Source: a virus. From it: DNA of 64,000 nucleotides. This document shows, one piece after another, positions 1 through 64,000 of the stretch. Both the position numbers and the translations under genes were made by a program. The notes beneath the pieces are model-generated. The model worked only from the letters and a program-made list of their open reading frames with translations. It did no database searches and had not been told where the DNA came from. Numbering within the stretch: the first letter of the stretch is position 1; every line of letters begins with the position of its first letter. Where the stretch lies: IMG/VR virus record IMGVR_UViG_3300036981_000377, positions 36,407 to 100,406 of that record; one strand, written 5' to 3'.

Positions 1-541
1 GGATTGGCGGCAACATAGAGAACAGCTTCAACAGCGCGTTGACCAACGCACTGTTTGAAAGTTGATTTGTTTGCAACTTTTGATCGTGGATCTCCTGCAT
101 AGCTTTAATCATTTGTTGCCAGTCTGCCGGATGGCCGCTGCTCCAGCCATCGTGAGAAGGCAGATTTTTATCTGTAATTAGAACCTGCTTGGTCTCCGAG
201 TCTACAAGCTTAAAAAACGACTGCGTAAAAATACCAGCTACTAATTCCGGCGGCGTAACTTCTTTTTTAGCTAACAGCGCTTTAGCCGACGGAGCAAATG
301 TAGCGCCTAGAGCAGCAAACTTGCTACAGTAAAATAATTGCTGCCCGTGAAGCGTTTTAGCTAGTTTGGTGGCATGAATAGCGCACGTCAAACCGAGTCC
401 GTCTGGCGCCAGTAAACCACGAATAATTTGCAAAAGATCGTAGTCGCGCTGAATAGCAATACAATACGTTTGAATAAACTGGCGCTCATCTGGCGACATT
501 TTTGCTTGATCGAAGCCTGACATAACGCCGTCCGGGATCAT
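1..541 (-). CDS. Hypothetical protein, partial (runs off left edge)
   Basis: Manual translation from ATG at 541 (MIPDGVMSGFDQAK...) stays open to position 1. Not in the ORF track because it has no stop in the window. Confidence 0.7.
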   Translation of the reverse strand, partial: MIPDGVMSGFDQAKMSPDERQFIQTYCIAIQRDYDLLQIIRGLLAPDGLGLTCAIHATKLAKTLHGQQLFYCSKFAALGATFAPSAKALLAKKEVTPPELVAGIFTQSFFKLVDSETKQVLITDKNLPSHDGWSSGHPADWQQMIKAMQEIHDQKLQTNQLSNSALVNALLKLFSMLPPI

Positions 542-623
542 AGGGTAGTCAATTTATAGGCAACCGCGCACTCATCGAAACACGCTGCTCGCCGTATGGC
601 GTTCTTTTTGCGCTGCAGTAGCA

Positions 624-725
624 CTAGCGCCGTATTCGTGGACTAGGGCCTGTAAACATCACAATGGCTACGATAACGGCCATCGCGGTCGCAGCCTGCA
701 ATACCGCGCTTAGATTCTCGTCCAT
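624..725 (-). CDS. Small single-TM protein
   Basis: ATG at 725 preceded by AAGGAAG; MDENLSAVLQAATAMAVIVAIVMFTG is hydrophobic. Confidence 0.5.
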   Translation of the reverse strand: MDENLSAVLQAATAMAVIVAIVMFTGPSPRIRR

Positions 726-748
726 ATCTCTTCCTTTTCGCTGTGGTG

Positions 749-1102
749 TCACTCTGTTCGCGCCAGCAGCGAGCGAAGCGTGGCGATTTGCTGCGAGGTC
801 GGCAGCGGCGATGTGGTGCATTCACAAAAGCCGACTGCGCCTTCCACCGCCTCCCGCTCCGCGTCGGTGATACGCAGTCGGGCAATCTCTGCTTTTAAAT
901 GTTCGACCTCCTTCGACGCGGCTTCTGCTGATTCGCAGGCCGCGCGCCAATCGTGAGCCTTGTCGACAACGCACTGAATTAAAGCCTTCCTGTAATCATC
1001 TACGGTTGGCATATCGCTGCTGCTAACCGACTTAACACGTTGCCGAGCAATAATGGCGTATGCCTCATCAACGTTACTCATTTGCAAAACCATGTCACTC
1101 AT
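749..1102 (-). CDS. Small mosaic phage protein with C-terminal 'ITDAEREA...TLRSLLART' module
   Basis: 117-aa ORF, AAGGA upstream, C-terminal module shared with five other ORFs in the window. Confidence 0.75.
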   Translation of the reverse strand: MSDMVLQMSNVDEAYAIIARQRVKSVSSSDMPTVDDYRKALIQCVVDKAHDWRAACESAEAASKEVEHLKAEIARLRITDAEREAVEGAVGFCECTTSPLPTSQQIATLRSLLARTE

Positions 1103-1114
1103 CGTTTTCCTTTT

Positions 1115-1558
1115 TTATGTTTTATTGCAATACTTGTTTTCGACTGACAGCATGTAGTCGTGTAGCGGTTGATTGCGCGGCCACACAACTTCACCCGGAT
1201 CGCAAATCTCTGCTGTGTCGGCATACCGATAAACTGGTCGTGCCGGATACTCGGTTCCCGCTTCGCACACAACAATACGCTTGTTTTTGTCATTAATAAG
1301 CGGGCCGTGTTCTTCTAAAACTAAACCGGGCGGAGCAGGTTCCAGTTCTTCCTTGGGGCGAACTGTTCCAAAAGGAGCGCCCGTATCCCGGTGGTACTCG
1401 GTGAATAGATATTTGTGTTTGAACTTTTCGCGGATGCCGATAAAACCATTGCTCGCCTGCACGAAAACACCAAAGCCAATATTTCGACTGGACAGTCTAT
1501 ACACCCAGCCGTTGCGGCACTCGTTGAGCAGAATAGTGTTCTCTCGATTTGGGTTCAT
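1115..1558 (-). CDS. Hypothetical phage protein
   Basis: 147 aa; ATG overlaps the upstream TGA (ATGA). Confidence 0.75.
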   Translation of the reverse strand: MNPNRENTILLNECRNGWVYRLSSRNIGFGVFVQASNGFIGIREKFKHKYLFTEYHRDTGAPFGTVRPKEELEPAPPGLVLEEHGPLINDKNKRIVVCEAGTEYPARPVYRYADTAEICDPGEVVWPRNQPLHDYMLSVENKYCNKT

Positions 1559-2073
1559 CTCAACCTTTCTAATAAAGTACGCAGTGTAGCGGCGACGGCA
1601 ATTCCCTCCGGGCCAACATAAAGTTGCGCGACGGCGTGGGCTCCCACATCTAACGCCTCCCGCTCCTCGTTGGTGAGGCGTTCCCGTTCGGGAACTTTCC
1701 CCGCCTGTTCGCTGGATTCTCTAGCGGCGGCGGCACTTTTCGCGGATTCTGATCCCGTTCGGGACAGCAGCGAGCGAAGGGTGTCGGCTCTTTTATAGGC
1801 AGTAGCCGCATCGTCATCCGCAATACACGACGCAACTGCCTCCCGCTCCTCGTAGGTGAGACTAATCTCGGCAACGTAGTCCCTGAGGTTGTTGATCGCC
1901 ACACGCAGCGAATCTCTTTCCCTCGCCGTCCACGCCAGTTCACCGCGCAGGCCGGCGATCTCGTCAGCGGCCTCCTCGAATAAATCTCCGCTATGCGCAA
2001 GGTGCAGCCCACGCCAGTTGCGAAGCCGCGAGACAATATCTCCGTTATAAGCAGCCGGATCAATAGTGTTCAT
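1555..2073 (-). CDS. Mosaic phage protein: DIVxRLR...EAADEI module plus two LTxEEREA...TLRxLL modules
   Basis: Start re-called at ATG 2073 (ATGA overlap with the upstream stop, GGAG SD); two internal copies of the module. Confidence 0.75.
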   Translation of the reverse strand: MNTIDPAAYNGDIVSRLRNWRGLHLAHSGDLFEEAADEIAGLRGELAWTARERDSLRVAINNLRDYVAEISLTYEEREAVASCIADDDAATAYKRADTLRSLLSRTGSESAKSAAAARESSEQAGKVPERERLTNEEREALDVGAHAVAQLYVGPEGIAVAATLRTLLERLR

Positions 2074-2333
2074 TTTAACCGCTCCAGCAGCCCGCAAAGC
2101 GCAAGTCTTGCACCTTCAGGGCGTTCTGCGCCAGGAACAGCTGCGTACCAATTAATGACTTTCTGCTCGTAGGCAGATAGCGCTGGCCGCCACGCAGCTT
2201 GTTTTAATGTTACCGTATTTTGCAACTGCTGAATATATTCAATTAGCTCAAGAACCAGTGCAGCGCCTTCTGTTCTTGGTTGCGCAGCAGCCCATAATGT
2301 AGCTTTGTCGACGATGTCCATAACAGGCTCCAT
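2070..2333 (-). CDS. Small phage protein with degenerate 'LSAYEQ...LCGLLERLK' module
   Basis: 87 aa, translationally coupled to the downstream gene. Confidence 0.7.
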   Translation of the reverse strand: MEPVMDIVDKATLWAAAQPRTEGAALVLELIEYIQQLQNTVTLKQAAWRPALSAYEQKVINWYAAVPGAERPEGARLALCGLLERLK

Positions 2334-2356
2334 AACTTAAAACGTCAGCCTCCGAA

Positions 2357-2499
2357 TTGATCGGGCGGGAATTGCACCCGCTATGTACCTCACCGGCATG
2401 CTGTGTAGTTCACCCCGTCGGGTTAGGTCAAGCACGTGGCTGTTGGGTACCGGCACACCAAAGCGCCGCCTTAGTCGCTGTCACTAAGGAGCCGATCAA
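2357..2499 (-). ncRNA. tRNA-like structured RNA (acceptor stem + T-arm, expanded central domain)
   Basis: Minus strand: 5' TTGATCGG pairs with 3' CCGATCAA; directly adjacent T-arm GCGGG-TGCAATT-CCCGC; internal stems CCTTAGT/ACTAAGG and GTACC/GGTAC; fills an intergenic gap. Confidence 0.6.
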
Positions 2500-2503
2500 A
2501 CTG

Positions 2504-2995
2504 TTAATCAAAAAACGGAACCGTTTCTTGAAACAAAATACGATAAGCGTTGCCGGGATAATACCAACTATCTGACTGCCACGATACGTGACAACCAAGC
2601 ACTAGCGAAAGATCGCGCGTGGCAACATTTAAAGCCGCTTCGTATTCTTCTGTGTCAGTCGTCGGGTAGGGTTCTAATACGTAACATTCTTGCCCGTTAA
2701 TAGTTGTGCAACCAGAATGATCATACAAATCGTCGTGCGCACATAACACGTCTCGGCCTGTTTTAGCGGCAAGGGCTTCTTCTGCCGCAGCAAGCATAAA
2801 TAACAATTTTTGCAGCAAATAATCAGCAGAAAAATACTTATGCTCGTTATAGCCTTCCGGCAGTAGTGTTTTTGCCGCTGATACGATTTTTTTTCTGAGC
2901 CATTTTGGCGGCTTTGCCGCTTGGGTTACAGGACTCATTGTCGTTTTAGCGCGAAGTTCTTTGACATAATCTGGGTTCTTTTTTGCTTTTGACAT
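2504..2995 (-). CDS. Hypothetical protein
   Basis: 163-aa ORF with GAGG SD. Confidence 0.75.
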   Translation of the reverse strand: MSKAKKNPDYVKELRAKTTMSPVTQAAKPPKWLRKKIVSAAKTLLPEGYNEHKYFSADYLLQKLLFMLAAAEEALAAKTGRDVLCAHDDLYDHSGCTTINGQECYVLEPYPTTDTEEYEAALNVATRDLSLVLGCHVSWQSDSWYYPGNAYRILFQETVPFFD

Positions 2996-3025
2996 GATTA
3001 CCTCTTAAATGTAAAAACTAAACCA

Positions 3026-3096
3026 ATGCCCGACTAGGATTCGAACCTAGACTAAGAGAGCCAAAATCTCTTGTGCTACCGTTACACTATCGGGCA
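3026..3096 (-). tRNA. tRNA-Gln(TTG), no encoded CCA
   Basis: TGCCCGA acceptor stem, D arm GTGTAACGGTAGCAC, anticodon arm AGAGA-TTTTGGC-TCTCT, T arm CTAGG-TTCGAAT-CCTAG. Confidence 0.95.
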
Positions 3097-3238
3097 ACCG
3101 CGTATGGCGTCCTTACCAGTCCGACTTTCATTGCAGCTAGGGCATGAAAACCTCAAAGCTCAATGACTGTCGTTGTTATTGCCCACAAACGACTAGGGCA
3201 CCGGGCTGTAGCAACGAACAGCCTACAGCATGCCTTAC

Positions 3239-3808
3239 TTAGCTGAGAGCCGGCTCTCCCTTTGATATTGCTACAAATCGCTTGGCAACTTCTACTGTTG
3301 CTAAGACGTCGTTCATAGCATTGTGCGCATCGCCAGTCTCTATTGAGAAAAGCTGGCGTAACGCTGTCAGACTAAAAAAAGCAGGAATCATTTTAGTCGT
3401 CACGAAAAAGCGCGCTAAAGAAGCTGTGTCTAGCGCAGGATATGCGCAGTATTGCCGCCACATATCTTCGGGCATTAGTTGCGTCCAGATAAAGTCTAGA
3501 TCAAACGCAACGTTGTGCCCGGCCGGAATAAGCCGATCGTTATCAGCTAACTCCATGCCAGTGCGTAGAAACAGCTGCAGCTCTTCGCACGCAATCTCCG
3601 GAGACATCGACGTTTTTGCGTGCTGCACAAGATCTATTTTGTTAACAGAAATTGCGCCGGGATCTACGACATAAACCGGCGGCTTGACTCCGAAAGAAGT
3701 TGTCGTCACGACATTAAAATCGTTGTCGACAATAGCCGCGGCTACTGTTAACAGACTAAACTCTCGCGGGTCCAAGCCGCCCGTTTCCGTGTCAATAAAT
3801 ACAAACAT
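3239..3808 (-). CDS. DEDDh 3'-5' exonuclease (DnaQ/RNase T-like)
   Basis: ExoI FIDTETGG, ExoII GHNVAFDLDFI, ExoIII HNAMNDV. Confidence 0.92.
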   Translation of the reverse strand: MFVFIDTETGGLDPREFSLLTVAAAIVDNDFNVVTTTSFGVKPPVYVVDPGAISVNKIDLVQHAKTSMSPEIACEELQLFLRTGMELADNDRLIPAGHNVAFDLDFIWTQLMPEDMWRQYCAYPALDTASLARFFVTTKMIPAFFSLTALRQLFSIETGDAHNAMNDVLATVEVAKRFVAISKGEPALS

Positions 3809-3827
3809 AGCATCCTTTCAAAGACAA

Positions 3828-4130
3828 CTATTGCAAGTTACGCCTTTCGTGCTCGTCAAGCGCGAATTGCACCATAGCCGGAAGCAGGTCAACGCTCGTC
3901 TGAGAGCCGCCAACGTGCTTGCCGAGGTGCCAAAGAATTGAGCCAATTTCATCATCAGACAAAATTTTGTCGGCTTGTCCGTTATCATCAGAGTCAGTTT
4001 GAAATTTTGCAATGTCCAGAACGCTGACAACATCGAGCACAACGAGCACGTCGGCGTACTCTTCGCGAACTTTTTTCAAAGCAGTGATTGCTTCCCACGC
4101 CCGGTCCCGCTTAAGCTCAGATATTGACAT
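3828..4130 (-). CDS. Hypothetical protein
   Basis: 100 aa, AGGAG SD. Confidence 0.7.
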   Translation of the reverse strand: MSISELKRDRAWEAITALKKVREEYADVLVVLDVVSVLDIAKFQTDSDDNGQADKILSDDEIGSILWHLGKHVGGSQTSVDLLPAMVQFALDEHERRNLQ

Positions 4131-4141
4131 GGGAACTCCTA

Positions 4142-4381
4142 TTAATGGACTTCGTGCAGTGAAATAAACTGCCCGTTTTTTACAGAAAGATCTACAGCTG
4201 CAAAACCGCCGGGTGATTGTACGGCGGCTGTTACGGCTGTGACAAGCTCTTTATAAAGCCGCTTGCCCGCACTTACCCCTAGCTTTGCAGTTAAAAAACC
4301 TTCAAGCATTATTGCTTTACCGGCTTCGTTTTTAACAGTCACGTCATTAATTGTCCACACTGCGGCCTTTTCGTCACTCAT
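4142..4381 (-). CDS. Hypothetical protein
   Basis: 79 aa, overlaps the end of hldE. Confidence 0.65.
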   Translation of the reverse strand: MSDEKAAVWTINDVTVKNEAGKAIMLEGFLTAKLGVSAGKRLYKELVTAVTAAVQSPGGFAAVDLSVKNGQFISLHEVH

Positions 4382-5882
4382 GGCTTTTTGCCTTTAATTT
4401 GTTCACAAATACGGTTGTGCTGCTATTTGGCACAAGTGCCACAAACACAACTTCTCCGGGTGGTTCTTGCCGACTCACGGCGTCCGCACCGACTACAAGC
4501 TTATTTACATAATCTGCTCCTTTAACAAGCACGTCTGGTTTTATTGTTTCGATTAAATTTTGCAATACCGAGTTGTCTGCGGTGTCGTCAAAGACGCACA
4601 CAGCGTCGACTACGTCTAATGCGGCTATATTGCCGGCGCGAGTCGTCTGGTCTTGCACAGGGCGGTCAGGGCCTTTGAGCCGCGTTACGTTGTGATCAGC
4701 GTCTACGGCAACAATGAGCGTGTCGCCGTGCTGCTTGGCCTGCGTAAGAAGCTCTATGTGCCCAGCGTGGAGCAGGTCAAAACAACCGTTGGTGAACACG
4801 ATTTTGCGCCCAACCCGTTTATTCCGCGCTACAAATTGCGCTAAATCAGCAACAGCCATAATGCGGCGTACTGGATAGTTTTTGCGCAATACTTCTCGAA
4901 TTAACTTGTCGGCGTTTAATGGCTTTGTGCTATTTGTTCGCACCCGTTGGCCAGCCGCAACAATCCCAAACTGCATGAGTTTGAGCATGTCATTTTCTGT
5001 GAGATCTTTAGGCCTATATTTGCCAATTTCTGAAAAGCCAAGAACAAGCCCAGCTAAGAAAGTGTCGCCAGCGCCTACACAATTCCCAGATGAGTACCGG
5101 CGCGGGGTAGGAACAAAGCAAGTCTCGGTGTGCCTGAGGCTATAAAAAACACCAGACCCGCCGTCCGTCACAATTAATAATGGCGTGCGTAAATGCACTG
5201 ACGCTATTTTAATAGCTTCTGTTAACGACTTAAACGGCCCAATCGTATCGGCAAACAGTAGGAACTCCGCCATGTTGAGCTTGATTACGTCAGCGCCCAT
5301 GTAGCTGAGCAAATGCTGCGGCTTAGCGTCAACGTAAATTGGCGCTCCCGCAGTGTGCGCGGCGTTCACAAGCATTTTGCGGGTAGCTTCTGAAATACAC
5401 CCTTTGCTGTAATCAGAGACTACTACGCATTTTGATTCTTTAGCTCGAATTAAAAAAGCCTGCTGATAAAATAAAGCAGCGTTTAATTCATTCGGGGTCT
5501 CTGCGTCATGTCGCGCTAAAATGTGCCCATTAGCGTTCACATAGCGCGTTTTTACAGGCGTACAAAAATCCTTAAAAACAGTAATAACGCCACAACAACT
5601 TACGTTTGCTCTGGCTTGCAGTCGCCTAAGCATTTCTTGCGTTTCTTGACTGAAGTCCACAACAGAGAATGCCGAGACTTTAAATTTGGCCTGGGCCAAC
5701 GCTTCAATGACAATGCCCACGCCGCCCGGCTTAATGACGCGGTCGTGAGCTGCGCTAATAAGAGCTACGGCAGCGTGCTCTGCGTTTTTCTTAGCCGTGT
5801 CTACATTCCACCACACGTCAACGAGCAGGTCGCCTATGCAGACGACCTGCCCGCGGTTGGTGTGTTTGCTTTCCGTGCTCAT
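4374..5882 (-). CDS. hldE: Bifunctional heptose-7-phosphate kinase / heptose-1-phosphate adenylyltransferase (HldE/RfaE)
   Basis: N-terminal PfkB kinase (IGDLLVD, VKTRY, SDYSKG, GAGDTF) fused to a C-terminal nucleotidyltransferase (VFTNGCFDLLHAGH, LKGPDRP, LVKGADY, SSTT). Confidence 0.92.
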   Translation of the reverse strand: MSTESKHTNRGQVVCIGDLLVDVWWNVDTAKKNAEHAAVALISAAHDRVIKPGGVGIVIEALAQAKFKVSAFSVVDFSQETQEMLRRLQARANVSCCGVITVFKDFCTPVKTRYVNANGHILARHDAETPNELNAALFYQQAFLIRAKESKCVVVSDYSKGCISEATRKMLVNAAHTAGAPIYVDAKPQHLLSYMGADVIKLNMAEFLLFADTIGPFKSLTEAIKIASVHLRTPLLIVTDGGSGVFYSLRHTETCFVPTPRRYSSGNCVGAGDTFLAGLVLGFSEIGKYRPKDLTENDMLKLMQFGIVAAGQRVRTNSTKPLNADKLIREVLRKNYPVRRIMAVADLAQFVARNKRVGRKIVFTNGCFDLLHAGHIELLTQAKQHGDTLIVAVDADHNVTRLKGPDRPVQDQTTRAGNIAALDVVDAVCVFDDTADNSVLQNLIETIKPDVLVKGADYVNKLVVGADAVSRQEPPGEVVFVALVPNSSTTVFVNKLKAKSHE

Positions 5883-7048
5883 ACAACAATAAGCGAGACT
5901 GACTTATCTCCCAACGGAAACAGATAAACGCCGCATGCCGAAAACTCACGCGGCGTGTCTAACCGCATAAAAATTTGGCCGTTACCAATTTCTACCAAAG
6001 TAGTCGTGATGTACGGGCGAAATCGGGCCGCTTGTGCCGTCACGATAACCTGCAAATTTGTGTTTGGAATATCGAACGACCGCATTGCTCCGGTTGCTTG
6101 CGTATCATTACGCGCCCAGCGCTCTTTGTCAATGACCTGCACAAGTTTTTCAATGTCTTTTTCAGCCGCAATTAAAGTTGGCACAGATTGGGCAAAATTC
6201 CCGAAAACTTTGTTCAATTTTTCTACTACGTCTACAAGTTCGTTGTCCTCGGCAAGCTGCAAAATCATCGTTGGAACAAACAGCTTGGCGCAGGCTAATA
6301 AATACGGCGGCAATTCACTGGTGTCGTAGTCTTTGGTAGCCGCAAGGCAGAGAGACGCTGCTGGAGTTTTGACGTATTCACCCGTCTCTAAAATGACATG
6401 CGCGACATCACCCTTGATATACGCCAAGCCCCATAGCTCAGGCCCAAAACCGCCACCCATAAGTTCTCCGCGGTAAATCACGACATGCAGCGGTTCGAGG
6501 TCTATAGCCGCTACCTTATTAGGCGTAAATATTTTCAGAATATTAGCCCTGTAGTTTAGCGCAGGGGCTAGTGCTGCCTGCGTGTTTTGCGCGCTATCTG
6601 CCACAATACCGCGCAAAACATTTTCTTGGGCAATATCCGGATTATCTTGAAGCAAGACTAAAAACGTATAAAGTCCTTCAAGCAAGACTTTGTACTTGTC
6701 TTCGTCTTGAACGTTATTTTCTGTGAATATGTCAGCGTACGTTTGAGACAAAAGCGTGCTGCTAACTGGAAAATTTACGCTGTTCCACGAAAGCGCCCCA
6801 AGCGCCGTAAATACCTTCGCGGCCGAAGCTTGAAGCTCTGCTCGTTTTGAGCTGGTGTGCGTAAACAATTTTTGAGCGGCCTGCATTAACGCAACCGCTA
6901 AGAGAAACTCGTCTCGGGATGTGCTTTTGCCATATTGCGCGGCGGCGTAATTAGATACAAGCTCGCTAATCGCTTCGATCGGCTGGGGCGGCTCGTTGGG
7001 GGTGCTCAAGGACTTTGTAGCCATAGCGCTCATAGAGAAACCTTTCAA
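5879..7048 (-). CDS. Hypothetical protein
   Basis: 389-aa ORF in operon with hldE (ATGA coupling); start uncertain. Confidence 0.75.
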   Translation of the reverse strand: MKGFSMSAMATKSLSTPNEPPQPIEAISELVSNYAAAQYGKSTSRDEFLLAVALMQAAQKLFTHTSSKRAELQASAAKVFTALGALSWNSVNFPVSSTLLSQTYADIFTENNVQDEDKYKVLLEGLYTFLVLLQDNPDIAQENVLRGIVADSAQNTQAALAPALNYRANILKIFTPNKVAAIDLEPLHVVIYRGELMGGGFGPELWGLAYIKGDVAHVILETGEYVKTPAASLCLAATKDYDTSELPPYLLACAKLFVPTMILQLAEDNELVDVVEKLNKVFGNFAQSVPTLIAAEKDIEKLVQVIDKERWARNDTQATGAMRSFDIPNTNLQVIVTAQAARFRPYITTTLVEIGNGQIFMRLDTPREFSACGVYLFPLGDKSVSLIVV

Positions 7049-8225
7049 ACTTTCCTTTGTAGACAGCCTGACAAATGTCTAAAAACTGTGGAAACAAAAC
7101 GCGATAATCGCCAGATAGAAAGAAATCTAAATTTTTGTTGGCAGGAACATTAGAAATGCGCGCTATTTTTACAGCGCTAAAATCAAGCGGTTCCGGCAAC
7201 CTTTGACCGGCATCAATCGCAACAGACAATAATGGCAGCGCTGGCTGAGCGGACCCAGCTACAATAAACGTGCCGGCGGGGTCTCCGGCCATGCCAAATA
7301 CCTGCTCTGCAAAGACCAAATAATCTACGCTGGCAGTGGCGCCGAGAACAGCACCGAACTCTGCGCCGGCTGTTGACGGCATAATGTGCAACGGCGTTTC
7401 GCCAATCGTGACGTGCACGGTGGCAGCGGCGTTGTTGTCATAAGCTGCAGCAAGAATGCTGGCAGATCTGTCATCTTCCGGCGCTAAACCCCATCGGCCT
7501 ATACCCTCGGCTATGCCCACGCCGGCGTTTGCCGCAAGCTTGAGCGTTGACCCAAATACCGACATATCAGCTTTGTTCTTTTTAGCTGTCTGCAAGTCAC
7601 ACGCCGCGGCTTCGCTAGTCATAGCCACGTGCGTTACCACTTTATTTTTTAAGAGAGCAATAACAATTGGAGTAATACCGGCCTGCACTACATCTGCGTT
7701 TAAAAACAACATAACCGGCTTGTTCTGCTTTCGGGAATGAAACGCAGCTCGAGCCAGCGGAAGAAACGCCATAGCGTCTTTGTTTATTACGTATTCTTTA
7801 GGCGTAATAAACGGCTGCGCTTCTGGAATGACAGGCTGCGCAAGAAGCGTGGGGTCTAGCGCGGGTAACTGGCTGCTTATAGCTCTGGGCGGCGCATAAG
7901 CAGCTAACTCATCTTTGCGGGAATCATTTGCGAGCATTGGCCCAGAACCGCAAAACAACCACTCGGCAGAGACCACGCCACTTTCTACAAATTGCGCAAA
8001 CGTAGACAAACGCAAACGAGTACTATCATTTAAAATACGTTTTACCCAAAATTCTGAAAACCCTACAGCCTGCCCATACGCCGCTAAGTCACCGCCAAAC
8101 ACGTGCTCGCCAACGTAGCGCAGGCGGGCAGTGATGGCTTTTACTTTAGGGGACGTCAGGAAGGAACCTTTGCTCTTTTTCGGGTTTTTCGATTCGGCTC
8201 CGTCGGTAGGCGCATCCGGTGGCAT
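6966..8225 (-). CDS. N-terminal HTH fused to a deoxyhypusine-synthase-like domain
   Basis: N-terminal Cro/CI-like 'VSAEWLFCGSGPM'. C-terminal KPVMLFLNADVV..GITP..VVTHVAMT..SILAAAY..ATVHVTIG..DYLVF resembles DHS-fold proteins; recognised from memory only. Confidence 0.6.
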   Translation of the reverse strand: MPPDAPTDGAESKNPKKSKGSFLTSPKVKAITARLRYVGEHVFGGDLAAYGQAVGFSEFWVKRILNDSTRLRLSTFAQFVESGVVSAEWLFCGSGPMLANDSRKDELAAYAPPRAISSQLPALDPTLLAQPVIPEAQPFITPKEYVINKDAMAFLPLARAAFHSRKQNKPVMLFLNADVVQAGITPIVIALLKNKVVTHVAMTSEAAACDLQTAKKNKADMSVFGSTLKLAANAGVGIAEGIGRWGLAPEDDRSASILAAAYDNNAAATVHVTIGETPLHIMPSTAGAEFGAVLGATASVDYLVFAEQVFGMAGDPAGTFIVAGSAQPALPLLSVAIDAGQRLPEPLDFSAVKIARISNVPANKNLDFFLSGDYRVLFPQFLDICQAVYKGKFERFLYERYGYKVLEHPQRAAPADRSD

Positions 8226-9105
8226 TATGTAACCTCAAACTGTTTCGGGCGTGCATGACAGCTGCGACTAGCTCAGCGTAACCAATTAACATTCCGCGGG
8301 GGTATTCGACAAATAAGCCAAATACATTCATAACAGCTTTGAAGTCAGTGGCTTTTGCTGATTGCAAAAAAATAGCGGAAGATTTTTTGGCTCGATTTAC
8401 TGGCCGTTTAGCTTTCGGCCTGGTAATAAATAATTGTCTAACCTGTATTTCACAACCCGTGTCCGCAGGGTTGAGCACTACTCGCCACATTGAGCCAAAC
8501 GTATCTGTACCTAATTTACGGCTAATTTTTTTATAGTTTGCAATCTCCCGCTGCAAAGCTGCGTGGATAACTTTAGCGTTAGCCAGCATGTGTGGTTTGT
8601 CCCAGCCAGCACCTTCAAAATTAGTCGTTTTAATTACGTAGGTTTCAATGCGGCAAGTAACGAGCGCTGTTCGGCTTTGTTTCTGCAGCTGCCGCAAAGA
8701 ACGCGAAACACGCCTGTAAAGCTCTTCAGCCTGCCGAGCAGAACAGAACGGACAGAACCCAAATTTTCCGCAAGGTTTAATGGCTACAGCGTTTGCTGGC
8801 CAATGATACTCTAAGCTTGTTGGCCGGCAGTATAAGCAGCGCGCTACGCTAGCTTTTTGAATACCAGATCCGCTGAACTCAGAACCAGGAGACCAGAGCT
8901 CTCGCAGCACCAGCTCTTTGATGCGCATGAACCAGTTTCTGTGCGCTTGTTTTAAACGCCGAACTATCGTTGGCGAATGCACGCGCCGCGATTTGATCGC
9001 TTTGTTAGCGGCAGGGATTATGACATACCTGTGCGCAAACAACTGCGAAGCAAACCGCGGCACGCGTGCTATTTGCCACCGGGCAAGCCGGTAGTCTTCA
9101 ATCAT
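8146..9105 (-). CDS. Basic zinc-finger protein (CLYC...CGKFGFCPFC)
   Basis: 319 aa, Cys clusters, Arg/Lys-rich. Confidence 0.7.
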   Translation of the reverse strand: MIEDYRLARWQIARVPRFASQLFAHRYVIIPAANKAIKSRRVHSPTIVRRLKQAHRNWFMRIKELVLRELWSPGSEFSGSGIQKASVARCLYCRPTSLEYHWPANAVAIKPCGKFGFCPFCSARQAEELYRRVSRSLRQLQKQSRTALVTCRIETYVIKTTNFEGAGWDKPHMLANAKVIHAALQREIANYKKISRKLGTDTFGSMWRVVLNPADTGCEIQVRQLFITRPKAKRPVNRAKKSSAIFLQSAKATDFKAVMNVFGLFVEYPRGMLIGYAELVAAVMHARNSLRLHNATGCAYRRSRIEKPEKEQRFLPDVP

Positions 9106-9368
9106 CGATTCTGCTGAGCTTGATGAAACTTGAGGATAGCGTTTGTGGCTTCTTGAGTTTCAGCCTGATTATAACCTTCTTGACGTAAACGCCCTTCGAC
9201 ATAACGTCTCTCGGGTGTTCCGCTCATCGTCGTCGTCGAACCCGTGCTCGTATAGCTCGAGGAACTCGTGCTGCTCTGGCCGCCGGAAAAAAGCTGCATA
9301 ATGAATGCCATCGCGAACACGAGACCAATGATCACCCACATTCCGTTCGTATTTTGTTTTTGAGTCAT
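9102..9368 (-). CDS. Small membrane-anchored protein with Ser/Thr linker
   Basis: Start re-called at ATG 9368 (MTQKQNT); TM segment, then SSTSSSSYTSTGSTTT. Confidence 0.65.
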   Translation of the reverse strand: MTQKQNTNGMWVIIGLVFAMAFIMQLFSGGQSSTSSSSYTSTGSTTTMSGTPERRYVEGRLRQEGYNQAETQEATNAILKFHQAQQNR

Positions 9369-9454
9369 TCCACGCCCTTTCAATTCGAGTAAGTAACCAA
9401 ACAAACCACGCAAGTACAAACAACATCCCGTGAAATAACTCCGCGGGTAACTCG

Positions 9455-10006
9455 TCAAAGCTCACTAACGTCTCGGCCATTGGCGCTCCTTTGCCTGTTT
9501 TCGCAAATAGCGTTTACAGCCTTGGTTAACTCAGGTATACGCTCACTCTCTTCAAACGTGCCGTCGCCGACTGTGTTTGACATATAAATCGTCTCATCAC
9601 CGCAATCTGGAACGTCAGCGCGAAAGATGCCGTGACGCAGCCTAAGATAACCAATCTTTTTAGCGCTGACTTCATCAAAGACGTCGTACTGCTCCGGGCA
9701 CGCCGAGCACGTGCAAATCAGCCGGCAGCCATGAATTACGATGTCGTTAGGGGAAGTCGTGTAGCCGTGATAAGGTTGCGCCTGCAAACGCAACAACTGC
9801 TCAGCACGCTCTGCTGCTATAGCCCGTACCCTTTTTTGCACTACCTCGCGGCTAACTTTGTACTCGCCGCACCATTCTGTAGGCATCGTTGTTGGAAAAT
9901 TACCGTTCTTTGGCGGATAGCGCCGACAAACAGCTATGCCGACAATTTTTGCGTGATACATACAATTGCCGCAAGATTCTTTGTGTTCTTCTAACAGACC
10001 GCTCAT
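9455..10006 (-). CDS. Two-domain Cys-containing phage protein
   Basis: N-terminal CGNC..CRRYPP..WCGEY; C-terminal TCSACPEQYD..GYLRLRHG. Confidence 0.75.
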   Translation of the reverse strand: MSGLLEEHKESCGNCMYHAKIVGIAVCRRYPPKNGNFPTTMPTEWCGEYKVSREVVQKRVRAIAAERAEQLLRLQAQPYHGYTTSPNDIVIHGCRLICTCSACPEQYDVFDEVSAKKIGYLRLRHGIFRADVPDCGDETIYMSNTVGDGTFEESERIPELTKAVNAICENRQRSANGRDVSEL

Positions 10007-10049
10007 GTGTTTAGTTCCTGTGGTTTTTACTTTTAGGTTATTTAACGCG

Positions 10050-10385
10050 TTACAAATTTGCAGGAGACACTACGAGCTTTTTGCCCAACGAGTATTTGCG
10101 CGCGTTGGTGTCAGCGCCGTGGCCCCGCCGTTGCGCTTTGCTCTTGCTCCATTTCTTTCGGAGCTGGCCGGCTATAGCCGTAACGGCAGTTTCGTCAGGG
10201 TCAGGCGGGACGTTACTGCGAGAGTGCGTCGCGCATTTTTTCTTCGGGAGCTTATGAAGCTTAGCCAGCCGGTCTAAGCTTGCGCGAGAGATTTTAAGGG
10301 CTTGACTAATTTCACCCCGGGTTAAAGAAGTAGCCCAAATACGCTGCAGGGCCGGGACAGAAACAAGCGTGGCTAATTTACGCAT
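10050..10385 (-). CDS. Small basic HTH-like DNA-binding protein
   Basis: LTRGEISQALKISRASLDRLAKLHKLP helix-turn-helix pattern. Confidence 0.6.
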   Translation of the reverse strand: MRKLATLVSVPALQRIWATSLTRGEISQALKISRASLDRLAKLHKLPKKKCATHSRSNVPPDPDETAVTAIAGQLRKKWSKSKAQRRGHGADTNARKYSLGKKLVVSPANL

Positions 10386-10419
10386 AATGCAAAAAACAAC
10401 GTCCTTATTTTAGGGATTA

Positions 10420-10779
10420 TCAGTCAACTTTCTTTTTAGCTTTTACAGCGGGCTTCTTGCGCTTCTTTTTTGCTAATTTTTTTACGCTAGTTGTAACGTC
10501 TAGCGCTTCTTTGTACGACGAAGACGTATCAATATGGCTATCATCGCGTACTTCACGCCAAAGTTGATCAAAATTTGCGCGCGTAGTTAAGAGCTCGTTT
10601 TCTAGCTCGCGTACAAACGTGAACAACGCGCTAGTAAAACGCGAATGCACGTCGCCGCTAGACTGCAACCCTTCAACCATAAGCTCGAGCATCTCATTAA
10701 AGTCTGCGAGCTTACAGAGCTGTGAGTCTAGGTCATTCAGCCTGTCCCAGTGTTTCATTGTCATTATTTGCTCCTTCAA
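10420..10779 (-). CDS. Hypothetical coiled-coil protein with Lys-rich tail
   Basis: ORF; probable start near 10764 after AAGGAG. Confidence 0.65.
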   Translation of the reverse strand: MKEQIMTMKHWDRLNDLDSQLCKLADFNEMLELMVEGLQSSGDVHSRFTSALFTFVRELENELLTTRANFDQLWREVRDDSHIDTSSSYKEALDVTTSVKKLAKKKRKKPAVKAKKKVD

Positions 10780-11224
10780 AAGTTGTGTCTTCTAACTCAA
10801 GCAGTTCGTAGCCGAGTTTTTCGCGCTGGTCGTTAATGCGCTCTAAAAGTAACGCCGCAGCTAACTCAAAATTATCAACTTCAATAAACGGCAGAGTTTC
10901 TTGCAAGTGCTTAAGCTTTGTCGGGCCTACGCCTGCAATACGAATTTCATTCGGTCCCTGCTCTGTAAACAACTCCAGGCGCGCAATGTTTGCCGCAATG
11001 TAATTTTTCGTAAAAACAAGAATGCGCCCTTGCTTGTCTACAAAAAAAGCTGTGTTCTTTTCGTTTGTAATAACCCAACGAATAGCGTCTTCGCCGGGGT
11101 CTGTGTAGTGCTTAACTTTTGGCACGATACGGGAGCTAGGTCCGCGCCCGTGACACCGCTTGAATTTATCCCCAGAACCGCACGGGCAGCCCTCGTTGCG
11201 CCCAATCCTGTTACGAATAGCCAT
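10733..11224 (-). CDS. SEC-C motif zinc-binding protein
   Basis: IGRNEGCPCGSGDKFKRCHG matches the SEC-C motif. Confidence 0.85.
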   Translation of the reverse strand: MAIRNRIGRNEGCPCGSGDKFKRCHGRGPSSRIVPKVKHYTDPGEDAIRWVITNEKNTAFFVDKQGRILVFTKNYIAANIARLELFTEQGPNEIRIAGVGPTKLKHLQETLPFIEVDNFELAAALLLERINDQREKLGYELLELEDTTFEGANNDNETLGQAE

Positions 11225-11284
11225 ATGCCCTCCTTGCGAAAATGCGAGAGGCGCTAAGTGTACGCGAAACTAAGATTTAAGCAA

Positions 11285-11797
11285 CTATTTTTTGGCTTTT
11301 GAAGACGCCGACCGGCGAGATCGCGCTGCCGTGCCTTTGCGCCTGCTGTTAACCGGGGAATACGGCACTCCGGCCGTTTTGCACAGCACGTACCAACACG
11401 ACGGGCCAGCGCACGTTTCCCACCAATCTGCGGCTAATCGAAAAACCGTTTCTTTTTCGGCAAGGTCGTTAAATGTGCGGCGCAGGCTCCAGAGATTTTT
11501 ACCCTCAAGCTCGACAGAAAAGAAACCGCAGTCTCTGACTTTGAGCGCAACACGCAATGGTGCAGAAAACGAGATATAAAACGAAAAAGGCGCTTTGCTG
11601 TAGCTGGGCTGGTGCCCCTCGCAGCTGTACGAGGTTTTTGCGCCAAGCTGCTCAAGCATGAGCACGAAATAGTTTACGCCGGGGTCAATCGGGCCTGTGT
11701 AGGTCTTGCAGGGCGACGTGCGGTCTAGCTCTAACCGACAGGCGATATCCCAAATGTTTTCTGCAGAAGTAGCAGCTGAGCTTTTAGCAGCAGCCAT
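11285..11797 (-). CDS. Hypothetical protein with IDxG...TxxSCEGH motif
   Basis: Motif typical of a widespread phage family; start re-called at ATG 11797. Confidence 0.65.
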   Translation of the reverse strand: MAAAKSSAATSAENIWDIACRLELDRTSPCKTYTGPIDPGVNYFVLMLEQLGAKTSYSCEGHQPSYSKAPFSFYISFSAPLRVALKVRDCGFFSVELEGKNLWSLRRTFNDLAEKETVFRLAADWWETCAGPSCWYVLCKTAGVPYSPVNSRRKGTAARSRRSASSKAKK

Positions 11798-12049
11798 AGC
11801 GAATAGCTCCAGTAAGATTTGGACGAAAGACAGCACCCGGACTTAGGGTGCTTAGGGTGGTGCTTGGGAAAAAACGCAGAATGAGCGAGGCTAACTCTAG
11901 CGCTATCAACCCTTTAGCGCGATTACCTTACGAAAAAGTCATGCAACTTGCGTATATCTTTCTTACGAAAGCTAAGAAGATTAAGGATTTACTCATTCCA
12001 CGTGTGAGAAGGCGCACAATACGCCTTCTCTCACACACAAAAAACTACA

Positions 12050-12092
12050 TAGGCGCAGAGGGAGCAGTTGCCTGCCCCCTCTGCTTTACCTA
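12050..12092 (-). terminator. Probable intrinsic terminator
   Basis: GCAGAGGG/CCCTCTGC stem followed on the minus strand by GTTTTTTG. Confidence 0.6.
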
Positions 12093-12116
12093 CGCTGCCA
12101 CGCTCACACCGAACGG

Positions 12117-12731
12117 TCAGTCAAACACGCGCCGAACGCGCATGTTTGCGTCTATTGTGCGCTGAAACACGATTCGATACGAACCCGGACAAAGATTCCA
12201 ATTTCCGTGCTCCGGGTGCGAAATCACGCCTGGGTTCTTGAGCACGATAATTGGGCCAGAAAGCGCAAGAGAGTTAGTTACTTTATCCCCAAGTCCACGA
12301 GAGACCGAACCCCACCGATTTGCGTCAGTGTCATTTTCGCCTGTAATATTTTGCACGTAGGTTTGAATTTGAGCGTTAAACTTTGCTTCAAGATCAAAGA
12401 AATCGTCTGACCTTTCTGCGTCTTCATCATCGATAAAGCGCGAAGCATTGCACGTATAGACTTCAATGCCTGCTGAATTTTCGAGCATGTGCCTCGAGCC
12501 TTTTGTGTTCCCCGGCGCAAGCTGGACTGGAAATTCAGGATTATTCAGTCGCGTATAGAACACAGGCGTCGAGGTTACGGGCTCGATCAGTTGGATATAG
12601 ACGTCACCTTGGCGAACAGTATCGCCAATATTAGCTGCTTCTGGAAAATTCTGATCTCCGTCGTTGACGATCTTCTCGACCGCCTCCTCGACTTGCTTTA
12701 CCGCCTTCGCAACGTTAAGAGTAGCACTCAT
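12117..12731 (-). CDS. RQGDV / HxEH motif protein (usual partner of DUF6745 proteins)
   Basis: RQGDVYI, GSRH, HPEHGNWNLCPGSYRIVFQR. Confidence 0.75.
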   Translation of the reverse strand: MSATLNVAKAVKQVEEAVEKIVNDGDQNFPEAANIGDTVRQGDVYIQLIEPVTSTPVFYTRLNNPEFPVQLAPGNTKGSRHMLENSAGIEVYTCNASRFIDDEDAERSDDFFDLEAKFNAQIQTYVQNITGENDTDANRWGSVSRGLGDKVTNSLALSGPIIVLKNPGVISHPEHGNWNLCPGSYRIVFQRTIDANMRVRRVFD

Positions 12732-12822
12732 GGTTGTGAGCCCTTGTAAAAGTTAAAACTAGTAAGTCAACGCGCACGAACTCGAGCTTGATCGCTCGTT
12801 TATTTTTGATAGAGTTAGCGTC

Positions 12823-14151
12823 TTACGACGCGCCGACAATGTTTAGCGCATTTACGGCATAAGGCAGATGGTCACAAACTGCGCCGTTTGCTAGCCAGCT
12901 TTGTGCTGCTTCGCACGTATTAATCGGCGCAATATTGTCAGGATTAAATCTGCTCTCAGGCAGAATTTCCGGTATAGCAATAAAGTATTTACGCCCTGTA
13001 GACCGGCACGATAAGACCATGCGTAGTGGCTCGCGCCCAAATGCTGCCTTTGTTTTACGCGGAGCAATCAATACTTCTACGGTATTATCTACCCAATTTT
13101 CGCGCGAGTCTAAGACTACAGCACCAGAGTCGTGTAGGTACTTGCCCCAGCCATACCGGTCGATGGCAACACGGCGATTCTCTTCGTTATCGATCTCTTG
13201 GATTTCTTTTGGCTTAAGCGTTTCAGGCGCCATAATAATTTTTTCGCCGTGCTTGGCGAGATAGTGCCCTTCAAAGAACCAGACTGCTTTGCCGTCTGCC
13301 CACTGCACGGCTGGTCCAGATTCATTATGCAGGTTGTCGTCTGCGTCTAGCCGCATTACCGGGCGCTTGCCAAGAATTAAATAAGCGTCCCTGAATTGCA
13401 TAACTGCTGGCGTGTAGTGAAAGATCTCTTGATATTTGATGATCTCAGGATCTTTGCAGTTAAGCATCTTAGCTACGATCTCAGCGTGCACGGCGTCAAA
13501 CCAATGCTGCTGCGGTTGAAACTCGCCGGCTTCTAGGTCTTCTGTGAAGTTCGACACAGCGCCGCTTAACGTAATTTGCGCGCGCTCAACCAGCCTAGAA
13601 TTCCGGTAACTTAGCTTGTACGCAAGTTTTTCGTATTCGTTCACGTCCGGGGCGCCGGTAGCTGGCATCGAAATAAACAAATTGTAAAGATCGCTAAGCG
13701 TGCAAAGCGCTATTGCTGCGGTGTTGTCTCGCCCCGAACTGCTTCGCCAGCGTCTGGCCGGAATAGCACTTCCTTTGGTTTTTTGGGTAAGTTTATGCAG
13801 GTGTTGCTGCATCATATTATCCATCAAATTGTTTTTCATGTGCCGAGACCAATAGTTGCCGTTAACAATGTCTCGCATACCGCCGCACTTTTGGACGTTT
13901 GCCGCAAACGCCGAATCAATGCCGAGATAGTCGCAGTACTCTTTAGCTGAACTTTTGGCTATCCGGCCCCGAATGATTGCCTGCGCAATGTAGAACTGCA
14001 GCGGCGAATCCACAGCAAATACTTTGATTTTCTTATTTTTGCCAATGAGCAATTTCTTGGCTGCGTCAACATCTACAGCAGTGTCATGCAGAATTGTATT
14101 TTGCCACCGCGCTACAACTTCGGAAATGATCCGTTGAAACTTCTTGCTCAT
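12823..14151 (-). CDS. DUF6745-like protein
   Basis: VDSP, LHNESGPAVQWADG..WFFEG, NEENRRVAIDRYGW, CRSTGRKY..A..W. Confidence 0.75.
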   Translation of the reverse strand: MSKKFQRIISEVVARWQNTILHDTAVDVDAAKKLLIGKNKKIKVFAVDSPLQFYIAQAIIRGRIAKSSAKEYCDYLGIDSAFAANVQKCGGMRDIVNGNYWSRHMKNNLMDNMMQQHLHKLTQKTKGSAIPARRWRSSSGRDNTAAIALCTLSDLYNLFISMPATGAPDVNEYEKLAYKLSYRNSRLVERAQITLSGAVSNFTEDLEAGEFQPQQHWFDAVHAEIVAKMLNCKDPEIIKYQEIFHYTPAVMQFRDAYLILGKRPVMRLDADDNLHNESGPAVQWADGKAVWFFEGHYLAKHGEKIIMAPETLKPKEIQEIDNEENRRVAIDRYGWGKYLHDSGAVVLDSRENWVDNTVEVLIAPRKTKAAFGREPLRMVLSCRSTGRKYFIAIPEILPESRFNPDNIAPINTCEAAQSWLANGAVCDHLPYAVNALNIVGAS

Positions 14152-14160
14152 AAAACCCTT

Positions 14161-14553
14161 TCAGTACTCGCTCTTTAAAAGGATGGTTCGAGTCTGCGCG
14201 CCGTCAACCGGCATGCAGTAAACAGAAAACGTAGAGAGATCAAAATCGGTGTATTCTATTATTTGCTCAATTTCTGGCGGCAGATCTGAGTCAGCTTGGC
14301 ATAAAAGCCTTGCTGTCTTGTCTGGAAATACTTCAAGAGTCCAAAGCTGAAAATCCTGCAAGTTTGGCTTGCTGTTTAGCGTTGGCTGGTAAGATGCAAT
14401 TGCGTCCATAAGCCAGAACGCGCCATGCTTGCCGCCGTTTTCAGCGACGTATAGCGCGCCGTCTGTTAGCACCATTTTTGGGAACAGCGGAGACCACCTG
14501 TGCCAAGCTTCTGTTCCTGTAAATCCTGAAAGCTCTTTTACGTCAATTGGCAT
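14161..14553 (-). CDS. DUF6876-like protein
   Basis: LSGFTGTE, LTDGALYVAE..GAFWLMDAIASYQ, FQLWTL, QIIEYTDF, ILLKSEY. Confidence 0.75.
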   Translation of the reverse strand: MPIDVKELSGFTGTEAWHRWSPLFPKMVLTDGALYVAENGGKHGAFWLMDAIASYQPTLNSKPNLQDFQLWTLEVFPDKTARLLCQADSDLPPEIEQIIEYTDFDLSTFSVYCMPVDGAQTRTILLKSEY

Positions 14554-14597
14554 GTTATGTCTTTCTGATAGACAGGCTATAAGTATTAAAACGCGTA

Positions 14598-15017
14598 TTA
14601 ATCCAGAAAATCATTTGGGTCATTTGGATCTGCTGTTTTTTCTGTTTCGCACTTGTAGCAGATTAGCCCCATCTTGCTTCCGCGAAGGTCGCCAAGCTCG
14701 CACATGTCGCCGCAGTAGTGGCATTGATATGTGCACGGCGCTTCGTCGTCTTCTCGCTTGTTGTCCCAGTAGCGCTGCAGCTCTTCTGCTATCGTATTAG
14801 CTGGCGCGTAATAGTCGTCAGCATTTGCTACGTGCGCAATTTCTCCGTTAACTTTCATTAAATTAACGAATTCTGCAAACTCTGCGTCTTCAATCTCAAT
14901 AATCGATTTTAATACAGTACGCAGCCGGGCTTGCTCAGGAGCTGGAAACTCTTTCTTAAGTTTTTCCCATAAGCGGCCTATCTTTTGCATAAATCGAATG
15001 TTGCTAAATTGGCTCAT
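14598..15017 (-). CDS. Hypothetical protein with C-terminal CxxC..CxxC zinc ribbon
   Basis: CHYC...CYKC; AAAGG SD. Confidence 0.7.
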   Translation of the reverse strand: MSQFSNIRFMQKIGRLWEKLKKEFPAPEQARLRTVLKSIIEIEDAEFAEFVNLMKVNGEIAHVANADDYYAPANTIAEELQRYWDNKREDDEAPCTYQCHYCGDMCELGDLRGSKMGLICYKCETEKTADPNDPNDFLD

Positions 15018-15053
15018 GTTAGCCTTTCTTTTATTTGCGTTGTGATTGTGCTG

Positions 15054-15287
15054 TTACTCGTCTTCGTCAGCCAACATTTCAAATCCGGCTTTAAGCCGCG
15101 TAAATAAAGTCTGGTTACGCCTTGTGGGCACGTCGTCGTACGCTCTTGTGTCAGCTGCTTTCTGTGCGCCGTTGTGTCTTTTAGAGCAGTTATGCCGGCT
15201 TGAAATGCCGTCTATGACCTGAATTGGCCCGCCGCACGAAACACACGACATAACGTAATTGCGGCTTTTGTGTTCTTCGCTAGTCAT
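15054..15287 (-). CDS. Small zinc-binding protein
   Basis: CVSC...HNC; AAGGA SD lies inside the end of the upstream gene. Confidence 0.65.
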   Translation of the reverse strand: MTSEEHKSRNYVMSCVSCGGPIQVIDGISSRHNCSKRHNGAQKAADTRAYDDVPTRRNQTLFTRLKAGFEMLADEDE

Positions 15288-15290
15288 TTT

Positions 15291-15566
15291 TTATTCCTTT
15301 GTACGTTCGAGCAAACTACGCAGCGTGGCGGCTAATTCAAAACCGTGACTACCGCCACCCATTTCCCAAAACGCTTGCGCCTCGTGTTCTGCCCACCGTA
15401 CCGCATCTCGCTCCGCCTTAGTGAGCCGTAGTTGCGCAATCTCTTTAAGGTAATCTATGTCAGCCTGATCGGCGGCGGAGCGTAGCTCCTCAATCGCCGC
15501 CTGTAATCGCCGCACCTCCGCCGCCAGTAGGTCTAGATCGCGGCAGGTGTCAGGGTCAATTCTCAT
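15291..15566 (-). CDS. Mosaic protein with LTKAERDA...AATLRSLLERTKE module
   Basis: Start re-called at ATG 15566 (MRIDPDTC), preceded by GAGGAG from the upstream repeat. Confidence 0.7.
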   Translation of the reverse strand: MRIDPDTCRDLDLLAAEVRRLQAAIEELRSAADQADIDYLKEIAQLRLTKAERDAVRWAEHEAQAFWEMGGGSHGFELAATLRSLLERTKE

Positions 15567-15813
15567 CGCCCCGCTCCTCGTCGGTGAGCGTGGGAGGCGT
15601 ACGCTCGCCAGCGTTGCTGCTTGACTCGCCAAGGAACCGCTGCGGCCAAAACCTTTCCCCGGCTTTGAACTCTGTCCATTTTTCCAGCACGCGCACCGTC
15701 TCCAGCCAGCGTGTCTCTGCCGCGTGTTCTCGCCGGATCGTCACCGGCCACCACGCAAAAAACTCTCGCGTGCGCTCGTCTCCCACTTTAAACCGTTTCC
15801 AGTGTCGTCTCAT
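15556..15813 (-). CDS. Small Trp/Arg-rich protein ending in a truncated LTDEER module
   Basis: FFAWWPVTI..RWLETV; ATGA overlap with the upstream gene. Confidence 0.7.
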   Translation of the reverse strand: MRRHWKRFKVGDERTREFFAWWPVTIRREHAAETRWLETVRVLEKWTEFKAGERFWPQRFLGESSSNAGERTPPTLTDEERGDEN

Positions 15814-16082
15814 TTCGTCCTCTCCAGTAGTGCGCGGAGCGTAGCGGCTGCGTTGCCTGCGTGAATGATTCGCAACTGATTGTAAGCGAGCCGCACCGCA
15901 TCTTCCTCATCGTCGGTGAGGGTGGGCTGCTGGTGGCGGTAGAGCGGAACCACCACGCCGCTGCAACCCAGCGCAACGTCACCGGCAGTTGCGGCAGATG
16001 GGTATATGAACTCGCAATCAATCTCTTCGTCCTTGCCTGTCGGCGTCACGGCCCATGCCACAGGCTCGTTTGTTTTGATCAT
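15810..16082 (-). CDS. Mosaic protein: EPVAW...PLY module plus LTDDEEDA...AATLRALLERTK module
   Basis: 90 aa, coupled to the MazG-like gene by ATGA. Confidence 0.75.
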   Translation of the reverse strand: MIKTNEPVAWAVTPTGKDEEIDCEFIYPSAATAGDVALGCSGVVVPLYRHQQPTLTDDEEDAVRLAYNQLRIIHAGNAAATLRALLERTK

Positions 16083-16387
16083 GCTGTCTCCTTCACAAAA
16101 ATACCTTCTGGAGTTAACGTGCCCTTTCTATCTTTGATCTCGGCGTAGGCGCGAGCTAAGCATTGTTTTATGCTTGTGCCCTGCAATTCGCAGTACAGGA
16201 TCAACGTAACGAGCACGTCGCCAACGCCGTCCATAATGCCGTCGTCGTCGTTTTTAAGCGTGGCGTCAGCTAACTCGCCCAACTCCGACATCGTCTTCAT
16301 GAGTTGCGCCGTCGGGTTGCTGTTAGGGATGATCTTCCGGTCCATCGCCCACGTTAGTACTTTTTCTTCCAGTTCGTGAAACTTCAT
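16079..16387 (-). CDS. MazG-like nucleotide pyrophosphohydrolase
   Basis: WAMDRKI, QLMKTMSELGELA, DGVGDVLVTLI, AYAEIKDRKG, GIFVKE; start at ATG 16387 after AAGGGAG. Confidence 0.88.
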   Translation of the reverse strand: MKFHELEEKVLTWAMDRKIIPNSNPTAQLMKTMSELGELADATLKNDDDGIMDGVGDVLVTLILYCELQGTSIKQCLARAYAEIKDRKGTLTPEGIFVKETA

Positions 16388-16466
16388 TGTCGCTCCCTTG
16401 CGGTTAGTGTTACTGCTGACGACACAACTTATTGTCGTGTCGCTATTCTTGTTTTTTTGCGCCACA

Positions 16467-17426
16467 TTACCGGGCAGCAGCGCAAAAAGATTCCCGGTAG
16501 TTAGCTACGCCACGCTCAACAGAGCTAAAATTTAGTGCATATCCGGCCTGCCGAAGTCTTGTCAGGTCAGCTTGTGTGAATGGCTGATATCCTGCGCGTA
16601 ATTCGTCAGGAAATTTACGAATAATGATATCCGACTCTTTAGCGCCTGCCAGCTCAGCAATTCGCCTAAAGGTCGTGGCTTGCCCAGTGCCTACATTGTA
16701 GATCCCGCTTTTCTCGGAAAACTGTGCAAAATGTAAGGTTACGTCAACTACGTTATTCACGTGCACGAAATCTCTAGCTGCGGGCTCGCCGTCCTCGAAG
16801 ATAGTGACTGGCTCGCCGTTGGCTAAGCTGCGCAGGCACTGGTGCGGGAAACTCGCCATACGCCCTTTGAGCTCTTCTCCGGGGCCGTAGACGTTGAAGT
16901 AGCGCAGGCCCACTACTGGCGCCATTAGCCGAGACTTGCCCTCTGAGTCGTCGTACAGGCTCAGGTTAGCCGTCCGGCGAACGTAGTTGTCAAACATGAG
17001 CTTTGACGCCGCGTAAGGCGACTCGGGCTTTTCGAACTCGGGGGTTTCTTGAAAGCCAGCTTTTGCTTGCCCGCCGTATACGCTGGCTGAACTAGCGTAG
17101 ACCATGCGGCAGCCGTGCTCGATGGCTAACTCAAGCATGTCTTTTGAGAAGGTGAAATTTTGTTCGGCAAGAATCCGGCCGTTCGTAAACAACGTGTCGG
17201 AAATAGCGCCAAGATGAATTATGCCAGTGATGTTTTTTAGCGCCCGACCCTTACGCCCAAACTCGCGAAAGTCAAAATAGTCGGCAAAACGATACTGCGC
17301 TAACTTTGGCAGTTTACGGCCGTCTGACAAGTCATCTACAACAATGACATCATAGAAGCCGTTGTAGTTCAGCCGCGAAAGAACCTGCGAACCAATAAAC
17401 CCAACGCCGCCTGTAAGAACTAACAT
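16467..17426 (-). CDS. hldD: ADP-L-glycero-D-manno-heptose 6-epimerase (HldD/RfaD)
   Basis: TGGVGFIGS, VVDDLSDGRK, HLGAISDT, YASSASVYG, YAASK, GLRYFNVYGP.E..KGRMAS, YQPFTQADLTRLR. Confidence 0.92.
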   Translation of the reverse strand: MLVLTGGVGFIGSQVLSRLNYNGFYDVIVVDDLSDGRKLPKLAQYRFADYFDFREFGRKGRALKNITGIIHLGAISDTLFTNGRILAEQNFTFSKDMLELAIEHGCRMVYASSASVYGGQAKAGFQETPEFEKPESPYAASKLMFDNYVRRTANLSLYDDSEGKSRLMAPVVGLRYFNVYGPGEELKGRMASFPHQCLRSLANGEPVTIFEDGEPAARDFVHVNNVVDVTLHFAQFSEKSGIYNVGTGQATTFRRIAELAGAKESDIIIRKFPDELRAGYQPFTQADLTRLRQAGYALNFSSVERGVANYRESFCAAAR

Positions 17427-17451
17427 TGCTATCCTTTTGTGTAAAAAGAAA

Positions 17452-17483
17452 CCCGGGCGGCAGCATTATTACTACCGCCCGGG
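17452..17483 (-). terminator. Intrinsic terminator
   Basis: CCCGGGCGG/CCGCCCGGG stem with TTTCTTTTT tail on the minus strand. Confidence 0.75.
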
Positions 17484-17504
17484 CTTATTTAACTGTTTAA
17501 CGAA

Positions 17505-18536
17505 TTAGCGCGTAATAGACTTGTAATTTTTGGTCTTTTTGATGAGCATAGCGTGCTCGTCAACAAGGTAATTCTCCATATCGACTTGTCCGCCATTTTG
17601 AAAGTTGGCTTTTCGCCCATCTGGGCCAACAAAGCGCTCAACACAAGCTAGAATGCGACACAAACGATCAAGACGATGACTAGCGCCGCCACCGCCTTTC
17701 TTTGCCATTATTTTGGTTATCTCGTATACCGTGTCATGGAGCTTTCCGTTCTTTACGCCAGCGTCGTTCTGATGCAGGCGAAATAACTCCAGCACATCGT
17801 CAACATTTTTGCCAAGCTCCGTGTACTTGTAGTGCGCCAGCAAGAACGCCGCGGTGGGCGGGCCTGAAAAACGCGCGTGCGTCGGGTTTATTGTCTCGAG
17901 CGCCCGAAGCTGTTTTTGAAAAAACGACACACACGTTGCGACAGACGCGCGCCTTAAATTAGCAGGCGCGCCGTCAATTTCGTAAAGTTTTCCAATTTCC
18001 CAAAGTGCTTCTTTCATAGCAGTTACAATGCCCTTGCAACCGCGAAAGAAAGACGACTCGTATTTAATGTCAAACTGTTTAAACGCGCTGAATAACTGAT
18101 CAGCTGCGTCTTTAACCTGTCCGGCGCTATCGAAGGTGTAATACTCGTCAATAACCGCGTCTTCGTCTTTTACGTAATGCACAATTACAGTTACGTAATC
18201 CGGAACAGCGTCGGTTAACTTGTTTGACCACCCGAAACAACGACTATGCGAATCAAGTTTAAATTGTTGGTTATCTTCAGTAATCGCCATGTGCACTGTG
18301 TAGTGTGCTTCACACAATTTGCTGAGATAAACCTTTGCTTTACGCCAGTGCTTCTCAGTATCGCGTTGCACCGGGGCGTCTGGCACAGCTAACCACTGCG
18401 CAAGAGTCATTGTTTTGACGTTTGATCGTCCAAGCTTACGAGCGTTATTGCTCTTCTTTTTTATCGCCACCGCGGCGATCTTACTTGCTGCGCGCTTCTC
18501 TGCGCCTTTACCCTGCGGATGCTCCGAACGAGCCAT
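17505..18536 (-). CDS. ParB/Srx-like N-terminal domain protein
   Basis: PVQRD...LDSHSR resembles the QR / DGxHR motifs of ParB-like domains. Confidence 0.55.
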   Translation of the reverse strand: MARSEHPQGKGAEKRAASKIAAVAIKKKSNNARKLGRSNVKTMTLAQWLAVPDAPVQRDTEKHWRKAKVYLSKLCEAHYTVHMAITEDNQQFKLDSHSRCFGWSNKLTDAVPDYVTVIVHYVKDEDAVIDEYYTFDSAGQVKDAADQLFSAFKQFDIKYESSFFRGCKGIVTAMKEALWEIGKLYEIDGAPANLRRASVATCVSFFQKQLRALETINPTHARFSGPPTAAFLLAHYKYTELGKNVDDVLELFRLHQNDAGVKNGKLHDTVYEITKIMAKKGGGGASHRLDRLCRILACVERFVGPDGRKANFQNGGQVDMENYLVDEHAMLIKKTKNYKSITR

Positions 18537-18572
18537 AGTTCAGTCCTTTGTGAAAGAGTCAGTCAAACTAAA

Positions 18573-18602
18573 GGGGAGGGCGGCGACAGCGCCGCCCTCC
18601 CC
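18573..18602 (-). terminator. Intrinsic terminator
   Basis: Perfect 13-bp stem GGGGAGGGCGGCG/CGCCGCCCTCCCC, 4-nt loop, TTTAGTTT tail. Confidence 0.75.
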
Positions 18603-18608
18603 AACAAG

Positions 18609-18953
18609 TCAATTAGCTGAAAATCCAGGAATGCCGCTTTTTGTGTCTTGAGGCGACTCGCGGTCTGGGATTTCAACTTCGGGCAGTAAATCAAACATTC
18701 CCATTTCGACATCTACAAACACGTAGTCGAACGGGCCTGTTAGAGACTTTCCGACCATGATCCGGCACCGCATGTGCGGAGCAACGGGCTGGCCGGCTGC
18801 ATGTTCGTGAACCATGCAAAACGTTACAGGAAATTTCATTTCGTCAGGCAGGCTGTCTACAAAGTCTTCTTCAATTGCGCGATTGTAGTTGTTACGCAAC
18901 GCGCGTTTATTAATGGCCTTCAAGATAGCCTTGTCGCAGAACTTGACTTTCAT
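18609..18953 (-). CDS. Hypothetical protein
   Basis: 114 aa, GAGG SD. Confidence 0.7.
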   Translation of the reverse strand: MKVKFCDKAILKAINKRALRNNYNRAIEEDFVDSLPDEMKFPVTFCMVHEHAAGQPVAPHMRCRIMVGKSLTGPFDYVFVDVEMGMFDLLPEVEIPDRESPQDTKSGIPGFSAN

Positions 18954-18960
18954 CTAAACC

Positions 18961-19287
18961 TCAATGGTACCGGACACACGCAAACCAGCCGCGCGGGCCT
19001 CGAGCCACTCCGATCTCCCGGGGCTTACGCTGGCCCCAGAAGCAGCAACTCCGAATAGCGGCGTCGGCACTTGCGGTGCTGTAGCCTACGCCTTCGTATC
19101 CGGAATTCCCGCCAAAATGCCGACACGAGCCACACTGGGCCTGCGCTTCTGCGACGCCCTGTGCGGACGCCGTATCGGCGCTCGTGGGCGCGCTTGAGGT
19201 GTAGGTGTATGAACGCCGAGGCCCGCGGGCTTCAGCGAACGAACCGGCCACAAGCACAAGACCCAGAGCAAAAACAAAAGAACGCAT
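18961..19287 (-). CDS. Secreted Cys-containing protein (signal peptide; possible minimal CAP/SCP-like domain)
   Basis: GGAGG SD; MRSFVFALGLVLVAGSFAEA signal; EGVG..CCFWG..GVARG..GWFAC. Confidence 0.7.
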   Translation of the reverse strand: MRSFVFALGLVLVAGSFAEARGPRRSYTYTSSAPTSADTASAQGVAEAQAQCGSCRHFGGNSGYEGVGYSTASADAAIRSCCFWGQRKPREIGVARGPRGWFACVRYH

Positions 19288-19316
19288 CGTATCCTCCGTG
19301 AAAAACAAAACATCCG

Positions 19317-19625
19317 TCAATCGAACACAGCGCGTAATAGACGATCTATTACGCGCAGCACACCGTCCCGAACGTCGGCAGTGAGCGATAAACCCGGCAC
19401 TATAAACGCCAATTTGCCCTCAATGCTTTCGCGGTTGTTACCGCTATTTACGCAATTAATAATTGCTTTATTTAGGCGGTCTACGGTTTCCGCCGGCGTG
19501 TCTGCTGGCAGCCCCCAATCGCCGTGGTTGAGTTCGCACCGAAATACCCACGGGCGTTTTTGTACTTCAAATTTGCGATCAAACCGTTGCCTGCTCGTTC
19601 CGTTGCAGTACTTGTTTTTTGGCAT
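19317..19625 (-). CDS. Hypothetical protein
   Basis: 102-aa ORF in operon. Confidence 0.6.
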   Translation of the reverse strand: MPKNKYCNGTSRQRFDRKFEVQKRPWVFRCELNHGDWGLPADTPAETVDRLNKAIINCVNSGNNRESIEGKLAFIVPGLSLTADVRDGVLRVIDRLLRAVFD

Positions 19626-19989
19626 GTTCTGCCTTTGTCTCTTTTGCTAGTTCCTTCTCGAGGTTTTTTTGACTGCCAAGCATCCAAGATTCCGGCCGAA
19701 TATTCAAGAGCCAATCGGCCACTGTCGGTATTCTGCCGAGATCTTCGCTTACGTGCTGCTCGCCGACGTACCGAACCGGAACTACGCGGCCGGCAGAATT
19801 GGTTATGGTGCTGCCAAAAATCTTCTCAGCCATAAATATGCCTTCAGCGTGGTGCCGTAAGGCCCGGTGTCGAAAGTCAGCCATATGCGCTTTAGACTCG
19901 TCAAACCAGTCGTGAATGGCTTGATAGTCCTCGGGCACGCCGCCCCATTTTTTGACGCTTGAAAGTGCGTGGTGGTATGGGTGTGCCAT
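19579..19989 (-). CDS. DUF6915-like protein
   Basis: MAHPYHHALSSVKKWGG..IHDWFDESK..RHRALRHH..EQHV.ED.G.IPT..DW. Confidence 0.8.
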   Translation of the reverse strand: MAHPYHHALSSVKKWGGVPEDYQAIHDWFDESKAHMADFRHRALRHHAEGIFMAEKIFGSTITNSAGRVVPVRYVGEQHVSEDLGRIPTVADWLLNIRPESWMLGSQKNLEKELAKETKAEHAKKQVLQRNEQATV

Positions 19990-20282
19990 TATCGTGTTTC
20001 TTGATCTGCTAACACGGGTTTATTGTTGTCAGCGGTATGCCAACGAATATTATCGACTAAAAGTCCGTGAATTTTTAAAAAATACTTTAGTTGATCCTCG
20101 ACACCATCTGCGCGCACAGGTTTTTTGGTTTCGTCACAAAAGTTGTCGGCAAAACACGTAACAGCAATATGATAATAACCGAGATGATTTTTTGACGGCG
20201 CTATTTCTATTGCAAAGTTTTCTCCATACGCTATCGCTACGCCGCGCAATATTTTTTTGCCGTCTAGTTCTGGTATTGGCAT
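19989..20282 (-). CDS. Hypothetical protein
   Basis: ORF coupled to its neighbours; start re-called at MPIPEL. Confidence 0.6.
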   Translation of the reverse strand: MPIPELDGKKILRGVAIAYGENFAIEIAPSKNHLGYYHIAVTCFADNFCDETKKPVRADGVEDQLKYFLKIHGLLVDNIRWHTADNNKPVLADQETR

Positions 20283-20283
20283 G

Positions 20284-20493
20284 TTACTCGCTCGTGTAAA
20301 GGTCAAGACTCATAGCAAGGCCTTCATGCGTCGAAGACCAATCATGCTTGCGTTCCACTATGTCAGCAGCGTGTTCCCACGATTTGTCATCGGCACGGCC
20401 AAACATATCGGCTTGCCACCACGCCACGATCACACTTTTTACGCCAGCGGCTTTTTCTGCTTCCAGTAATTCAATTGCTTCGTCGATGGTCAT
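20284..20493 (-). CDS. Hypothetical protein
   Basis: 69 aa in operon. Confidence 0.6.
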   Translation of the reverse strand: MTIDEAIELLEAEKAAGVKSVIVAWWQADMFGRADDKSWEHAADIVERKHDWSSTHEGLAMSLDLYTSE

Positions 20494-20505
20494 TTGTAGT
20501 CACTG

Positions 20506-20967
20506 TCAGGAGGACGGGATGGGTAATCTGTCTTTCAACTTGCGCAATGTGACGAAATCTACAAATTTAATTTGCTGCGTTTCACTATTCACCTCGACAA
20601 CAAACCATTGAAAATTACAACAAGCTTCTACCCAGTCCGAGTAAATTGGGATTACTTCCATAAATGGTTCGCTGCCCGCAAGCGCGCGACAATGTTTTAT
20701 GCACGCTTCAGCGCCGTCGTCATTGTTATCAGGATCGCAATCTTCGGCATATGCGTGATATCTGTGTTCGGAAGCTATTAAGTCGTACGGTTGTCCGTTG
20801 CTTAAAATATAGATACCAGCGTTGTCGTCTAGCACAAACGTCAATCCCGGCGCAGGTTTTTCATGGTGATCGCCGGGGCTGCAGCCCATGTACCAATAGC
20901 GCGAGCAATTTGCGTGCTGCACACAACGCAAAATTTGCGTAGTTCTAAACCAGCACGCATTTGCCAT
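20506..20967 (-). CDS. DUF3085-like protein
   Basis: FVLDDNAGIYILSNG...AYAEDCDP resembles DUF3085 (GVYLMSN..AYAEGCNP). Confidence 0.6.
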   Translation of the reverse strand: MANACWFRTTQILRCVQHANCSRYWYMGCSPGDHHEKPAPGLTFVLDDNAGIYILSNGQPYDLIASEHRYHAYAEDCDPDNNDDGAEACIKHCRALAGSEPFMEVIPIYSDWVEACCNFQWFVVEVNSETQQIKFVDFVTLRKLKDRLPIPSS

Positions 20968-21461
20968 TAGAGCTCATACTCATATTCAGAGTGTTCACTG
21001 TGCTCAAAGCGTTGCTCGTGCTCAACTGTTACTCTTTTTTCTGGAATTACTATGCGAACGACGCCCCACCCGCCGTCGTTGTTTTCAAAACCAGAGGGCA
21101 ACAAACGCCAGACAGCGTCTTTTAGTTTTGTAGCTAAATTTTCTGGCACAAAACCGTCAAATTTGTCATCAAGCGCGGTTCTATAGTCAATGTAATCAAC
21201 GGCGCCTTGATCGCCGCTGCCGCTGTAATCTATTTGCACGCTATACACGCCTAGCAAAAATAGCTCTGGGCATATTTTTGCAATTTCTTTTTTGGCGTTA
21301 TCCGTGGCGGTCTCTATTTGTTTTTTGTAGTTTTTGAAAACTTCGTCAATATCTAATGACACAACAGTGTGAACCGGCGCTACAAAAGCTTTTACTTTTT
21401 TACCGGTTTTCTTTTTAGCCTTTTTCTTAACAGCTTTTTTAACTGTTTTCTTTTTTGCCAT
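20967..21461 (-). CDS. DUF6878-like protein with Lys-rich N-terminus
   Basis: GVYSVQIDYSGSGDQG...GFENNDGGWG. Confidence 0.72.
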   Translation of the reverse strand: MAKKKTVKKAVKKKAKKKTGKKVKAFVAPVHTVVSLDIDEVFKNYKKQIETATDNAKKEIAKICPELFLLGVYSVQIDYSGSGDQGAVDYIDYRTALDDKFDGFVPENLATKLKDAVWRLLPSGFENNDGGWGVVRIVIPEKRVTVEHEQRFEHSEHSEYEYEL

Positions 21462-21474
21462 AGTTATAGTCCTG

Positions 21475-21999
21475 TTAATAGGAAGCGTAGACAGTGCACG
21501 GTTTGCCGGTCTTAGCTTCTTTTAGTTCTGCTAGCGTCACAAAATCCCGAAAAGACTGAATGACAGCGTTCACGAGTTCTTCGCCGTCTTCAGGATAAAG
21601 GCTCAGACAGCGCTCGCGTACAGCTTCTTCTACCGTCATTGGGGTAGTCTTGCCCGACGCGGTAAATTTTGGCGTAACTGCGGTTCGGCCTATTTTTTCG
21701 CTCATTTCTGTTAAAAGCGCGATTAACATCATTGAGGTGTTGTGACCGCCATCGCAGTCCATAGCCGGCTCTGTAACATTTGTAAGTCGTTCTCGCATAA
21801 CGGCTGCTGGGATCTGCGCCTGACAGTCCTCGGCCTCGAACGCTTCCCGCACTAGAATCTTGGTGGCGTAAGGTCCGCCGTGATACGCCTCGCGCAGATA
21901 ACCTACGGCACCGCTGGTCGTAGAAAATCCGCAATCGGTTTGCTTCTTCTTGTCTTTTTTAGACTGTCGCTTCCACTTAAGATAGATATCAATTCCCAT
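21475..21999 (-). CDS. Hypothetical protein (MGIDIY..GYLREAYHG..ASY)
   Basis: Start re-called at ATG 21999 after AAGGGA. Confidence 0.75.
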   Translation of the reverse strand: MGIDIYLKWKRQSKKDKKKQTDCGFSTTSGAVGYLREAYHGGPYATKILVREAFEAEDCQAQIPAAVMRERLTNVTEPAMDCDGGHNTSMMLIALLTEMSEKIGRTAVTPKFTASGKTTPMTVEEAVRERCLSLYPEDGEELVNAVIQSFRDFVTLAELKEAKTGKPCTVYASY

Positions 22000-22024
22000 G
22001 ATTCCCTTTCTGCGTAAAAAGAAA

Positions 22025-22054
22025 GAGGGCGCCGGGTACAAACCCAGCGCCCTC
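22025..22054 (-). terminator. Intrinsic terminator
   Basis: GAGGGCGC/GCGCCCTC stem with TTTCTTTTT tail on the minus strand. Confidence 0.7.
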
Positions 22055-22088
22055 CGTGGCGTCATTTCTCGCCCGCGTTAAACGTCGC

Positions 22089-22385
22089 TTACCGACGAAC
22101 CGGCTTCACGACCGTCCGCGTAGTCTTGCGCACTACCTTGCCGCCGAAAAGGCGGTTACGGCAGCTCTCAGACGACTGCGAATTGGCACTGTACAGCCGT
22201 GAGTTGCCGCACTGATCGCCAACGCAAATCAGCTGCGGACCGCTCGAGCAATTACCGTCGCAGCAACCACCATTGCACGGGGCGGCAGCTGCTTCCTTGT
22301 TGACCAGCACGCTCTGTGGCTCCGAACCACCGAACGAAACACCGGCCGTCAGAACCACGAACGCAAACGTAAAAACAGAACGCAT
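22089..22385 (-). CDS. Secreted small Cys-rich protein
   Basis: GAGGA SD; MRSVFTFAFVVLTAGVSFG signal peptide; 7 Cys. Confidence 0.7.
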   Translation of the reverse strand: MRSVFTFAFVVLTAGVSFGGSEPQSVLVNKEAAAAPCNGGCCDGNCSSGPQLICVGDQCGNSRLYSANSQSSESCRNRLFGGKVVRKTTRTVVKPVRR

Positions 22386-22444
22386 AGTAGAGTCCTCAAA
22401 AACCAAAAGAAACGTTGCTGACATATCCGTATGCCCGCAATTTG

Positions 22445-22837
22445 CTACTTAGCAGCGCTTTGGATAAAAGCTGTGCAAAATCCAAAGATACCTTGTAGCT
22501 CCTCAACATAGGGCGCTCGGCCCCATTCTCTTTGGTACGTGCGCTCAATCCTTTGACGCGCGCGTTCCAGTAATTGCTTGTGGATCAGGTCTATCTCGTC
22601 GTCCAAGACAGGCTCTCCCATGAACGCCCTTTGGACGGCGTCTTTATAGCTGGGGTCCGTGAGTTTATCAAGCATCGTACCCACGACCTTGTCCAGAATA
22701 TCTGCGGGCTCATCGCCGTTGTAGTAATTTTCTGGAGAATCTTTGCCGGGCATGTGATTCTCTAGAACTGCTCCGTCACTACCGCGCGAAGACCAATTGA
22801 TTCCACCAGTCGCACCATCGATTCGCCACCAACCCAT
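22445..22837 (-). CDS. Hypothetical protein (MGWW...)
   Basis: 130 aa, GAGGGA SD. Confidence 0.7.
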   Translation of the reverse strand: MGWWRIDGATGGINWSSRGSDGAVLENHMPGKDSPENYYNGDEPADILDKVVGTMLDKLTDPSYKDAVQRAFMGEPVLDDEIDLIHKQLLERARQRIERTYQREWGRAPYVEELQGIFGFCTAFIQSAAK

Positions 22838-22887
22838 GATTCCCTCTGCTAGTTTGCGTGTTTAACGTAGTTTACCACCTGTGCGCA

Positions 22888-22918
22888 GCTCGGGAGGGCC
22901 AGAGCGACCCTCCCGAGC
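22888..22918. terminator. Hairpin / possible terminator after the vWA gene
   Basis: GCTCGGGAGGG/CCCTCCCGAGC 11-bp stem; no clear U-tract. Confidence 0.55.
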
Positions 22919-22925
22919 GTTTGAA

Positions 22926-25900
22926 TTAGTCCGCTGTTACGTCAACAAGGTTCTTCTCTTTGTGGAGAGCATTGCGCAAGAACCGCACGATTTGCGGGAG
23001 GCACTGCCTTACCGTCGAGAGAAAGACTATGTTATCTTTGCCGTATTGTTCCTCGAATGCGGGGTAGTCGTATTCGGGAACGCCGACAGCAAACGCGTAA
23101 GTCGGTATTTTCAAACGATTGCGTACAAATGAACAAACGCTCGTTACATGCTTTTTAGCTTCGTCACCGGCATATCCGGAGCCGTGAGGTAACCCGTCGG
23201 AAATCACAAATAGATATTTACGCTTAGCTGGATCTTTATCGAGCAGCTTTGCCGTTTCTTTAATAGCGTAACCGTCGTAATTGTTTGCGTGCGCGGCAAT
23301 TGACCCTAATCCGTCAAGATTAGCGCTAGCTGCCGGCCCGTAAGAGCTGTAGTGCTCGAACAATACGAGGTCTGCTTGGCTTGCCTGATTTGCGGTATGC
23401 CCGTAAATATGCAAGTGCACGCCATCAATTTTCTTAACGGCTTCGGCCAGCAGTACGCACATTTCTCGCGCCTGCTCGATCTTGCCGCCCGACATACTGC
23501 CCGATTGATCAACGAGAATACCCACGGCCACGTCTGGCAACTTAGTGATCAGCTTCTGCGACCAGATATGCTCAGAGTCATACCTTAGTTTATGCAGACT
23601 GCCTTCGTCTAAGTCACCGGACAGCATCCCGTGAACCTCGCCTGTTCGCTTAGTTCCTTGAAAACGCAGCGCGCTACGGATTTTCTCGATAGCCGCCTTG
23701 TTTTTTGTCCTTATTGCGTGCGTTATTGCCCGCCAAGGAGTTGTATTTTTAAGCGGCGGTTTAACCCGCAATTTTGGCTTTGTGGAATCTGCGTTATCCA
23801 AGTAAGCCACATACTCTTCCTCGGCGGCGTTGCGCGCTTCATCGTTAACCTGTGTAAGCGCTTCGCCGTTTAAAATCTTAGTTTTTCGCTCAACCGTTTC
23901 ACCGAAGAGCTGTTCGTCAACCGGGCTCAGCTTGGCGAGATCGTCAAACTTTTCGCGGAGCATTTTGCCTAAATTTTTTGCGTCATCGGCGTCGTCAGCG
24001 TGGTTAGCAGCTTTTGCTTTTTCTGCTGCGTTTAACTCGTCTAACAGCTCTTGCGAAGACATCCCAAGCCCGGCGGCGGTTGCTTCAAATTTTGTTTTTA
24101 CGGCTTCGTCTAAACGCCCAGCAGCTGCTGGCATGCCGGTATTTTCAAACATTTTGCGCAGAATCTCAAATAGTTCTGGATTTGCCGCCGCTGCTGTCGT
24201 GGCTTGAAATCCGGCGTCTGACATAGCCTCCTGCGCCATAAAATTATCAATAGCGCTTTCGTGCCATGAGTCTATTTTTGCCGCGTCGCCTCTTTCAAAA
24301 TTGTAGTGACCACTTGCGGCGTCGTTTATGAAATTTTGAAAAGGCCAAGAACGACCACCTGATCGAGAAATTCGATCTGTTGTTGACCGACACTCGCCGA
24401 GGCCTTCAGCAAATCTTCGCCGCGAACTGCTACAAAAAGATTGCAGCCCAGAAGCTGTTTTGCCAATGGTTGCTGTTTTATTTTGGAGCTCTTCTACGTT
24501 ACTTTTAACTTGCGCTAAATTTGCTAGTTTACTGTCGGTAAGCTTTGCGATTAGTTCTGCAGTTTCGATTACATCTGCCACCTCGCTAAATTTTTCAGCT
24601 GTTTCTTGCAATTTTGCGCGGCAGTCATGCGCTTGTTGTTTAATCGCCTCTAGCAGGTTTTGCGTATTCGGCATCTCATCTGCAATTTTTTGCAACGCCG
24701 CTGCGGCTCGCTCCCGAGAAACCCGCATTTCGTCTTTAACCAGCTTGCTAGCTTCTTTGATAAAATTGCGAAGATCTGCTGCCTGTTTTTTGAATCGTTC
24801 AGGCGCCGGTATTTCAGCATACTTTTCTTGAAAAATATCTTGTTTGACGCCTGCTTTGTTTAAATCTGTAATTTGTGCGTCAAAATGCGCGATGGTCTGC
24901 TCTAGCGTTCTTTGCCAATAACGTATGTCGTTCTCTGGAGTTTTTACCTCCGCGGCGGACTCAAAACGTTTAGCAGACTCTCGTAAATTTTTAAGCAATT
25001 TTTCTTTGTACTTTGTGTTGTACAAATCTTTTTCAATATTTTCTAGCTCGTTCAGCGCATCTGTATTAGCGGAAGCGCCAACTCTATTTTCATAAAGCCC
25101 GTCTAGCAAATCGGCAAAATCTCCCATGTTGTTACGCATGGTTTCTGCGTCTTCTGCTGAACAGCTTTTTTCTTTCTTGATCTTCTCGAGCATTTCTTCA
25201 AGGCCGGCTGTAAGCGCGTTTTCGAACGCTCCGCTTTCGGGCTCGCCTTTTGCTGCAAGATGCTTGCGCAGGTCGGCAATAAGCAGCTGGCACGCCGGCA
25301 ATATTTCATCATGCTCGAGCTTGTCGCCCAAGTTCTTTTCTACGATACCGTTAATGTCTGCCGCGATCGCAATTTCGCTTTCGTCGGCAATCATGTTGTA
25401 GGCAATTCTGGCTACGAGTGTCTCCACTGAAATTTCGTCTGCCTCCAGCTTTTCGCGAGTTGTCGCAAATTGCTTGGCGTGGCGGACAAAATACGGAGCA
25501 AAACCACCCCAGTCAGTTACTACCTCGCGGCGACAGAGTCTGGTTAGCAAGCTCTTTGCAAGCACGCCAGCCAAATAGCTGTCGATAAATTCCGCTGAAA
25601 TATTCTTGGCGTCTTCGCTGGCCAAGGCCGACGACGCGGCTGCTTCACGAACTTTGGCAGCCAACGCACTCGGCAATGTTTGAATTGACAGCTTGTTGAT
25701 TTTAGTGATCACCTTTTGCGCGACAGACTGAGAAATCTGTACTCGTAAAAGTACAAACCCGGTCAGCGCGTCAATTACGGCGTCCTCTTCGTCAACAGTC
25801 TTAGTGCCGACCAATTTGTCAGGAGATACAAAAATTGCTCGCTTTTTGCCGTCGAGCAAATTGGCCGTAACACCATTGCTGTCGGTGCCGTTGCTAAATT

Positions 25901-26303
25901 GCACGTCGTAGCTAATTTTCTTACCAGCATCTACCAGCGTATTTGCGTTGCGCGTTAGAACACGCAGCGCTCGAATAGCTTTATTTTTAGCTTCGTTGTC
26001 GCCGGAAGAGGCATAACGCGCAAATCCAACAAATGAACTACGAAACAAACTACTCGGCGAATAATCGCTGTACTTGCTGTATTTGAAACTGCTTTGGCGG
26101 TACCAAGAATCGGCTGAGTCGTCAAAAGCTCTTTTGTAAGAAAAGCTGTCGGCGTTATACCTGTCTTGGTCAGAACTTTTTTCGTCATCATCGTGAAACT
26201 GCCCCCACCAACCAAGATTTTCACTAGACTTTTTATCGTCTTTGTCGTCATCTTGGTCTTTGATCGGGTCGTCCCACTCAGACCTAAAAGATTCCCAGCC
26301 CAT
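22926..26303 (-). CDS. Large vWA (MIDAS) protein, CobT/NorD-like partner of the AAA+ ATPase
   Basis: SGDLD, ILVDQSGSMSG (DxSxS), NYDGYAI, FVISDGLP; long coiled-coil middle. Confidence 0.88.
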   Translation of the reverse strand: MGWESFRSEWDDPIKDQDDDKDDKKSSENLGWWGQFHDDDEKSSDQDRYNADSFSYKRAFDDSADSWYRQSSFKYSKYSDYSPSSLFRSSFVGFARYASSGDNEAKNKAIRALRVLTRNANTLVDAGKKISYDVQFSNGTDSNGVTANLLDGKKRAIFVSPDKLVGTKTVDEEDAVIDALTGFVLLRVQISQSVAQKVITKINKLSIQTLPSALAAKVREAAASSALASEDAKNISAEFIDSYLAGVLAKSLLTRLCRREVVTDWGGFAPYFVRHAKQFATTREKLEADEISVETLVARIAYNMIADESEIAIAADINGIVEKNLGDKLEHDEILPACQLLIADLRKHLAAKGEPESGAFENALTAGLEEMLEKIKKEKSCSAEDAETMRNNMGDFADLLDGLYENRVGASANTDALNELENIEKDLYNTKYKEKLLKNLRESAKRFESAAEVKTPENDIRYWQRTLEQTIAHFDAQITDLNKAGVKQDIFQEKYAEIPAPERFKKQAADLRNFIKEASKLVKDEMRVSRERAAAALQKIADEMPNTQNLLEAIKQQAHDCRAKLQETAEKFSEVADVIETAELIAKLTDSKLANLAQVKSNVEELQNKTATIGKTASGLQSFCSSSRRRFAEGLGECRSTTDRISRSGGRSWPFQNFINDAASGHYNFERGDAAKIDSWHESAIDNFMAQEAMSDAGFQATTAAAANPELFEILRKMFENTGMPAAAGRLDEAVKTKFEATAAGLGMSSQELLDELNAAEKAKAANHADDADDAKNLGKMLREKFDDLAKLSPVDEQLFGETVERKTKILNGEALTQVNDEARNAAEEEYVAYLDNADSTKPKLRVKPPLKNTTPWRAITHAIRTKNKAAIEKIRSALRFQGTKRTGEVHGMLSGDLDEGSLHKLRYDSEHIWSQKLITKLPDVAVGILVDQSGSMSGGKIEQAREMCVLLAEAVKKIDGVHLHIYGHTANQASQADLVLFEHYSSYGPAASANLDGLGSIAAHANNYDGYAIKETAKLLDKDPAKRKYLFVISDGLPHGSGYAGDEAKKHVTSVCSFVRNRLKIPTYAFAVGVPEYDYPAFEEQYGKDNIVFLSTVRQCLPQIVRFLRNALHKEKNLVDVTAD

Positions 26304-26307
26304 TTAT

Positions 26308-27903
26308 TTAAGCTCCCTTCTTTGTCGCCTGCGCGGCTGCCCTGGCTGCAAGCAAGTCGCCGAACTTGCCCTGAATAATGTTCTGCACGCGAACACGCTC
26401 GCTATCATCGTCGCCGTCCGACGAGAAATGATTGCTGATCGTGAAAGTCAAAGTTTCTACGCCACCGATAGCGAAGTCGTGCGCGGCAGCGATAAGCTGA
26501 CGTGTCGACATGCTTTCGGTAAGGGAGGCAGACAGTCCACAAGCGTCCTGCCGAATCTTATTAGCCATACCCACAAGGCGGCTGGCAATGTCTTCATTGA
26601 CCCCGACGCGCTTAACGAGAAGCTTGATCTCGTCAGCCTCGCCCAGATACGTCAGTTCGACAACGCGCGGAAAGCGGTCGCGAATGGCGCGGTCGAGAGC
26701 CGATGTACCCGTGTAACCAGCGCCTTCGTTCATAGACGCAAAGAACACAGTACCCGGACCGACCATAATCTTATCACCCTTCTCCTCGAGATACGTAAAA
26801 CGACGAGCGTCGAGCAGCGGCATTAACGTATTGAGCAGGTGCGGATTAGCACGATTGAGCTCGTCGAGCAGGACGACGTGGTTACCAGCCTCGACAGCCT
26901 TTACGAACTGACTCTCGTGCCAATAGACCGTACCGTCCCGAGCCGTCTTGTAGCCGAACCAATCACGAGCCTCGCGGAGATTGGCGCAGTCCATGATCAG
27001 CAGCGGCAGGTTAAGCCGAGCCGCAAACTGGATGGCTAGCTCAGTCTTACCGCAGCCGTGAGGGCCGATTAAGTTAATGTTCTGCGGGCAGTTCTTTCTG
27101 GAAATCTGCAGAATCTTGAAAAGTTGAGCGACCTGCTCGTTGATGATGTAGGTTTCGTCAGGCTTAGGCAGAAATACGCCGTTGGATTCTGCCTCGTCGC
27201 GAGTATCGGCAGTAACATCTTTAACCTTTAATTCAGGCTTTTCGGCAGTGCCAGAAAGCCGGCCAAAACCAAAACTTACTGTGGCTGTCGCCATGCTCTT
27301 GTCTTCTGGTTCCTCAAGTACTTCGGTTGCAGTGACGTTCTCAATCTCCGGCCGCGGTCCGTCGGCGTCGCGGCTCGACCAGCCAACGCCGGCCGGGGTT
27401 GCGCTTAACACACTATTAAGCAATTTTTTGTTGTTGTTGACAATTTCAGCAATTTGTTCGATATAGCTAAACCCGTCAGGCATTGCCCGCAAAAGAGCTA
27501 AAGGCTTATTAAGGCCCTCAGCAATAGCGCGCAGCTGCACGCTCATGCTTTTAGGCAGGCTGTCAAAATATTCTCCGGGCAATGTGTTTAGAACTTCGTG
27601 GATGACTGCGCCAAGATGCCGAGTCATGGCGTAATCTTCATTTGGCGCGTTTGCCACCTCTGGTTCAATTTTTCCGTCTGCAATTGCAGCTTTCATATCG
27701 CCCGGGTCACGTAGAAGATCGCGGTCGACATTAGCGTGTGGAATTGAGGCAACGTGGAACTCGAGCGCTCCGACGCAGCACTTTGCGTGATTTTTTGCTG
27801 GGCGACCGCGAGTAGACGGCAGCAACGCCAGCGGCTCCCAATTCGAGTAATCGGCATCAACAGTCGCGTCGGGCTTTTTGTTGCTGGCTACGTAAAGATA
27901 CAT
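26308..27903 (-). CDS. MoxR/CbbQ/CobS-type AAA+ ATPase with N-terminal extension
   Basis: Walker A GPHGCGKT, Walker B LLDELNR, ASMN..YTGT..LDRAIRDRF, STRQL. Confidence 0.92.
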   Translation of the reverse strand: MYLYVASNKKPDATVDADYSNWEPLALLPSTRGRPAKNHAKCCVGALEFHVASIPHANVDRDLLRDPGDMKAAIADGKIEPEVANAPNEDYAMTRHLGAVIHEVLNTLPGEYFDSLPKSMSVQLRAIAEGLNKPLALLRAMPDGFSYIEQIAEIVNNNKKLLNSVLSATPAGVGWSSRDADGPRPEIENVTATEVLEEPEDKSMATATVSFGFGRLSGTAEKPELKVKDVTADTRDEAESNGVFLPKPDETYIINEQVAQLFKILQISRKNCPQNINLIGPHGCGKTELAIQFAARLNLPLLIMDCANLREARDWFGYKTARDGTVYWHESQFVKAVEAGNHVVLLDELNRANPHLLNTLMPLLDARRFTYLEEKGDKIMVGPGTVFFASMNEGAGYTGTSALDRAIRDRFPRVVELTYLGEADEIKLLVKRVGVNEDIASRLVGMANKIRQDACGLSASLTESMSTRQLIAAAHDFAIGGVETLTFTISNHFSSDGDDDSERVRVQNIIQGKFGDLLAARAAAQATKKGA

Positions 27904-28021
27904 GTGCAGTCTCAGATGGGTTTAGGGGGTAAGTTTGCGCGTATCGGCTAATTTCTCTCTCGGTTTTCCAACGCGGCAAAGCCGGTGTCAAGCCGAGCCA
28001 TTTTTGCGGCCCAAAAAAGAA

Positions 28022-28062
28022 CCCCAGCGCAGATTGCCCGAAAAACGGGGTCTGCGCTGGGG
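28022..28062 (-). terminator. Intrinsic terminator
   Basis: CCCCAGCGCAGA/TCTGCGCTGGGG 12-bp stem with TTCTTTTTT tail. Confidence 0.8.
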
Positions 28063-28087
28063 CCTATCGAATCTGTTTAGCGAAGCC

Positions 28088-28825
28088 TTAGCTGCGCTGG
28101 ATTACCTTCTTGCAGATACCGAGCAGCTCGATTGCGTGATCATAACTGCCGGCGGCGTGCATAAACTCTGCCGCGGTCGCGAGCATATCACCCGATAAAG
28201 TCCCCGCTGCCGGTTCTAGCTTTTCAGCAACCTTGCCCGCGCGAAATTTTGCTGTGGGGCGGGTTTTCTCGTGCTCGCCAGTCGTCTCTGCAATTGCCGC
28301 GGTGGGCTTGCTCTTTGGCTTGGCACCGCCACCGCGCTTTGCCGCCGGGACGCCCATCGCGCGAAGCGTAATGGACACCTGCGAAGCGTTTACTTCAATA
28401 CCTTTTTTCTTTAACGTTTCAATGATGTCGCGAGGTCGCAGTTCGACCCCGCTTGCTTTCCGTGCTTCAATTACAGCGCGAATAGATTCAGCCTTTGTTG
28501 TCTTACCAACAGCCTTTGTTTTAGGCATTTTACTACCTTTGGGGTTGGCCTCTAAAGTCGCGTCAGCTTCTTCTTCGGCGGGTTCGTCTTCATTATCAGC
28601 CTCGTCCTCCGAATCATCTTCTTCAAGATCTTCGGCAGCCTCGGCTACAGGTTCATCCTCCGCAACATCGTCGACGGTTTCGGGTTCCTCTTCGTCGCCG
28701 GTTTCTACATCATCCGCGATCTTAGCCGCTTTTTGTTGCTGTAGATATTTTTCGCAACCATCGTCGTCGCTAAAACCATCTTCCCAGCAACTTTCAGCGT
28801 CCGTTACGTTTACTTGCCTAACCAT
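28088..28825 (-). CDS. Acidic N-terminus plus basic HTH-like (nucleoid-associated-like) protein
   Basis: D/E-rich first ~95 aa; KAESIRAVI..PRDIIETLKKKGIEVNASQVS resembles a planctomycete basic protein family; GAGGAGG SD. Confidence 0.7.
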   Translation of the reverse strand: MVRQVNVTDAESCWEDGFSDDDGCEKYLQQQKAAKIADDVETGDEEEPETVDDVAEDEPVAEAAEDLEEDDSEDEADNEDEPAEEEADATLEANPKGSKMPKTKAVGKTTKAESIRAVIEARKASGVELRPRDIIETLKKKGIEVNASQVSITLRAMGVPAAKRGGGAKPKSKPTAAIAETTGEHEKTRPTAKFRAGKVAEKLEPAAGTLSGDMLATAAEFMHAAGSYDHAIELLGICKKVIQRS

Positions 28826-28882
28826 ATTGGCCTCCTCTTGAAGTCAGTCCTACCGCGCGGCAGGAAAACTGATGGTTAATGA

Positions 28883-28911
28883 ACCATACACCCGACGCAA
28901 GCCGGTTTCAA
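28883..28911 (-). promoter_or_regulatory. Sigma70-like promoter
   Basis: TTGAAA-N17-TATGGT upstream of the gene starting at 28825. Confidence 0.55.
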
Positions 28912-28942
28912 CTGCTTGCGTAAAAAATTGCCGCGCCGCGAC

Positions 28943-29338
28943 TTATTTTTGCTTTGCGGCTTTTTTGGCTGGTTTTTGCGGCAACTTTTTTGCGCCCTTT
29001 GGCACAGTTCCGTTAGGTCCGCGCAGCCTATCCTCATTCAACTCCGGCCACATCTTCAGCGAATGAATAGCGCCAACGATGTTCCAAACCGCGTGACCCA
29101 AATCATCTTCGTCACGTTTTCCAGCGAGGAATTCAAAAATATGCCGTAAGGCGTGGTTAATTAGATCCACTGCCGGCATACCGTTTTCCCAGTTAAACTC
29201 GCCAAACTTTTGCGCGCCTTCCGCATATGCGCGGGCTAACGCCTCGAGCCCAACTGGCGAAATCAAGTCGTAGCGGACAGCGTTGCAGTCGGTGCTGCGA
29301 ACGGCGCCGGTTTCATACTTCTTGTACTTGTCGCTCAC
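28943..29338 (-). CDS. dATP/dGTP diphosphohydrolase (DUF5664-like)
   Basis: TGAVR..RYDLI..EGAQKFG..NWENG..HALRH..EDDLGHAVWN. Confidence 0.85.
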   Translation of the reverse strand: MSDKYKKYETGAVRSTDCNAVRYDLISPVGLEALARAYAEGAQKFGEFNWENGMPAVDLINHALRHIFEFLAGKRDEDDLGHAVWNIVGAIHSLKMWPELNEDRLRGPNGTVPKGAKKLPQKPAKKAAKQK

Positions 29339-29615
29339 GATGCTGGTCTTCTATTAGTTCGGGAATAAAGCAAAAATACAATCGAGGATTATGCAGATAA
29401 GCAACAGTTCCTCGAACGCCATCAGCCCGCCGAATAACGCGCACTATCGGATTTTCAAACAAGTGCACGCTAAACAGGTTGTCAAATTCGGCGTCATTCC
29501 AAACTTCTGCGTTATACTTTTCTTGCAGATCAGTCAAAATATCTGCGTCAAGCATACCGAGATAATAACTGCGCAACTTTTCGGCGATTAACGCGTTTTC
29601 GGCGTTTTGGGTCAC
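29313..29615 (-). CDS. Hypothetical protein
   Basis: VW..F..F..P.V.V.RR.DGVRG...H.PR.YF motif. Confidence 0.7.
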   Translation of the reverse strand: MTQNAENALIAEKLRSYYLGMLDADILTDLQEKYNAEVWNDAEFDNLFSVHLFENPIVRVIRRADGVRGTVAYLHNPRLYFCFIPELIEDQHRERQVQEV

Positions 29616-30049
29616 ATCTGTAATCGGCTTAACTCCGCTTTGGTTTCTTCTACTTGCTTTTTCAGCTCTGCAAGTTCGGTTACTGTAGCTTGCAGTTGTT
29701 GCGCCATACTTCCGGCGTCATTATTGAATGTTTTAATTTGCGCGACAAGATCGCGATGCACGTCTACGCCAAAAGCAGCCAACTTACTCATCATTTGAAA
29801 AAGCTGACCAGCGTATGACGGCTTTTCGTTTCGCAAGCGAATTCTGCCGCTTGGTATGCCCGTCATGTTGATAGACCACAGCGGCACAATGGCGATAGCT
29901 TGCAGTTCTGGAATTTGTCCCATCATGTATTCGGAGAACTGATCGGCCTGCATATAAAAATGAATGTCGCAGGGCGGTTTTTCTGACTGAATCGCTGTAG
30001 CCGTTGTCTGGGCTGGCTCAACCATCGGCTCCGATGCTGTTTCGCTCAT
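29612..30049 (-). CDS. Hypothetical protein with C-terminal coiled coil
   Basis: ORF in operon; start re-called at MSETAS. Confidence 0.65.
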   Translation of the reverse strand: MSETASEPMVEPAQTTATAIQSEKPPCDIHFYMQADQFSEYMMGQIPELQAIAIVPLWSINMTGIPSGRIRLRNEKPSYAGQLFQMMSKLAAFGVDVHRDLVAQIKTFNNDAGSMAQQLQATVTELAELKKQVEETKAELSRLQM

Positions 30050-30377
30050 ATTGCATCCGTTTGGGTAAAAGGCCGTCAATTACGTTAGAACCCCGTGTCG
30101 CCGCGAGGCCGTAAACGACCACCCGGACAAGCCCCGCCAAAATACCACCAAAGTAGTCGCCTGCAAAGAGGGCTAAGAACAAATAAATTGGGATATGATA
30201 GCTTTTGCAGAATGGGCACATAAAAAGCTCTGTCCACAGGGCAGTGACAGAGCCGTGATCCGCAAAGTCTTGCTTTGCTTGGACAATTGCCCGGGATGTG
30301 GCAAAAACAGAACCGTTGTGCCAGACGTCGATAATCGCGCCGGTGGCAAGAATCACAGCAATTAGATCAATAACCAT
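30018..30377 (-). CDS. Membrane protein with CxxC (DUF1360-like)
   Basis: Hydrophobic helices with ELFMCPFCKSYH. Confidence 0.65.
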   Translation of the reverse strand: MVIDLIAVILATGAIIDVWHNGSVFATSRAIVQAKQDFADHGSVTALWTELFMCPFCKSYHIPIYLFLALFAGDYFGGILAGLVRVVVYGLAATRGSNVIDGLLPKRMQYERNSIGADG

Positions 30378-30378
30378 T

Positions 30379-30561
30379 TTAACGCCTTTTCTTATTGTGG
30401 CGTTTTGATGCGGAGTCTGCGCCGTTAGTTAGAACTAGACAGAAATAGACGGTGACAAAAGCGGAAAAAATACCGCCCCAGCCAAGCGCTGGCGCACATA
30501 AAACAGAAGCTAAAAGAATTACACCAGCAAAACCAATGAAGGTTCCTCCAATGTTGTTCAT
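30379..30561 (-). CDS. Small two-TM membrane protein with basic tail
   Basis: 60 aa, hydrophobic, ends KRHNKKRR. Confidence 0.6.
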   Translation of the reverse strand: MNNIGGTFIGFAGVILLASVLCAPALGWGGIFSAFVTVYFCLVLTNGADSASKRHNKKRR

Positions 30562-30794
30562 TACGTCGCGTACTCATCGCCGAATGGCCACACAACGGTG
30601 CGCCCGGCGTCAGGCGGTGGGTTGCCGTTGGTGGGTCTAACCGCTTCGGTCACTGGAAGCGGCGGTTGTAATTTAAGGGTGTTTGCGGGATTATCGTGTA
30701 AGTAGAGTTGCGGTCCGGGGCCGCGCATAGTTTTGCGGATTCCCGGCTGTCGGCGTTCTTGATATAATTTGGCACTTTTGCTGATGTTTGGCAT
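30561..30794 (-). CDS. Hypothetical Pro-rich protein
   Basis: 77 aa, TAATG coupling to the next gene. Confidence 0.55.
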   Translation of the reverse strand: MPNISKSAKLYQERRQPGIRKTMRGPGPQLYLHDNPANTLKLQPPLPVTEAVRPTNGNPPPDAGRTVVWPFGDEYAT

Positions 30795-30810
30795 TTGACG
30801 CTCGTAAAAA

Positions 30811-30851
30811 TGGCTGGGGCGAGATACGCCTCAGTATACTCACCCCAGCCA
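30811..30851 (-). terminator. Intrinsic terminator
   Basis: TGGCTGGGG/CCCCAGCCA stem with TTTTT tail on the minus strand. Confidence 0.7.
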
Positions 30852-30860
30852 CGGCAACAA

Positions 30861-31043
30861 TTAACTTGCCCGGTCCGAGGTGACGAGCTTAAAAAGCCCG
30901 TAGGTCAACTGACAAATACCAACAGCAAGTGCGCAGACGCCATAAACAAACAGTTTCACGACTAGGCCAACGCCGTCCTCGAGCCACTGCAACTCTGCAT
31001 CGTTTTTACCGCGGTAATAATTTCCGTTCTGGTAGTGACCCAT
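30861..31043 (-). CDS. Small membrane protein divergent from the terminase gene
   Basis: MGHYQNG... with a TM segment; followed by a terminator; its start codon abuts the terminase ATG (CATATG). Confidence 0.55.
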   Translation of the reverse strand: MGHYQNGNYYRGKNDAELQWLEDGVGLVVKLFVYGVCALAVGICQLTYGLFKLVTSDRAS

Positions 31044-32969
31044 ATGACACCCAATTTGTTGCAGGATAACGCGCTGCTGCGTGAACAAAATTTTGAGATA
31101 CCGGACAAAGGTATTCGCCACCTTGTTCAAGAATTGATGAGTATGGACTGCACCGACGCGCATGCTATAAACGCGCGGGCAGGCATATTATCTGAACTCG
31201 CTAATAAACGCTTTTTCCCATCCTTGGAGCCGTTGCTTCCGTTAGTGCTTAATCTAAACGGTAAGCCGTATAACCTATCTGGACATTACCCGTTTGCCCC
31301 ACTTTTCAGGCTGCTTATGCCTAAAAATTTGGTGCTAAAAACAGGTCGGCAGGTTTCTAAAAGTACCTCACTAGCTGCGCACGGCGTTGTGCTGGCCAAC
31401 TGCCTGCCGTTCTTTAAAACTCTGTACATCACGCCGCTGTACGAACAGATTCGCCGTTTCAGTAACAACTACGTGCGATCATTTATTGATCAGTCGCCGA
31501 TCAAAAGTCAGTGGTGCGGCACTGACACTGAAAACAATGTATTGCAGCGTTCGTTTAAGAACAAAAGCATTATGTTGTTTAGCTTTGCTCTTCTTGATGC
31601 TGATCGCGTCCGCGGTATAAGTACTGACCGCGTGGTTATGGACGAGATTCAAGACATGGATCCCGACCACATTCCGATCATTCAAGAAACGATGTCGTAT
31701 AGTCGATACGCGATGCTTCACATGGCCGGGACCCCAAAAAGTCTGGACAACCCGTTAGAGGGCGCCTACAAACGCTCAAGCGGCGCCGAGTGGTTCATTC
31801 CGTGTGAGTCGTGCCGATACTGGAACATACCGTCAATCGATCACGATCTCGATAAGATGATCGGGCCGTACAACATTCACATTAGTGAAAAATATCCGGG
31901 AACTGTCTGCGCAAAATGTCAAAAGCCAATTAACCCGCGTTACGGCCGATGGGTTCACCGCAAAGAAAACCAGCGCTGGCAATTTGCTGGCTATCACGTG
32001 CCGCAGCTTATTTTACCGTTGCATTTTGCGGACCCTGAAAAATGGTCTGCGTTGCTCCTAAAGCGTGAAGGCTTTGGCAACATGACGCAGGCGCAGTTCT
32101 ACAACGAAGTTTTGGGCGAATCTGTTGACGCGGGCCAAAAACTCATTACAGAAACCGAGCTTAAAGCCGCATGCTTGTTAGAGTGGCCAAACAAAAAAGA
32201 ACCAGAACCAGAAATTTTCAACAACATCAAAAACTACAAGCACCGCGTCATGGCCATTGACTGGGGCGGAGGCGGTGACGAGGGTATTTCATTTACTGTT
32301 ATTACAGTTCTTGGTTTTAGATACGACGGCTCAATTGACGTACTCTGGGGCAAGCGGCTCTTACTTGGATCAGAGCACCTAGCCGAAGCAGCCGAGTGCA
32401 TGAAGTGGGCGCAAAGATTTAAGATTGATTACGTAGCGCATGACTATACAGGCGCCGGAACTGTTCGCGAAACCGTAATGGTGCAAGCAGGCTTTAAACT
32501 TGAGCGTGTCATGGCTATTCGCCTTGTCCGAGCGGCTAGTCAGGACGTCATGGTGTTTAAAGAATCTACGCCAATTAATCATCGGCAGCATTACTCACTC
32601 GACAAGACTAGGTCACTGCTGTACACGTGTCAGGCTATTAAGCTAAAACGTGTGCGCTTCTTTAAATATGACTGGGAATCGCAAGACGATCCCGGCCTTA
32701 TTGCTGATTTCTTAGCGCTTGTAGAAAACAAAACAGAATCGCGCATGGGCGGCGACATTTACACAATTACGCGCAATACGCTGCTTAGTGACGATTTTGC
32801 GCAAGCTGTGAATATAGGATGTGCCGCTATTTGGCACATTAACGATGCTTGGCCTAATTTTGCCGAAATAGCCGGCGTAGGCGCGATTAGTCAGCAACAG
32901 GCGCAAGGGCAAAACCCTGAAGACTGGGCAGACGACGACATGGGTGGTCGCTTTTTTGGTCAGCCGTGA
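31044..32969 (+). CDS. terL: Terminase large subunit, GpA-like
   Basis: KTGRQVSKST Walker A-like, VMDEIQD Walker B, GTPK coupling motif, WFIPCESC..CAKC zinc ribbon, FYNEVLG, MAIDWGG RNase H-like nuclease, DDFAQA. Confidence 0.9.
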   Translation: MTPNLLQDNALLREQNFEIPDKGIRHLVQELMSMDCTDAHAINARAGILSELANKRFFPSLEPLLPLVLNLNGKPYNLSGHYPFAPLFRLLMPKNLVLKTGRQVSKSTSLAAHGVVLANCLPFFKTLYITPLYEQIRRFSNNYVRSFIDQSPIKSQWCGTDTENNVLQRSFKNKSIMLFSFALLDADRVRGISTDRVVMDEIQDMDPDHIPIIQETMSYSRYAMLHMAGTPKSLDNPLEGAYKRSSGAEWFIPCESCRYWNIPSIDHDLDKMIGPYNIHISEKYPGTVCAKCQKPINPRYGRWVHRKENQRWQFAGYHVPQLILPLHFADPEKWSALLLKREGFGNMTQAQFYNEVLGESVDAGQKLITETELKAACLLEWPNKKEPEPEIFNNIKNYKHRVMAIDWGGGGDEGISFTVITVLGFRYDGSIDVLWGKRLLLGSEHLAEAAECMKWAQRFKIDYVAHDYTGAGTVRETVMVQAGFKLERVMAIRLVRAASQDVMVFKESTPINHRQHYSLDKTRSLLYTCQAIKLKRVRFFKYDWESQDDPGLIADFLALVENKTESRMGGDIYTITRNTLLSDDFAQAVNIGCAAIWHINDAWPNFAEIAGVGAISQQQAQGQNPEDWADDDMGGRFFGQP

Positions 32970-33190
32970 TTTTCTGTTGGCACCCGCTCGACGATGTCTG
33001 GCGGGCAAACGCAAGACAGAGATCGCCCGTTGTCCCACTTGACTAACAATTGCGTTTGATTTTTTTCGTCGTAAAAATATAGTGGCACAACTTTTAGTAT
33101 TGTGCCCATAGTCCCAGCGGGGACAGGATCAGGGTCATTGGGCATGTGCGCCAACTTGATCCTGTCCCCGCTTTTTACATCAGGAAGCAT
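32960..33190 (-). CDS. DUF4314-like protein
   Basis: GDRIKL..M.NDPDPVPAGT.GT...VKWDNGRSL...D. Confidence 0.8.
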   Translation of the reverse strand: MLPDVKSGDRIKLAHMPNDPDPVPAGTMGTILKVVPLYFYDEKNQTQLLVKWDNGRSLSCVCPPDIVERVPTENHG

Positions 33191-33533
33191 TTTCTGATTC
33201 TTCAGTTTCTTTTTTGCCAGACTGCGCCTGTTCAAGCGCGGCCTGTCCTGTAGGAGAAAGTTCGGCTTCCATTACGCCATCTTCACCAGCATCCGCAATT
33301 AAAAAACCGCGCATAAACAATTGCAGCATTTCACAATTTTGACACATCATGCGTGCCCAATCGCTAATTGCTTGCATGTTCTCTTTCGTCGGCTCCCGCC
33401 CGTTTGCGGCATTAGAGCCAACTACAATTGAAACAAGCATTTGCCCAAAGGCGTCAAGCGCTGGCATTTTTCGCAGCCAGTCAAGAATCTCGCGTCCTAG
33501 TTCTGTATCGTCTTTGGTCTGGTCCATGTTCAC
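33180..33533 (-). CDS. Hypothetical protein
   Basis: 117-aa ORF in operon. Confidence 0.65.
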   Translation of the reverse strand: MNMDQTKDDTELGREILDWLRKMPALDAFGQMLVSIVVGSNAANGREPTKENMQAISDWARMMCQNCEMLQLFMRGFLIADAGEDGVMEAELSPTGQAALEQAQSGKKETEESENAS

Positions 33534-33862
33534 TCCGTAGCGGCGTTCAGTCGAGATTCCGCAATTGCCGCGTCGTACTTGCCACGAGCAAGAATGCGGC
33601 GAACGGCTGCTTCGCGTAGCTTGCTTAAATAATCAGCGTAATTTACGTCTGTGTTTACAACTGCTTCCGCGCTGCTGTACGAGTGCGGCTTGCTGGTCAT
33701 TAAGTTGTCACCAGCTTTCATAATGCGCTGAATAGCGGCTATTTTAACTATTGCGCGCTCATCTTCAAGCCGCATTTCTGCTGCTACAGCTTTTGCATAA
33801 TTTTCAGCGCAATCAGTAATGTTATTGACAAGTTTATGCACAAAAAGTTCTGCAACTGGCAT
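33530..33862 (-). CDS. Hypothetical helical protein
   Basis: Start at MPVAEL after GAGGA. Confidence 0.7.
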   Translation of the reverse strand: MPVAELFVHKLVNNITDCAENYAKAVAAEMRLEDERAIVKIAAIQRIMKAGDNLMTSKPHSYSSAEAVVNTDVNYADYLSKLREAAVRRILARGKYDAAIAESRLNAATE

Positions 33863-33863
33863 G

Positions 33864-34142
33864 CTAGTCCTCTGATGTTCGGTAGTCGATAACGCGGATT
33901 CTGTTGATGTGCGAGTGTTTCTCGCGATAACCAAGTTTTACAAACACAACTGCAATACGGCGATTTGTCTCATCGTACGGATCACCAATAGTTAATTCGA
34001 ATGTCTTGTCAGTCTTATTGACTTTAAAAGCGCTTTGGTTCATGGGTACGCCCCACACACCGTTGTCTTTTAAAACTCGCAGCCAGCTCTCCTGCCAAGC
34101 AATGTCAGCCGGAGTTGGCTCCCACGTTGTCGGTGGTATCAT
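33864..34142 (-). CDS. Hypothetical protein
   Basis: MIPPTTWEPTPAD..W..GVWGVP; start uncertain. Confidence 0.6.
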   Translation of the reverse strand: MIPPTTWEPTPADIAWQESWLRVLKDNGVWGVPMNQSAFKVNKTDKTFELTIGDPYDETNRRIAVVFVKLGYREKHSHINRIRVIDYRTSED

Positions 34143-34380
34143 AAAACGCTTCGCGCTCGTCGCGCTTAGCTTGTAGCTCCTTTCTAGTAAGAATTCGTTT
34201 GGGATATTTTTCGGGATGACACAGCTGGCAGCTTGAGCCGCCGCAGCCAGCGACTCGCAACGATTTTCTAAACCGACCAGTATCGGGCAAGTTGTCGTCG
34301 ACATAGAAAAATAGTTCAAGTTGCCGGCGTATTTTTGCTCGGCGCTTTAAAATGTGTGTTTCTGAGTGGTAGCGTTTCAT
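34105..34380 (-). CDS. Basic zinc-binding protein (CGGSSCQLCH)
   Basis: 91 aa, Arg/Lys-rich. Confidence 0.65.
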   Translation of the reverse strand: MKRYHSETHILKRRAKIRRQLELFFYVDDNLPDTGRFRKSLRVAGCGGSSCQLCHPEKYPKRILTRKELQAKRDEREAFYDTTDNVGANSG

Positions 34381-34382
34381 AG

Positions 34383-34826
34383 TTATGAGTCACAGTAGAT
34401 GACGATCTTACAACCACAACGTCGCGCAAGCTTAATTACTGCGTTGGCGTAAACAGATACAGGTAGCTCCCTATCTATAAATCCGCCGGTGATTAACGCC
34501 TGCAGCCCTAACTGGGCATATCCGCGATTTCTAAGCTCAGGGTCGGTGAAACACTCGACTGTCTGCGCCATTATTTTTTCGCCTTTGAAGCGTTCGGGCC
34601 ACAATCTTGTGCCAACCCACGCCACTAAAAGGCTATTGTGCCACACAAGGGCAATAGCCATTTCTGGGTGCGGGCCGGGTGTAGGGCTTAGATAGCGCTT
34701 TTCGAGTTCTTTTTGAATAGAACTGTCGCTGCCAGAATTCGGCCAAGACAAGCGCGTGTAGATCGCTGTCACGTCGGTAACCGCGAGCTTGTTGATATCG
34801 CGGATACGAATCTCAAATTCGTTCAT
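34383..34826 (-). CDS. GNAT-like acetyltransferase
   Basis: FTDPELRNRGYA resembles acetyl-CoA motif A (V.P..R..G.A). Confidence 0.6.
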   Translation of the reverse strand: MNEFEIRIRDINKLAVTDVTAIYTRLSWPNSGSDSSIQKELEKRYLSPTPGPHPEMAIALVWHNSLLVAWVGTRLWPERFKGEKIMAQTVECFTDPELRNRGYAQLGLQALITGGFIDRELPVSVYANAVIKLARRCGCKIVIYCDS

Positions 34827-34862
34827 GGCGGGCACTCCGTTGCCTACCACTTATTATACGAA

Positions 34863-34935
34863 AGCCGGCGGTCGGACTCGAACCGACGACCTGCTGATTA
34901 CAAATCAGCGGCTCTACCAACTGAGCTACACCGGC
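34863..34935 (-). tRNA. tRNA-Thr(TGT), no encoded CCA
   Basis: GCCGGTG TA GCTCAGTTGGTAGAGC, anticodon arm CTGAT-TTGTA-ATCAG region, T arm GTCGG-TTCGAGT-CCGAC. Confidence 0.96.
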
Positions 34936-34939
34936 AGTT

Positions 34940-35254
34940 TTAATCTACGTCGTCTATGTCGTCTTCAAACTCTTCTTCGTAGATCTCGTCTTCGTCTTCG
35001 TCCTCGTCCTCGTCTTCGTCTTCGTCTGACCACTCAAGGTCGTCGTCGGCATCTAGCTCGTCGTCGTCGTCATCTTCGTCGGCGTACCAGTCTACATTTA
35101 CGCGCGGTGGACTAAAGTCAGAGTCGTCGTCGTCACTTTCTTCGTCGTCGTCTACAAACTGCCAATCTTCGTCAATAAAGTCGTCGTCGTAGCTCTCGTC
35201 TCGGCGTGAGCTGGCGGGTGAATTAACGGAAGGATCAAACCAGTTTGCGGACAT
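34940..35254 (-). CDS. Highly acidic protein
   Basis: About 56 of 104 residues are D/E, no Lys; TAAGGAG SD. Confidence 0.7.
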   Translation of the reverse strand: MSANWFDPSVNSPASSRRDESYDDDFIDEDWQFVDDDEESDDDDSDFSPPRVNVDWYADEDDDDDELDADDDLEWSDEDEDEDEDEDEDEIYEEEFEDDIDDVD

Positions 35255-35264
35255 CTAAAGCTCC

Positions 35265-37895
35265 TTAGCCGGCATTTTTTTCTTCTGTAGTTTTGTAGTC
35301 GCTCCAGAACATATCGCACCACTCACGTTTAATTAAAAAACCCGGCGATTTGTGAACAATCTCTTCTCCACAAAATACGCCTTGTTTTGTAAAACAGTGT
35401 AGCAAAGCTATCCAATTTGGAACAATGCCGGTTTTAATTAAATACGTATCAATTGCTTTACGGCTTAACCACCAATGGTCTTTCCCGCGGACCACGTAAT
35501 TTTGCGACTGCGTTTTAAAGCGGGGCCTCGGCAAAATGTCTATTTTTCCAGTGCAGATAGCTTTGTTTAGCTCTAGCATGAGCGCTTCGTGCGCTGTGTC
35601 TGGCTGCATTATAATTTGCTCTGCAGCGCTAAGATTAAATGTCGTACCGTATGTTTCGTCTAGCCATTTGTGCGCATCTCTAAGCACCGCGGGTAAAAGT
35701 TTTGCGCCGATGGCTCCGAAGCCCATACGTTGCCGCAAGACTCTTTGAATGTACGCCGGCACGATAAATCGCAGTGGCGTGAGGTCTGCTGTAAAGCTAG
35801 GGCAAGCTAGTGGGGCTATTCCCGTCCAACCGTAAGTCAACGCGGCGGGTAAACCAGCCGCCGTAACCTTAAGCAGCACAGGGCGATTAGGGTATCTGAT
35901 TATGCTGCTGGAGATATAGGTGTCGGTTTCGTGCGGCGAATAAATCAAGCTCGGGCCTGCCGCGCTTTTTATTGCTGTTCCGATAGACGTGCGGCTAGCT
36001 TGATATATGGCTCCAATCTCGCTGATGGTGCAGTTAAGCGCTTTGCCGCAGTTAATCGCGCTAGTGTATGCGTCTGAGCGTATTGCAACGCTGGTAGGCG
36101 GAATGTTCAGTATGGGCGCAATCATGTCAGTTAACACGGCTGCTGTGACCGCCCAGACAAACGCATTCTCGTGCGACGGGGTTAGTAGGTTGTGAATCGA
36201 GAGCGGCGCGGCAATGCTGGGCTCCGGGAAATCAAATTGCCGATTGGTCTGCAACTGCGAACATACGGCCGGCGTAATAGCGCCGTCGTTGGTGAGCGAA
36301 TAAGCCGCAAAATGGAACTCGCGTGTTTTGTCGTCCCAGCCCGGGGTGTTTGATACTGTGACTACCGGCGGCGGGTGAAGTCTAAGTGCAATCTCAGTCG
36401 CGCGGGTATCCCATCGCGGGGCGGTAATTACCAATTCGCCACGGGCGGCAAACAACTGCCCGGCGTACGTTAGCAAGCCCACTCGTTCTATGCGCGAGGC
36501 CGGGGAGAAAAACTCTACGATCTGATCGGTCTTTTTTACGTAACCCTCGTAATACTTGTCGCCCTTTTCGGTGTAAATAACGCGGGTAATTACTGGAACG
36601 CAATTTGTTACACACAGGCCGCTTGCCGTAAACCAACCGCCGTCGCGCTCAATTACCTCAAAGTTTACATTTTTGTTCGGCGCAATTCCGTGATGTGGCT
36701 GCACCTGTTCAATAATCTTTATTACGGCTAATTCTGGCAACGCTGTTTTATCTTTTAAGAATTGCTGCAGTTTTTCCCGAGGGACATGCAGCTTAGACGC
36801 AAACGCCACGGCTTCCGTTTGATTTAAGCTGTTCACGTGATTTTCAAGCGTCGTCTGCCACGTTGACGCTGATTTGTATATTCGGCTGAGCTGGCGCATT
36901 GTCTGTACCGGCATTGTCGGCTGCGGCTCTGATACGACATCGGTAACACAGACGTATCCTCTTGAGTTGGCTGCCTGAGAAATAAGTTCCGGCGTAACAC
37001 TGCTGCCTGCAAACATTTTTTTAGTTTGCGGGAAATTGTGCAGTGTAGTTGCGTGGCTTATTGCCTCGTGCCCGATGTAACTAGCGCATACTGGCAGTCG
37101 GGCAGTGTCGTGCCGCAGTTGCGTGATGTGCGTTTTTAAAGCCCAGCACGGGTCGTCAGATATAAATAGCGCCTCGTTAAGCGGCGAGCCAGTCGGTAGG
37201 AGCGCGTTTTGCAACAAAAAATAACCAGAATCAACGCGACGCAGCCGGGTTGCCATATTCGGCACGTACGCTGTTTTTGTTTCTGTTTCTGTTCCGTGCT
37301 GCATAAACAGAAAGCCAGTATGATGATTAGGCAGATCATAATACGGAAACACAATAATCGGGTGCCGCGGGCGCATGTGGCGCGGAAAAGACCGACCAAT
37401 GCTGGCGCAGAATTCAACGCCGCGGGTACCCGGAACAGTGCCTATGAGGCCGAGGCAGGGTATTTCCCGCGATATGCCGTATTCGCGGTATTTTTGCAAA
37501 ATGATATCATTCGCATTAACCCACAGGCTTTCGGCTGCTTCTGTCCAAAATTCATGCGCTGCTCGTTGCCGGTCGTTTAAACGCAAAATATCGGACACGT
37601 CTTCGCTATTTGCCCGACCGGCGACCAGTCCGCTGTCAACTAGCCGGTCGATCGCGGCTGTTATGTCTACCTTCCAGATTTGCGCTGCGAATGTTATGAT
37701 ATTTCCGTGGGCCGAGCAGGTATTGCAGTTTAACCAGATATCTTCTCGGACCGTATTATCAAAAGCGTAAAGTGTCGTCTCCCCACAGAACGGACAGCCG
37801 AGCACGGTAGGAAAAGACGAGTTTTCCACCGAAAGGCCAATAAAGGCTAGCGCGTTCGTGTGGTTGTGGCGGCGGATTATGGAGCTAATTAGCAT
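35265..37895 (-). CDS. Large protein with N-terminal primase-type zinc finger (putative replication protein)
   Basis: CPFC...CNTC..GNIITF resembles the DnaG/CHC2 zinc-binding domain; no clear TOPRIM or Walker motifs seen. Confidence 0.6.
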   Translation of the reverse strand: MLISSIIRRHNHTNALAFIGLSVENSSFPTVLGCPFCGETTLYAFDNTVREDIWLNCNTCSAHGNIITFAAQIWKVDITAAIDRLVDSGLVAGRANSEDVSDILRLNDRQRAAHEFWTEAAESLWVNANDIILQKYREYGISREIPCLGLIGTVPGTRGVEFCASIGRSFPRHMRPRHPIIVFPYYDLPNHHTGFLFMQHGTETETKTAYVPNMATRLRRVDSGYFLLQNALLPTGSPLNEALFISDDPCWALKTHITQLRHDTARLPVCASYIGHEAISHATTLHNFPQTKKMFAGSSVTPELISQAANSRGYVCVTDVVSEPQPTMPVQTMRQLSRIYKSASTWQTTLENHVNSLNQTEAVAFASKLHVPREKLQQFLKDKTALPELAVIKIIEQVQPHHGIAPNKNVNFEVIERDGGWFTASGLCVTNCVPVITRVIYTEKGDKYYEGYVKKTDQIVEFFSPASRIERVGLLTYAGQLFAARGELVITAPRWDTRATEIALRLHPPPVVTVSNTPGWDDKTREFHFAAYSLTNDGAITPAVCSQLQTNRQFDFPEPSIAAPLSIHNLLTPSHENAFVWAVTAAVLTDMIAPILNIPPTSVAIRSDAYTSAINCGKALNCTISEIGAIYQASRTSIGTAIKSAAGPSLIYSPHETDTYISSSIIRYPNRPVLLKVTAAGLPAALTYGWTGIAPLACPSFTADLTPLRFIVPAYIQRVLRQRMGFGAIGAKLLPAVLRDAHKWLDETYGTTFNLSAAEQIIMQPDTAHEALMLELNKAICTGKIDILPRPRFKTQSQNYVVRGKDHWWLSRKAIDTYLIKTGIVPNWIALLHCFTKQGVFCGEEIVHKSPGFLIKREWCDMFWSDYKTTEEKNAG

Positions 37896-39075
37896 GAATA
37901 TGTTAGACCACACGCAAGACATCAGCGGTCGTGAAACCCATCGTCTTCTGTCGCTCTACCCCGCGCCCGACTTTGTTAAAAACGCCAATCATGAGCGCCT
38001 GCATGGCGACCGTGAAAAACTGGCCCGGCATCTTTACGCCGAGCCCTTTAAGCAAATTTACCCGTGTCACACCGCTGCTGCAACATGGATGTCGTCTTTA
38101 TGGTTTGCCGAGAAGCGGGCCGAGTTTGACGATAAGACCGCCGCGGCGGTCGCGGAGCGTCTGGACGCGTCTGCCAAATACTTCGGTATCGGCGGGTTAA
38201 TCGCGGCGTTAACTGAGAAAGTAGCGGCTGACGCGGGCAACGAACTAACCAAGCTATCGGACGAGAGTTTTGCCATTGTTTGGCGGGACGAGGTTGGTGG
38301 GGTGGAGCGGCACTGGCCAATGCGCAACGCGACCGAGGTAAAGTTTGCTGCGGCACACTTTAAGAAATACCGCGACGAGTTTGTCTTTGCTGACCGGCAT
38401 AAAATTGCCAATAATATCTTAGACAAAGCTCTAGAATACGGCGCCGATGTCAGCCCAGCCGAGGGCACGCTTGAGACGACAGCTGGGCGTGGTCTATGCG
38501 CCACAAAGGTCGCAGCGCAGCTTCTACGCGGTCGGGCTCAGTTGACGCGGCGGACGTACGCCAACCTTAGCGCCGAGATGGAAAAACTGGCTACTCTTAT
38601 CGAGGCCAATCCCGGTGAAACGCAAAACGAGGAGTGCCGCTTAAAGCTAGCTTCCGTTGTTGACCAGTTTGATCGCGAGACGAAGCTTTACCGGCTTTAC
38701 GACGACAAGGGCCTAGACCGACCCGAAGACGTTTTGTTTGCGATCACTGAAAAGGTAGCTCGAGACTTTACAAGCGAAAACGTCGAGACCACCACCGGCA
38801 ATGTATATGCGCTTGCCGATCTTGAGAAACTGGCTGTCGAAGACATCCGGTCGTGGATGGGTGACGATTTCGCTTCCGCTATTTCTGCGGGTGGCGTATT
38901 CACAGACCGCGACAAGCTTGCGGCTATTGTCCCCACCCTCGACCGCGGCATGGCTGCTATGCTGGATCGCCTAATGCAGGAAAAGAAGGCATCCCCAGTA
39001 GCCACCAACGCCGCGGCCGAGTCCTTAATGCCGCTGGATCGGCTTTATGACTTAGCCGCTGAGTCCAACACTTGA
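37894..39075 (+). CDS. Hypothetical protein rich in KxA motifs (possible head/internal virion protein)
   Basis: Long plus-strand ORF; GGAG SD before ATG 37894. Confidence 0.8.
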   Translation: MNMLDHTQDISGRETHRLLSLYPAPDFVKNANHERLHGDREKLARHLYAEPFKQIYPCHTAAATWMSSLWFAEKRAEFDDKTAAAVAERLDASAKYFGIGGLIAALTEKVAADAGNELTKLSDESFAIVWRDEVGGVERHWPMRNATEVKFAAAHFKKYRDEFVFADRHKIANNILDKALEYGADVSPAEGTLETTAGRGLCATKVAAQLLRGRAQLTRRTYANLSAEMEKLATLIEANPGETQNEECRLKLASVVDQFDRETKLYRLYDDKGLDRPEDVLFAITEKVARDFTSENVETTTGNVYALADLEKLAVEDIRSWMGDDFASAISAGGVFTDRDKLAAIVPTLDRGMAAMLDRLMQEKKASPVATNAAAESLMPLDRLYDLAAESNT

Positions 39076-39260
39076 GCGCACGTTTCAAGTACGCTTTTTA
39101 GCTGCTTGATCTGCTCTCGCAGCTCAGCCACAGCGTCGACTCGCTCCTCCGCGAGGGTTTTCTCGTACGCAATACAAACGCGCAATTTAATATTCTCTGC
39201 TTGAAGCGTTTCAATTTGAGCGCGATAGCCTTGGCTAAAAACGTTACTCAGTAAACCCAT
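39045..39260 (-). CDS. Small coiled-coil protein
   Basis: AGGAG SD; the start codon lies in a GGA-loop hairpin. Confidence 0.65.
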   Translation of the reverse strand: MGLLSNVFSQGYRAQIETLQAENIKLRVCIAYEKTLAEERVDAVAELREQIKQLKSVLETCAQVLDSAAKS

Positions 39261-39324
39261 CCGTGAGTTTTCTCCTAGGTGTCTTTCCAGTAAACTGCCA
39301 GAAACAATTTTACGGCCAGCTATT

Positions 39325-39546
39325 TTAAGTTGCCGGCTTTGACATCTTCATAGTCGGCGACAGCGCTGCTCGTTGCGCGCTGATGTCAAACTTAAATTTG
39401 CTAATTAGCTCTGTGCGCAATATTGGCACGTCTGGTGCTGTCTCGATGCCGATTTTTACCGCGCCGTTTTTTAGCTCTACTACAGTTATCTTGACGTTAT
39501 TGCCAATTTGAATCGACTCGTTTAACCGCCGCGTTAAAACTAACAC
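39325..39546 (-). CDS. csrA: Carbon storage regulator CsrA/RsmA homolog
   Basis: MLVLTRRLNESIQIGNNVKITVV...VKIGIETAPDVPILRTEL matches the CsrA signature; AAGGA SD, GTG start. Confidence 0.92.
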   Translation of the reverse strand: MLVLTRRLNESIQIGNNVKITVVELKNGAVKIGIETAPDVPILRTELISKFKFDISAQRAALSPTMKMSKPAT

Positions 39547-39556
39547 GTTAATTCCT

Positions 39557-40237
39557 TTACCGATTTAAAGATTCTGAAAGTGTTTTGGTGACATGTTCGG
39601 TCGTGCCGTTTACAAGTTGAACAGCCTGCAACTGCGCTATTAGCATTATCGCTTTTTGCTGCACTATTTTATTGATCTCTTCTGTCTTGCCGGCTTCTAC
39701 GTCATAAATCGCCGCGAACATTTCCGGATCATCAGCAAATTGATTAGCAGCGTCAGAGACGTTGGCTCGCCGCAGCGCTATCCGCAATACGTCTGGCGCA
39801 TTGATGATCCCTTCTTGATCAAGCACAGCGCCGATATAAGCTCGGATCTCTTCGTTGAACGGCTCTGCATTGTCCTCGTCTGGCGGACAGATTAGCAACC
39901 CCTCGGTCAAACCCCACGCTATTTCTGCGCTATCGGCCGGGTCGAACATGTCTGGCCGATACGTGTCGCCGCTCAACACGTTGCACGCTACGATGAAGTC
40001 TGGAAGGCTTTGGTAGAACGTATCCGACGTCAGGATGTTGATCGCCATCATCAGTTTGTCGAACACTGCTTGCGGCAGGTCTACGTCAAATTCTTCTTCG
40101 ACCTCGAGCGTAATGGTTGCAGGATCCCACTGCAGCCCCTCGACGCCAAACCGGTCAAGAAACACTGTCAGCAGGACAATCCCGAACGTCTGCGGGCTTT
40201 TCCACATCTCTTTCAGAATTTTGGCGTCTATCGGCAT
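39557..40237 (-). CDS. Hypothetical acidic protein
   Basis: 226 aa, GAGGA SD. Confidence 0.8.
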   Translation of the reverse strand: MPIDAKILKEMWKSPQTFGIVLLTVFLDRFGVEGLQWDPATITLEVEEEFDVDLPQAVFDKLMMAINILTSDTFYQSLPDFIVACNVLSGDTYRPDMFDPADSAEIAWGLTEGLLICPPDEDNAEPFNEEIRAYIGAVLDQEGIINAPDVLRIALRRANVSDAANQFADDPEMFAAIYDVEAGKTEEINKIVQQKAIMLIAQLQAVQLVNGTTEHVTKTLSESLNR

Positions 40238-40679
40238 GGTGTCCGTTCCTCTGACTAATTTTGCGTTTTCCGCGGTTGTAAAGCTCTAACAGATTATACG
40301 ATATGGTCTCTAAGGGCGGCACCAGCGGCTCCACCACGACCTCGCCGGAGCTGAGGTCTAAAAACCCGCGACCACCAGACCACACGCAATATAGCCCGTC
40401 TACTAAACATATTTGCGTAAACTGCTGTGCCGCTGCGCCCTGCCACGCGGCGGCTGATTCAGTCAAAATTAAAGCGCGTTGCTCTGCCGTTAAATTAATA
40501 TTTTCCAGCATTTCTGCCAGCAGCAGGGCCATCAATAAAACCGGCGCTGGCTCGTCGTCGGGCTCCGGAATTTGCTGGTTTACGGTCGCTAAAATATTGC
40601 GTATCTGCAGCTTGCTGAGTTTAATGACCTCAGTTACCATATGCCATGTGATCAGTTCTTCGTTACTGGAGGTTTCCAT
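40155..40679 (-). CDS. Hypothetical protein
   Basis: Start re-called at ATG 40679 (METSSNEE) after AAGGA. Confidence 0.65.
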   Translation of the reverse strand: METSSNEELITWHMVTEVIKLSKLQIRNILATVNQQIPEPDDEPAPVLLMALLLAEMLENINLTAEQRALILTESAAAWQGAAAQQFTQICLVDGLYCVWSGGRGFLDLSSGEVVVEPLVPPLETISYNLLELYNRGKRKISQRNGHHADRRQNSERDVEKPADVRDCPADSVS

Positions 40680-40953
40680 GCTTTCGATCCTTGACGATTT
40701 AACTCGGCTATCCAACAACCGCGGCGACTTTGTAGTGCAGGGAGATGATATCGAAACGCTAATGGCAGCGTCAACGTCAAACATCGTCTTGCAGAAAGCC
40801 GCTGAACAGGGCTTAAACCGCCCGGGTGTCTCTAACGCTAGCGGACCGTATCCTGTTGACGCGGACGGCAAGTGCGACGACGAACTGATGCTTCGAAAGC
40901 GCGGACCTGTGGTTGGCTACCGGCGCGACTTTGTCGTGCTTGCAGGCCTTTAA
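40678..40953 (+). CDS. Hypothetical protein (MLSILDDL...)
   Basis: GGAGG SD 5 nt before ATG 40678; followed by a terminator. Confidence 0.72.
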   Translation: MLSILDDLTRLSNNRGDFVVQGDDIETLMAASTSNIVLQKAAEQGLNRPGVSNASGPYPVDADGKCDDELMLRKRGPVVGYRRDFVVLAGL

Positions 40954-40986
40954 TCACTCGACGGCGATCGTAGCTCCAGCTTTGAA

Positions 40987-41019
40987 TGCGACACACCCAT
41001 GTGTTTTGGGTGTGTCGCA
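40987..41019. terminator. Bidirectional terminator between convergent genes
   Basis: TGCGACACACCCA/TGGGTGTGTCGCA 13-bp stem. Confidence 0.75.
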
Positions 41020-41038
41020 GCTTTTCGTACTTATTGCG

Positions 41039-41515
41039 CTACTCGTGCCCAAACTTCTTAATATGGGCTAGTCGGGCAGCGTAAAACTGCGCAATCATTA
41101 GCGAGACGCCGTCAAAGTTTTTTACGATGTCCGGCAAAATTTTAGAGTGAAAAATTTTATTGACAGTTTTTTGCAGCTCTTCGATTGCCGCCTGTGTGTA
41201 GCGCGCATCGGCCGCCCGCATTGTAGCTTCGCGAATTTCTGGTGACTGATCGAGCAGTATCTGCAAATACTTTGGGCAGATAAACTGCGCGTCATGTCCG
41301 TAACGCAGCATTGTTTTAGCCGTTTCCTGCGGCGCGCGAAACGCTGGCGGCCCGGCGTCTGGATCTTTTTTGTTTTCAGACTTTGGATCTGGCAACCGCA
41401 AACTGTGCAACTCCCAGTTATAAGCTTCGGCGCTTTCGTTTGGCGGCGGCATGAGATAAGCAGGCTTTGGCGCTGCTTTTTTATCGGGGTCTTTCAACGA
41501 ACGCTTTTTAGCCAT
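41039..41515 (-). CDS. Hypothetical protein
   Basis: 158 aa, GAGG SD. Confidence 0.7.
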   Translation of the reverse strand: MAKKRSLKDPDKKAAPKPAYLMPPPNESAEAYNWELHSLRLPDPKSENKKDPDAGPPAFRAPQETAKTMLRYGHDAQFICPKYLQILLDQSPEIREATMRAADARYTQAAIEELQKTVNKIFHSKILPDIVKNFDGVSLMIAQFYAARLAHIKKFGHE

Positions 41516-41633
41516 AAAACCTCAATAGCTAAGGAAAATCGAGAATAGCTAAACCAATGTCAAGGTCGTACCGGCGAGCATTTGCAAAAATAGATGATTT
41601 GCAAATGTCGCGGTACAGACCTCGAGCATTTAG

Positions 41634-41879
41634 TTAGTAGGGCGTAATCGGCGCTTGCGCGTTGAGTCGCAAGCATAGCAGATAATGATCGCACTGCATG
41701 GCGACCACCGGCGCTTCAGACGGCGCGCAATCTTCAATCAACTTATTCCGCAACCACCGATCCTGCTGGAGCGGCTCGTGCGGATATGCCTCGACGGCCT
41801 TGTCGTGAAGTTTTGCGACAAGGCTATCAATCCTTTTAATAAGCGGCCGATCGAGAGCCGCAGAGACACCAAGTTGCAT
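41634..41879 (-). CDS. Hypothetical protein
   Basis: GGAGG SD before MQLGVS. Confidence 0.65.
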   Translation of the reverse strand: MQLGVSAALDRPLIKRIDSLVAKLHDKAVEAYPHEPLQQDRWLRNKLIEDCAPSEAPVVAMQCDHYLLCLRLNAQAPITPY

Positions 41880-41965
41880 TTGAACCTCCGTGACAAGCAG
41901 AGCGCGCCGTTGACAACACACAATAGCGCATCTAATATGCCACGATTTTGCTAAAAATTTAGCTG

Positions 41966-42268
41966 TTAAAAAGTGGTCGTTAAAGTTTGACCAGTAGCCG
42001 ACACTGAGACGACTTTTACTTGCGCGGCGTCTAGTAGCTCTTTTAGCTTTATGCGATTTTCTTGGCTCATGCCAGACAGGCACGTTTTAATCGCGCGTAG
42101 GGCTGCGCGTTGTTTATCCGCGCGGGCCTTAGCGCAAGAGCCGCAGCCGGTTGAGGCCGGCATTATCGCGTCTTTCTGTCCAGATAGGCACGGCAGCGCG
42201 CTGGTGAACTTTTCATCTTGCACCATGCGGGCTATCGTACTGTCTTCAATTACAACAATTGGTTTCAT
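41966..42268 (-). CDS. Small Cys-containing protein (CGSC)
   Basis: Start at MKPIVV; last gene of the structural run. Confidence 0.65.
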   Translation of the reverse strand: MKPIVVIEDSTIARMVQDEKFTSALPCLSGQKDAIMPASTGCGSCAKARADKQRAALRAIKTCLSGMSQENRIKLKELLDAAQVKVVSVSATGQTLTTTF

Positions 42269-42272
42269 AGTG

Positions 42273-42815
42273 TCACAAGCTGGAGCCGCTGGATGAGCTG
42301 CTCGTGTTAGGCTCGCCTCCAAGCCAGATTTCTCCGGCGGGTTCAATACGATCCATCAATTCGAGTGTTTCTCGTAAGCTGTAAACATCAGCAGCAACAT
42401 CGCGCACAAAAGCGTAAACTTCTGTCCGGGACCGCACAACGACGTCTACATAGTTTAATCGAAACCACTCTGGCCGGTCGCCCGGAATTGGCTCGTCTTC
42501 TGGAAACTCTTCTAGGTCGGCGGGCGAGCACACATGATCGAAAGAGCCGACGCGCTCATTCTCGCCCGGCTTTAGCGGTAACATAAGATAAGCGAATACT
42601 TTATCCGGCATAAGCGCGGCGTCGGTTGCCTCTATGCGAACGCGGATTCCGTCGGTGCTGTGGTAGTTGTAGCGGCTAACGTACCACGACAGATGTATAC
42701 GCCTGCCCGACGCGGTGCTGTTTGCAACAGGCAACTCCGGCTGCGCAAACTGCTGGCCTATTAAGCGGTCAAGTTCGACAAAATCGGCGTCTGTTAACGG
42801 ATTGCACTGGCTCAT
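42273..42815 (-). CDS. Hypothetical protein with C-terminal poly-Ser
   Basis: 180 aa, ends TSSSSSGSSL. Confidence 0.75.
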   Translation of the reverse strand: MSQCNPLTDADFVELDRLIGQQFAQPELPVANSTASGRRIHLSWYVSRYNYHSTDGIRVRIEATDAALMPDKVFAYLMLPLKPGENERVGSFDHVCSPADLEEFPEDEPIPGDRPEWFRLNYVDVVVRSRTEVYAFVRDVAADVYSLRETLELMDRIEPAGEIWLGGEPNTSSSSSGSSL

Positions 42816-43309
42816 TTAGTTTCTTCTTTACTGGCTTCAGCGGCTTGGGCAGCGTTAACGCGTTTGGCAGCGTTAATAGCCCGTTGAATAAGAATTTTTG
42901 TCGGATACGCTAAAAACGGCAATTTGCGTTTAGTTGCTTCTTCTTTTAACCAGCCCACAATTTCGGTAATATTTTGTTCGCACCACTCTATGCCCATCTC
43001 GTCCATCTTCTTTGCGCGAGCATTGCACGAGCAATTTGGCGTGGCTTTTATTCCAACTTTAGACAACAACCGTTTTAACTGTGTGCCGGGTCCGGCTAAA
43101 TTCAACTGCGCAATAGGCGTTGCAGGCGGCTCGACAACTGGCGGAGTAGTGGCTGCTTTCTGGCCACATTCTGGCATTTTGTCAGCGATAGCTTGAAACT
43201 GTTCTTTCAAGACTTTCGGAATAGTTGTTTTTTTAGCGCAGTTTTTGCACTGAAAACACACAAATTTTTCAGGTACTTTTGCGGGTACCTCTATAAAGTC
43301 ACAACGCAT
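42812..43309 (-). CDS. Conserved phage protein (GPGTQLKRLL..CSCNARA..MD..G..WC)
   Basis: Motif recalled from phage proteins found next to Cys-rich tail genes; AGGAGG SD. Confidence 0.75.
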   Translation of the reverse strand: MRCDFIEVPAKVPEKFVCFQCKNCAKKTTIPKVLKEQFQAIADKMPECGQKAATTPPVVEPPATPIAQLNLAGPGTQLKRLLSKVGIKATPNCSCNARAKKMDEMGIEWCEQNITEIVGWLKEEATKRKLPFLAYPTKILIQRAINAAKRVNAAQAAEASKEETK

Positions 43310-43339
43310 CGCGCCCTCCTGCGGTTAAACAGCTTTCAA

Positions 43340-43367
43340 AGCATAATTTTAATTGGCAGTTTGTCAA
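43340..43367 (-). promoter_or_regulatory. Sigma70-like promoter
   Basis: TTGACA-N16-TATGCT, 30 nt upstream of ATG 43309. Confidence 0.6.
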
Positions 43368-43390
43368 TCTAAAACGTTGCGGCTACGCTA

Positions 43391-45526
43391 CTAAGGGCAA
43401 ACAATAGTCACTGGCGTATTATTGCACGGCCCGTCTACGGTGGTGTTGCAGGCGCCGGCTGTGTCACATGTCACCGTGCCGTATATTGTGCCGCCTTGTC
43501 GTTTTGCTGCAATATTAAAGCTAGCGTTACAACGTATAATTCCGCTAGCCAGCACGGCTGAATCGTTAAAGGAAGCGGCGCCATTAATTTCGCCGCTTTC
43601 ATTAAATGAGTAGCCGTAAAAGCTAGCGTTACCATTTACAACGCCGTAATTAGCTGCAAAATTCGAAAAAATAGCGTTACCGTTTATCGTGCCCACGCGC
43701 GGCGGCGAAACAGTATTGTTTCTGTTTAATATTGCATTGCCGTTAAACCGAGCAGTGCCGAGCACGTTCACTGTAATTTCTAAAGCCAATACTGGGCCGG
43801 ATTGTTCATGCCACAAATTTTTTACGCACGGTGTTGGGCCAGTGTTTTTGTCTATTTGATACAGCAGCTTAACGGTATCTGCCGCTGTGGGCAGCGTTGT
43901 AGGCGTCGGGCCTGTCTGGGTTGATACGTGCCAGTTTGCTAATATGTTCCAGTCTGTGCTGTCGCTACCGCCGGCAGTTCCGGTGAAATACAGTGTGCGG
44001 GCTCCGGGGGTGGGCCCGCTGCTGCTTTGGCTGAAAATACTGCTGCTAGAGCTACTAGAGCTACTCCGGCTAGAACTACTAGAACTGCTAGCGCTACTTT
44101 GGCTAGAGCTACTAGAACTGCTAGAGCTACTAGAGCTACTAGAGCTACTCCGGCTAGAGCTACTAGAACTGCTAGAGCTATTAGAGCTACTCTGGTTAGA
44201 GCTAATAAAACTGCTAGAGCTACTGCTGTTAGAGCTGCTTGATCCCGTATTTTCGCCAATCGTTATGGTAACCGCGCCGTTGCAGTTTGTGTCAGTTAAG
44301 CCAGAGCAGTTTATTGCTGTTGCGCACAGCGGGAACACGTATGTCCCGGGCGGCGCCGTTTCAAACGATACACCAATCACAGCTAAAAATTGTTCAGCGC
44401 TTACTGTAAACGTTGCCGGATAATCGGCGGCAGTTATGACGCCAGAGTTTAACGTGTACTCTACGGGCGGGTCGAAGTGCGTCGTAAAAAATGTCCAAGA
44501 AGTTTGACTTGCTTCAGCTTCTGTGGCGTCGCTTACGACAATACTGACATTGATAAAGTCACCCGGACCAAAACTGTTCAGCGGTGTACCAGTTCCGGTC
44601 CCGCCGGAGAAATTAATCGGTGTGAACGTCGTTGTATTGCAACTGCCGCTAGAGCTCGACGAGACATCATCGCTAGAGCTGGATGACAAGCTAGCGCTGG
44701 AGTTTGATGACGCGCACGGACCGGGGCAAGGTGGCGGATTGAAGCCCGGAGGAAGCGGCGCTTGCTCAAAACCACACGACGTTTGATTGAATATGAAAAG
44801 CCCTTGTGCTTTTAGTACGGGGCCGTTTGTACTGCAGTCGCAATCGCTGCACCACTCAAACGTCATAAACGAGCCGGCGCAACCAACTCCCGTGATTTTC
44901 AGTAAATAAACTTGCTCACCACAAATTGTTTCTGTGGTATCGCTTAGCCCGTCGAATGCCGCGTCGCAGTCACAAGAAGAACTTGAAGACCCCGGCGGCG
45001 TTGTCCCGCCCGATGAGCTTGAACCGGGTCCGGGCGGGCCACCGCCGTCGTCGCACGATCTCCAAATTATCTCAACTGGAACACAGTCACAGCCTCCGGG
45101 CTTGAAACCCGGCAGGTACGTGATTAAGCCGTACTGCGTGCCGTCAGGGCAAAATAGCGGCTTGCCGGGCGGGCACGCAGGCACTGGAAAACACGGCGGT
45201 GGAGTGCCGCCGCAGTTCATACCGCAATCCGCCCAATTTTGATAAGTTCCACCGTCCTCTACTGAAAAACAATTGCCAGTATTAGGATTACACGAATACC
45301 CAATTGCTTTGCACACGCCGTTTTTTAAAGTTTTACCAATGGGGCATTTACAAATGCATTTGGGTTTTTTAATTGTGCCCCCGGTGCATTTTGTGTCTAA
45401 ACATTTACACTCGTCGCTATCTGGGTCAACGCCGCTGCCCGGACAGCCGCACTTACACTTCTGCTCTGTGTCAAAGCAGGGGTAATCAGGATATTCGTCG
45501 CAATTATCTACTTGTACGCAACCCAT
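43391..45526 (-). CDS. Cys-rich / poly-Ser protein with C-terminal beta-helix-like adhesin domain
   Basis: Cys-rich N-terminus, ~75-aa Ser tract, then DW...NW....P...D motif and GxVNGNAxF-type repeats. Confidence 0.8.
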   Translation of the reverse strand: MGCVQVDNCDEYPDYPCFDTEQKCKCGCPGSGVDPDSDECKCLDTKCTGGTIKKPKCICKCPIGKTLKNGVCKAIGYSCNPNTGNCFSVEDGGTYQNWADCGMNCGGTPPPCFPVPACPPGKPLFCPDGTQYGLITYLPGFKPGGCDCVPVEIIWRSCDDGGGPPGPGSSSSGGTTPPGSSSSSCDCDAAFDGLSDTTETICGEQVYLLKITGVGCAGSFMTFEWCSDCDCSTNGPVLKAQGLFIFNQTSCGFEQAPLPPGFNPPPCPGPCASSNSSASLSSSSSDDVSSSSSGSCNTTTFTPINFSGGTGTGTPLNSFGPGDFINVSIVVSDATEAEASQTSWTFFTTHFDPPVEYTLNSGVITAADYPATFTVSAEQFLAVIGVSFETAPPGTYVFPLCATAINCSGLTDTNCNGAVTITIGENTGSSSSNSSSSSSFISSNQSSSNSSSSSSSSSRSSSSSSSSSSSSSSSSQSSASSSSSSSRSSSSSSSSSIFSQSSSGPTPGARTLYFTGTAGGSDSTDWNILANWHVSTQTGPTPTTLPTAADTVKLLYQIDKNTGPTPCVKNLWHEQSGPVLALEITVNVLGTARFNGNAILNRNNTVSPPRVGTINGNAIFSNFAANYGVVNGNASFYGYSFNESGEINGAASFNDSAVLASGIIRCNASFNIAAKRQGGTIYGTVTCDTAGACNTTVDGPCNNTPVTIVCP
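44040..44240 (-). repeat. Poly-Ser coding low-complexity repeat (AGT AGC TCT units)
   Basis: ctactagag / ctagagcta units on the plus strand. Confidence 0.9.
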
Positions 45527-45529
45527 AAT

Positions 45530-46903
45530 TTAATCATCGCAAATATAGGGTAAACTATCAAAAGTATTTACCGGCGTTAATTTTAACATTTCAGCCGCCG
45601 AAGTTGATGACGCAAAATAGTTATTGCTTGAATACGTCGGCGCTGCGCGCATAGCTTGCGCTGGGAGCGGGCAATCGCAAACAGTTGCGGCGCAGAAACC
45701 CAGCGTAGTATTAACACAACAAACCCAATTAGCTTCTGGGCAACATCCGGTCGGACAAACGGTTTCGTCAGCGCCGCACCCCACCAGCGCCAGGCCATCT
45801 TCTTCAGGAACACCGTCTTCCCCGCGCGGGAAGGCTATGTCGTCGCAACGTAAGCCGGCGATCCAAGTGCCTTCGCATTCGCACTCGGTTACTTCGGACT
45901 CGCAATTAGCCCCGGTACAGCACGCCCCAGTTGGAATAACACCGCACGGGAAAAACACATTCCCGGCATTTTCGGCTGCACACGTGCCCTGATCCGTGTT
46001 GTATGTTGTGCAATCTGGCCGCTGACATATTGCTTCGTCTGCGCATTTGCACTCTCCTTCGCAGCAGTGCCCAGTTACTGTTGGGCCGGGAGCGCCACCA
46101 CTACACGTTCTGGTTTCCGGGTCAAATTCAGTCCCCGGCGGGCAGCATCCACCAACGCCCGGAATTTCTCCATCTGCGTCGTATTTTGGTGTTGGCGTCC
46201 AGCCGGGCGGACAGCATTCATCGCAGTCAGCGTCTACGGCGCACTCGACGCTGCTGCCGCTGCTACTTGATGGCAAGCAAACCCAGAACGGCTTGCACAC
46301 CCATCCGCTTGTATTCGAGCTGCTGCTAGAATACCGGCTGCTGCTACTACTGCTACTGCTACTGCTATCGGCGCTGCCGCTAGACGAGCCGCAAGGAACT
46401 GCGGTACAAGGCTGGTCTAGATAAAATACACCGCCAAGAATGTAGCAATCGTATTCTGTGCCAAAAGAACACGTCGCTATAGTTTCGCCGGGGGTAATTA
46501 CTGTTGTGCACTCAACTACCGGTACACAAACTGTGTCTCCGTAATTTGGATCGTCTGGATCGCTAACCGTGCCGCATGATTCACTTGACCAGCACGACTC
46601 GCTAGAACCCGGCGGGCCTTGAGTGTACGTGCAGCAGGCGCCGTACGGCGTATAGTAACTGCTGCTAGAGTAACTGCTACTGCTATCGCTACTGCTACTG
46701 CTATCGCTACTGCTACTGCAGTTTACTCCTTCGTCACCGCATGTTTTACCTGCAAACCACTCGCCATTAGCGGACAAACATTCGCATTTATTTTTCTGCG
46801 AGCATGCGCCGTTTATGCAACATGCGCCGCAGCAAAACCCGTCCGTCGCAGCCAGACCTCCAGTGCCTATTAACAGCTGTCCGTTGTATGTGTAAAGCGG
46901 CAT
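45530..46903 (-). CDS. Cys-rich protein with three GACC repeats and poly-Ser linkers
   Basis: About 52 Cys in 457 aa (hand count). Confidence 0.8.
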   Translation of the reverse strand: MPLYTYNGQLLIGTGGLAATDGFCCGACCINGACSQKNKCECLSANGEWFAGKTCGDEGVNCSSSSDSSSSSDSSSSYSSSSYYTPYGACCTYTQGPPGSSESCWSSESCGTVSDPDDPNYGDTVCVPVVECTTVITPGETIATCSFGTEYDCYILGGVFYLDQPCTAVPCGSSSGSADSSSSSSSSSSRYSSSSSNTSGWVCKPFWVCLPSSSSGSSVECAVDADCDECCPPGWTPTPKYDADGEIPGVGGCCPPGTEFDPETRTCSGGAPGPTVTGHCCEGECKCADEAICQRPDCTTYNTDQGTCAAENAGNVFFPCGVIPTGACCTGANCESEVTECECEGTWIAGLRCDDIAFPRGEDGVPEEDGLALVGCGADETVCPTGCCPEANWVCCVNTTLGFCAATVCDCPLPAQAMRAAPTYSSNNYFASSTSAAEMLKLTPVNTFDSLPYICDD

Positions 46904-46918
46904 ACATTGTTACTCGTA

Positions 46919-48895
46919 CTAATCCGGGTCGCCGCCGCAATACGTTCCGGGCGGGCAACCCGGCGTGCACGGGCTGCAGCCTTCAGAGCAGCATGTTGGT
47001 GCTGGACCGCTACTGGACCCACCACCACCGCCACCACCGCCACCGCCCGTAGAACAAGCTGATGTGTTAAGCGTGATCGTAGCCGATAGTTGCGGCGAGC
47101 ACGGGTCAGCGTTATCGACGCTAATTTGACCAGACCCGAAACCACCCAGACTAATCGGGCCGCCGTAAATTTGCGGAGTTGTGGGCCAAATAATTTCTGC
47201 GTGTATCTCTTGATTTCCGTCAACGTCTTTGTCTGACACGATAAGTGTGCACTCCGGGTCGGCGTCGCAGACAGTTCTTGTAATTACGGTTTTACCCGCA
47301 GTTAATTTGCCAACGCCGGCTGGCGGCGGCGGAACTGTTACAAACAAGTAAATTTCAAATTCGCACGGGTTACGCCCGTTCGGCACAGCCGGGACCGGCA
47401 CTATTCGAATATCGTTTATCGCAAAATTGTTACCAACAGCGTAGAACGTGTTAGCGTATCTAAATACGGGGCACGGTATTTTTGGAATCGGTATAACCAG
47501 ATCGAGTTTAATATCAAATTGGCACGTGTCGGGTGTGTTGCAATCGCCAGTCGTAATAACCGGCGTTGTGTACAGTCGCGACGGATACGGGCGGGGTTCA
47601 TCTTCGTATACAACGGCTAGGGCAATTGGTTGTTCTGGGAATGTTGGGCACACTGGCCGCGGTATAGGTAGATTTAGGTCTAATGTAAAATCAAATTGGC
47701 ACGTGTCAGGCGTATTGCAGCCGTTGCCCGGAATTTCTGTCGTAGTTACGGTTAGTTTGTTTTGTCCACTAATGCAATTTGCGTAACCAATGTTTACGTT
47801 TACTGGTTGTTGATAATTAATCACCGGGCAGCGCGGCGCTGGAATTGGGATGTTTAAATCAAGGTCAAAATCAAACTGACACGTGTCGGGCGTATTACAT
47901 CCGTCGCCCGGAATTTCTGTCGTAGTTACGGTTAGTTTGTTTTGCCCAGTAACACAGTTTGAGTAACCAGTTTTTACGGTTACGGTTTGCTCAGTATTAA
48001 TCACTGGGCAGCGCGGTGCTGGAATTGGAATATTTAAATCGAGGTCAAAATCAAACTGACACGTGTCAGGGGTATTGCAGCCGTCTCCCGGGACATCTAC
48101 TGTCGTTACTGTCAGTTTGTTTTGACCAGTAACACAATCTGAGTAACCAGTTTTTACGGTTACTGTTTGCTCGGTATTAATCACCGGGCAGCGAGGCGCC
48201 GGAATTGGGATGTTTAAATCAAGGTCAAAATCAAACTGGCACGTGTCAGGCGTATTACAACCATCGCCCGGGACTTCTACTGTCGTTACTGTTAGTTTGT
48301 TTTGTCCAGTAACGCAATCTGCGTAACCTGTTTTTACGGTTACTGGCTGCTCGGTATTAATAATCGGGCAGCGCGGCGCCGGAATCGGGATGTTTAAATC
48401 GAGGACCATGTCAAAAGAGCACGGGTCGTCATTTTCGCAATCGCCGGGTGTTGGCGTGACCTCAAGTTTGTTTTTAGTAGTAAAGCAGCTTGATTTATTG
48501 AACGCTGTCGTTACTGTTACTTTTGCTGGATTGAATACGGGGCATGGCGGCGCTGGAATCGGGATGTCCAGATCAAGCCCAATTAAAAATTCGCAACCAA
48601 TTGTTTGCGTAACAACAATTCCGCCGCGAGCGCTTTCAGAGCTATTGCTACTGTTGCAACGAGGTTGTTGGCGCACAGAAACAGTCGTGGTGCCGGGACT
48701 AATGTCTGGGCAAAACTCATCCGCCGGCGGTACAAATGGCGGGCACGTTGGTAGGTCGCAGTCGTAGATCGGCGGCGGAGGTGGCGGGATCGTGCAGTCT
48801 GCGATAAATGTAAAATCGACCTTGCAGGGAGAATTGATAATGCAGCTATTATCAAACAGCGCGACCGGGCACGACGATGATGAGGAGCTGGGCAT
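46919..48895 (-). CDS. Cys/Pro-rich protein with 60-aa tandem repeats (fibre/spike-like)
   Basis: Repeat unit CQFDFDLDLNIPIPAPRCP..; start at MPSSSSSSC. Confidence 0.8.
   Translation of the reverse strand: MPSSSSSSCPVALFDNSCIINSPCKVDFTFIADCTIPPPPPPIYDCDLPTCPPFVPPADEFCPDISPGTTTVSVRQQPRCNSSNSSESARGGIVVTQTIGCEFLIGLDLDIPIPAPPCPVFNPAKVTVTTAFNKSSCFTTKNKLEVTPTPGDCENDDPCSFDMVLDLNIPIPAPRCPIINTEQPVTVKTGYADCVTGQNKLTVTTVEVPGDGCNTPDTCQFDFDLDLNIPIPAPRCPVINTEQTVTVKTGYSDCVTGQNKLTVTTVDVPGDGCNTPDTCQFDFDLDLNIPIPAPRCPVINTEQTVTVKTGYSNCVTGQNKLTVTTTEIPGDGCNTPDTCQFDFDLDLNIPIPAPRCPVINYQQPVNVNIGYANCISGQNKLTVTTTEIPGNGCNTPDTCQFDFTLDLNLPIPRPVCPTFPEQPIALAVVYEDEPRPYPSRLYTTPVITTGDCNTPDTCQFDIKLDLVIPIPKIPCPVFRYANTFYAVGNNFAINDIRIVPVPAVPNGRNPCEFEIYLFVTVPPPPAGVGKLTAGKTVITRTVCDADPECTLIVSDKDVDGNQEIHAEIIWPTTPQIYGGPISLGGFGSGQISVDNADPCSPQLSATITLNTSACSTGGGGGGGGGGSSSGPAPTCCSEGCSPCTPGCPPGTYCGGDPD
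47470..48600 (-). repeat. 180-bp tandem repeat (about 4 close plus 2-3 degenerate copies)
   Basis: ACGTGTC(A/G)GG recurs at 47701, 47881, 48061 and 48241; degenerate copies near 47524 and 48421. Confidence 0.9.
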
Positions 48896-48900
48896 GACGA

Positions 48901-49842
48901 TTAGCAATTCTTCGAGATAACATTGTCTGATACGGTTATGTTTAGCGTGCTTAATTCAGCGTCTGTCACTATTTGAATGCCAGTGCCGGGGCTTAGGTTT
49001 ACGTTAGGCCCGGGTAGTCCATTAATTGACGTAATAACTTCATTGCAGGCCGGCCCGCCGCTTAAAAACTGACTGCGCGGGTCGCCGTTACCGTCAACAG
49101 GCGGCAGCTCGTCGGCAAAAAATTTAAGCTCTCCGTGATTTTCACATAGCTCGGCTGCGCCAGTGCCTGTCGTGTCAGCTCCTAGTAGTGGCGCTATTGT
49201 AATTGTGCGCGAATTGTCGTTTTGTGTAATTTCACAATTAAAACCGGGAATAAATTTTATGTTGTCTTTTAGGCATTCTTGGTAGCTAATGACTTCGCGA
49301 GGAGTAGAAGAAGAACTGGAGACAGTCGCGCACGGCGGTATTACCTCACGTGAATAATTACCAATACTTATTGACCGTAAATATCCGTTAACTAGCGACT
49401 GCACTCGGCGCGGTTCGACAACGCGCTCTGTATTGAATACGAGCGTAGTCCCGTTAGCTAGCTCGGCGTTGCGAATGTCGCCCGAGACTACAAAACCCTC
49501 CCACGCTGGTTCTGTAGCGCAGAACGTAGTGCCGGTTACCGGAGCGCTATCTACGTGTTCTGTTGTCCACTCTTCGGCAGTGGTTGCGCGCGTGAACGTA
49601 AGCGGTTTGTCGGAAGCACCGGGCGCGTTAGTTCGAAATTCAAATTGATAAACGTCAGCAATTCTGGTAACGCTGTGTAGATATACAAAGTGCAAAGCGG
49701 CGTCAAACCCGCTGTCTATGCCCATGATAAAACCACAGTCCACGATAAGCCCGGTAGGCAATACAGCTGCGGCGTACGTCTTTTTATGGACGAACGGAAA
49801 TTGGCGGTATTCGTTATCGTTGTAAAATCCGTCGCGGGGCAT
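48901..49842 (-). CDS. Putative baseplate/tail protein, paralog family member
   Basis: N-terminal NEYRQFPF; ITSINGLPGPNVNL. Confidence 0.75.
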   Translation of the reverse strand: MPRDGFYNDNEYRQFPFVHKKTYAAAVLPTGLIVDCGFIMGIDSGFDAALHFVYLHSVTRIADVYQFEFRTNAPGASDKPLTFTRATTAEEWTTEHVDSAPVTGTTFCATEPAWEGFVVSGDIRNAELANGTTLVFNTERVVEPRRVQSLVNGYLRSISIGNYSREVIPPCATVSSSSSTPREVISYQECLKDNIKFIPGFNCEITQNDNSRTITIAPLLGADTTGTGAAELCENHGELKFFADELPPVDGNGDPRSQFLSGGPACNEVITSINGLPGPNVNLSPGTGIQIVTDAELSTLNITVSDNVISKNC

Positions 49843-50645
49843 TAAAACACCTTAGAACCAACAGCAGCTATTTTTAATGTGTTATTTTCGGGATAAACTC
49901 TGAGTATAGCGGCTGTCTTAGCCGTACTTATGCCCGGGGCGTTAGTTGCAACAGTTATTGTAAAATTGCCGTATTTATCGGGTTCGCAGCCGTTAATGGT
50001 CTTTAAAAAGGTTTTTGGCGTAAAGTCTCCGACGGGGTTGCCAGTCTCGTCTAGGCACTGAATTCGTTTAAAAAGCGGCTCGCCCACAATATCGACCCGA
50101 ATCGTATTATCGGCCTCTGCGCGTAAAACCACGCCCTTTTCGCCTACCAGCCACACGTCCCCCGTTAAAAGGCCTCCAGACGGCTCTAGAAGGCCGCGTA
50201 CGCCCGGTTCTTGCGCAGGGACTACCGCAGACGCCACAAGCTCTGTAGCGGCCTGTGTGAAGGTGTGCACGCCTAACGGCCACCCGCTCAGCAGGTTCAG
50301 GCCCTCCGTTAGACCGATTATTATGCCGGCCGGGCGTCCGTACTTGTCTATTAGCGGTAAAGGCGTGAAATCGTCGCTGGCGAGCTCTAACGGGGCATAC
50401 GACGCGGAGCAGGTGTTTTGCCGGGCGCTGTCGGTAAGCCTAATTGTCACTAAGTTATTATTTAACTCTATGCTGGAAATGAATACGCCAACCGCGCCGT
50501 TAATTGTGTAAACGCTAACGTCCACAAAACAGTTTTTTGGGATATAAAAGCCATCTCGTGACTTTAGCGTGGCGCTATCGTTAAATGGGTACCGCGAGTC
50601 GCTTTGCTCATCGCGAAACTCTGGGAATACAATTCTGGCGCTCAT
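49842..50645 (-). CDS. Putative baseplate/tail protein, paralog family member
   Basis: SRYPFNDSAT; LKTINGCEPDKYGNFTI. Confidence 0.75.
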   Translation of the reverse strand: MSARIVFPEFRDEQSDSRYPFNDSATLKSRDGFYIPKNCFVDVSVYTINGAVGVFISSIELNNNLVTIRLTDSARQNTCSASYAPLELASDDFTPLPLIDKYGRPAGIIIGLTEGLNLLSGWPLGVHTFTQAATELVASAVVPAQEPGVRGLLEPSGGLLTGDVWLVGEKGVVLRAEADNTIRVDIVGEPLFKRIQCLDETGNPVGDFTPKTFLKTINGCEPDKYGNFTITVATNAPGISTAKTAAILRVYPENNTLKIAAVGSKVF

Positions 50646-51530
50646 TTAAATTCCTGCACTTGAACTGGATGTCTCGCACTGATCCACGCCTTCCCGCGGC
50701 GGTTCGTACGGGCGTTTTCCACAAATCTCAGGCAGGTCGATATCGAGATACAGCCCAAAACCGCCGCAGTCAGCAAACGGGACAATTGTTAAATCTGTGG
50801 TGCCCGACAGAATATTTATGTTGCCGTCGCAGTCTGGTGTTATGCCGTTTATTGATTCGATAGGCGTCTGCGGACAGGTGCCGCTTTCCGGGCGCTGCGA
50901 GCATGGCCCTAAAAAGAATTTAAGGGGGTTGTAACCTATAAGACCAACAGTGGCGTCTAAACCAAAAACTAGCGCTTGTGTTGTTTTGCCGTTTACTTGA
51001 ATTTCTCGCAGCTCGGTCACGAGAGGCGCGGCAGTCACAATGTTTACTAACCCGGCAAGACTGGTGCCTACGCCATATTTTCCAATAGACGTCACAGGGA
51101 GAGCCGAATAAGCCCGAGCGTTATTTTCAAGCAATAACGTTTGCCGCGGCGAAGAATAGCGTGCAGTAAAATTCTCACTCACGCCGTCTCCAAATACGCA
51201 CCAACCAGCAACGCCCGATACTAGTGCTTGTACAGCGTAATTTTTATTAAGCTGCAACGGCTTGGGCGCGCTAATTGCGGCGATAGGCGTGCTCGTTGTT
51301 GCGTCTTCATCTGCAGCAGCGCCAATCACGACCGTGACGATTCCCGCAGAGACCGTAATAGCCTGCACAAAAGCTACCGATCCGTATGTTTTTGGGTAAC
51401 GAATGTTGCAATCAACAAGGATGCTGTCGCGTATGCTGTTTCCGTCATCGTCAATGCCCGTACTTCGATCGTTAAGCGGATAGCGCCGCCCGGCCTGCAG
51501 GTCATACCAATTTTGATTACGTACAGGCAT
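50646..51530 (-). CDS. Putative baseplate/tail protein, paralog family member
   Basis: RRYPLNDRST; IESINGITPDCDGNINI. Confidence 0.75.
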   Translation of the reverse strand: MPVRNQNWYDLQAGRRYPLNDRSTGIDDDGNSIRDSILVDCNIRYPKTYGSVAFVQAITVSAGIVTVVIGAAADEDATTSTPIAAISAPKPLQLNKNYAVQALVSGVAGWCVFGDGVSENFTARYSSPRQTLLLENNARAYSALPVTSIGKYGVGTSLAGLVNIVTAAPLVTELREIQVNGKTTQALVFGLDATVGLIGYNPLKFFLGPCSQRPESGTCPQTPIESINGITPDCDGNINILSGTTDLTIVPFADCGGFGLYLDIDLPEICGKRPYEPPREGVDQCETSSSSAGI

Positions 51531-53162
51531 TTAAATACTGCTGCTGCTTGAGGACGCGGTGGTAGGGCCGCAAGTTATTGCCGGTATTACCGTTGAGCCG
51601 TCAGGCCCGCAGTACAGAGATTTTACTATAATGAACTCTGCTGCGTCAGTTCCGTCGCAGCCGGCAATTATGTTTTCTACGGCGCCACTCTCTTGTGTTA
51701 TTTGCCCCGTTACAACTAATTGCAAATCTGTAGGCGCAGATTGATTAAAACGTAAACGGAACTGAACTTCGGCGGAATTGCCGATGTCTACTTTACCGAC
51801 ATCAGCCTGAAATACAGGCCAAGAACCGCCAAGTGTTGCAAGGCCGCGGCGAGCATTTGATGTCGTTATAGCCGTAAAACCGCACACTGTTTCTGCCGTG
51901 TTGCCGTTACTCGACACAAATGACATAGACAACGTTACTGCTGGCGCACATGCCGAGCATTTATTGCAGTACTGCACAATCACGTCGATATATGGGCATC
52001 GTTGCGGCGTCATGCACGCTTGCAGCGGTTTTTGAAGTCGGCATTCTTGTTGCCGTATCCAGCGATCTATGTTATCGCTGTGTTTTTCTACAACGCTTAA
52101 CTCGTCACCGCGAACAACGCGACCAATAACGCGATACCTGTCGGCTGTGCGATTCATGTACAGCCCAAGGTTGACGTAGTCGTCACATGTGCAGCATGCC
52201 GGGCAGTTGCTGTTAATTTGCCACACTGGAGTGTTTGCGCCGGCCGGGCATACACATCCAGCACTGGCTGTTGACGAAGATGCGCCATTAACAGTCAAAG
52301 CCGTACCCACGAGTGTCGTGGGTCGATTAAGCCACAAGCAGTCTGATGAGCCTAGTAAGATATTCGGCCCGGTTAAACCATTTATTTCGTAGATGGGCGG
52401 TGTCGTTGTGTCACAGTCTGTGTATTTTCCTTTTCCGGACCCGGCAGCGGCGTTTAACGTAACTTGTCGTGTAGCGCGCACACCGCGAGTTTGCTGTTCG
52501 GAGGCTGTGAGTGTCGTGTTATAGCCGTATTCAAAATCAATTTCGCCGGCTAGTTTTATGGCTGCCGCGGAACCTAGCGCCTCTGTTTTGCCGTTTGACA
52601 CATAAATAGAGTTCACGCGCTTTGGCATTTTGTAGATAGCGCGCTCGTCAATGGTGCCGTTGTTTGGTGTTATGTGCGTGGTGTAATTGCGCGCAACATC
52701 ATCGTCGTTGCCCAGCTCTGCCGACACGGGCCATGTTTTGTAGGCGACGAGGCGGCAAACAGACGAGCCGGAAATCCATTCGTAGATGTGATAGTCGTAA
52801 GTGTTCGACGGAGACGCGCCGGTGTGACGAGCGCCCCAGTCCCACGCATCAAATGAAACGGCGGCTGACGCAATAGACGAAAAGACTACGTTATCGTTTG
52901 CGTCGGTCACAACGATGTCGGCGGCGTGGGTGGGCACATACGGGCCGGTTGCTGGCACGCACCCTAACCCATATAGCCAAGAAATTTTTAGTGGGTGACT
53001 TATTGCCTCGTCTAAATCTTCGTAGGCCAGATAAAAGTCAGCGATAAGATACCGAATATCTTCAGACGGATTTACAAACGGATAATGCAATCCGCTTTGC
53101 GGTTGGTTAACACCAATACCACGACGCCCGGCCGAAGAATATTCGAATGCTGCGCACGTCAT
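51531..53162 (-). CDS. Putative baseplate/tail protein, divergent paralog
   Basis: LHYPF; IYEINGLTGPNI; CPACCTC. Confidence 0.75.
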   Translation of the reverse strand: MTCAAFEYSSAGRRGIGVNQPQSGLHYPFVNPSEDIRYLIADFYLAYEDLDEAISHPLKISWLYGLGCVPATGPYVPTHAADIVVTDANDNVVFSSIASAAVSFDAWDWGARHTGASPSNTYDYHIYEWISGSSVCRLVAYKTWPVSAELGNDDDVARNYTTHITPNNGTIDERAIYKMPKRVNSIYVSNGKTEALGSAAAIKLAGEIDFEYGYNTTLTASEQQTRGVRATRQVTLNAAAGSGKGKYTDCDTTTPPIYEINGLTGPNILLGSSDCLWLNRPTTLVGTALTVNGASSSTASAGCVCPAGANTPVWQINSNCPACCTCDDYVNLGLYMNRTADRYRVIGRVVRGDELSVVEKHSDNIDRWIRQQECRLQKPLQACMTPQRCPYIDVIVQYCNKCSACAPAVTLSMSFVSSNGNTAETVCGFTAITTSNARRGLATLGGSWPVFQADVGKVDIGNSAEVQFRLRFNQSAPTDLQLVVTGQITQESGAVENIIAGCDGTDAAEFIIVKSLYCGPDGSTVIPAITCGPTTASSSSSSI

Positions 53163-53165
53163 ACT

Positions 53166-54128
53166 TTACCCCACAGGATCGGGGCATGTTTCGCAGCCAG
53201 CGTCGCCCAACCGGCTGCCAATCACCACCAAGCTCATTTGCGTAACTTCAGAACTAAGCTTGGTTACAAAATTTTCAAGCGTGGCTACGCCGTCACTAAA
53301 GCGATCTATTTGAGTTTTTAGAGCGTCCAGCTCTGCGCAACCGCAGCAGGGCGACGCGCACGTGTCTATTAAATTAATACCGTTATCACTTGCGTTAACA
53401 GAAATACAATCTGAACCAGCAATATTAAAATTACCGTCATCTGAGCAAACGCCGTTAATGCAGCGAATGCATTCACCGGTATTGTTTACTGAGCACTCGC
53501 ATTCTGTATTTAAATTTTCGCCGGAGATAGCGTTGAAAACTATTTTGGCGGTTGTAGTGCTTGTAGCCGGCTTAACGATGATCTGCATATTTGTGCCGGC
53601 AACAAATTCGACGTCTCCGTATAGCGTGGGGCTAATTTCATTAAGGCTCACGACACGAATACCTGACACGCCGCGGATCATTGGGCGGACAACGTCTGTC
53701 TCGAGCTCGCCGTCTGTGATCGCGAACTCGTACAGGCCCTGCGGTAACGCGGCTACGTCGTCAAGGCGGCCAATAACGACATGCCCTACAGAGTCAGCAA
53801 AATCATTTATACCGCCGACAGCGTACGTCGTATTTGGCGTATGCGTAACAATCGGGATATTAGCGCTTCCAACTAAAACAGCTGTGCCGTTGTCGTTGTA
53901 CGCGACGCTGATCGTGTAACCGACTGGCGACAGTAGAATATTTTTGATGTAAAACTGATCTACTTGAACAGCTAGCCCGGCGTGCACAGGAAAATACAAC
54001 GCTAAAATAAAGCCGTCCGGTACCCGGATTGTTCCGGTAACGTCCGTCTTAGTGGCGCGCTCTGTGAACGGGTACGAACGCTGCGAGTTGTGGTTAAGCC
54101 ACTGTAAATTCCAATTTCCGATAGGCAT
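53166..54128 (-). CDS. Putative baseplate/tail protein, paralog family member
   Basis: WLNHNSQRSYPFTERAT; IRCINGV..DGNFNI; CASPCCGC followed by a coiled coil. Confidence 0.75.
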   Translation of the reverse strand: MPIGNWNLQWLNHNSQRSYPFTERATKTDVTGTIRVPDGFILALYFPVHAGLAVQVDQFYIKNILLSPVGYTISVAYNDNGTAVLVGSANIPIVTHTPNTTYAVGGINDFADSVGHVVIGRLDDVAALPQGLYEFAITDGELETDVVRPMIRGVSGIRVVSLNEISPTLYGDVEFVAGTNMQIIVKPATSTTTAKIVFNAISGENLNTECECSVNNTGECIRCINGVCSDDGNFNIAGSDCISVNASDNGINLIDTCASPCCGCAELDALKTQIDRFSDGVATLENFVTKLSSEVTQMSLVVIGSRLGDAGCETCPDPVG

Positions 54129-54143
54129 AGCAATTCACCATTT

Positions 54144-56003
54144 CTACGAGCCGGATATGGTGATAATACCTGCTAGCCGCAGCAGCCCGACTTCAGACGT
54201 ATACGTGTCCGTCGATGTTCGACGCAGCGTTACAAGTACTGTGTCGCCCTGCGCAACATTAAACTCTGCCGTTTGAACTTCGATTGCGTTGTCTGCGTTT
54301 ACCGTAACTGCAGACGCAAAAGTTAGCGGAGTAGAGTTGTCAGTAAGTATCAGCGGCTCTTGAGTAATACCAACGGGCCGGGGCAGAATGCGGTATTTAA
54401 CCTCTAAGGCAGGCAGCGTTCCTGCGCCGCGCCCAAAAAGCTGCGCCGAAATCTTCATTACGGGTGAATTACTTAGCCCGGTGTTCGGTACGTTAAATCG
54501 CACACGCACAGACGATTCCTGCGATTCAGGAAAACCAAGATAAGGGATATCGCGGTACAAGCGTTCAACAACATCGCTAAGGCGAATAATTTGAGGCGAG
54601 ATCTCGCGGTCAATTGCCGAGTCGTTAAACGACAGGCGCACGATACCTTGCTGCACGGTGACTGGTGTGGCAGGCAGCAAACCAAATGATGTTTTTTCGG
54701 CTGTTGTAAGTTCGCGCGTATTTGTGCCAGTTAATACAACTATGTCATTATCGCTAAATACGCCTTCTGTTAACCAGCCAGTTCGAAACGTATTGCCGTT
54801 GTCAATTCGCTTGAGTGCTTTGCCGCCGTTTACGTCAGGTGTGCCGACAAGGAAGTCTAGATCAAGCGACAGCTCAAGATCGCCAGTGCGGGCTGTTACG
54901 CCGTCACAGTTTGTAATTTTTATCGGGCTGGTGTCTGCGGCGTGCAGGCTGGTCACGACACTTCGATCGTTACCGAACGTCATGCGCAAGAAGGCCACGA
55001 TTACGCGCATACGTTCTTCACGCGGGCACTCCGGGCCAGTAGTTGATGAGCTAGAGCTCGTCGGCGTATCCGTCCACGGTACGTCTCCGGGGCAGTCGCT
55101 CATCCACCAAATACCGTTGGCGTCGCAAACCGCAAGTCCTGACGCGCCGAGCGGAATCTCAAAAGCGCCAGTTAAATCTTCGCCTTTATCCCAAAGAACG
55201 GCTACGGCCGATATCGGCGTCGGCGGCCACACGCGTGAAATGGCCGGATGCCCTTTCAAGTTGTACCCAAACGCTGCGCCAGCCGGCGCCTTACCGTTAA
55301 AGCTTGCGTGACTTGCAGGCAGCCAGCCCGGCGTAATTGTTACATCGGTTGCCGGATCGACTGTGACAGCATAGTGGCCGTTAGTGAGCGTGGCGGTGCC
55401 AATAACCGCCGGCGTTAGTTCGAATCGATAGTGGATGTGGTCCTCGAGAAAATCGCGGACCTGCGGCATCACTACTACCCACGGATCAGCGGCGCAGTTC
55501 TCTTTAGCGCCCTGCACGTAGCAGACAGACACAGTGGCAGGTGGCCGTTGTTTTGTTAATTTGCCCGGTTGCTCAGAAGATAAATAATATCTTCCAGCTT
55601 CTACGGCGCCGGTAATTGCATTTGTGATATTTGGCATCTTTACGATGCCGCGCAAAACTACGTCGCCTAGCGTGTTGGCTTTCTTTTTGTGCAACAATCC
55701 AAGGCAGTCAGATGACGCCTGCACAACTAGCGTCTGAGTCACCTCGTCGTTTTCAACTGCGGCAAGAGCGCGCTCATATCGCTGTGTCTGGTAATTCCAG
55801 AATACTGGCTGCCCCTCAAGTACGTCGGGCGCGATTGTGGCGTCAGCGTCAAACAACGCCTGCCCAAGGGCGGCGGCGTCGAGCCGATCCTTCAAATAAT
55901 TTGTTCTTGACTCAAGCGCTGTATCGGGCCTGCCGGCAATATTTGCTTGTACCGGCTCGCCTGCGACAATGTGCCGAATGTTATAAAGCCACTTATTGGA
56001 CAT
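54144..56003 (-). CDS. Putative tail-associated structural protein
   Basis: GEPV.A....RP...LESRTNYLK resembles tail-fibre N-termini; GRYYLS...PGKLT. Confidence 0.7.
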   Translation of the reverse strand: MSNKWLYNIRHIVAGEPVQANIAGRPDTALESRTNYLKDRLDAAALGQALFDADATIAPDVLEGQPVFWNYQTQRYERALAAVENDEVTQTLVVQASSDCLGLLHKKKANTLGDVVLRGIVKMPNITNAITGAVEAGRYYLSSEQPGKLTKQRPPATVSVCYVQGAKENCAADPWVVVMPQVRDFLEDHIHYRFELTPAVIGTATLTNGHYAVTVDPATDVTITPGWLPASHASFNGKAPAGAAFGYNLKGHPAISRVWPPTPISAVAVLWDKGEDLTGAFEIPLGASGLAVCDANGIWWMSDCPGDVPWTDTPTSSSSSTTGPECPREERMRVIVAFLRMTFGNDRSVVTSLHAADTSPIKITNCDGVTARTGDLELSLDLDFLVGTPDVNGGKALKRIDNGNTFRTGWLTEGVFSDNDIVVLTGTNTRELTTAEKTSFGLLPATPVTVQQGIVRLSFNDSAIDREISPQIIRLSDVVERLYRDIPYLGFPESQESSVRVRFNVPNTGLSNSPVMKISAQLFGRGAGTLPALEVKYRILPRPVGITQEPLILTDNSTPLTFASAVTVNADNAIEVQTAEFNVAQGDTVLVTLRRTSTDTYTSEVGLLRLAGIITISGS

Positions 56004-56028
56004 CCTTGTCCTCCGAGGCGCTTAAAAG

Positions 56029-56655
56029 TTATTCAAAAGAGATGTCCCAAGTGATACCGATCTGCGAAGATGCTTCCTTGCTTGTCTGATCGCCGATATC
56101 AAAGTTTGTACGCGCAAAAATAACGTCGTGCGATTTATCATCAAATCGCGGCATAGCGACTAGCGCGGCCGAGTACACCTTGCTGTTAGTTGTGTGGCTA
56201 AACGGGCACTCTTCGCCGTTGTTAACGCCGACTGCGCCGGATGTTTGCGCAAAAAATGTTAACTGGTTTCCCTGCAATGCAGACGTAAGCGCTGCTGCTC
56301 CCTCACTTCCAGCGGCGACGCCAAGGGCCGGCTCTAGGCGCAGAGGGACGCGCAGGTAGTCTTTTGGCGCCGTCAGCTCTGAATAATAATCAATGCCAAG
56401 TACGCGGCTAAAAGTCGGGACGGCAATTGGCGACGCAGGGTTTTCGAGGTTTTCGTATTCAAAGTACATACCCGATATAAAGTACTGATCCCTATCGGGC
56501 TGGTACCGGTACCCTAGCTGTTTTGCGGCAACGTAGCCCCAGCTGACTTGAATCTGATTAGGCTTAGAGATAATCGGCGTGCGGATGCCGGTTTTTTCGT
56601 CAATCCGCCAAAGCGTGACCTTACCGCGAACGTTAAATACGGATTCTGCTGGCAT
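56029..56655 (-). CDS. Putative tail/baseplate protein
   Basis: RGKV.....N.I...FART...K......ITWDISF pattern typical of tail-collar-like proteins. Confidence 0.6.
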   Translation of the reverse strand: MPAESVFNVRGKVTLWRIDEKTGIRTPIISKPNQIQVSWGYVAAKQLGYRYQPDRDQYFISGMYFEYENLENPASPIAVPTFSRVLGIDYYSELTAPKDYLRVPLRLEPALGVAAGSEGAAALTSALQGNQLTFFAQTSGAVGVNNGEECPFSHTTNSKVYSAALVAMPRFDDKSHDVIFARTNFDIGDQTSKEASSQIGITWDISFE

Positions 56656-56800
56656 GTTTTTACCTCTCTGCCGCTTATTATACGCAATTTGGCCCGGCCG
56701 CCCGAATTTCTGAGGCTGTTTTATGCGGGCGCGTGACTAGGCCGCTAATAGCTTATCAAAGCGGTGTTTTAACGGGTAGTGCTGCAATGACGGTTGTTTT

Positions 56801-59278
56801 TTATGTGCTGCTACTGCTGCTGGCAATGCCGAATCCTGGCAAGGTAATAATGTTTGGCGTATGCGAGGTATGCCCGCAAAATCCGACTGTGCCGCCGGCG
56901 GTCAACAACTGCGCCCCAGTAACAGGCGTAGGATCTGCTTCTGGTGTGCCAATTAACTCAAAGCCGATGTCTACCAACGCTTGAAGTGTTAAACGCGATA
57001 AAACCATGCTTCCCGGGTTCTGCAGAATTGCGCCGACCATGAGCTCGTTTTGTACGCCATAAAAACTTACAGCTAAGTTCGGATCTGTTTCGCCCGGTGC
57101 TGCCGGCCGGTAACTATTTTCCCAGTGGCCGGAGGCTGTGCCGCTACCGCCGGTGTTCTCGAGCGGCGTGTAATATCGCGTAAGCGTTGTGATGCCGTTG
57201 TACGCTGTTTGTGTGTTTGTGTAGACGCTGCCGTTTAACGCAAAATTTGCTGCAGACCACAAGGAGCCAATACCCAGCGCGTGGCCGAGCTCGTGCGCGA
57301 TTACTGTCTCCCAGAATGTTGCGGACTCAACAAATGCTTCGTTAATCGTCAGGTCAAAATATGTTGGAATATATGTATCTGGCCCGCCAGTTCCAATATT
57401 AACCACCTCAGCAAGCGAGCACGTTGCAATTGTGTTACTTTCCGGGTTGTTAAAGTATGTAATGCTATTTAATGCAATGCCAGCCCATACGGTATTTGCT
57501 GAATAAAAGTCTACGATAGCCGCGTATTTTTGCGCGTTTATCTGCAGCTTACTGGACCACCGTGCGTCCGCGACGTTTAAATACGACTTATACGGCTCCG
57601 CGACCGCAGCCCACGAAGTAGCGTCAAATAGATTTTGCGCGGTTTGGTCGCTGTTTGACGAGCTTGACGAGATACCGCTACTGCTAGAGCTGCTGCTACT
57701 AACACTGCTGCACGAGTCTGTGCAAGTTAATGTGTCGTCGTCTGTGTCGCACCACTCCACTAAAAAATGATGTTGCATATTTGTGTGGTGCAATTGATCT
57801 ACGGTGTCGGTCGATAAGGCGACGTAGTAATCTCCGGCTGGAACAACAAAAGTTCGACACATAAAGTGATTGCTGGTGTCGCACTGAATGTTTTCGTCTG
57901 ACCCCGCTATTCCTACGCGCGCAATTACGTTATTTACAAGACAATTTTTATTGCAACCGCACTCGACGCCCAACGCTGCAAATGGCTTTGGGTTATCGCA
58001 ATCACAGTTTTCTGCCTTACACTGTTGAACGCCGCACCATTCCGGCGGTAGGTCTATAGTAGGCGGTTTGCCAGAGTCGCCGGTCGGAACTCCTGTTCCG
58101 GGCCGGTATAGCGTCATGGTCGGAAAAACGAAATCTGCGCTAACGTCAACGTCGCCATATATCTCGCAGTTTCCCCACTCGGCTGGCGGCGGGCCCGGTA
58201 TTGCACCAATTGGTTTCCCGTTAGTCCCGCATTCCAGCGGCGCGTAATAAAGCAGCGCGTCGCCAACACCGGGAATAGGATAAAACGAAAAACCCGGCGG
58301 GCCGGAGCCGTCTGTTGGCGCCGCCGACCCAGCCGAAGGAATGCAGATTACTACTACAGCTGCGTACCACTGCACGACATCCGGCGAGTAGGGACCGATG
58401 AGCACATATTCTTGCTCAAAAGGATACTGCCCTTGAGGCGCATAATCCACCGGTTTTTGAGTGTAAACCTGACCCCCGGCTGCGTAAAAACGGCCGGGGA
58501 CGGCTTGCGCGGGAAAACCGTCTGGCGACGAAAACTCTAAAACATTGTCTGGGTAAAATATTTCCCAGACAAGTGTTTTACTGCACACGCGATATTGGTG
58601 ATCTGGGTATGTGCTTTGGTCCGGGTGCTGCTTTATGTCTCCCTTGCGGTAAAACTCAACTAGCGGCTCAGTCCGCGTTACCCAGTCGAAGCCCGGGTAG
58701 GCAGCTGGCCGCTCAGATTCCGGACAGCGCCTAAACCTTGGTATTTCGACGTCGCAGGTACCTAAAATATCTTCAGCTGTATCGCCTAAGCCGGCGACAT
58801 CTGCGCGCAAGCATTCGGGCGTTAAATTCGGGTGTATCGCATATGTCTCTAATGGTCCAATGTTGTACGCGCAACCAAGCATCAATGTTGAAAAATTCTG
58901 CGAATCTGGCACCATGCCAAACTGCCAGTCGCCCCTATCTTTATATTGTTCAGCGCCTATTGTCGAGTTTATCGCCAATAAAGGTGAGCAGCATTGTTGA
59001 TAACTCGAGCCTAGTGCCGCTGTGGGACAATCCACCCATAAATTGTTTTGCGTCGCGTCTCCCTCGCATTTTTTAACGATAAAGTCTCGCGGGCATGGTG
59101 TTGTTTCTAGCTTGACGAGCTTTACTTCAGCAATGTCGTATGGTGCGTCTTGTCGTTCTGTATTTCCCCAGATACTTAGCCGCACCTTTTTCGCTGTAGC
59201 AAGATTCAGCGGACAAAAAGTAAATCCGCGCTGTCTTTGCGCGCCTTCGTCAAAACTGCTTAAAAAAGAAGTAGGCAT
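56801..59278 (-). CDS. Cys-rich protein with C-terminal leishmanolysin-like (M8/GP63-type) zinc metalloprotease
   Basis: VIAHELGHALGIG (HExxH at 57281-57295), PLENTGGSGTASGHW, NELM (Met-turn), LSRLTLQALVDIGF. Confidence 0.85.
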   Translation of the reverse strand: MPTSFLSSFDEGAQRQRGFTFCPLNLATAKKVRLSIWGNTERQDAPYDIAEVKLVKLETTPCPRDFIVKKCEGDATQNNLWVDCPTAALGSSYQQCCSPLLAINSTIGAEQYKDRGDWQFGMVPDSQNFSTLMLGCAYNIGPLETYAIHPNLTPECLRADVAGLGDTAEDILGTCDVEIPRFRRCPESERPAAYPGFDWVTRTEPLVEFYRKGDIKQHPDQSTYPDHQYRVCSKTLVWEIFYPDNVLEFSSPDGFPAQAVPGRFYAAGGQVYTQKPVDYAPQGQYPFEQEYVLIGPYSPDVVQWYAAVVVICIPSAGSAAPTDGSGPPGFSFYPIPGVGDALLYYAPLECGTNGKPIGAIPGPPPAEWGNCEIYGDVDVSADFVFPTMTLYRPGTGVPTGDSGKPPTIDLPPEWCGVQQCKAENCDCDNPKPFAALGVECGCNKNCLVNNVIARVGIAGSDENIQCDTSNHFMCRTFVVPAGDYYVALSTDTVDQLHHTNMQHHFLVEWCDTDDDTLTCTDSCSSVSSSSSSSSGISSSSSNSDQTAQNLFDATSWAAVAEPYKSYLNVADARWSSKLQINAQKYAAIVDFYSANTVWAGIALNSITYFNNPESNTIATCSLAEVVNIGTGGPDTYIPTYFDLTINEAFVESATFWETVIAHELGHALGIGSLWSAANFALNGSVYTNTQTAYNGITTLTRYYTPLENTGGSGTASGHWENSYRPAAPGETDPNLAVSFYGVQNELMVGAILQNPGSMVLSRLTLQALVDIGFELIGTPEADPTPVTGAQLLTAGGTVGFCGHTSHTPNIITLPGFGIASSSSST

Positions 59279-59325
59279 TTAAGTTCTCTAATTTGCAATT
59301 ATTAAATTACGTTTAATACCAGATT

Positions 59326-64000
<4,675 letters not shown>

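Follow-up and report, generated by a model that had tools for sequence, protein, structure and literature searches.

Overlaps between the starts of divergent genes are mostly set aside as curiosities or as mistakes of annotation. Divergent overlaps represent 0.9% of short overlaps in bacteria, and across 3,998 bacterial genomes 73% of them are of the CATG ("AT type") form (bioRxiv 10.64898/2026.09.10.750558); a survey of 58 genomes counted 331 divergent cases among about 15,000 overlaps (PMC2174442). In noncontiguous operons (Saenz-Lahoya et al. 2019), described in S. aureus and in the atlas of the temperate staphylococcal phage 80alpha, one gene runs against the operon direction and the operon transcript is antisense to the whole of its mRNA (PMC11034616). 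In the excludons of Listeria, the long 5' leader of one divergent neighbour is antisense to the other (PMC7154746; ExcludonFinder, PMC12288877).

The window analysed here is a stretch of 64,000 nucleotides from an uncultured phage of ~200 kb in which nearly all genes point in one direction. The lineage, a wholly uncultured group, is known through its IMG/VR relatives from freshwater, runoff and sediment samples. A sequence-only reading of the window had proposed that three plus-strand genes each start back to back with a minus-strand gene at a shared CATG or CATATG, and that these junctions form an antisense switch that may separate replication from packaging and head functions. The start-start layout is real and very old in this phage lineage, but the three pairs with interlocked starts represent a known kind of overlap, with a putative regulatory effect.

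Three reversed genes and their start junctions

Run over the entire 100,406-bp contig, our own Markov gene caller identified only three confident plus-strand genes, i.e., terL, the KxA gene and the 91-aa gene, surrounded by about 110 minus-strand genes, so that each stands singly against the orientation of an array, as does the reversed gene of a noncontiguous operon. In a complete 205-kb relative, no genes are confidently reversed other than these three and one accessory gene. The caller picks the same six starts that had been proposed, giving divergent spacings of 0, -2 and -2 nt that are mostly kept in relatives, and convergent spacings at the 3' ends of -10 (terL), -31 (KxA) and +85 nt (91-aa gene), two of the three plus-strand genes thus also overlapping their convergent neighbour. 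All three junction sequences, CATATG at J1 and CATG at J2 and J3, are confirmed at their positions.

At J1 (CATATG, 31041..31046), two start codons abut with 0 nt between them. On the plus strand lies terL (31044..32969), encoding a large terminase of 641 aa (phrog_675, E 3.6e-55; PF05876), and on the minus strand a gene (30861..31043) for a small membrane protein of 60 aa with an ELQWLEDG motif and a hydrophobic helix, conserved among relatives at 52-97% identity. J1 is invariant in 15 of 16 relatives, the exception (L027) reading CAT-AGAT-ATG with a 4-nt spacer, and in five relatives the 60-aa gene has a stop 1-5 codons upstream of its ATG. The 3' end of terL overlaps by 10 nt that of a convergent 61-aa gene found by the caller (32960..33145, minus strand); relatives have a spacing of -10, -4 or 0 here, or carry a further gene between the two.

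At J2 (CATG, 37893..37896), the start codons overlap by 2 nt. The plus-strand gene (37894..39075) encodes the KxA protein (393 aa), which belongs to a very large family from uncultured phages (1118 clusters at 50% identity) and whose homologues align from residues 1-5, and its minus-strand partner (35265..37895) a protein of 876 aa, conserved from Met1 among relatives. Among 66 distinct loci, 56 have CATG and one CATATG, the other nine having spacers of 11-30 nt; the layout is kept down to 36% identity, the 11-30 nt spacers occur in a clade at 41-45% identity, and one 229-kb contig has a GTG start directly adjoining the ATG. Downstream, the caller placed a convergent 71-aa gene (39045..39260, minus strand) whose 3' end overlaps that of KxA by 31 nt.

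At J3 (CATG, 40677..40680), the start codons likewise overlap by 2 nt, joining the highly conserved 91-aa gene (40678..40953, plus strand) to a 174-aa gene conserved in relatives (40155..40679, minus strand). CATG is present in 24 of 37 loci, the others having in-frame ATGs that overlap by 11-17 nt. The 91-aa protein is represented by 207 clusters at 66-82% identity, with 29 invariant columns in the alignment. A 13-bp hairpin with a short T-run follows it (40987..41019, plus strand), present only in the close clade of the window; in other relatives the convergent spacer after this gene is 0 to -37 nt.

The proposed division between replication and packaging or head functions is not supported. 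A packaging role can be assigned only to terL, and virion and replication genes lie on the same strand. Profile and structure searches with the KxA protein (AlphaFold2 model pLDDT 95) returned neither a family nor a solved fold, and the 91-aa protein (model pLDDT 83) has no family match and its model no PDB match. The "primase-like" partner of KxA carries an N-terminal CHC2-type zinc ribbon recognised only by sub-threshold matches at residues 33-97, and a PDB profile search with this protein gave no match; none of the three partner proteins matched a family.

The layout would vanish if the true starts lay downstream and left ordinary spacers, or if the small partner ORFs were no genes. The 174-aa gene indeed has an alternative start, a second in-frame Met 13 codons downstream (Met13) that is present in 31 of 37 lineages and absent in six, and in roughly half of the relatives codon 32 of terL is an in-frame ATG. 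However, the ATG at the junction is universally kept in all six genes and is the sole start common to all relatives (for terL, the only one kept across 15 lineages), whereas the downstream candidates are missing in several lineages, and a start at Met13 would still leave a spacer of just 37-46 nt. Among IMG/VR relatives, conservation of all six proteins begins at residue 1, and the alignments from there contain in-frame indels, the 91-aa protein is 81-92 aa long in all 207 clusters, which come from independent gene calls (nearly all 90-92), and the small partner ORFs are conserved with coding-type substitution patterns. Both members of every pair are therefore real genes and the shared or abutting ATGs their true starts, though the 174-aa gene may start at Met13. 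Misplaced starts are highly improbable, and for J1 and J2 they are largely excluded.

A second explanation is neutral compaction that became frozen, i.e., a shared CATG locked by purifying selection on both starts, with signals embedded in coding sequence but without regulatory consequence. Packing is tight everywhere in this genome (median same-strand spacing 14 nt, overlaps at 25 of 105 same-strand junctions), CATG shows no genome-wide excess (241 observed vs 217 expected), and short overlaps are evolutionarily labile, with CATG predominating among divergent ones (bioRxiv 10.64898/2026.09.10.750558). No base of CATG can change without the loss of at least one start codon, and conservation of this motif alone is thus no proof of a useful overlap; nor is the exact overlap obligatory, because the clade at 41-45% identity and L027 have spacers. 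On the other hand, all three conserved reversed genes share the layout, whereas the accessory reversed gene of the 205-kb relative has an ordinary spacer of about 105 nt, and even the relaxed lineages have at most 46 nt, which is insufficient room for two promoters. Moreover, whichever way it arose, this geometry entails a long antisense overlap. Frozen compaction is possible, if doubtful, and the promoter-like elements described below bear on it further.

Signals written in coding sequence

In the absence of a spacer, coding sequence must accommodate all initiation signals. The 91-aa gene has its GGAGG Shine-Dalgarno (SD) site (40668..40672, plus strand) inside codons 3-5 of the 174-aa gene; its SD strength is in the top 5% of the genome, and GGAG is kept in 37 of 37 lineages despite indels. 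The 174-aa gene in turn has a conserved SD site, AAGGA, the complement of 40688-40692; both sites had been pointed out before and are present. The KxA gene also has a conserved SD site. For the 60-aa gene, a G-rich SD-like site, GGGTG (31048..31052, minus strand), is encoded by terL codons 2-3 and is kept in all relatives as GGTG, AGGTG or TGAGGG; at terL position 2/3 all relatives have Pro or Ser, and the Pro/Ser codons make this G-rich site. SD scores of the 60-aa gene and of the zinc-ribbon gene are near random background.

Synonymous-site constraint peaks exactly at the positions expected for such signals. Codons 1-20 are the most constrained window of terL (1.50), codons 1-15 of the 174-aa gene reach a ratio of 1.61, and codons 49-68 of the zinc-ribbon gene are its strongest window (1.57, top of 868).

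As the sequence-only reading had argued, the lack of intergenic space makes the 5' parts of the paired mRNAs complementary, unless the mRNAs are leaderless, in which case one or both would start at the A of the ATG, overlap by just 0-2 nt and need no upstream signal. This is compatible with the near-random SD scores of the 60-aa and zinc-ribbon genes and with terL, which has no SD site in any of 16 relatives and an SD strength near random background; a -10-like hexamer also lies 7-9 nt before the terL ATG in two distant relatives. However, such a hexamer at -12 to -7 was not found in the window or in most relatives, the 91-aa, KxA and 174-aa genes have conserved SD sites, and the first codons of terL and of the 174-aa gene are constrained as expected when they carry the leader of a partner. 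Leaderless translation is accordingly improbable.

The view that both promoter and ribosome-binding site of each gene must lie inside its partner can be refined for terL: the ribosome-binding signals are in partner codons, but the best promoter candidate of terL lies beyond its partner. This candidate is a perfect extended -10, TGATATAAT (30760..30768, plus strand), inside the next minus-strand ORF and 276 nt upstream of the terL ATG; it is the sole TGnTATAAT on both strands of the 64-kb window, and TGnTAnnnT is found at the homologous site (-244 to -329) in 10 of 12 relatives, vs about one expected. A conserved perfect extended -10 upstream of terL is new here. It predicts a terL leader of ~270 nt, antisense to the entire 60-aa gene and its terminator. 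The latter, predicted by folding directly 3' of the 60-aa gene (30803..30852, minus strand), consists of a hairpin (30810-30852; minimum free energy -34 kcal/mol, z -6.2 vs shuffles) and a U-tract, AUUUUU, and would mark the end of a transcription unit.

The candidate KxA promoter, an extended -10-like element, TGTTATGAT (37692..37700, plus strand), is found within codons 65-68 of the zinc-ribbon gene, in the most constrained window of the latter and some 195 nt before the KxA ATG. TAT[GC]AT (TATGAT or TATCAT) is found upstream of KxA in 51 of 67 loci vs 1-4 in control stretches, and a rare ATA Ile codon is kept at the element; only some members of the family have its TG, which the largest clade lacks, and either strand of the element can be read as a -10. 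Both candidate -10s coincide with conserved protein motifs (K-L-Y-Q and I-I-T), and their conservation is thus due in part to the protein. Elsewhere, true intergenic gaps of the phage contain the sigma-70-type signals TATAAT and TTGACA, and the phage encodes no sigma-70 region 2. Over the whole region, promoter-like and terminator-like matches occur at least as often in shuffled sequence as in the real one. On the minus strand inside the plus-strand genes, no conserved extended -10 was found. Conserved elements so far upstream imply long antisense leaders, and this argues against a frozen compaction devoid of consequence.

Predicted transcription in two directions

On balance, the best reading is that these are single reversed genes embedded in long operons, in what may be a noncontiguous-operon or excludon geometry. 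Three ancient single-gene strand reversals (terL, KxA and the 91-aa gene) would have been wedged into long same-strand arrays, each reversed gene sharing or abutting its ATG with that of the next array gene, with ribosome-binding sites in the first codons of the partner. Extended -10 promoters of their own apparently serve the reversed genes from within minus-strand genes, 195-280 nt upstream, and with the terL promoter placed beyond its partner the whole 60-aa gene would be antisense to the predicted leader, as would roughly the initial 60 codons of the zinc-ribbon gene to that of KxA. Since the reversed genes contain no comparable conserved promoter, the minus-strand partners would probably be reached largely by antisense transcription through the reversed gene, and polymerase collision and cleavage of double-stranded RNA could make the two directions interfere. 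We infer in this way the transcription start sites, the read-through and any mutual repression, and a switch action of the interlocked starts is putative.

Co-transcription across the reversed genes is suggested by the missing spacers and terminators (two of the three convergent ends have neither) and by the lack of conserved internal promoters. Untranslated antisense RNA of 1.2-1.9 kb is normally a target of Rho-dependent termination, so that read-through into the partner genes may be inefficient, and these genes may use promoters of an unrecognised type.

A more far-reaching scenario, which we consider rather unlikely, is a lineage-wide timing device, in which early and middle antisense transcription of the minus-strand operons would silence the plus-strand genes until the embedded extended -10s fire and their long leaders shut off the partners. 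Packaging and two core functions would then be switched by promoter competition with no dedicated regulator, and of all genes that for the 60-aa membrane protein would show the tightest anticorrelation with the terminase.

Comparison with known systems

Comparative data fix both starts of each pair, and a large uncultured group of ~200-kb phages retains this state, which involves the terminase gene. In annotation, these genes would be given wrong starts by gene callers that require a promoter gap or penalise overlap of divergent genes. Should the predicted long antisense leaders exist, the lineage offers a clean natural test of the extent to which coding sequence can hold transcription and translation signals, and of noncontiguous-operon or excludon logic in the timing of DNA packaging.

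As in an excludon, the predicted ~270-nt terL leader would cover a whole neighbouring gene; classical excludons, however, pair opposing functions that transcriptomics shows to be mutually exclusive, whereas here only terL has an assigned function and the layout is read from sequence. As in a noncontiguous operon, a gene runs counter to the surrounding array; noncontiguous operons are defined by long-read RNA, the phage layout by its DNA, and the described examples are less extreme than a divergent junction of zero length. As in bacterial AT-type overlaps, opposite-strand ATGs share the central AT. However, in contrast with those isolated pairs, the overlaps here belong to single reversed genes in a large phage genome of lytic type, two of three of which genes also overlap a convergent neighbour, the layout is kept to 36% protein identity, and it is found at every conserved reversed gene of the phage lineage, terL included.

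Layout and start codons of the reversed genes

The source record (100,406 bp, of which bases 36,407-100,406 make up the window; 49% complete by CheckV, with relatives of up to 197-229 kb) carries nearly all of its genes on the minus strand along the whole contig. Our own gene caller, a third-order Markov model with dynamic programming run over all 100,406 bp, called 113 genes, of which only three are confident plus-strand genes: terL (large terminase; 31044-32969), the gene for the 393-aa protein KxA (37894-39075) and that for a 91-aa protein (40678-40953). The 13 sequencing runs found to contain the phage are all DNA metagenomes (sediment, runoff, freshwater). No nucleotide match to the region was found among GenBank phages, and the nearest GenBank phage terL, from Salmonella phage Arash, is 31% identical and lies in a different gene layout. 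Distant relatives were collected by related-locus search; the single distant homologues P0021, P0132 and P0091 yielded nothing in viral or metagenome contigs. An Rfam scan of 29-43 kb returned tRNA-Thr only.

At their 3' ends, terL overlaps the convergent 61-aa gene (32960-33145, minus) by 10 nt and KxA overlaps the 71-aa gene (39045-39260, minus) by 31 nt, the 91-aa gene being the only one with a 3' spacer (85 nt, containing a 13-bp hairpin confined to the closest clade; elsewhere the junction is 0 to -37 nt). Given their zero-spacer starts as well, the reversed genes thus stand singly in a minus-strand array, essentially without flanking non-coding DNA. Of the confident genes in the complete 205-kb relative G005, only four are reversed: the homologues of these three and an accessory gene of 222 aa. 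The accessory gene adjoins a PhoH-like gene across an ordinary AT-rich divergent spacer of ~105 nt (region 29229-30003), so that the lineage uses normal divergent promoter regions elsewhere.

The junction sequences described in the sequence-only reading are present: CAT|ATG at 31041-31046 between terL and a 60-aa gene (30861-31043, minus), CATG at 37893-37896 between KxA and an 876-aa zinc-ribbon gene (35265-37895, minus), and CATG at 40677-40680 between the 91-aa gene and a 174-aa gene (40155-40679, minus), the last flanked by GGAGG at 40668-40672 and AAGGA on the opposite strand at 40688-40692. By tblastn, the conservation of all six proteins in relatives begins at residue 1, and the alignments show coding-type variation and in-frame indels near the starts. 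When every in-frame ATG, GTG or TTG near each start was tabulated, the proposed ATG alone was present in all relatives; neither the second ATG of KxA nor the one upstream in the zinc-ribbon gene is conserved, and in five relatives a stop lies 1-5 codons upstream of the ATG of the 60-aa gene. Independent gene calls agree, the 91-aa protein forming 207 clusters, all of 81-92 aa and nearly all of 90-92, and the 1118 clusters (50% identity) of KxA homologues having alignments that begin at residues 1-5.

The junctions themselves are widely retained. At the terL junction, CATATG occurs in 15/16 relatives (TerL identity 71-99%), the remaining one having a 4-nt spacer. Among 66 distinct KxA loci (36-98% identity), 56 have CATG (counted where the in-frame minus ORF had at least 250 codons), one has CATATG and nine have a spacer of 11-30 nt; in a 229-kb contig (34% identity) a GTG start abuts the ATG. 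At the junction of the 91-aa gene, CATG is found in 24/37 loci, the others having in-frame minus-strand ATGs that overlap by 11-17 nt. These four lines of sequence evidence (N-terminal conservation, start table, gene calls and junction surveys) indicate that the shared or abutting ATGs are the true start codons, against the possibility that the true starts lie well downstream. The one caveat is Met13 of the 174-aa gene, an alternative start missing in 6/37 lineages, whose use would leave a spacer of only 37-46 nt.

Conservation of CATG needs no benefit, because any substitution in it destroys a start codon; this is the core of the main rival explanation, frozen compaction, which we regard as possible but rather unlikely. 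Short overlaps are labile and CATG is their canonical divergent type (bioRxiv 10.64898/2026.09.10.750558), and one clade lives with spacers of 11-30 nt at the KxA junction, both of which speak for frozen compaction. A reading of CATG as a restriction or methylation target was rejected, its frequency in the genome being ordinary.

Embedded ribosome-binding sites and candidate promoters

The proposal that ribosome-binding sites sit inside the partner's coding sequence held up: the GGAG of the 91-aa gene is written within codons 3-5 of its 174-aa partner, is universal in 37 loci and survives indels, and Pro/Ser codons 2 and 3 of terL supply the G-rich site of the 60-aa gene. Relative to the genome, Shine-Dalgarno strength is high for the 91-aa gene (top 5%), about median for KxA and the 174-aa gene, and near random background for terL, the 60-aa gene and the zinc-ribbon gene. 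A scan of pairwise synonymous-codon conservation finds constraint at the places where foreign signals would be expected: the highest window of terL is codons 1-20 (ratio 1.50, against a mean of 1.0 and an sd of 0.12), the 174-aa gene reaches 1.61 over codons 1-15, and codons 49-68 of the zinc-ribbon gene rank first of 868 windows (1.57). Between the KxA and 91-aa junctions the phage encodes a CsrA homologue (39325-39546, minus; TIGR00202, E 1.7e-16, below the curated cut-off); since CsrA recognises GGA motifs in leaders, the embedded Shine-Dalgarno sites could be among its targets.

Two further constraint peaks were seen. Codons 56-75 of the 91-aa gene (40843-40903, plus) peak at a ratio of ~1.5, and a promoter reading of codons 61-75 was rejected, the stretch being GC-rich and not promoter-like. 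The top window of KxA (codons ~156-177; 38358-38420, plus; ratio 1.36) lies 470-530 nt upstream of the zinc-ribbon gene start on the opposite strand and may be an internal signal, with no recognisable motif.

Sigma-70-type elements are clearly used in true intergenic gaps, e.g., TTGACA-N16-TATGCT before 43390 and the 17-nt CGTATAATAAGYGGYAG. The latter, built on a perfect TATAAT, has two minus-strand copies in the window (34844-34860 and 56668-56684; 0.07 expected), each 18-26 nt before a minus-strand start codon, and is likely to represent a phage promoter type; TGTTATGATAT has no further copy in the window. Sigma-70 region 2 (PF04542) is absent in three phage genomes of the lineage, and the search for a phage RNA polymerase with PF00940 was uninformative, as it matched nothing anywhere, control genomes included.

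The candidate terL promoter TGATATAAT (30760-30768, plus), 276 nt upstream of terL, is the sole perfect extended -10 (TGnTATAAT) on either strand of the 64-kb window; a lone site of this kind had a prior chance of ~0.7% of lying on the plus strand and no more than 300 nt ahead of any of the three plus genes. TGnTAnnnT is found at the homologous position in 10/12 relatives, as TGATATAAT, TGGTACAAT, TGATATATT, TGCTATACT, TGATACAAT or TGGTACAGT, and AAA and TTR codons are chosen at the element such that the hexamer keeps its A and T positions. The interval from TGATATAAT to terL holds the whole 60-aa gene and, just past its stop on the minus strand, a strong terminator (-34 kcal/mol, z -6.2, then a U-tract); the predicted terL leader of ~270 nt is therefore antisense to all of the 60-aa gene. 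A recurrent design of minus-strand gaps (including 17427-17504, 22000-22444 and 30795-30860) runs from a GC-rich hairpin through TTTTTAC(A/G)C and an AAGGA-type Shine-Dalgarno site to the next gene's ATG, with terminator and ribosome-binding site fused within ~30 nt.

The candidate KxA promoter TGTTATGAT (37692-37700, plus) lies inside the constrained zinc-ribbon codons, where Ile is still encoded by the rare ATA when protein identity has fallen to 22%. TAT[GC]AT occurs at this element in 51/67 loci, against 1-4/67 in control stretches, with the TG absent in the largest clade and a hexamer readable as a -10 on either strand. The earlier suggestion that each promoter lies inside the partner gene thus fits the KxA candidate, whereas the terL candidate lies beyond its partner. 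For the 91-aa gene, an extended -10 is present in 13/37 lineages only, at -46 to -68.

Facing the minus-strand partners, no conserved extended -10 was found inside the plus genes. Hits of a sigma-70 pattern scan of 30-42 kb were not above shuffles; the best, TTGACG-18-TATCAT, lies in the 91-aa gene and points towards the 174-aa gene, and was rejected, being neither conserved nor under synonymous constraint. These patterns point to a candidate asymmetry, in which reversed genes would have their own predicted upstream promoters and their partners none recognisable.

Proteins encoded at the junctions

A switch separating replication from packaging functions, as first envisaged, is not borne out. 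KxA and the 91-aa protein have no informative match in Pfam, PHROGs, NCBIfam, ESM Atlas, Foldseek (against PDB and BFVD) or VIA-align, the 'primase-like' label is weak, and virion genes lie on the same strand as replication genes. The best structural result for KxA (model pLDDT 95) is Z 5.2 on a helical bundle; its 1118 clusters come from uncultured phages only, tblastn against 50,697 GenBank phage records gave no match, and its gene is essentially always head-to-head with that of a ~880-aa zinc-ribbon protein. In the latter, a sub-threshold CHC2 zinc ribbon at residues 33-97 is the whole basis of the label, the other ~780 residues having no match in Pfam, PHROGs or NCBIfam, or by PDB profile search. 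The 91-aa protein is unusually conserved for a small phage protein: an alignment of 29 sequences (66-81% identity) has 29 invariant columns, and there is a GPYPVD motif; its alpha/beta model (pLDDT 83) has no PDB match.

A possible noncontiguous operon and known systems

With no spacer between the start codons, the messages are forced to overlap in antisense unless the mRNAs are leaderless. The promoter asymmetry and the missing terminators at two of the three convergent ends fit a noncontiguous operon, and this is the best reading, held with modest confidence and with every aspect of the transcripts predicted from the DNA: each reversed gene would be transcribed against an operon running through it. 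Minus-strand transcription would pass through each reversed gene, and terL would be transcribed from TGATATAAT, its leader covering the 60-aa gene in antisense. A point against the noncontiguous operon is that long untranslated antisense RNA is an expected target of Rho.

Excludons and noncontiguous operons are established concepts. The latter are an extreme form of the former, with reported examples in a staphylococcal phage (PMC11034616), and start-start overlap in CATG is already known in bacteria (PMC2174442; bioRxiv 10.64898/2026.09.10.750558). The present analysis adds the breadth of the survey (66 and 37 lineages), the start-codon table and the synonymous-constraint scan, together with the one perfect extended -10 of the window, conserved ahead of terL, the terminator framing the 60-aa gene, and the candidate promoter asymmetry.

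Follow-up and report, generated by a model that had tools for sequence, protein, structure and literature searches.

Two RNA hairpins at translation starts of a phage that encodes its own CsrA are conserved elements of a statistically clear, clade-specific class of structures matching the CsrA site. One (55998) encloses the start codon of a 619-aa gene in the virion module and the other (34831) holds the ribosome-binding site of a GNAT-like gene. A first-pass annotation made from the sequence alone had proposed that five such hairpins form a phage translational regulon. This proposal is retained in part: conservation and covariation at 55998 and 34831 and a clade-wide enrichment of one hexaloop geometry speak for it, and the three other sites that it listed do not. 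Its core idea is supported because the published CsrA/RsmE geometry and motif are enriched across the clade, the stems covary, and the enrichment is not seen in three near-complete relatives in which no csrA was found. We give about even chances to the hypothesis that the conserved hairpins are CsrA-type translational operators and refer to them as candidates.

A jumbo-phage genome with an intact csrA

The window, the 64,000-nucleotide stretch of DNA analysed here, takes up the final 64 kb of a virus record 100,406 bp long, and almost all of its genes lie on the minus strand. Relatives in IMG/VR extend to 194-205 kb and in some cases have terminal repeats; fragments of 94-120 kb from close relatives have completeness ratings of 46-59%. 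It follows that the record covers roughly half of a ~200-kb jumbo-phage genome. Searches against cultured phages (megablast, and tblastn of the large virion proteins) found no close cultured relatives. Only the capsid and terminase proteins had matches, of 24-31% identity, in Salmonella phage Arash and Vibrio phages. The clade's major capsid protein, recognised by 28% identity to its counterpart in Arash, has 309 aa and is encoded outside this fragment. No function emerged for the large proteins of the phage from Pfam or PHROG. According to a sequencing-run look-up, the DNA runs that contain the phage come from sediment, runoff and freshwater metagenomes; no RNA run was listed. Relatives were fetched with the 619-aa, 226-aa, GNAT and capsid proteins, and 17 related genomes or fragments were assembled. 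Genes were called with a simple caller based on codon usage and ribosome-binding sites. Some of its starts are wrong, which adds noise only, since a signal specific to one loop register cannot arise in this way.

The candidate regulator is encoded at the following position.

39325-39546, minus strand: csrA, 73 aa, GTG start, identified by Pfam, PHROG and structure alignment

The gene had been described as intact, and the protein evidence bears this out. The product scores 69.7 bits against the Pfam CsrA family (PF02599; cut-off 27), with residues 1-50 of 53 covered, and matches PHROG 9500 (CsrA-like regulator). Residues 1-58 align without gaps to E. coli CsrA (1y00) and to RsmE (2jpp). RNA-contact residues are kept in strand 1 (L2, L4, R6 and R7, the R/K7 position) and in strand 5 (V40, V/I42, R44, E46 and I/L47); the substitutions relative to the reference structures are H43 to L and E45 to T. 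The ribosome-binding site of csrA, AAGGA, lies 6 nt upstream of the GTG. Inspection by eye of the unfolded csrA leader (AAGGAA) found no convincing stem, and an autoregulation hairpin was not seen.

Conserved hairpins at two translation starts

The five hairpins of the first-pass annotation are all present, with positions and sequences as described. They are listed here with their associated genes.

55998-56017 (hairpin 55998-56011), minus strand: ribosome-binding site GGAGGA and hairpin GGACA-AGGA-TGTCC, which encloses the ATG of the 619-aa gene
54144-56003, minus strand: 619-aa gene of the virion module, without assigned function, putative target
34827-34848, minus strand: hairpin GGTAGGCA(ACGGAG)TGCCCGCC, with the ribosome-binding site of the GNAT-like gene in its hexaloop
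34383-34826, minus strand: GNAT-like acetyltransferase gene, 147 aa, putative target (weak Pfam Acetyltransf_1 match, E = 0.002, below the cut-off)
34863-34935, minus strand: tRNA-Thr(TGT), found by ARAGORN and Rfam, 15 nt upstream of the GNAT hairpin
39253-39270, minus strand: hairpin AAACTC(ACGGAT)GGGTTT over the ATG of the 71-aa gene after csrA, a CANGGANG match
22420-22435, minus strand: hairpin GGCAT(ACGGAT)ATGTC in the leader of a 98/111-aa gene, dG -3.0
16393-16404, minus strand: CGC-AAGGGA-GCG at the ribosome-binding site of a MazG-like gene, 3-bp stem, dG about -1.6

Judged by sequence comparison, 55998 is the best conserved site of the window. Its hairpin (dG -4.7 to -6.2) can alternatively be read as GGAC(AAGGAT)GTCC, a match to CANGGANG; the published RsmE/CsrA consensus is (A/U)CANGGANG(U/A) (Schubert 2007, as quoted in PMC6849547). 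The site, GGAGGACA[A/C]GGATGTCC, is invariant in 10 relatives with 50-96% protein identity, and the upstream spacer has diverged. Codon 2 of the 619-aa gene is always TCC, which accounts for 8-11% of Ser codons and is among the rarest. The leader contains GGA motifs at -2, -8, -11 and -44, and in the lineage of G003 and G008 an extra hairpin, CACA-CGGA-TGTG, is found ~26 nt upstream of the site. The reported match to 11 of the 12 positions of the SELEX consensus RUACARGGAUGU (Dubey 2005, as quoted in PMC6849547) is correct; a lone match of this kind in the window is not significant (0.4 expected; 36% of shuffles also contain one). Neither Pfam nor PHROG has a match for the 619-aa protein, and an atlas look-up returned weak leads only, to phage cement, fibre and baseplate proteins (score at most 0.87).

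At the GNAT-like gene, the core at 34831-34844 is the inner part of an 8-pair stem (34827-34848) that contains one mismatch, and the 3' arm of this stem runs up to the ATG (34826). The dG of this hairpin is -8.3 here and as low as -19 in relatives. Stem covariation, which the first-pass annotation had put forward as a check, was found at this site: in 11 homologous leaders 90.7% of cells are paired, as compared with 61.5% in shuffles (0 of 500 reach the observed value), and compensatory changes occur at 7 of the 8 pairs (slid controls, 18-43%). Across relatives, stems of quite different sequence enclose (A/G)(C/A)GGAG; the loop is A-ACGGAG-T here and CANGGANG in most relatives. The leader has a single GGA, and the order of tRNA, hairpin and GNAT gene is retained in most relatives.

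The description of the five as GGA-loop hairpins at translation starts applies to 55998, 34831 and 39253; it does not fit 22420, which is upstream of the ribosome-binding site, or 16393, with its 3 bp. Conservation is likewise confined to 55998 and 34831, being absent at 39253 and 16393, and distant relatives have no alignable leader for 22420. The 39253 hairpin (7 bp including one G-U, dG -3.7) is specific to this genome: in a 96%-identical relative the loop is ACAGAT, so the GGA is gone, and the stem has an added mismatch; the 71-aa gene itself is absent from more distant relatives. The 22420 hairpin sits 35-50 nt upstream of the likelier start, 22385, and is retained only in a 90%-identical relative. 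The gene at 16393 is MazG by both Pfam and PHROG; the site is changed in a 98% relative and missing from four others. We judged the 16393 hairpin to be a chance occurrence, as its 3-bp stem is essentially unstable and not conserved.

Conservation was then considered for the clade as a whole. In an unbiased screen of 52 gene families with distant orthologues and aligned N-termini, only three keep a GGA-loop hairpin in nearly all lineages, namely the 619-aa gene (7/7), the GNAT gene (6/7) and a 250-aa gene outside the window. Further clade-wide conserved sites belong to the capsid gene, its 186-aa upstream neighbour, a ~795-aa gene and a ~950-aa gene, and these share the pattern stem-C[A-Y-GGAG]G-stem. 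The capsid-gene leader covaries: its 34 distinct sequences include the stems GGAAC/GTTCC, AAGAC/GTCTT, AGAAC/GTTCT, GCAC/GTGC and GATC/GATC, and the closing C-G is invariant (34/34). Repression of the major capsid gene has no obvious benefit for a phage, a point against operators.

Enrichment of the hexaloop and its link to csrA

GGA is part of ribosome-binding sites and short flanking complementarity is common, so five hairpins of this kind could be the product of chance. A generic definition, with GGA anywhere in a 4-8-nt loop, fits that explanation, as does the lone 11-of-12 SELEX match. Generic hairpins at starts numbered 24, 6 and 2 for stems of at least 4, 5 and 6 bp, which is chance level (15.8, 5.0 and 1.3 expected), and the rate of loop-presented GGA at starts equalled that for GGA inside coding sequence. 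A ViennaRNA-constrained version of the test gave 17/9/5/2 against a null of 17.9/9.4/4.7/2.1. The comparison of hairpin counts with a shuffled null thus depends on the definition: the broad one equals the null, which taken literally goes against the proposed regulon, and the A-N-GGA-N hexaloop is enriched.

This canonical class, an A-N-GGA-N hexaloop on a stem of at least 4 bp, was defined after examples had been seen. It accounts for 8 of the 49 start-proximal ANGGAN motifs in this genome, as compared with 1.1 +/- 1.0 in flank shuffles and with 5 of 297 (1.7%) elsewhere (Fisher P = 7e-5). The eight include four of the five hairpins listed above, in their hexaloop reading, and one of the eight is the shoulder of a terminator. 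Other motifs and structures of the window that bear on the class are the following.

22024-22061 (14-bp stem and T-run 22024-22055), minus strand: intrinsic terminator, found by terminator scan and minimum-energy fold
19293-19300, minus strand: CACGGAGG (CANGGANG), ribosome-binding site of a 108-aa gene (start 19287), 2-bp stem only
11229-11236, minus strand: CAAGGAGG (CANGGANG), ribosome-binding site of a 163-aa gene (start 11224), without stem
10767-10780, minus strand: TTTG(AAGGAG)CAAA, ribosome-binding site of a 114-aa gene (start 10764), A/U stem, dG 0, without orthologues

The 5' shoulder of the terminator can alternatively fold as a CANGGANG hexaloop, CGCC(ACGGAG)GGCG (22048-22061), and is conserved in G006. 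The hairpin at 22055 was rejected as a ribosome-binding-site hairpin; it is really this shoulder, counted through a mis-called start.

We pooled 663 ribosome-binding-site GGA motifs from six csrA-positive lineages and scanned 19 loop geometries. NN-GGA-N with at least 4 bp was alone strongly enriched (51 vs 11.1 expected, z = +10.4). An octaloop register also gave a signal (29 vs 12.5 expected), which probably represents the same hexaloop hairpins with the closing pair open. One further register was marginal (20 vs 11.8, z = +2.2), and most others were at or below expectation. In csrA-negative relatives the NN-GGA-N count was 15 vs 12.2. Two genomes outside the class definition, G014 and G016, carried 13/114 and 15/82 hexaloops, with ~2 expected in each. 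The motif CANGGANG, fixed in advance, makes up 9.0% of start-proximal GGA motifs in this genome vs 1.4% elsewhere, and 153/1429 in clade genomes vs 30/1040 in csrA-negative genomes (odds ratio 4.0, P = 2e-14). The register scan, the counts in G014 and G016 and the use of a literature motif reduce the concern that the class was drawn with hindsight. Chance is hardly credible as a general account: conservation and covariation exclude it for 55998 and 34831, as do the register scan, the per-genome counts and the CANGGANG enrichment for the hexaloop class as a whole. At 16393 chance is the likely explanation, and it suffices to explain 39253 and 22420.

The distribution of the hexaloops follows that of csrA. 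Each of the 16 ingroup genomes with a completeness of 90% or more had a CsrA match (G007-G009, G011-G016 and G021-G027); the csrA of G016 is a weak-scoring variant with an insert and that of G012 a tandem form. Three near-complete outgroup genomes, with capsid proteins 55-60% identical, had no csrA match. Their hexaloops at starts, 0/154, 2/110 and 2/130 (0-1.8%), show no enrichment, and their capsid, 186-aa, ~795-aa and ~950-aa orthologues have plain ribosome-binding sites without a stem. In the other seven csrA-positive genomes that were tested hexaloops reach 11-18% at starts vs 1.6-5% elsewhere. An eighth other genome of the clade, G020 (78% complete), retains the enrichment (11/82); its contig has no csrA match, and an 895-aa gene occupies the usual csrA locus. 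No csrA match was found in G029 and G030 (76% and 84% complete). The correlation between csrA and the hairpins is essentially one ingroup/outgroup split, and seven other gene families share the distribution of csrA, including that of a Tas-like/Nop-domain protein. An unrelated csrA-positive Pseudomonas phage, PA8, has 2 hairpins vs 0.8 expected, an underpowered comparison.

The loop letters provide a further line of evidence. The first loop base is A in 88% of hairpins, as compared with 45% at ribosome-binding sites without a hairpin, and the second is often C or T, which does not lengthen the ribosome-binding site. Loops of G016 include ATGGAT, AAGGAT and ACGGAT, which are good ANGGAN motifs and poor ribosome-binding sites. 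These letters point to recognition of the CsrA motif rather than to display of GGAGG. It also speaks against operators that a GGAGG loop makes a strong ribosome-binding site in its own right, enough to account for the closing G and for G as the sixth loop base.

The hairpins might nevertheless work through structure only, by displaying GGAGG in an open loop, by setting the efficiency of initiation or by shielding the 5' ends of processed mRNAs from RNases. The majority of loops read A-Y-GGAG with a closing G, forming a perfect GGAGG(T) ribosome-binding site; many of the hairpins are on genes likely to need high output, such as the capsid gene; and the GNAT hairpin begins 15 nt past a tRNA, where processing would make a new 5' end. 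The hairpins of G020, in which csrA was not detected, and the generic tests, which find no excess structure at starts, are also in line with a purely structural role. Such a role, however, leaves unexplained the strong enrichment of a single loop geometry among 19, the preference for A as first loop base with C or T often second, and the use of loops as poor for ribosome binding as ATGGAT and ACGGAT. Nor does it account for the stemless orthologues of csrA-less relatives. At the 619-aa gene a GGA-AUG tetraloop or hexaloop follows a separate ribosome-binding site, and stems of -12 to -19 kcal/mol that span spacer and AUG should inhibit initiation, not help it. We consider the purely structural explanation unlikely, but still a serious rival to CsrA-type operators.

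The sites could alternatively be read by host CsrA alone, the phage protein serving in host takeover, for example as a repressor of host defence or metabolism, a role that the literature proposes for CsrA genes of mobile elements. Host CRISPR-Cas may be repressed by phage CsrA/RsmA, whose presence correlates with that of CsrA in the host (PMC8450108); a plasmid-encoded homologue, RsmQ, rewires host behaviour (PMC9928087); and G020 again has hairpins without a detected csrA. Against this division of labour, csrA is strictly kept as a core gene in all 16 of the genomes that are near-complete and enriched in hairpins, and a canonical CsrA made in the cell should recognise these loops as well. HldE of the phage gives no indication of the host, its best matches (31-34% identity) being scattered across many phyla. 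We regard exclusive reading by host CsrA as quite improbable.

A third possibility is that another clade-specific protein reads the GGAG loops, either the Tas-like/Nop-domain protein with a Cas7-like partner or a RegB-like endoribonuclease. RegB of phage T4 is an endoribonuclease that cuts GGAG at ribosome-binding sites. The Tas-like family is present in 4/4 complete csrA-positive genomes and 0/3 csrA-negative ones, and the start of its own gene bears an ANGGAN hexaloop. We know of no Tas-like/Nop-domain, Cas7-like or RegB-like protein with a specificity for this motif, whereas its agreement with the published CsrA/RsmE site holds at each position. Such a reader seems very improbable to us, and CsrA is the reader we favour.

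A candidate Csr circuit and its known counterparts

The mechanism that we propose starts from a phage-encoded CsrA with RNA-binding residues as in E. coli CsrA and Pseudomonas RsmE. In a subset of phage mRNAs, an A-N-G-G-A-N hexaloop with a closing C-G holds the ribosome-binding site or the start codon; from its match to the published (A/U)CANGGANG(U/A) site this loop is predicted to be bound by CsrA. A CsrA dimer, the phage's and possibly also the host's, would clamp this loop and exclude the 30S subunit, so that translation of the chosen genes would be lowered or delayed. Repression, as opposed to activation or stabilisation, is the predicted outcome. The window would contribute two targets, the GNAT-like gene and the 619-aa gene of the virion module; relatives would add the major capsid protein, its upstream neighbour, the ~795-aa gene and the ~950-aa gene.

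More broadly, we tentatively suggest, at somewhat below even chances, that a self-contained Csr circuit operates across this clade of ~200-kb jumbo phages, with a core csrA and ~5-16 hexaloop operators per genome on the phages' own ribosome-binding sites. Its operators would be on the major capsid gene and on large conserved genes that may encode virion parts, and a captured bacterial regulator would set the dosage or timing of virion proteins at translation. A CsrA-sensitive terminator at 22024-22061 may be an extension of the circuit.

Tight CsrA regulation usually involves at least two GGA sites, spaced by 10-63 nt so that one dimer can bridge them, and the single GGA of the GNAT leader counts against an operator there. 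A sponge RNA of the CsrB/RsmZ type was not found: Rfam finds two tRNAs only in the window, and six genomes scanned have no cluster of three hexaloop hairpins within 250 nt. A GGA-dense stretch at 59795-60544 (plus strand) was rejected as a sponge RNA, as it is the antisense of Ser-codon repeats.

The closest parallels are RsmE-hcnA (2jpp) and CsrA-glgC. There too the ribosome-binding site is covered by an A-N-GGA-N hexaloop with a closing C-G, and the regulator shares its fold family and RNA-contact residues with phage CsrA. Agreement extends to the consensuses, the 619-aa site matching 11/12 SELEX positions and the capsid-gene leaders of relatives matching the 10-nt RsmE consensus exactly. 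Unlike in those systems, the regulator and its putative targets are both on a lytic-type jumbo-phage genome, most phage sites have a single obvious GGA hairpin, and no sponge RNA was found. In cfcR of Pseudomonas putida, CANGGANG encloses the start codon, as it does at phage 55998 and 39253; cfcR is a chromosomal gene for which binding was shown experimentally, whereas the phage sites are known from sequence alone (PMC6849547).

Mobile elements that encode their own CsrA have been described before. Phage csrA genes are catalogued in surveys (PMC7366521, PMC8450108), and in phage PTXU04 knock-down of csrA leads to small plaques, supporting a role in fitness (PMC11879866). As in PTXU04 and in the plasmid with RsmQ, the element studied here carries its own gene. 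The papers on mobile-element CsrA (PMC7366521, PMC8450108, PMC11879866, PMC9928087) discuss action on the host; in the literature consulted on phage and plasmid CsrA we did not find operators on the element's own mRNAs described. In contrast to the catalogued genes, the csrA described here belongs to the core genes of a clade of ~200-kb phages and is accompanied by candidate operators on the phage's own genes.

The literature consulted here assumes that a phage CsrA acts on the host, and candidate operators on the phage's own mRNAs offer a concrete, testable alternative. Phage mRNAs can be named together with exact RNA sites of 14-22 nt that bear evolutionary signatures of selection. If confirmed, this would be, to our knowledge, the first virus-internal Csr regulon, in which a captured bacterial global regulator has been repurposed for virion gene expression. 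Phage T4 encodes RegA, gp32 and gp43, repressors of several phage mRNAs at their initiation regions. The logic proposed for phage CsrA is similar to that of these T4 repressors, with unrelated protein families and RNA motifs.

CsrA forms and a co-occurring gene among the relatives

Variants of CsrA occur within the clade, in the related phages G016 and G012:

G016:C1:88700-89200 (L286), CsrA with an insert of ~25 residues after strand 1
G012:C1:11292-11729, tandem form of CsrA with two CsrA matches in a single 184-aa frame

In the 78%-complete relative G020, an 895-aa gene follows a 226-aa gene at the usual csrA position (G020:C1:78615-82099, L295-L296), and no CsrA match was found anywhere in the contig. 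The enrichment of hairpins among start-proximal motifs was retained (11/82). The phyletic pattern of csrA was shared by a gene of G000, the genome to which the window belongs, at a position outside the window:

G000 32066-32995 (about -4340 to -3411 in window numbering), Tas-like/IS110-Nop protein

This gene was present in all 4 complete genomes with a CsrA match and in 0/3 genomes without one; its start codon sits within an ANGGAN hexaloop, ACGTG(ATGGAA)TATGT.

A terminator with a possible alternative fold

22024-22061, (-) strand, strong intrinsic terminator with a 14-bp stem and a T-run

The 5' shoulder of this terminator can alternatively fold into a CANGGANG hexaloop, CGCC(ACGGAG)GGCG. 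The shoulder is kept in one relative, with 53% identity in the product of the next gene. The element could be a CsrA-sensitive terminator, or the resemblance could be a coincidence. The longest form of ORF 21475-22065 (-) begins within the terminator or upstream of it; alignment of orthologues placed the real start at ATG 21999, preceded by the ribosome-binding site AAAGGGA.

GGA-dense antisense, a tRNA-adjacent hairpin and GNAT leaders

The 1541-aa ORF at 59326-63951 (-) encodes a poly-serine repeat protein built of SSSSLV/SSSSDV units. Its antisense (+) strand carries up to 17 GGA per 150 nt, especially at 59795-60544, because AGCTCC codons are repeated; this stretch gave no sign of an antisense RNA or sponge.

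One hexaloop, coinciding with no called start, lies 9 nt upstream of tRNA-Gln (3026-3096):

3105-3118, (-) strand, ANGGAN hexaloop hairpin TGGT(AAGGAC)GCCA

In homologues of the GNAT-like acetyltransferase gene without an upstream tRNA (L048:540-608, L049:530-600 and L023 from G003), the ribosome-binding site is not presented in a loop. A stem of 9-13 bp pairs it with a CTTCC anti-SD stretch located upstream; by prediction, this is a sequestering structure of another kind.
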